In this document: positions 1 to 15,047 of the stretch, piece after piece | Layout: each line of letters begins with the position of its first letter | Numbering within the stretch: position 1 is the stretch's first letter | Assembly: GCA_005191425.1 (NCBI GenBank) | Contig: SUPR01000084.1 | Location: 1-15,047 of the forward strand | Length of the DNA: 15,047 nucleotides | Source of the DNA: Candidatus Helarchaeota ASGARD archaeon Hel_GB_B | GTDB lineage: Archaea; Asgardarchaeota; Lokiarchaeia; Helarchaeales; HEL-GB-B | Direction of reading: 5' to 3' | Program-made: the position numbers and the translations under genes | The notes under the pieces: model-generated | What the model was told of the DNA's origin: nothing | Databases searched by the model: none | The model's input: only the letters and a program-made list of their open reading frames with translations

Positions 1-120
1 CCTTTAGTGTTTCTTATCATAAACATTAATAAAAAGATCTCATAAAAGAGATTCTTTTGTCTATTGCATAGGAAAAAAATAGAAAATCAGTAGCAAATTC
101 GTTATTGATCAGAACGTAGT

Positions 121-2127
121 ATGGAAGATTATAATATGACTCAAGCAGAAAAAGCCGCAAAAAGTGGTCTAAAAACAGAAGAAACTGAGGAACCAAGGAT
201 CGGTGTATTTGTATGTCGATGAGGTATTAATATTGCTGGCGTAATTGATGTCCCCGAATGCGTTAAATATGCTAAAACACTTCCTAATGTAGTATGCTCC
301 GAAGAATACCTTTCCATGTGCACAGAACCTGGTGCAGCATTTATTGCTGAAAAAATAAAAGAAAACAATTTAAATCGGGTTATTGTTGCCGCTTGTACAC
401 CTCGAACCCATGAACCAGTATTTCATTCGGTCTTAAAGGACGCCGGATTACAACCTAGATATCTTGAATTTACTAATATTAGAGAACACGTAGCATTTGT
501 CCACATGAATGAACCTGAACTTGCAACTGAACAAGCCAAAGAATTACTTAAGGCAGCAGCTAAACGAGCTGCTATATTAGAACCCGTACCTACTAAGATC
601 GTGAACATTACTCCAACAGTGCTAATAGTTGGTGGTGGTGTTGCCGGTCTCAGCGCAGCTTTAGATATTGCAAATACTGGATATGATGTCTACATCGTAG
701 AAAAAGAAACAACAATCGGTGGTAAAATGGCAATGATGGACCGGGTATTCCCCACTGATGACTGTAGTATATGAATTCTCGGCCCAAAAATGCTTGAAGC
801 TGCTAGACATCCAAAAATTCACATTATATCCCATGCTGAAGTTAAAAGTGCTTCGGGTTTTATCGGTAATTTCAAAATAATTGTTGAGAAAAAACCAAGA
901 TATATAAAAGAGACCGGACCAAATGCATGTACCGGATGTGGCGCTTGCAGAGATGTTTGTCCAATATCATATCCAAACTGGTTTAACCAAGGCTTCTCAC
1001 CACGAAAAGCAATTGACCTTGCCTTTGCTCAAGCTGTCCCAACAATTTATGATATCAATATTGACAAGTGCATTAAATGCTATAATTGTGTTGATGCTTG
1101 TGATGTGAATTCTATCGATTTTTCACAAGAACCTGAAGAAATTGAACTCGATATTGGTCTAATAATTGTTGCAACAGGTTGGGACATCTATACAAGCGAC
1201 CAATATGGTTATGGTGAATATAAAAATGTCATAAATCAATTGGAATTGGAACGATTATTGGCTCCTAATGGTCCTACTGGCAGTCATGTAATCCGTCCTT
1301 CGGATAATAAAACACCTAGAAGAGTAGTAATGATCCAATGCGTAGGTTCTAGAGATTGCCACCATAATGCATATTGTTCAGCAGTATGTTGCTTGGTCGC
1401 AATGAAAAATGCTAAATTACTAAAAGCTGAATATCCAGACATTGAAGTTGCTATCTGTTTTATCGATATCAGAGCTGCAGGAAAAGATTATGAAGAATAT
1501 TATAGAAGAGCTAGAGAATCCGGTATTTCGTTCATAAAAGGCAAAGTAGCAAGAGTAGAAGAAGACCCTATTACAAAAAATCTCCAATGTTTGGTCGAAG
1601 ATATGTCAGGTAATAGACATTTAGTATTAGAAGCAGATTTGGTCGTACTATCGTCTGCAGCAGTACCTACTCGGGGAACTGAAAAAGTCTCTGAAACATT
1701 AAAATTAGAACGCGGATCTGATGGGTTTTTCAGAGAATTTCATGCGCGACTTGATCCAATTTCAACAAAAGTCCCAGGTATATTTATTGCAGGATTTGCA
1801 CAAGGACCAAAAGCAATTGAATTCTCAGTATCTCAAGGTAAAGGCGCTGCAGCATCAGCAATTCAACTTCTAAAAAAAGGCGAATACGTAATTGAACTTA
1901 TCAGGGCTGTTGTCGATTTAGATCGGTGTTCTAAATGTGGCGAATGTATTGCAATATGTCCCTATAATGCAATATCATTTAATAGCGAAGGAAATATTGA
2001 AGTAAGTGATGTAGCTTGTCGTGGCTGTGGTGCTTGCGCAGCGATATGCCGGTCCAATAGTATAACCTTACGATATTATCGAGATATCCAATTTGAAGAA
2101 TACATTGACGCACTTCTTGCGGTTTAA
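121..2127 (+). CDS. hdrA: Heterodisulfide reductase subunit A-like flavoprotein, predicted selenoprotein with two Sec (about 668 aa; alternative start ATG 136)
   Basis: ATG 121, track ORF 316-774 and track ORF 790-2127 are all in one frame, broken only by TGA 220-222 and TGA 772-774. Read-through gives RIGVFVCR(U)GINIAG, AACTPRTHE, the FAD motif GGGVAGLSAA, FPTDDCSI(U)ILGPKM, QCVGSRD..YCSAVCC and four CxxCxxCxxxC ferredoxin motifs. The real stop is TAA 2125-2127. Confidence 0.95.
220..222 (+). other. In-frame UGA, predicted selenocysteine (codon 34 of hdrA)
   Basis: Occupies the second Cys of the HdrA N-terminal VFVCxCGxNIAG motif; HdrA-like sequence continues on both sides in the same frame. 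Confidence 0.88.
772..774 (+). other. In-frame UGA, predicted selenocysteine (codon 218 of hdrA)
   Basis: FPTDDCSI*ILGPKM matches the FPTxDCxxC/U motif, the known Sec site of Methanococcales HdrA. Confidence 0.93.
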
Positions 2128-2147
2128 ATATGAAAAATGTTCTATAC

Positions 2148-2217
2148 GCGAATCTGGATGACCTTATATAAAAAAATCAAATTATATAAGGGACGCTGTT
2201 TGCAAAACAGGATTCGT
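2148..2217 (+). promoter_or_regulatory. SECIS element 1 (eukaryote-like AUGA/GA core, three-way junction) in the hdrA 3' UTR
   Basis: ATGA 2158-2161. Perfect 10-bp helix CCTTATATAA 2162-2171 / TTATATAAGG 2182-2191 with A-rich loop AAAAATCAAA. GA 2192-2193. Side hairpin CTGTT-TGCAA-AACAG 2196-2210. Basal helix CGAATC 2149-2154 / GATTCG 2211-2216. Confidence 0.88.
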
Positions 2218-2244
2218 ATTTAAAAAATATCTAAGATGATTAAA

Positions 2245-2667
2245 ATGGCAGAATTCTTGCCAAAAATAGCTGCATTCCTCTGTAATAAATGAGGTTACGG
2301 CGCACTTGATATGGCGGGCACAATTAGGGCACAATATCCCGCATCATTCCGGACTGTCCGAGTTACATGTACTGGACGAGTATCAGCAGACCTAATATTT
2401 CGTGCCTTACGCAAAGGTGCTGATGGCGTTGCCGTAATCGGATGATATGAAGGGGAATGCGATTTCGAAAGTGGAAACCTATCTGCTAAAAGACAGGTAG
2501 AAATGGTCCAAATAATCTTGGAGTCCATTGGTATAAGTCCTGAACGTGTAATAATGGACCATTGCTCCTCTGCTGAAGGCGCTAAAATAGCCGAGATTGC
2601 ACGCAAAATGACTGCTAAGTTAAAAGAATTGGGACCAAGTCCACTTAAAATTTCAGAATCCGAATAA
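2245..2667 (+). CDS. mvhD: MvhD/VhuD/FlxD-family [2Fe-2S] subunit, predicted selenoprotein with two Sec (140 aa); absent from the ORF track
   Basis: Manual translation from ATG 2245: MAEFLPKIAAFLCNK(U)GYGALDMAG...RVTCTGRV...GADGVAVIG(U)YEGECDFESGN...ELGPSPLKISESE, stop TAA 2665-2667. Matches the MvhD pattern FxCxx(C/U)xY, RVxCxGRV, GADGVxxxG(C/U)xxGxC. An in-frame ATG at 2236 is an alternative start. Confidence 0.95.
2290..2292 (+). other. In-frame UGA, predicted selenocysteine (codon 16 of mvhD)
   Basis: FLCNK*GYG aligns with the MvhD FxCxWCxY motif and the methanococcal VhuD Sec site. Confidence 0.92.
2443..2445 (+). other. In-frame UGA, predicted selenocysteine (codon 67 of mvhD)
   Basis: GADGVAVIG*YEGEC aligns with GADGVxxxGCxxGxC. 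Confidence 0.92.
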
Positions 2668-2730
2668 GAATGACCCCTATGGAAAAAGTTTATGCATAGG
2701 GTGATGTCCTACGCAATAGGATAATTCGGA
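2659..2730 (+). promoter_or_regulatory. SECIS element 2 (eukaryote-like AUGA/GA core, three-way junction) at the mvhD 3' end
   Basis: ATGA 2670-2673. C/T mismatch, then helix CCCTATG 2675-2681 / CATAGGG 2695-2701 with A-rich loop GAAAAAGTTTATG. GA 2703-2704. Side hairpin TCCTA-CGCAA-TAGGA 2707-2721. Basal helix TCCGAAT 2659-2665 / ATTCGGA 2724-2730. Confidence 0.85.
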
Positions 2731-2763
2731 ATAAATTAAATAAAAAATAAATGAGGCATTCCA

Positions 2764-3930
2764 ATGGAATTAGAAAAAACATATGATATTGGTACCAGCA
2801 AAAATATAATGGAATTAATGAAATTATTCCTTAAAGCCAATATTGTCGAGTCTGTCTTATGGTTCGATACAAAAAAGACTCGGTTCGACCTTGCACCCAA
2901 AGAAATAACAAACCCCGATGACCTAACCCAGGATTTACTTGGACAATATTGTCTCTATAATTATGATAGACTCGATACTACCGCTAATTTCGTGAGAAAA
3001 AAGCTGGATGGCGCTAAAAATAAAAAAATAGCTGTTATTGCTAAGCCATGTGATATTAGAGCATTCATCGAACTTTCAAAAGTTAGACAAGTTAATCTTG
3101 ATAATATTTTAATTGTTGGAATAGAATGCCCTGAAACTATAAATAAAAAAGTGTTGATTAAAACACTTGAAAAAGAAGGAATTGATACTGAAAAGATTGT
3201 CGGTGAATCTCGAATATCTGTCGAACAAATCTCATTTAAACTTGAAACTGGTAATAAAATCATTGATATTAAAGATGGACTTGTATATCTTAATTGCACT
3301 AGATGCCCAAGAAAAATTTCAATGAAATCTGATTTAAATATTGGAGAACGAGGCCAAGATAAATGGATTGTCCAAATTGTATCAGAAAAAGGTAAAAAAG
3401 CTATTGATAGTGTCGCTACAGACAATTTAATCTCAGGAATTTCGGAAGGTGAAAATGAATTAGTAAATAAATTAATCGACATCTCTCAACAAAATAGGGC
3501 AGCTGATTTTGAGAAGCTTGATGCAATGACAAATAAAGAAAGGTTTAAATTATTCTACGACACCTTCTCTAAATGTAGAAAATGTGCCAGTTGTATTAAT
3601 GTTTGTCCGGTTTGTTTCTGTCATGATTGTGACTTACAGCGTAAAACTAAACTTGAGAGAGCTGATAAAAAAGCAGGTGTCGAAAACTGGGAAAAAATGG
3701 ATCGCATCCTTTATATTCTAACAAAAATGGGCCATATGTGTGACTCATGTATTGAATGCGGTAAATGTTCTCAAGTTTGTCCTGTTGGTATACCATCAGC
3801 TGATACTTACCGATATATTAATGATAAAATTCAGAAAAAATATGGCTATGTCGCAGGTAATAGCGTGGACGAAATGTCTCCAAGGTCTGGAATTGAAATC
3901 AAAAAATTGCTAGAAGCCTTAAATAAATAA
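2764..3930 (+). CDS. FdhB/FrhB-family iron-sulfur protein (formate dehydrogenase beta subunit-like, divergent)
   Basis: KIAVIAKPCDIRAFIELSKVRQVNLDNILIVGIEC resembles methanogen FdhB (KPCD..ELAK..QxNLDNxxxIGLNC). Also NCTRC and the C-terminal cluster motifs CRKCASCINVCPVCFCHDC and CDSCIECGKCSQVCP. GAGG ribosome-binding site 7 nt upstream. Confidence 0.8.
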   Translation: MELEKTYDIGTSKNIMELMKLFLKANIVESVLWFDTKKTRFDLAPKEITNPDDLTQDLLGQYCLYNYDRLDTTANFVRKKLDGAKNKKIAVIAKPCDIRAFIELSKVRQVNLDNILIVGIECPETINKKVLIKTLEKEGIDTEKIVGESRISVEQISFKLETGNKIIDIKDGLVYLNCTRCPRKISMKSDLNIGERGQDKWIVQIVSEKGKKAIDSVATDNLISGISEGENELVNKLIDISQQNRAADFEKLDAMTNKERFKLFYDTFSKCRKCASCINVCPVCFCHDCDLQRKTKLERADKKAGVENWEKMDRILYILTKMGHMCDSCIECGKCSQVCPVGIPSADTYRYINDKIQKKYGYVAGNSVDEMSPRSGIEIKKLLEALNK

Positions 3931-3932
3931 CT

Positions 3933-3944
3933 TCCTTTTTTTAT
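3933..3944 (+). terminator. Putative archaeal oligo-U terminator after the fdhB-like gene
   Basis: TCCTTTTTTTAT begins 2 nt after the stop codon at the end of the cluster; the next gene is convergent. Confidence 0.55.
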
Positions 3945-4073
3945 AATACAAAATTATTTATTTAAATTTATTATTTTATAAATTAGGCAGTAATTATTAT
4001 AAATTAATTCACTAAAATTAAACCATTTTATATTTAAAACTAAAATCAATAAAAATTTGTTAGAATTTATAAA

Positions 4074-5531
4074 TTAAGGTTTGTCTATTTTAAGAGTGGG
4101 GAATAAAATTACATCTTTTAAAGACTCTGAATTAGTGATTATCGCAGTTATACGGTCTATTCCTAAACCAAGCCCAGAGTTGGGTGGCATACCATACTCC
4201 ATACATTCGATATAATCTTTTTCCATCATCATTGTCTCATCATCACCTTTTTCCCGATACTTTTGTTGTTGTATCATTCGTTGGTATTGTTCTAAAGGGT
4301 CTATAAGTTCTGAATAGGCTTTTACAATTTCCCATGTATTGACTACAACCTGAAACATGTTAAGAATTTCTGGGTTTTCATCATTTCTTCGAGCTAATGG
4401 GACCAATTCGGATGGATGATAAGTAAGAAATGTGGGTTGAATTAATTTTGGTCTTACGGTTTTCTTATAAAGGCCATCTATTAATGCAGGATGTGATTTA
4501 TATTCATCTGGATTTATTTCTGGTTTATATTTCCTGATAGCATCAGCAAGTTCATCATATGTCTTATATTTTCTTAGGTCTATTTTTGTTTCTTTTTTAA
4601 TTGCATCAATATATGAAATCTCTGGCCAATTTCCACCAAAATCCAGAGTAATACCTCTATATTCAATTTTTGTTGTGTTCAGAAACTTCAAAAGAATTGA
4701 TTGGATAAGCTCTTGTATGAATTTCATATTATCCCGAAAATTCCAATAAGCAGCATACCATTCTAACATAGTAAATTCTGGTAGATGAGAAGGATCTACA
4801 TCTTCATTGCGGAAATTCCTAGAAAGCTCATATACTCGTTCAAACCCACCTACTACTAATCGCTTCAAATATGTTTCTGGAGAAATACGAAGATAAAGAT
4901 TACTCTTAAGAAAATTATGGTATGTAATAAATGGACGGGCAGCGGCTCCAGAAGCTGCTGCTTGAAGGATTGGCGTTTCAACTTCTATAAAATCGTGTTC
5001 ATCAAGAAATTTTCTTATATAACTAATAATTTTTGACCTTAAAATAAAACGCTTCCTAGTATTCTCATTTGTAATAAGGTCTAAATATCTTTGGCGATAA
5101 CATAATTCTTTATCTTGTAGTCCATGCCACTTTTCTGGTAATCCTCTAAGGCTTTTCGATAAAAATGTAATGCTTTTTGAACCTATAGTCCGTTCGCCTC
5201 TTTTTGTAGTCCATAGTTCACCTTCAATACCTATAAAATCTCCTATGTCTACTAATGTTTTTACCATTTTAAATTGCTCTTCAGATAATTTGTTTTCTTG
5301 AAAACTTACTTGAGCTCTACCTGATCTGTCAAATAAATGTGCAAAAATTAATTTTCCAAAACTTCTTTTTGTTATCATTCTGCCTGCAACTCGAACTGGC
5401 TCTCCATCCGGCAGCGCTATTGCTTCTAATAATGTATGACTACATTTAAATTTATCTGCATAAGGAATTATTCCTAAATCTCTAAGCTTCTTCAACTTTT
5501 CTATTCGTGCCCTGCGTATATCTTCACTCAT
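4074..5531 (-). CDS. lysS: Lysine--tRNA ligase, class II (LysRS2)
   Basis: N-terminal OB-fold (VRVAGRMITKRSFGKLIFAHL), FIEVETPIL (motif 1), FERVYELSRNFRNE (motif 2), YGMPPNSGLGLGIDR (motif 3), terminal DVILFP. Confidence 0.95.
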   Translation of the reverse strand: MSEDIRRARIEKLKKLRDLGIIPYADKFKCSHTLLEAIALPDGEPVRVAGRMITKRSFGKLIFAHLFDRSGRAQVSFQENKLSEEQFKMVKTLVDIGDFIGIEGELWTTKRGERTIGSKSITFLSKSLRGLPEKWHGLQDKELCYRQRYLDLITNENTRKRFILRSKIISYIRKFLDEHDFIEVETPILQAAASGAAARPFITYHNFLKSNLYLRISPETYLKRLVVGGFERVYELSRNFRNEDVDPSHLPEFTMLEWYAAYWNFRDNMKFIQELIQSILLKFLNTTKIEYRGITLDFGGNWPEISYIDAIKKETKIDLRKYKTYDELADAIRKYKPEINPDEYKSHPALIDGLYKKTVRPKLIQPTFLTYHPSELVPLARRNDENPEILNMFQVVVNTWEIVKAYSELIDPLEQYQRMIQQQKYREKGDDETMMMEKDYIECMEYGMPPNSGLGLGIDRITAIITNSESLKDVILFPTLKIDKP

Positions 5532-5913
5532 TTTTTTTCTCCATAAATTACTGATTAAAATTGATATTTTTTATATTACCTTTTGAAATTATCTTGATTA
5601 TTTAAATTTGGCTTATTTTTAGCATTATTATTGTTGGATAAATTAAAAGATTATTATTAAGTTTTTCTTGAATTATTATTTATCCATATATAAATTCTAT
5701 CAAATATTCTATTATTTACCCTAAAATAAATTGGTACCAGATAAAATAAATCTCTTTACAATTTCAAATACATTTTCAAAAATTTAAGTAAAATAATCAG
5801 ATATAATTTTTCTTTTAAAAGAAAAATGAACTTTAACCTTTATCTTTTAAAATTTTATTATCGTTTCTTATCCTTTAGTTCCTTAAATATTATCAATTCC
5901 TTAATTTGAATAA

Positions 5914-6237
5914 TTACTCTACCTTTAAAATTTCTTGAATTAAATCTTCAATTAAATCTGGAATAACTTCCTCGGAAATTTTAAGATTTTGCTTCTTAAC
6001 TTCTAAATCTTTTCTTAAAGCTTGCTCTTTTTGTCTCACCAATTCTAGTGTCTCTTCTTCCAATTTTTTGATCTCTTTTTTCGCATTTTCAATCTCTTTT
6101 ATCCTTAATTTCTCAATACTTTGTTTTACATTTCTAAGTAACTCTTCTGAATCTACTTTTGCTTTCTCAATTATTTTATTTCCATCTTTTTCTATTTCTT
6201 GAATAATTTCAAGTAATTCCTTCATTCTAACCTTCAC
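5914..6237 (-). CDS. atpH: A/V-type ATP synthase subunit H (peripheral stalk, G-like); start GTG 6237 or ATG 6225
   Basis: 107 aa, highly charged, coiled-coil-like (LLEIIQEIEKDGNKIIEKAK). Overlaps the subunit C stop and is the only subunit otherwise missing from the cluster. Confidence 0.7.
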   Translation of the reverse strand: MKVRMKELLEIIQEIEKDGNKIIEKAKVDSEELLRNVKQSIEKLRIKEIENAKKEIKKLEEETLELVRQKEQALRKDLEVKKQNLKISEEVIPDLIEDLIQEILKVE

Positions 6238-7310
6238 TCATTTAAAATCAAATTATTTTTTATATCACTAGGAGTCATTTTTAAATTAATTCCATTTAAA
6301 ATAATTATTAAATTATTTATTTCATATTCTGTAAGTTTTAAAACGGCTAATGGATAACTAATATTATATAATCGTAATTTGGATAAAGATAAAGAATTAA
6401 CAAAAAATTTATACTTTTTTCTCATCAAAATGTAATACAATTTATCTAATGTGTCTACTTCATTAATATTGAGATTGGATTTAAAAATTTTATTAATAAT
6501 TCCTAGATCTCTGTTTATATCATAAGATTTTGAGTTTATTAAATTCTCAAGAAGTATTTCATTAGTAATATTCGGGTCATAAATCATAAATCTGTAAATT
6601 TGGTGGGCTTTTAAATTTAATTTTTTTGTTCTGAAGATAGCAAGAACATTATAACCATTAATTATTAATTTTAGATAATTAAGCACGAAATTTTTGTCAT
6701 AATTATTTTTTAAATTCTTACATTCTATTATTAGATTTTTAAAATAATCTAAATCCAAGAATACATCAAACATATAAATTGATTTACTTTCTTCATAGAT
6801 ATGGAAAGCCTGTTGTAAATCATTCTTATAATTACCAAATGTAATTGAATTGATTAAATCCAATAAACTGCTCGCATGCATTAAACGTTCAAAATTTTTT
6901 TCATGATTAAGGAATTTTTCTATTGAATGGTGTATTAATGAATCAATTTCTGAATAAGAATAATTTAGAATTTTAGCTCTATATAATTTCTTTAAATTGT
7001 CCATCTCAAATTTTAAAAATTCTTGATAAATATAGTTTGATATAAATAATGGAGATGATTTTAAGAATTTTATATAAAGAGAAATGAGATATTCCTTTAA
7101 AACAAATTCAATTGATTCAATACTTTCAGGTTTATAATACTCAATAAGATTATTGTATTTTAAATCTTTAAGTTCATTTACAAACTCTTCTATAGATGAT
7201 AATTTTGTTAATGAAACTAATTTTTCTTGCTTTAATAAACGTGGCTTTTCGGCGCTTACTATTGGAATTAAATATTCTATATCCATTTCTCTATTTTTTA
7301 AATGGATCAT
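6234..7310 (-). CDS. atpC: A/V-type ATP synthase subunit C (d-like)
   Basis: 358 aa; EMDNLKKLYRAK and C-terminal YEINNLIIILNG resemble the family motifs DxxNIKxxLRAK and ExEIxNLRxI. GGAGG site 6 nt upstream. Ends in TGA. Confidence 0.8.
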   Translation of the reverse strand: MIHLKNREMDIEYLIPIVSAEKPRLLKQEKLVSLTKLSSIEEFVNELKDLKYNNLIEYYKPESIESIEFVLKEYLISLYIKFLKSSPLFISNYIYQEFLKFEMDNLKKLYRAKILNYSYSEIDSLIHHSIEKFLNHEKNFERLMHASSLLDLINSITFGNYKNDLQQAFHIYEESKSIYMFDVFLDLDYFKNLIIECKNLKNNYDKNFVLNYLKLIINGYNVLAIFRTKKLNLKAHQIYRFMIYDPNITNEILLENLINSKSYDINRDLGIINKIFKSNLNINEVDTLDKLYYILMRKKYKFFVNSLSLSKLRLYNISYPLAVLKLTEYEINNLIIILNGINLKMTPSDIKNNLILNE

Positions 7311-9276
7311 AATTTTCCTCCAATTTTATTATTCCAAATTTCTTTTTTAAACTAAAAGGCGTGAATTTCCGTCCTTCTCCTTTATAAAATTTACTGAACC
7401 ATTCATAATAATGCAAACGTAAATCTTGCATCAATACCATTAAAAGTTCAAATAATATAACTAATATATTTCCAGCAACCAAAATTATATAGCCTAATAT
7501 AGCTAACATAGAATTTGCAGTAATTATCATATTACTTATTTCCATAATTAATTTCATAAAAGAAACATGTATAGTTGTCATTGCAAATATTCGGGTAAAT
7601 GATACTAAATTACTTATAATAGAAATTAAAGTTTCTGAAACATCAATTATTGAATCAAAAGCTATTTCATTTAATTTCTCATTCTTGTATTTATTTGGTG
7701 CAATTATTTTTATTACTATTTTCCCAATTCCAATAGTTATAATTGCAGCTATAGGTATGTAGAGTGGACTTTTTAATAGAGAATCAATATGTAATCCATA
7801 AATGAATATAATAAAAACTACTGAAATAAATAAAATAAGTTTTGGAATAGTTTGCACAAAAATATTGATTGTTTCTTTTTTTATAGCATGATTTATTCCT
7901 GAAATAATTAATCCTAAACATATTATTATAAGACCGAGAATAATTGATAATTTAATTGCTTTTATTGGGTCTAAAAATGGGTTAAATAATAGCGGGGTAA
8001 TCTCTTCTCCGAAAAATTCTCCATACAAAAATCCACAAATCAATGAACCAATACCATTAATACTTATTATAATTGCGAGATTTTTATAAGAAGGTTTTAA
8101 TTTTAAAAAGAAATAAGCAAAAATTCCACCAATTATCAATGATAAACCATGCCCTACATCTCCAAACATAAATCCAAAAATAATTGGAAAGGTAATCACC
8201 ATTATAATTGTTGGGTCTATTTCATTATAGCTGGGAAGTCCATAAAGTTCTGTTAATAATTTAAATGAACTAATTATAGGTGGAAATTTTGTCAATGTTG
8301 GTGGTATTTCTTTATCTTCATTAAATTCATCTTCGAAAATTAAGACCTTTTGATCAGTAAAATTATGAATAGTTTGGATGAATTTTTCTTTATTTTTTTT
8401 AGGTATCCATCCTTCTAAATAAGCAAACTCTTGAGTAAATTGAGCAATTGATTTTATTTTTAAAATTTGCTCTATATTACTCAATATTTCTTGAAAACTA
8501 TTTATTTTATAATAGTTATTCAAGAATAATTTAAGAATGGATCCATTTATTTTATTAAATTCATCATTATATGCTTGAATTTTTAGTTCTATTTCCTTTA
8601 TCGTGTTTATTTTTAAGTTGTGTATATCTTTAATGAATATTACATTATAATCCTTTAGAATTTGAATTATATTTTGTGTGATATTTGAATTATATGCAAT
8701 TATAAAAAAAGTCTGATGGGACGAAATCCGTTCACTATAAAAAATTGTGTTATATTTTTTAATTGATTTCTCAATATTAGGAATACATTTAGCAAAACAA
8801 GTCCCAATCGTTGTATCAATCAATTTCAAAGATTTTAAAAATTTTAAATCAATATCAAGTCCATAAAATTTTATAAATATATTTTCTAACAAATGTAGAT
8901 TATCTAATTTTCGTTTTAATCGTAATAATTTATCTCTTTTTTCTTCAAATTTAGCATTGATTTTATTAAATTCTGTTTCAATTTGATTGTAAATATCTAC
9001 AATATTTTTGCCGCTTAAAACATATTTATTTTCCTCATTCATTTGATTTTTTAATTCAAAATTTGTTTTAAAATTCGCAATTTTTTTTTGTAAATCTTGT
9101 AATGAATTAAAAAAGTCCTGTGGTAATTCTTCAAATTTAAAAAATGGCTTTTGTTCAGGTTGATAAATTTGAAAATTTTTTAAATCTCCTAAATGATTTA
9201 GTAAATCGTCCATTCTCTTTTTATGAATAATAATTGACAATTTGGTCATTCTTTCGGGGGTAAATATTTTGATCAC
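7291..9276 (-). CDS. atpI: A/V-type ATP synthase subunit I (a)
   Basis: Soluble N-terminal half, EGWIPK, LYGLPSYNEIDP, FGFMFGDVGHG, several transmembrane helices, essential Arg in SFTRIFA, C-terminal LRLHYYEWFSKFYKGEGRKFTPF. The exact start is uncertain (see findings). Confidence 0.95.
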   Translation of the reverse strand: MIKIFTPERMTKLSIIIHKKRMDDLLNHLGDLKNFQIYQPEQKPFFKFEELPQDFFNSLQDLQKKIANFKTNFELKNQMNEENKYVLSGKNIVDIYNQIETEFNKINAKFEEKRDKLLRLKRKLDNLHLLENIFIKFYGLDIDLKFLKSLKLIDTTIGTCFAKCIPNIEKSIKKYNTIFYSERISSHQTFFIIAYNSNITQNIIQILKDYNVIFIKDIHNLKINTIKEIELKIQAYNDEFNKINGSILKLFLNNYYKINSFQEILSNIEQILKIKSIAQFTQEFAYLEGWIPKKNKEKFIQTIHNFTDQKVLIFEDEFNEDKEIPPTLTKFPPIISSFKLLTELYGLPSYNEIDPTIIMVITFPIIFGFMFGDVGHGLSLIIGGIFAYFFLKLKPSYKNLAIIISINGIGSLICGFLYGEFFGEEITPLLFNPFLDPIKAIKLSIILGLIIICLGLIISGINHAIKKETINIFVQTIPKLILFISVVFIIFIYGLHIDSLLKSPLYIPIAAIITIGIGKIVIKIIAPNKYKNEKLNEIAFDSIIDVSETLISIISNLVSFTRIFAMTTIHVSFMKLIMEISNMIITANSMLAILGYIILVAGNILVILFELLMVLMQDLRLHYYEWFSKFYKGEGRKFTPFSLKKKFGIIKLEENYDPFKK

Positions 9277-9284
9277 CTCTTTAT

Positions 9285-9307
9285 AAAATAAAAAAATAAA
9301 AAAAGGA
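9285..9307 (-). terminator. Putative internal oligo-U terminator between atpK and atpI
   Basis: Minus strand reads TCC-T7-A-T7-A-T4 starting 2 nt after the atpK stop; the first 12 nt are identical to the tract after the fdhB-like gene. Confidence 0.45.
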
Positions 9308-9309
9308 TT

Positions 9310-9630
9310 TTACAGGCCAAAATATACAAGGAATCCAAGTACTAACCCATAGATAGCTACAGCTTCAGCGAAAACAATAAATAGAAATGATTTACCAAAT
9401 GTTTCAGGTTTTTCAGTTAATGCACTTACTGCTGCCACACCAATTTTGGCAATACTATAGCCACCACTAAATCCAAAAACACATGATGCTATTGTTAGTC
9501 CAAAACCTACTAATGAACTTTCAGAAGAATATGCTGCATTTACCATTGGTATTAAACTTAGTCCAGCTAACGACATTATAACAAAGGCCAATATGCTTAA
9601 CAATATAAAATTTCTTGGAGTTTTTTCCAT
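9310..9630 (-). CDS. atpK: A/V-type ATP synthase subunit K (c, proteolipid), single hairpin with N-terminal leader
   Basis: ALTEKPETFGKSFLFIVFAEAVAIYGL contains the ion-binding Glu and the loop typical of c subunits. GAGGTG site 5 nt upstream of the ATG. Confidence 0.95.
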   Translation of the reverse strand: MEKTPRNFILLSILAFVIMSLAGLSLIPMVNAAYSSESSLVGFGLTIASCVFGFSGGYSIAKIGVAAVSALTEKPETFGKSFLFIVFAEAVAIYGLVLGFLVYFGL

Positions 9631-9678
9631 ATTTACACCTCTAATTTTTTCATTTATATTATATTATTTTTAAATTTT

Positions 9679-10131
9679 TTAATTATGTTGTAATACAAAT
9701 ACAGGACATTTAGCAAATTCAATTATTTGATTAGCAACACTTGCCAATCTAATTGATTCGGAACCAGATCTTATTCTGTGAGATATACATATAAGGTCTA
9801 TTTGAAATTCTATTATGAATTTTAAGATTTCGTCAACAATTTTACCATTTCTTATAAATGTTTTAATAGATTTATTATAAGATTCTGCGATTTTTTTAAT
9901 TTTGAGAATTGCTCGTTCTCCTTCTTCTGTATATACCTTTTGAAGATCTTTGATTGGTTTTTCTTGTGAAATATGTAATTTATCAATTCTATCTTCTCTA
10001 ATTACATATAAGCAATAAAGTTCCGAGTTATTTTGAACTCCAATCTGAATTCCATAATCTGCTACATTAAATGAATTTTTACTTCCATCAGTTAAGATTA
10101 GAATTCTTTTAAAAATTTGAATTTTATTCAC
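9679..10131 (-). CDS. Universal stress protein (UspA family)
   Basis: FKRILILTDGSKNS, LYVI, GKIVDEILK...IDLICI and SVANQIIEFAKCPVFVL follow the USP pattern from end to end. The GTG start overlaps the end of atpD by 8 nt. Confidence 0.9.
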   Translation of the reverse strand: MNKIQIFKRILILTDGSKNSFNVADYGIQIGVQNNSELYCLYVIREDRIDKLHISQEKPIKDLQKVYTEEGERAILKIKKIAESYNKSIKTFIRNGKIVDEILKFIIEFQIDLICISHRIRSGSESIRLASVANQIIEFAKCPVFVLQHN

Positions 10132-10765
10132 GCCCCAATTTATTTTTTAAAATTTTATGGATTGCCATTTCATATCGTTCTTTTTCTTCAAGAACGAATT
10201 GAATATAATTTATTGTTTCTCGATAATTTGGAATGAAAAGATTTTCAAGAGCACTAATTTTTTTTCGAGTTTTTCTCATTTCTCTTGCAATTCTAAATAA
10301 TACATTGTTACTAATTGCAAAAACTAATAAATATTTTAAGGTATTTATTAATGCATTTCGCGTTTTTTCTAATAGGGGTGAAGTATCAACCAATCCATAA
10401 TCTAGACTTAATTTAAGGTTTGAATCTTCAGGAAATATAATATCAATTAAAGTTATACCAAATTTACTATATTTTTTGAGGTCATAATTAATTTCTGATT
10501 TGCAAAATGGTGCAATTAACTCTATATTTTGTTTTCCATTTGTAATGAATGTTTTTTTAAGAAGTTCGTAAGATTCGTTTAATGCACTTTCAAGATTTTC
10601 ATATTCTCGTTGATAATGTAAAAGTAGACTATCAATTATTTTTTTAAGTCCTTCATATTTATCTTCTAAAACATCATGACTGGTAATTAAAATTTTTAGT
10701 CTGTTTTTAAATTTAATTTGGTTCTGTTTATTGACAGCTACTTTAATAATTGTCATTCTAATCAC
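10124..10765 (-). CDS. atpD: A/V-type ATP synthase subunit D (central rotor), divergent; probable true start ATG 10756
   Basis: Position directly after atpB, about 210 aa. C-terminal RKTRKKISALENLFIP...YIQFVLEEKERYE matches KTxRRVNALExxxIP...LEExER. The GTG at 10765 lies inside the GGAGTG ribosome-binding site. Confidence 0.88.
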   Translation of the reverse strand: MIRMTIIKVAVNKQNQIKFKNRLKILITSHDVLEDKYEGLKKIIDSLLLHYQREYENLESALNESYELLKKTFITNGKQNIELIAPFCKSEINYDLKKYSKFGITLIDIIFPEDSNLKLSLDYGLVDTSPLLEKTRNALINTLKYLLVFAISNNVLFRIAREMRKTRKKISALENLFIPNYRETINYIQFVLEEKERYEMAIHKILKNKLGRE

Positions 10766-10767
10766 TC

Positions 10768-12144
10768 CTAAAGAAACATATAGTATTTATCAATAATTTT
10801 CTCATTAATTCTATTGAGTTCCGATTTTGGAAGTGTAGATAGAATTTCCCATGCTAGATCAAGAGTTTTTTCAATTGGTCGATCTTCTTTCCAATCTTGT
10901 TTAATAAATCGGTTAATGAATTTGTTTCCAAATTCAAGATATGTTTGATCCAATTTTGATAATTCTTGTTGACCAATTATCAACGCTAATTCTTCAATAC
11001 TTTTTGATTTAGAATAAGAAGCATATAGTTGACTCGAAAGATCTGGATGGTCTTCTCTTGTTTTTCCTTCACCAATCCCATCCTTCATTAATCGTGAAAG
11101 AGAATCAAGAACTTTAATTGGTGGATATATTCCCTTATTATGAAGTTCTCGATCAAGAACTATTTGACCTTCTGTAATATAGCCAGTTAAGTCAGGAATT
11201 GGGTGTGTAATATCATCATTTGGCATACTTAATATTGGAATTTGGGTAATAGAGCCCTTAACTCCTTTAATTCTACCTGCTCTCTCATAAATAGATGCGA
11301 AATCTGTGTAAAGATAGCCTGGATATCCTTTCCTACTTGGTATTTCACCTTTTGATGAAGACACTTCTCTTAATGCTTCTGCATAAGAGCTCATGTCGCT
11401 TAATAAAACTAATACATGCATACCCTCTTTAAAAGCTAAGTATTCAGCTAATGTTAATGCTATTCGAGGTGTTAATAATCGTTCCATTGGTGGGTCATTA
11501 GCTAAATTTAAAAACATTACTACTCGTTGATAAACACCTGATTCTTCAAATACTTTCTTAAAAAAATAAACTTCATCTTGGCTAACCCCCATCGCCCCAA
11601 AAATTATTACCATTTCTTCACTATCTCTGATTGTTGCTTGATTAATTATTTGTCCGACTATTTTATTATGGGGTAGCCCAAAACCCGAAAAAATTGGTAA
11701 TTTTTGTCCCCTAACTATGCTAAATAAACAATCAATTGCAGAAATTCCAGTTTGAATAAAGTCCTTCGGATATTCTCTTTTAACTGGGTTAATAGGACTA
11801 CCATTAATATCAAAATATTCTTCTACAATTGGTGGAGGGATATTGTCCCTTGGCTTGCCACTTCCACTGAAAATACGCCCTAACATTTCAGTTGAAACGC
11901 CTAATTTATATGAGCTTCCTAAAAATTTTACATTAGTACCTTTTAATGACAATCTTGAAGTATTTTCAAATACCTCTACTATCGTATAATCTTTATTTAC
12001 TTCTAATACTTTCCCATTTTTTGTAGTTCCATCAGGTGTTTCTATAACTACTAATTCATCATAACCTACATGTTCTGTATGGGACAAAAATAATAATGGC
12101 CCAATAATTTTTTCGATTCCATGGACTACAATTGATTCTTTCAA
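10768..12144 (-). CDS. atpB: A/V-type ATP synthase subunit B
   Basis: [60 protein letters not shown] start with AGGAG upstream. Confidence 0.97.
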
Positions 12145-12165
12145 AAATATTAGACTCCTATTTAA

Positions 12166-13914
12166 TTATAATAAATTTTTAAACTCTTCTTCCATTTTAT
12201 CAGAAATTTTCTTTATATCTTTATATTTTTCATTTGGAATGTATTTCATTCTCTTAATTTCTTCAATAATTGGTAAATCAATAATTTCGTCCAATGTAAT
12301 ATGAAATTTGGTCATTAAATTGGTCGCTTTATCATAAAAATCAATAATTGTTTTTAACATCATAAATTGTTTCTCTAAAATTGTATATCGTTCAATAGGG
12401 TCCAATGCATTCTGTCTTAGAAAGCCTTCTTTTATTATATTTGATATGAATACAATAAGTCTTTCTTGTTCTGGAAGACCTTCTTCACCAATAATTTTGA
12501 TCAATTGTTGCAAATTATTGTCTTTTATTAATAATTCTAATGCTTTTTGTCTATATTCTGCATGGTCTTCACTAATATTTGTGCTAAACCAATCAACAAG
12601 AAAATCATAATCTTTTGAGAAACTATTTATCCAATTTATTGCAGGATAATGCCTAGAATATGCGAGATCTCGGTCTAATTCCCATAATGTCTTTACTAAC
12701 TTAATTGTATATTGAGTTACTGGTTCAGAGAAATCACTTCCTGGTGGTGAGACTGCGCCCATGATGGTTACTGACCCATTAAAGCCACCTAAAGTTTCTA
12801 CTTTTCCTGATCGTTCATAAAAGTCTGCCAATCTCGAAGCTAGATATGGTGGATAACCTTCTTCAGCAGGTATTTCTTCTAATCTCCCTGAAATCTCCCT
12901 TAAAGCTTCAGCCCAACGCGATGTAGAGTCTGCGATTAAAGCAACATCAAATCCTTGGTCTCTATAATATTCTGCAATTGTTATTCCAGTATATATCGAT
13001 GCTTCTCTTGCTGAGACTGGCATATTTGATGTGTTAGCAATTATAATAGTCCTATTCATTAATATTTTACCTGTTCTTGGGTCTTCCAACTTTGGAAATT
13101 CGCTCAATATATCACTCATTTCATTACCCCGCTCCCCACAACCAATATACACTATTATTGTTGCGTCTGACCATTTGGCGATTGTCTGTAGGGTCATTGT
13201 TTTACCTGTTCCAAAACCTCCAGGAATACAAGCTTTACCACCTTTACTTATTGGAAAGAATGTATCTATTACTCTCTGTCCAGTTATTAATGGTGTATCA
13301 ACCGGTAATTTATTAAGATATGGTCTTGGAATTCTAACTGGCCACGTTTGATATCCTTTAATTGGAATTTCTTTACCATTGCTTTCAATTAAAGCAAAGT
13401 TATCATCAATTAAGAAATCTCCTTCTCCAATACTTTTTATTCTTCCATTTACTTTATATGGGGTCATTAATTTATGTACTATTACTTCTGATTCTTTAAT
13501 TTCTCCAAGTATATCTCCTGGCTTAACTTTATCATTTACCTTTACTTTTGGAACGAAGTGCCACTTTTTATGCCTGTCTAATGCGGGTAATTTTACACCT
13601 CTTGGAATAAATCCTCCAAATTTCTTACCAATTTCGGTTAACGGTCTTTGAATACCATCAAAAATTGACCCTATTAGTCCAGGCCCTAATTCAACTGATA
13701 AAGGGATTTCTTTTGTCATAACTGGCTCATGTAAATGCAGACCGCTTGTCTCTTCATAAACTTGAATATAACAAATATCTGATTCTAACCTGATAATTTC
13801 TCCAATTAATTTAAGGTCACCTACTTCTACAATATCATTCATTTTCGCACTTGTTAATCCATTAGCTTTAACAAGAGACCCTGATACTGAAATAATTTCT
13901 CCAAATGATGACAT
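12166..13914 (-). CDS. atpA: A/V-type ATP synthase catalytic subunit A (no intein)
   Basis: Walker A GGFGTGKT, GCGERGNEM, NTSNMPVSAREAS, DSTSRWAEALRE, PAEEGYPPYL; 582 aa. Confidence 0.97.
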   Translation of the reverse strand: MSSFGEIISVSGSLVKANGLTSAKMNDIVEVGDLKLIGEIIRLESDICYIQVYEETSGLHLHEPVMTKEIPLSVELGPGLIGSIFDGIQRPLTEIGKKFGGFIPRGVKLPALDRHKKWHFVPKVKVNDKVKPGDILGEIKESEVIVHKLMTPYKVNGRIKSIGEGDFLIDDNFALIESNGKEIPIKGYQTWPVRIPRPYLNKLPVDTPLITGQRVIDTFFPISKGGKACIPGGFGTGKTMTLQTIAKWSDATIIVYIGCGERGNEMSDILSEFPKLEDPRTGKILMNRTIIIANTSNMPVSAREASIYTGITIAEYYRDQGFDVALIADSTSRWAEALREISGRLEEIPAEEGYPPYLASRLADFYERSGKVETLGGFNGSVTIMGAVSPPGSDFSEPVTQYTIKLVKTLWELDRDLAYSRHYPAINWINSFSKDYDFLVDWFSTNISEDHAEYRQKALELLIKDNNLQQLIKIIGEEGLPEQERLIVFISNIIKEGFLRQNALDPIERYTILEKQFMMLKTIIDFYDKATNLMTKFHITLDEIIDLPIIEEIKRMKYIPNEKYKDIKKISDKMEEEFKNLL

Positions 13915-13918
13915 TTTC

Positions 13919-14551
13919 TCACGCGCCTTCTAAATATTTATTGATTATATTTCTCAGAATATCTCTCTTTTTATCGATAATTTCTTTTAATGTATGTGTA
14001 ATTTGATAATTTTTATCCGGAACTATTATAATAAAGCCTCCAATATCTTCACTTGAAAGCTTATCATTAGAAATAGTTATTTGAACATTCTTATTATTCA
14101 ATTTTGATATTATTTCGTTAATATTAATTAGAGAAGTATCATTATCGGTCAAAATTAATTGAATTTTAGGTTCATTTATATAATCTATTACTTTTATTAA
14201 TGATGAAATTAAAAAACTTTTATACCGTTCTGTTTTTATTACTTCTTGTAATTTATTTTCTAAAATATTAAAAATATTTTGAATTATTTTCTCCTTTTCT
14301 CTGATTAATTCTCTATAAGTTGACATTTGGACATTTATAATTCTATTTTCCCCTAATTTCTGAATTCGTTCCTTATTTTTTTTGTACAATTCTTGAATTT
14401 CCTTCAGAATCTCATTTTTTGAATTTTTTAAAATTAATTTTGATTTCTCTTTCGCTTCATTAATTATTTTCTCTGCTTGATTTTTTGCACTTTCGAGAAT
14501 TTCTTCTGAAAGATTCTCGATCTCATCATGAAGTCTTTTATTTTTTTGCAT
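13919..14551 (-). CDS. atpE: A/V-type ATP synthase subunit E
   Basis: N-terminal coiled coil (EEILESAKNQAEKIINEAKEK), C-terminal IGGFIII..D motif, 210 aa, operon context. Ends in TGA. Confidence 0.88.
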   Translation of the reverse strand: MQKNKRLHDEIENLSEEILESAKNQAEKIINEAKEKSKLILKNSKNEILKEIQELYKKNKERIQKLGENRIINVQMSTYRELIREKEKIIQNIFNILENKLQEVIKTERYKSFLISSLIKVIDYINEPKIQLILTDNDTSLININEIISKLNNKNVQITISNDKLSSEDIGGFIIIVPDKNYQITHTLKEIIDKKRDILRNIINKYLEGA

Positions 14552-14560
14552 TTGAATACA

Positions 14561-14854
14561 TTATCCAAAAATTTGTCTATATATTTTATTGGGATCAAAT
14601 TTTGGAAATTCTTCATTTAACCCAGGTATTTTTACAATTATTACATTTAAATTTTTTATTCTTATATCATCTAAAAAATCTTCTAATTGATCATAAATAA
14701 AATTCTCAATTATTAATAAAACAAAATCCTCACTTTTAATCAGTTTTTGTATCAAATCTATTGTTTCATCTTTTCCTTCAAATACCGTCCCTTTAATTCC
14801 TATTAATTCAAAACCAATAATTATATCTTTACTTCCAATTAAATGAATTTTCAT
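14561..14854 (-). CDS. atpF: A/V-type ATP synthase subunit F
   Basis: MKIHLIGSKDIIIGFELIGI matches MKIxVIGDxDTxxGFxLxG; 97 aa; C-terminal IVKIP. Confidence 0.92.
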   Translation of the reverse strand: MKIHLIGSKDIIIGFELIGIKGTVFEGKDETIDLIQKLIKSEDFVLLIIENFIYDQLEDFLDDIRIKNLNVIIVKIPGLNEEFPKFDPNKIYRQIFG

Positions 14855-15047
14855 AAAATCCTACGACACTTAAATTAAATTTTGGACTTTTTTTAATTTT
14901 AAATGGAATCTTCTAACTCATAATATTACTTATTTAGCATATTTTTTTATCTAAATAATTTAATTTATCCGTTTTCAATTTAAATTAATAAAAAATAAAT
15001 TTATGAATGATTATTTCTTATCATCTAGTATTAATTTGCTCTTATTG

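Follow-up and report, generated by a model that had tools for sequence, protein, structure and literature searches.

Four in-frame UGA codons and a SECIS element per gene in an hdrA-mvhD tandem of a Helarchaeota archaeon

Standard gene calling breaks up both genes of an hdrA-mvhD pair in the stretch of Candidatus Helarchaeota DNA analyzed here (15,047 nucleotides; "the window"). Under translation table 11, hdrA appears as two open reading frames, 316-774 and 790-2127, with its N-terminus lost, and no plus-strand frame of at least 60 amino acids covers mvhD. These could be decayed genes or intact genes with recoded codons. We are highly confident that hdrA and mvhD/vhuD of this Helarchaeales-like Asgard archaeon are intact and encode selenoproteins of an electron-bifurcation module, in which four UGA codons are read as selenocysteine (Sec, U) by means of one SECIS element per gene.

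Reading frames and cysteine columns

When TGA is translated as U, both genes are open on the plus strand: hdrA (121-2127) over 668 codons and mvhD/vhuD (2236-2667) over 143 codons, each ending in TAA and separated by a spacer of 108 nt. In-frame TGAs occur at just four places: 220-222 and 772-774 in hdrA, and 2290-2292 and 2443-2445 in mvhD. The initial annotation had placed these codons on conserved cysteine positions of genes ending in TAA, and had held that automated calling splits hdrA, drops its N-terminus and misses mvhD; translation, homologue columns and the table 11 frames bear this out.

Translation of hdrA may start at ATG 121 or ATG 136. In a phmmer search against the PDB, its product matched 9sfi_A (1.8e-209) and 5odc_A (2e-201) over residues 23-666, that is, homology to structurally characterized HdrA over the full length. 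Pfam matches comprise Fer4 families at 267-330 and 596-649 and FAD/Pyr_redox at 166-205, and by homology the protein is an HdrA-type flavoprotein built from an N-terminal cluster domain, an FAD domain like that of thioredoxin reductase and two ferredoxin domains. The UGA at 220-222 corresponds to Sec34 in an N-terminal C-x-U-G motif (VFVCRUG), a column that is Cys in solved HdrA structures. The UGA at 772-774 corresponds to Sec218 in the canonical DDCxxU site (DDCSIUILGPK), which is X (Sec) in the Methanococcus maripaludis chain 9sfi_A, Cys197 in Methanothermococcus thermolithotrophicus and Cys205 in Methanothermobacter marburgensis. The N-terminal CxU had been proposed as a Sec beyond the one known from methanococcal HdrA, and 9sfi_A indeed has Cys there.

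The mvhD product belongs to the FlpD family (PF02662; 153.9 bits, 2.5e-45, against a gathering cut-off of 22.3) and matches MvhD/VhuD chains in the PDB at 1e-37 to 3e-34. Its true start is probably ATG 2245 (MAEFLPK): the PDB alignment begins at residue 4, and the orthologue in the relative L051 opens with MAEF right after a TAA. A TATA-like sequence, TTTAAAAAATAT, lies about 10 nt upstream of the start region. The UGA at 2290-2292 gives Sec19 in C-x-x-U-G (FLCNKUGYG) and the UGA at 2443-2445 gives Sec70 in G-U-x4-C (VIGUYEGEC), equivalent to Cys16 and Cys67 of M. marburgensis MvhD; both are X in 9sfi_K. Residues C16, U19, C45, U70 and C75 align to C13, C16, C42, C67 and C72 of 9sw2_D and are invariantly C or U across 77-78 relatives. 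Downstream, at 2764-3930 on the plus strand, lies a gene for an FrhB/FdhB-like iron-sulfur protein (Pfam FrhB_FdhB_C, 7e-15, plus Fer4 families), a possible electron-input partner; this gene order is conserved in L051.

Alignment with the HdrA and MvhD families, which the initial annotation had named as a check, showed Cys or Sec in every homologue examined at all four TGA columns, a match far beyond chance. Among close Asgard homologues of HdrA, column 34 is U in 81/83 and C in 2/83, and column 218 is U in 83/83; the N-terminal CxU is thus the rule among the closest Asgard HdrA and not an oddity. In the MvhD proteins encoded downstream in 78 relatives, column 19 is U in all 78 and column 70 in all 77 that have a residue, with one gap. 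Exactly two Sec occur in 70 of the 83 surveyed HdrA, and no other state is as common in the surveyed relatives as the exact four-Sec pattern. Further HdrA Sec sites found more than once are 67 and 92, both in invariant Cys columns of the N-terminal cluster domain. The genome also carries Cys-only HdrA/MvhD paralogues (contigs C68, C98 and others), which suggests that selenium supply matters.

SECIS elements and Sec machinery

The spacer behind hdrA contains a three-way junction (2146-2219, plus strand) identified as a SECIS element from sequence, fold, conservation and covariation. It consists of a lower stem (2149-2154/2211-2216), AUGA (2158-2161), a fully paired 9-bp helix (2162-2170/2183-2191) closed by a 12-nt loop, AAAAAAUCAAAU, that starts AAAAAA, then GA (2192-2193) and an accessory hairpin (2196-2210). 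Its minimum free energy fold has z-scores of -2.98 and -2.74, and the L051 orthologue shows a compensatory A-U to G-C change.

A like three-way junction (2658-2731, plus strand) follows mvhD, recognized by sequence, fold, model match and its counterpart in L051. Its lower stem (2660-2665/2724-2729) extends back into the final codons and stop of mvhD, followed by AUGA (2670-2673), a helix with 7 of 9 positions paired (2674-2682/2694-2702), an 11-nt loop, AAAAAGUUUAU, that starts AAAAA, GA (2703-2704) and an accessory hairpin (2705-2723). A covariance model built from the two hdrA elements alone detected it with a score of 31.7 bits (E 5e-6). Because the helix here is mismatched at both ends, the element is weaker than its counterpart in L051, whose 9-bp helix is perfect.

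Both elements have the features of lokiSECIS or Asgard type I eSECIS-like structures (AUGA, a helix of about 9 bp, a loop of about 11 nt with an A start, GA, and a place close to the stop), and in place of a single shared element downstream of vhuD there is one SECIS per gene. They are the only SECIS-like matches of the covariance model in the 15-kb window at E<0.5. The other six Sec-type genes for HdrA or MvhD in the genome each have one SECIS-like element; the loci C41 and C26, and also L051, likewise have two elements, one per gene. The three-way-junction shape is common to all eight Sec-gene 3' regions of the genome, and 97.8% of cells were paired in the covariation analysis versus 53% in shuffles. 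An Rfam scan of the window gave no match at E<=1, because Rfam has no Asgard SECIS family. The covariance model replaced hand-written descriptors, which were too permissive in a genome of 29% GC (the three-way-junction version gave 129 matches genome-wide versus 48 on the reversed genome), and a MAFFT alignment of the eight elements was structurally unusable. Two other sites were set aside: a candidate on contig C164, where nothing convincing was seen, and a SECIS-like element on C121 with no convincing gene, the gene being cut by the contig end.

A search of the genome for Sec machinery, also proposed in the initial annotation, recovered SelB/EFSec (276.2 bits, cut-off 242), SepSecS (379.7 bits) and a Sec-type selD (142.3 bits, cut-off 125) that itself has one in-frame TGA. 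A PSTK-like gene (contig C9, 22440-23159; 156.3 bits, E 1.2e-45) falls below the TIGR03574 equivalog cut-off of 290.5 (NCBIfam). In the raw genome, RF01852 and ARAGORN found no tRNA-Sec and only tRNA-Cys at 33 bits, because the tRNA-Sec gene (C9, 14937-15126) is interrupted by three putative introns. After splicing in silico at junctions placed by homology only, the sequence is recognized as tRNA-SeC(tca); its acceptor stem has 9 bp and its T stem 4 bp.

Frames, columns, SECIS elements and Sec machinery all support the proposal that the four UGAs are Sec codons of a hidden hdrA-mvhD tandem, and from them we infer that Sec is inserted. Each UGA would be decoded by Sec-tRNA(Sec) carried by EFSec, and recoding would be steered by the eukaryote-like SECIS RNA just 3' of each gene's stop. 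The hdrA element, 30 nt past its stop, would have to reach 1.4-1.9 kb, and the mvhD element, 2 nt past its stop, 0.2-0.4 kb. The two proteins are predicted to supply the mobile-arm portion of a flavin-based electron-bifurcation module of the HdrA-MvhD type. Its selenium sites would be the C-x(1-2)-U-G loops (HdrA 34, MvhD 19), the C-x-x-U pair beside the FAD (HdrA 218) and a [2Fe-2S] ligand position (MvhD 70).

Alternative readings and the selenium sites

There are three other ways to read the locus. Since standard calling breaks both genes, they could be pseudogenes, or the TGAs could be sequencing errors or reflect genome-wide reassignment. This we regard as barely credible: the TGAs sit on invariant Cys/Sec columns with similarity running on at both sides. 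Contigs of the independent metagenome runs X1, X2 and X4 cover the TGA sites with identical letters and list no difference there; the TGT or TGC variants that would speak for an error are lacking among them. (Contig cover is absent at 2557-2800 in all four runs.) TGA also ends 216 of 1368 long open reading frames genome-wide and two genes in the window and is thus a common genuine stop, which argues against global reassignment. A second reading, that the UGAs are decoded in vivo partly or wholly as Cys or another residue, for instance under selenium limitation, could draw on the retained Cys-only paralogues. We nevertheless think it very improbable, since the genome maintains a Sec pathway, with a PSTK-like gene, alongside dedicated SECIS elements, and since 81-83 of 83 independent genomes retain UGA and not TGT or TGC.

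Somewhat less improbable, though still unlikely, is that the intergenic hairpin at 2146-2219 is no working SECIS but a terminator, a processing site or a decaying relic, with the element after mvhD serving both genes as in Lokiarchaeum. Only one lokiSECIS per hdrA-vhuD pair is reported by Mariotti et al. 2016, and in 73 of 78 relatives the hdrA-mvhD gap is about 13 nt or the genes overlap, so that a second element could not fit. Against this stands that the intergenic structure has every SECIS feature, from AUGA and the perfect 9-bp helix to the A-run loop and GA, and outscores the mvhD element. It also persists, with the compensatory change, in L051, whose mvhD is some 0.9 kb distant, and an element is found on all four Sec-type hdrA paralogues, including one (C122) that no mvhD follows. 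We thus retain the reading with one SECIS per gene.

The initial annotation had further placed all four Sec at Fe-S ligand positions, which holds only in part. MvhD U70 is a [2Fe-2S] ligand by elimination. In recent structures, by contrast, the equivalents of MvhD U19 and HdrA C215/U218 are described as additional, non-ligand cysteines. HdrA U34 can be aligned, though weakly, to the position of the non-ligand Cys16 in MvhD. In M. maripaludis HdrA, Sec197 has been modelled in a selenylsulfide-like feature with a Cys (PMC13518236). A ligand role of Cys197 towards the N-terminal cluster of the partner comes from the crystal structure only, in the summary given in PMC9012536. The reviews consulted give no residue numbers for the N-terminal cysteines that ligate HA3.

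We tentatively offer a further reading of these sites and of the SECIS shape, which we consider possible but not probable. HdrA Sec34 would be no passive cluster ligand and would instead be the counterpart of MvhD Cys16/Sec19 in the MvhD-like N-terminal domain of HdrA. Sec34, MvhD Sec19 and C215/U218 would then form a selenol/thiol relay between the mobile-arm clusters (MvhD [2Fe-2S], HdrA HA3) and the distant bifurcating FAD. Separately, the per-gene three-way junction with its accessory hairpin could be a docking site for an Asgard SECIS-binding factor. Sites 67 and 92 are variably Sec in invariant N-terminal Cys columns, and Asgard enzymes would therefore be a natural test system. If true, an open step of flavin-based bifurcation would be marked by selenium and testable in them.

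Comparison with known systems

The initial annotation implied that a four-Sec pair is new. Precedent exists: multi-Sec HdrA (up to four Sec at five positions) followed by a two-Sec VhuD is reported for Lokiarchaeota by Mariotti et al. 2016 (PMC4989117), and such pairs appear in the Asgard-wide selenoproteome catalogue of PMC11227280 (ISME J 2024). Set against these two papers, the four-Sec pattern itself adds nothing; the reading is right and ordinary for the group. For annotation, the locus and its three sister loci need rescue, since standard pipelines miscall hdrA and mvhD. With one SECIS per cistron, this lineage shows that Asgard archaea need not rely on a single lokiSECIS shared between the genes, and it provides a natural comparison for the distance over which a SECIS can act.

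The Lokiarchaeota tandems share with this one gene order and strand, the canonical HdrA Sec plus extra Sec at conserved Cys, the two-Sec VhuD, and hdrA ends of UAA or UAG. The lokiSECIS shares the eukaryote-like AUGA...GA core, the 9-bp helix, the A-rich loop of about 11 nt and the place near the stop. They differ in that one lokiSECIS after vhuD is reported for both genes and the spacer is "invariably very short", whereas the present pair has a 108-nt spacer and two SECIS, one per gene, an arrangement shared by the three paralogous loci and the nearest relative. The closing helix and accessory hairpin seen here are not among the lokiSECIS features in the excerpts of PMC4989117 and PMC11227280.

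Methanococcal HdrA and VhuD, about 57% similar to the Asgard pair over their full length, have Sec at the HdrA DDCxxU and at both VhuD sites, just as the initial annotation stated (X in 9sfi_A and 9sfi_K). In their HdrA the N-terminal motif reads C-x-C-G, with Cys where the Asgard protein has Sec; their SECIS is of the archaeal type, whereas the Asgard elements are eukaryote-like. The Asgard host, unlike theirs, is no known methanogen, and hdrB, hdrC and mvhAG are absent from the 15-kb window. The MvhADG-HdrABC complexes of M. thermolithotrophicus and M. marburgensis (5odc, 8rvu, 9sw2) have the same domain order and Cys columns, namely the N-terminal cluster domain, the CxxC pair near the FAD and the five MvhD cysteines. 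Unlike the Asgard pair they are all-cysteine, and at two or three of the four positions their structures have "additional" cysteines in place of fixed cluster ligands (PMC13580544).

Four in-frame UGA codons in hdrA and mvhD

Four in-frame UGA codons of this contig very probably receive selenocysteine (Sec, U) through predicted SECIS-directed insertion, giving the HdrA-MvhD bifurcating module a selenium-rich mobile arm. When TGA is translated as U, two plus-strand frames closed by TAA are read through: hdrA (121-2127, 668 codons) and mvhD (2236-2667, 143 codons). As the initial annotation had seen, hdrA carries TGA at 220-222 (codon 34, VFVCRUG) and 772-774 (codon 218, DDCSIUILGPK), and mvhD at 2290-2292 (codon 19, FLCNKUGYG) and 2443-2445 (codon 70, VIGUYEGEC). 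Its remark that automated callers split hdrA and miss mvhD was also borne out: under the standard code hdrA is broken into two ORFs (316-774; 790-2127), and mvhD is covered by none of at least 60 aa.

HdrA aligns end-to-end with solved HdrA chains (9sfi_A, 1.8e-209; 5odc_A, 2e-201; 8rvu_a, 8.6e-198), and Pfam detects its ferredoxin and FAD domains, as expected. The mvhD product belongs to the FlpD/MvhD family (PF02662, 2.5e-45), with E values of 1e-37 to 3e-32 against solved MvhD/VhuD chains. Because these PDB alignments begin at residue 4, and the mvhD of the nearest relative (locus L051) begins MAEF immediately 3' of a TAA, the true start is probably ATG 2245 (MAEFLPK) rather than ATG 2236, which would make the MvhD Sec numbers 16 and 67, as in M. 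marburgensis. A TATA-like TTTAAAAAATAT precedes mvhD at about 2219-2230. On the same strand 3' of mvhD, both here and in L051, is a gene for an FrhB/FdhB-like iron-sulfur protein (2764-3930), which may be the electron-input partner of the module; hdrBC, mvhAG, fdhA and hydrogenase genes are absent from the 15-kb window. Elsewhere, on the minus strand, a universal-stress-protein gene (9679-10131) lies within an A/V-type ATPase operon, its GTG start overlapping the 3' end of an atpD-like gene (10124-10765) by 8 nt.

Could these codons be ordinary stops or errors for TGT or TGC? TGA closes an atpC-like gene (6234-7310) and an orf (13919-14551) in the window and 216 of 1368 long frames genome-wide, so it is a normal stop here and the four internal codons are special; no other gene of this 29% G+C window contains an in-frame TGA. 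Contigs from three metagenome runs of different studies, one of which may be the source sample, cover 119-628, 611-1208 and 2275-2506 (X1), 728-1260 and 1844-2455 (X2), and 600-774 and 2060-2393 (X4). They differ by 0-1 letters in total, no listed difference falls on a TGA codon, and so they give no sign of TGT or TGC.

The recurrence of the same TGA codons in independent genomes is a stronger argument than the run contigs. In one-genome-per-species collections the HdrA loci nearest to this one belong to Asgard MAGs (an uncultured archaeon, 80% identity; Candidatus Helarchaeota Hel_GB_A, 63%; then many Promethearchaeota, ~55%). We aligned TGA-through HdrA frames of the 80 best loci and the genome's own paralogues (n=83), a sample that leans to Sec-type orthologues because it comprises the best matches of a Sec-type query. 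Position 218 is U in 83/83. In this Sec-type-biased sample position 34 is U in 81/83 and C in two, making the N-terminal CxU the rule in this Asgard clade. Exactly U34 and U218 occur in 70 sequences, three Sec in 11, five in one and one in one. Of the extra Sec, eight are at column 67 and four at column 92, with single cases at 323, 407 and 613. No surveyed sequence has a residue other than C or U in columns 32, 34, 67, 92 or 215/218. In MvhD genes 3' of the surveyed hdrA, position 19 is U in 78/78 and position 70 in 77/77. The depositors' sequence of 9sfi (M. maripaludis) agrees with the proposed Cys/UGA correspondence, with X (Sec) at the HdrA U218 and VhuD U19 and U70 columns and Cys at the U34 column. 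In Promethearchaeota MAG DZ2M.219 the HdrA frame contains TGA at five columns (34, 92, 218, 323 and 407), of which 323 and 407 are ferredoxin-type and thioredoxin-reductase-domain Cys columns.

Four hdrA of the window's genome carry two TGAs each (contigs C167, C122, C26 and C41), as do three mvhD; another mvhD has a single TGA, and Cys-only paralogues are also present. Full-length Cys-only HdrA are encoded at C68:932-2887 and C98:1095-3047, and this coexistence is reminiscent of the Methanococcus vhu/vhc Sec/Cys isoenzyme pairs.

SECIS elements and the Sec machinery

Sequence and fold predict a plus-strand SECIS after each gene. The hdrA element has its AUGA core at 2158-2161, 30 nt past the stop, followed by a perfect 9-bp helix (2162-2170/2183-2191) with a 12-nt loop starting AAAAAA, GA at 2192-2193, an accessory hairpin (2196-2210) and a 6-bp closing helix (2149-2154/2211-2216). 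In the mvhD element the AUGA (2670-2673) lies 2 nt past the stop, seven of nine helix positions pair around the 11-nt loop AAAAAGUUUAU, GA is at 2703-2704 and an accessory hairpin at 2705-2723, and the 6-bp closing helix (2660-2665/2724-2729) overlaps the last mvhD codons. The same three-armed fold, with differing sequences, occurs in the 3' regions of 8/8 Sec-type hdrA/mvhD genes of the genome.

A covariance model trained on just two sequences, the hdrA element here and the orthologous one in L051, found, as its best full-length matches, nine further elements (E 5e-7 to 0.12): seven others of this genome, the one after mvhD in L051, and one where contig C121 ends. The window holds no other match with E <0.8. 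Pairing holds in 97.8% of cells of the resulting alignment, itself fitted to that model; shuffling lowers this to 53% and sliding the partners to no more than 47%, and double changes occur at all 21 pairs. The C121 element (L132:1256-1328, minus strand), a SECIS-like three-way junction scoring 20.1 bits, has a perfect 9-bp helix and loop AAAAAGUUUCAG; the contig ends within the gene upstream of it. A second hairpin and closing helix were found by a crude MFE parse in the vhuD SECIS of 48/67 relatives and are probably general.

Sec machinery is encoded in the assembly, which has 3.54 Mb in 182 contigs and is 93.7% complete: SelB/EFSec (C9:6245-7126, 276 bits, above cut-off), the adjoining SepSecS (C9:7795-8922, 380 bits), a PSTK-like gene (C9:22440-23159, which at 156 bits falls short of the equivalog cut-off) and, at the end of contig C31, a selD fragment containing one in-frame TGA (142 bits). 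A lack of such machinery, which would have told against recoding, is therefore not what the genome shows. Neither Rfam model RF01852 nor ARAGORN detected an unspliced tRNA-Sec in this genome or in that of its congener; 20/31 relatives have one above cut-off, and an nhmmer profile built from these matches C9:14987-15084. A putative intron-interrupted tRNA-Sec gene there (C9:14937-15126, plus strand; L131:238-427) places all but selD on one contig. Its acceptor is the 9-bp pair GGCGUUCUG / CAGAACGCC, then GCCA, and three putative introns, with junctions proposed from homology, lie in the D loop (46 nt), at position 37/38 (24 nt) and in the T loop (27 nt). ARAGORN calls the form spliced in silico tRNA-SeC(tca), its T stem being 4 bp long. 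Intron-rich tRNA genes are already on record in Asgard archaea (PMC11291895).

Sec residues and Fe-S ligands

The initial annotation placed all four Sec at Fe-S ligand positions, which suits only some of them. By alignment offsets, U19 corresponds to MvhD Cys16, a non-ligand. With Cys16 set aside, four of the five conserved MvhD Cys columns remain, and by elimination U70 would be one of the four [2Fe-2S] ligands. HdrA C215/U218 correspond to Cys202/Cys205 of M. marburgensis, and U218 to Cys197 of M. thermolithotrophicus. Structural accounts of this site differ: the Cys202/Cys205 pair binds an unidentified ligand (PMC13580544), density between Sec197 and a Cys was read as a possible selenylsulfide relay (PMC13518236), and a crystal structure, as summarised, has Cys197 completing, as fourth ligand, the N-terminal cluster of the partner protomer (PMC9012536). 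U218 would therefore be a cluster ligand in one state at most.

For U34, the HdrA N-terminal domain has four invariant columns (32, 34, 67 and 92, its only invariant Cys/Sec columns), and the crystal description has it give only some cluster ligands, together with Cys197' (PMC9012536). In a single BLASTP comparison HdrA PRIGVFVC-RCG pairs with MvhD PKIAAFLCNKCG (E 0.009), a faint hint that U34 may sit opposite non-ligand Cys16. The initial reading as UGA recoding stands, and the ligand chemistry was overstated.

One SECIS per cistron and published pairs

Nor is the pair novel, as was first implied, since its kind had been described in 2016 and 2024. Mariotti et al. found multi-Sec HdrA in Lokiarchaeota, with up to four Sec over five positions, and two-Sec VhuD always downstream of HdrA, with the hdrA stop always UAA or UAG (PMC4989117), and a 2024 Asgard survey counted 1439 selenoprotein sequences, HdrA and FrhD/MvhD being the most numerous families (PMC11227280).

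The spacing of the two genes is another matter. The hdrA-mvhD gap is ~13 nt or an overlap in 73/78 relatives, 108 nt here, ~145 and 191 nt at two paralogous loci and 936 nt in the nearest relative, and in these last four cases a SECIS follows each gene. These wide gaps, each with two elements, mark one SECIS per cistron as a trait of this lineage. Between the hdrA SECIS and mvhD of the nearest relative is an AT-rich stretch of ~840 nt (L051:4590-5428), whose sole called ORF of at least 40 aa is a 75-aa minus-strand frame (5178-5405). In a contig of a further run (X3), 845 letters separate window positions 2217 and 2243, an insertion right past the SECIS closing helix. The short gap of the 73/78 relatives agrees with Mariotti et al. 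(PMC4989117), whereas the window pair differs; the ISME paper states that 'almost all share' a SECIS, which leaves room for one per cistron (PMC11227280). One SECIS per cistron is the single point at which this pair departs from published descriptions.

Follow-up and report, generated by a model that had tools for sequence, protein, structure and literature searches.

The window, by which we mean the whole stretch of 15,047 nucleotides that was analysed, is contig C167 of a metagenome-assembled genome of 3.54 Mb (28% GC, 182 contigs, 94% complete), the relatives of which are Asgard archaea filed under Promethearchaeota/Promethearchaeia (Lokiarchaeia class). Three clustered genes on the plus strand concern us here. 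The gene for heterodisulfide reductase subunit A (hdrA; 136–2127) forms a single 663-amino-acid frame when TGA is read as U, with selenocysteine (Sec) codons at TGA 220–222 and 772–774, and encodes Fer4 and FAD/pyridine-nucleotide oxidoreductase Pfam domains. It is followed by a second selenoprotein gene, vhuD/mvhD of the FlpD family (2236–2667; hereafter vhuD), which matches PF02662 (E 2.5e-45) and has both of its Sec codons (TGA 2290–2292 and 2443–2445) inside the match. Downstream in the same cluster is a gene for an FrhB/FdhB-like iron-sulfur protein (2764–3930; PF04432, E 7e-15), which has no in-frame TGA. The remainder of the window contains a class II tRNA synthetase of the Asp/Asn/Lys type and an operon for an A/V-type ATPase on the opposite strand. 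DNA near-identical to the window is present in metagenomes of marine sediment and hydrothermal vents.

Each of the two selenoprotein genes is followed on the same strand by a structured element; the first begins 20 nt past the hdrA stop, and the second overlaps the vhuD stop. Folded alone and without constraint, each element has as its minimum free energy (MFE) structure a three-way junction that comprises a lower helix (P1), an arm that carries AUGA and GA (P2), and a side hairpin (P3), with energies of −18.0 (element 1) and −21.7 kcal/mol (element 2) and z-scores of −3.9 and −3.5 relative to dinucleotide shuffles; at most 1 in 200 shuffles was as stable as the native sequence for either element. 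This is the architecture that the original prediction had proposed from a shared pattern (CGAAT-N4-ATGA ... YGCAA ... ATTCG), to which both elements conform base for base.

Element 1 (2148–2217) scored 44.6 bits (E 3e-9) with R2, a covariance model derived from 24 aligned elements and covering all three helices. Its MFE fold has a P1 of 7 bp (GCGAAUC 2148–2154 with GAUUCGU 2211–2217), within which lies CGAAT (2149–2153), followed by the N4 spacer CTGG, ATGA (2158–2161), and C2162. The 5′ strand of the kink-turn (k-turn) occupies 2155–2161, where U2155 and G2156 pair with G2195 and C2194, G2157-A2158-U2159 form a bulge, and G2160 and A2161 are the last two bases of AUGA. P2 has 10 bp (2162–2171 with 2182–2191) and is capped by the apical loop AAAAAUCAAA (2172–2181). 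On the 3′ side (2192–2195), G2192-A2193 are the partners of the AUGA G and A, and the next two bases, C2194 and G2195, belong to the short stem below the bulge (the C stem). P3 (2196–2210) then consists of CUGUU (CTGTT 2196–2200), the loop UGCAA (TGCAA 2201–2205) and AACAG (2206–2210), and leads without a linker into the 3′ strand of P1, in which G2211 precedes ATTCG (2212–2216); the whole junction is without any unpaired linkers.

Element 2 (2659–2730) scored higher with the same model (61.7 bits, E 6e-13). In its MFE fold, P1 is formed by 2659–2665 with 2724–2730 and overlaps the vhuD stop codon (TAA 2665–2667); CGAAT (2661–2665) is followed by the spacer AAGA, ATGA (2670–2673), and C2674. 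P2 has 7 bp (2675–2681 with 2695–2701) and a C2674·U2702 mismatch at its base, with a 13-nt A-rich apical loop (2682–2694; GAAAAAG...). Downstream of P2 are GA (2703–2704), then T and G; in the unconstrained fold U2705 and G2706 can lengthen P3 instead of forming the C stem. P3 (2706–2722) is (G)UCCUA / CGCAA / UAGGA(U), of which TCCTA lies at 2707–2711, the loop CGCAA at 2712–2716 and TAGGA at 2717–2721, followed by TA and ATTCG (2724–2728).

Both elements are SECIS of the Asgard (Lokiarchaeia-type, eukaryote-like) kind, and this identity is not in doubt; the original prediction had likewise called them SECIS. AUGA (rarely GUGA) is partnered by GA or AA in Asgard SECIS, and here AUGA at 2158–2161 and 2670–2673 faces GA at 2192–2193 and 2703–2704, respectively. 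Both elements lie in the 3′ UTR of a gene with two in-frame TGA codons. The model of Huang, Xiao and Zhang (2024; PMC11227280), as set out in its main text, covers only “key regions” (core, upper stem and apical loop), with an upper stem of 7–15 bp in which up to 2 mismatches are allowed and an apical loop of 8–20 nt that starts with adenines; a 2026 review repeats this model. Element 1 (10 bp, 10-nt loop) and element 2 (7 bp plus the C·U mismatch, 13-nt loop) both fall within it. The lokiSECIS of Mariotti et al. (2016; PMC4989117), modelled according to the main text from a Glam2 motif, consists of AUGA, a 9-bp stem, an 11-nt loop and GA, with G as the last loop base. That exact geometry is found in neither element (10 bp and 10 nt ending in A for element 1; 7–8 bp and 13 nt ending in G for element 2), but it characterises the initial sample, and the later general model does not demand it.

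The gap between hdrA and vhuD is 0–42 nt in 55 of 60 related loci, and such pairs must therefore share the SECIS behind vhuD, as published; in the window the gap is 108 nt. Unlike in the published lokiSECIS arrangement, hdrA here has a SECIS of its own, and a separate SECIS also lies behind hdrA in all three hdrA–vhuD pairs of this genome.

Using a descriptor scan, two covariance models and family searches, we found 10 SECIS in the window’s genome, and P3 is present in all 10. They lie behind each gene of the three hdrA–vhuD pairs (contigs C167, C41 and C26), behind a fourth hdrA (C122), behind an mvhD-like Sec gene (C118), behind vhuU (C128; ...SYDNULSCSAH), and at the cut end of a contig (C121). 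For the first eight the unconstrained MFE structure is the same three-way junction, two more having been found later. The sequences of P1, P2 and P3 differ among the 10 elements, and all fold as a three-way junction; the P3 stems include CUGUU/AACAG, UCCUA/UAGGA, AAGGGUU/GACCCUU, GCCCUU/AAGGGC, GGGA/UCCC, UCAAGG/CCUUGA, CCGAA/UUCGG, and AGCUCU/AGAGCU. A Sec-containing selD (C31) is truncated by a contig end, which leaves no readable 3′ UTR.

When R2 was run against the whole genome, with 150 of about 9,700 first-look candidates scored, at least seven matches were obtained at E < 0.01, all of them immediately downstream of genes that contain UGA (hdrA twice, vhuD three times, the mvhD-like gene, and vhuU). 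Matches had been expected to concentrate downstream of such genes, and among the candidates scored seven of seven do so, with no R2 copy (E < 0.01) away from Sec genes. One weaker match (C129:3975–4049, E 0.48) was rejected, having neither a three-way junction fold nor an upstream UGA-containing ORF. A covariance model based on a single sequence (R1) recovered the known copies weakly. A loose descriptor scan and a generic scan for the AUGA/GA core returned mostly AT-rich noise in this 28%-GC genome, with only the GC-richer matches proving real.

The side hairpin extends well beyond this genome: P3 is present in about 90 SECIS from at least 7 Asgard families, which serve hdrA, vhuD, mvhD, vhuU, selD, Prx-like genes, and tiny selenoprotein genes. 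The possibility that it would be absent from the SECIS of orthologous genes is contradicted by the relatives examined. Across 80 vhuD loci from Asgard MAGs, folding constrained around 67 AUGA/GA cores yielded, for 59 of them, a three-way junction whose side hairpin lies on the 3′ side; the other cores were mostly false or mis-parsed. Most relatives have a 9-bp upper stem and an 11-nt loop with a terminal G. Two sequence classes occur, often within one genome: the first has P1 CCGA/UCGG and P3 ACC../..GGU, and the second has P1 AUGUGUU/AACACAU and P3 AUGG/CCAU.

With R2, 61 full-length matches (E ≤ 0.01) were identified in the relative loci that were fetched. Among 151 sampled genomes of the phylum, R2 matched all 25 genomes of the sister family f2 (1–9 matches each) and one genome of family f14, and was without a match in 24 of the 27 families sampled; little weight attaches to these blanks, given a class-specific model, strict filters, and the possibility that many lineages do without Sec. 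In two genomes of f2, the matches lie behind vhuD, mvhD, hdrA, selD, Prx-like genes, and small UGA-containing ORFs that carry GGGUGCS or GGPSULC, and P3 is thus not peculiar to hdrA and vhuD. The 3′ UTRs of Sec-vhuD genes located by protein search in families f20, f9, f14, f17, and f3 have the same three-armed layout, with GC-rich P3 stems (CCCCU/AGGGG, CCCCCC/GGGGG, CCCU/AGGG, AUCC/GGAU) and loops that include AAGCG, UGCGA, AAAGCA, and UGCAC. Plain MFE parsing failed for 10 of 19 elements from these other families, for which constrained folds were used instead.

All three helices covary. Compensatory variation, claimed originally for the two copies in the window, is real and extends to many more sequences. 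In alignment A9, which contains 60 distinct rows fitted to the R2 structure, 91.7% of cells are paired and double changes occur in 19 of 19 pairs (P1, 5/5, with 96.7% paired; P2, 9/9; P3, 5/5, with 88% paired), counts that overstate the number of independent events because the aligned sequences are related. None of 500 shuffles reached the observed values, slid registers pair at 33–54%, and RNAalifold applied to A9 predicts the same three helices by itself. In A6, an alignment made with MAFFT only, P3 is 82% paired with double changes in two of five pairs, the divergent hairpins having been mis-registered by MAFFT. MAFFT alignments of divergent elements had structural faults: two SECIS classes were mixed in A2 and A5, and the P1 5′ strand was displaced by one column in A6. 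Given these inconsistencies, a homogeneous subset (A8) served as the seed for R2, and Infernal was used to re-align the remaining elements. In the second class (A7, aligned with MAFFT only), eight of nine P2 pairs covary and P3 AUGG/CCAU is invariant in 15 of 15, which is conservation and not covariation. The plainest evidence of compensation within this predicted helix is the diversity of P3 stems across families. P1 likewise covaries between SECIS classes and families (CCGA/UCGG, AUGUGUU/AACACAU, CUGCUGC/GCGGCAG, and others), and CGAAT/ATTCG, which had been proposed as a sequence read by a factor, is not universal.

The P3 loop is conserved, as had been suggested for YGCAA, although the conserved feature proves to be G-Y-R(-A) and not the pentamer: 56 of the 57 distinct side hairpins contain G-Y in the loop, and 42 contain GC, against 19.5 ± 3 (maximum 30) for GC in 2000 shuffles of the P3 loops. 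Aligned at its G, the motif reads W-W-G-Y-R-A, with G in 56/56, Y in 56/56, R in 50/56, and A in 40/56. P3 itself has 4–7 bp and its loops have 3–8 nt, usually with extra 5′ bases; one class has G-C-A and then a paired C. Loosely read, YGCAA is one variant of a GNRA-like loop that has additional bases on its 5′ side. Kissing between the P3 loops of two elements was considered and dropped, in that UUUGCAAA of element 1 is self-complementary and most P3 loops are not palindromic. The loop GC was also considered as a partner for the 5′ linker or the apical loop, but neither showed a consistent complement among the elements compared.

The core of the element has the features of a simple k-turn in both sequence and covariation, namely a canonical stem, a 3-nt bulge, tandem G·A/A·G pairs, and a non-canonical stem. 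We number the G and A of AUGA as G1b and A2b, with the bulge L1 (A or G), L2 (A), and L3 (U). The two bases before this N-A-U bulge pair, and covary, with the two bases after the 3′ GA: pair −1b:−1n is formed in 72 of 73 elements (GC 50, UA 17, AU 4, GU 1), being almost always G-C within the first class and covarying between classes and families, and pair −2b:−2n is formed in 53 of 73 (AU 18, CG 17, UA 15, UG 3). A −3 pair is formed in fewer than half of the 73, and the first pair of P2 is non-standard in 19 of 60 elements.

The original prediction called this core k-junction-like, and a conserved, covarying third helix does lie in the 3′ (non-bulged) strand, between GA and the partner strand of the 5′ helix, which is the defining position of a k-junction. 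The linker between P3 and P1 (J3) is 0 nt in 45 of 73 elements, which fits a P3 stacked on P1, and the −2 pair is unformed in some elements, such as element 2 of the window and those of family f17. In a k-junction as described by Wang et al. (2014; PMC4005666), however, the third helix faces the k-turn loop directly, and bases of that loop pair into the C/T stack. Here the third helix comes after a 2-bp C stem, ambiguously so in element 2; the C-stem pairs covary, with several pair types, as in a simple k-turn that has its junction below, and the 5′ linker before G1b reaches 5–7 nt only if the C stem is ignored. A true k-junction is therefore unlikely. Because a covarying 2-bp C stem adjoins the 3-nt bulge, the core would be an ordinary k-turn on a three-way junction, and, as far as the predicted pairing goes, “k-turn on a three-way junction” is a safer label than “k-junction.”

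We consider it fairly likely that the elements, as Asgard SECIS, serve hdrA and vhuD through a k-turn arm and P3, both carried on a P1 three-way junction. P1 would act as a closing helix that opens into the junction. One arm would be a canonical k-turn, with a C stem of 2–3 bp, an N-A-U bulge, tandem G·A/A·G pairs, a P2 of 9–10 bp and an A-rich apical loop, and the other would be P3, with 4–7 bp and a G-Y-R(-A) loop, usually leading straight into the 3′ strand of P1. P3 may function as a scaffold or as a contact loop for a factor: P3 and P1, probably coaxially stacked, could form a rigid scaffold that fixes the direction of the kinked P2 arm, and the GNRA-like loop could be the contact point for an archaeal SECIS reader, be it L7Ae plus aSelB, another protein, or the ribosome. 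If these roles hold, P3 would be needed for efficient recoding of UGA.

An alternative is that P3 has no part in Sec insertion and is a separate module inside the SECIS, such as a protein-binding site or a signal for mRNA 3′-end formation or processing. The sequence of P3 is conserved beyond the needs of pairing (ACC..GGU in one class, AUGG..CCAU invariant in another), which suggests sequence-specific recognition and would suit such a module. Against this, in all the Sec gene families and lineages examined, P3 is without exception nested inside P1 and keeps a fixed distance of 1–4 nt from the GA core; in the window’s genome R2 gave no copy away from Sec genes among the candidates scored; and the hdrA element sits between two genes of one cluster, which argues against a 3′-end signal. 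We regard a separate module as quite improbable. It would be far more surprising if these were eukaryote-like SECIS of the ordinary two-helix type, in which a large internal loop on the 3′ side folds incidentally into the side hairpin: published Asgard models do describe an “internal loop and lower stem” and report no highly conserved nucleotides there, but at least 57 different P3 sequences keep the hairpin in place through compensatory changes with a near-invariant loop G-Y, and neither the shuffle nor the slide controls reproduce the P3 signal.

The favoured account, a k-turn arm and P3 on a shared three-way junction, can be taken further, with considerable reservation. P3 and its G-Y-R(-A) loop beside the k-turn might be a specific recognition determinant, and the two-helix eukaryotic SECIS might have descended from this three-armed ancestor by losing P3 after SBP2 took over; we think this possible but doubtful. 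A k-turn alone would bind the ubiquitous L7Ae, and P3 would add specificity, which in eukaryotes is supplied by SBP2. We know of no archaeal SECIS-binding factor. Were P3 such a determinant, it would provide a concrete handle on how archaeal SECIS talk to the ribosome.

P3 is a genuine addition to Asgard SECIS architecture and, going by the main text of the Asgard SECIS papers of 2016–2026, apparently an undescribed one, as had been supposed; the supplements of Mariotti et al. (2016) may draw it. Other papers that mention Asgard SECIS add no structure, and a full-text search for SECIS with “three-way junction” returned nothing relevant. Asgard SECIS are cited as a bridge between archaeal and eukaryotic Sec decoding, and this rests on the two-helix eukaryote-like picture. 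If the unit is instead a k-turn arm on a three-way junction with P3, search models for Asgard selenoproteins can gain much specificity, the evolutionary history must include loss of the third arm, and there is a defined bait and mutational target for seeking the missing reader.

Eukaryotic SECIS are unbranched two-helix hairpins with a k-turn-like AUGA/GA quartet that is bound by SBP2. The window elements differ in that an Rfam 15 scan of the whole window, on both strands, matched no family at E ≤ 1, eukaryotic SECIS models included, and in that no SBP2-like L7Ae-domain protein was found in the window’s genome, in agreement with published searches; its L7Ae-family genes are only two, of 119 and 114 codons. 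Euryarchaeal SECIS (Methanococcales/Methanopyrus) share the 3′ UTR location behind the same gene families, and no third hairpin has, to our knowledge, been described in them. They have a GAA_A bulge and GC-rich stems, whereas the window elements have neither the GAA/A bulge nor a run of three G-C pairs; in euryarchaeal vhuD SECIS, according to the main text of Mariotti et al. (2016), AUGA and GAC/AAC are likewise found beside an additional stem.

The k-junctions of the TPP riboswitch and of H. marismortui 23S rRNA (J4/5 and J94/99; PMC4005666) likewise combine a k-turn with a three-way junction, and in both cases the extra helix departs from the non-bulged strand and is able to stack on the helix that lies 5′ of the loop; in the Asgard elements the G·A pairs are set apart from the branch point by a 2-bp C stem that covaries and by a regular 3-nt bulge. 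Archaeal k-turns that bind L7Ae (box C/D and H/ACA sRNAs, Kt-7) have in common with them a short canonical stem, a 3-nt bulge, tandem sheared G·A/A·G pairs, and a non-canonical stem whose first pair is often not Watson–Crick, whereas here the context is a recoding signal in an mRNA 3′ UTR. Closest are the lokiSECIS and Asgard type I elements, which share AUGA just 5′ of a 7–15-bp stem, the A-rich loop, GA (or AA) on the 3′ side, and a position in the 3′ UTR near the stop of UGA-containing hdrA, vhuD, vhuU, Prx-like, and selD genes. In contrast to the published lokiSECIS, P1, the 2-bp C stem, and P3 with its G-Y-R(-A) loop are here conserved and covarying parts of the element; the finding is a refinement of the known eukaryote-like SECIS model and not a new class of element.

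In all three hdrA–vhuD pairs of the Hel_GB_B genome, hdrA is followed by a SECIS element of its own, in addition to the one behind vhuD; the hdrA-side regions lie at 2128-2235 of the window, 5752-5830 of contig C41 and 48304-48378 of contig C26. Among 60 related loci, the gap between hdrA and vhuD is only 0-42 nt in 55, which therefore have room for only one, shared SECIS. The literature describes a single SECIS shared by hdrA and vhuD.

In one hdrA SECIS from another Asgard genome (locus L125, G144:C12:40253-40325, minus strand), the 5' core is AUGC in place of AUGA and the 3' core is AA. The closing helix P1, the upper arm P2 and the side hairpin P3 are all kept despite the AUGC, and this element may be a natural core variant. 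The core also departs from the usual form in the three-way vhuU SECIS of Hel_GB_B (contig C128, 7648-7718, minus strand; L089:1147-1221), in which the two bases following P2 differ from GA or AA, and the P3 loop is a palindromic UGCA. The [NiFeSe] hydrogenase is split at this locus, with vhuA followed by a 48-codon vhuU that contains Sec (DNULSCSAH).

Two small ORFs, at L122:2332-2619 (genome G144) and L131:2310-2627 (genome G008), encode a hydrophobic N-terminal stretch and have an in-frame UGA within GGGUGCS or GGPSULC; both are followed 3' by strong matches to R2, the P3-containing covariance model, and are candidate small membrane selenoproteins. In Hel_GB_B, a Sec-containing selD (HGUSCK; contig C31, 7926-8315) is cut by the contig end, so its SECIS falls outside the visible sequence. 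A three-way SECIS at the cut end of contig C121 (28254-28328) is preceded by only the last 21 codons of its upstream gene (...HLDEDKFSQKENTN).

The context genes at 4074-14854 of the window (minus strand) are ordinary. One encodes a class II tRNA synthetase of the D/K/N type and another a universal stress protein, and an operon encodes subunits E, A, B, D, c, I and C of an A/V-type ATPase. The closest relative, L008 (CAZYEE010000045.1; 81% VhuD identity), has its hdrA SECIS at 582-654 and vhuD at 1501-1923. The intervening ~850 nt (655-1500) contain no plus-strand ORF of at least 60 codons. In the window, the hdrA SECIS and vhuD are only 18 nt apart.
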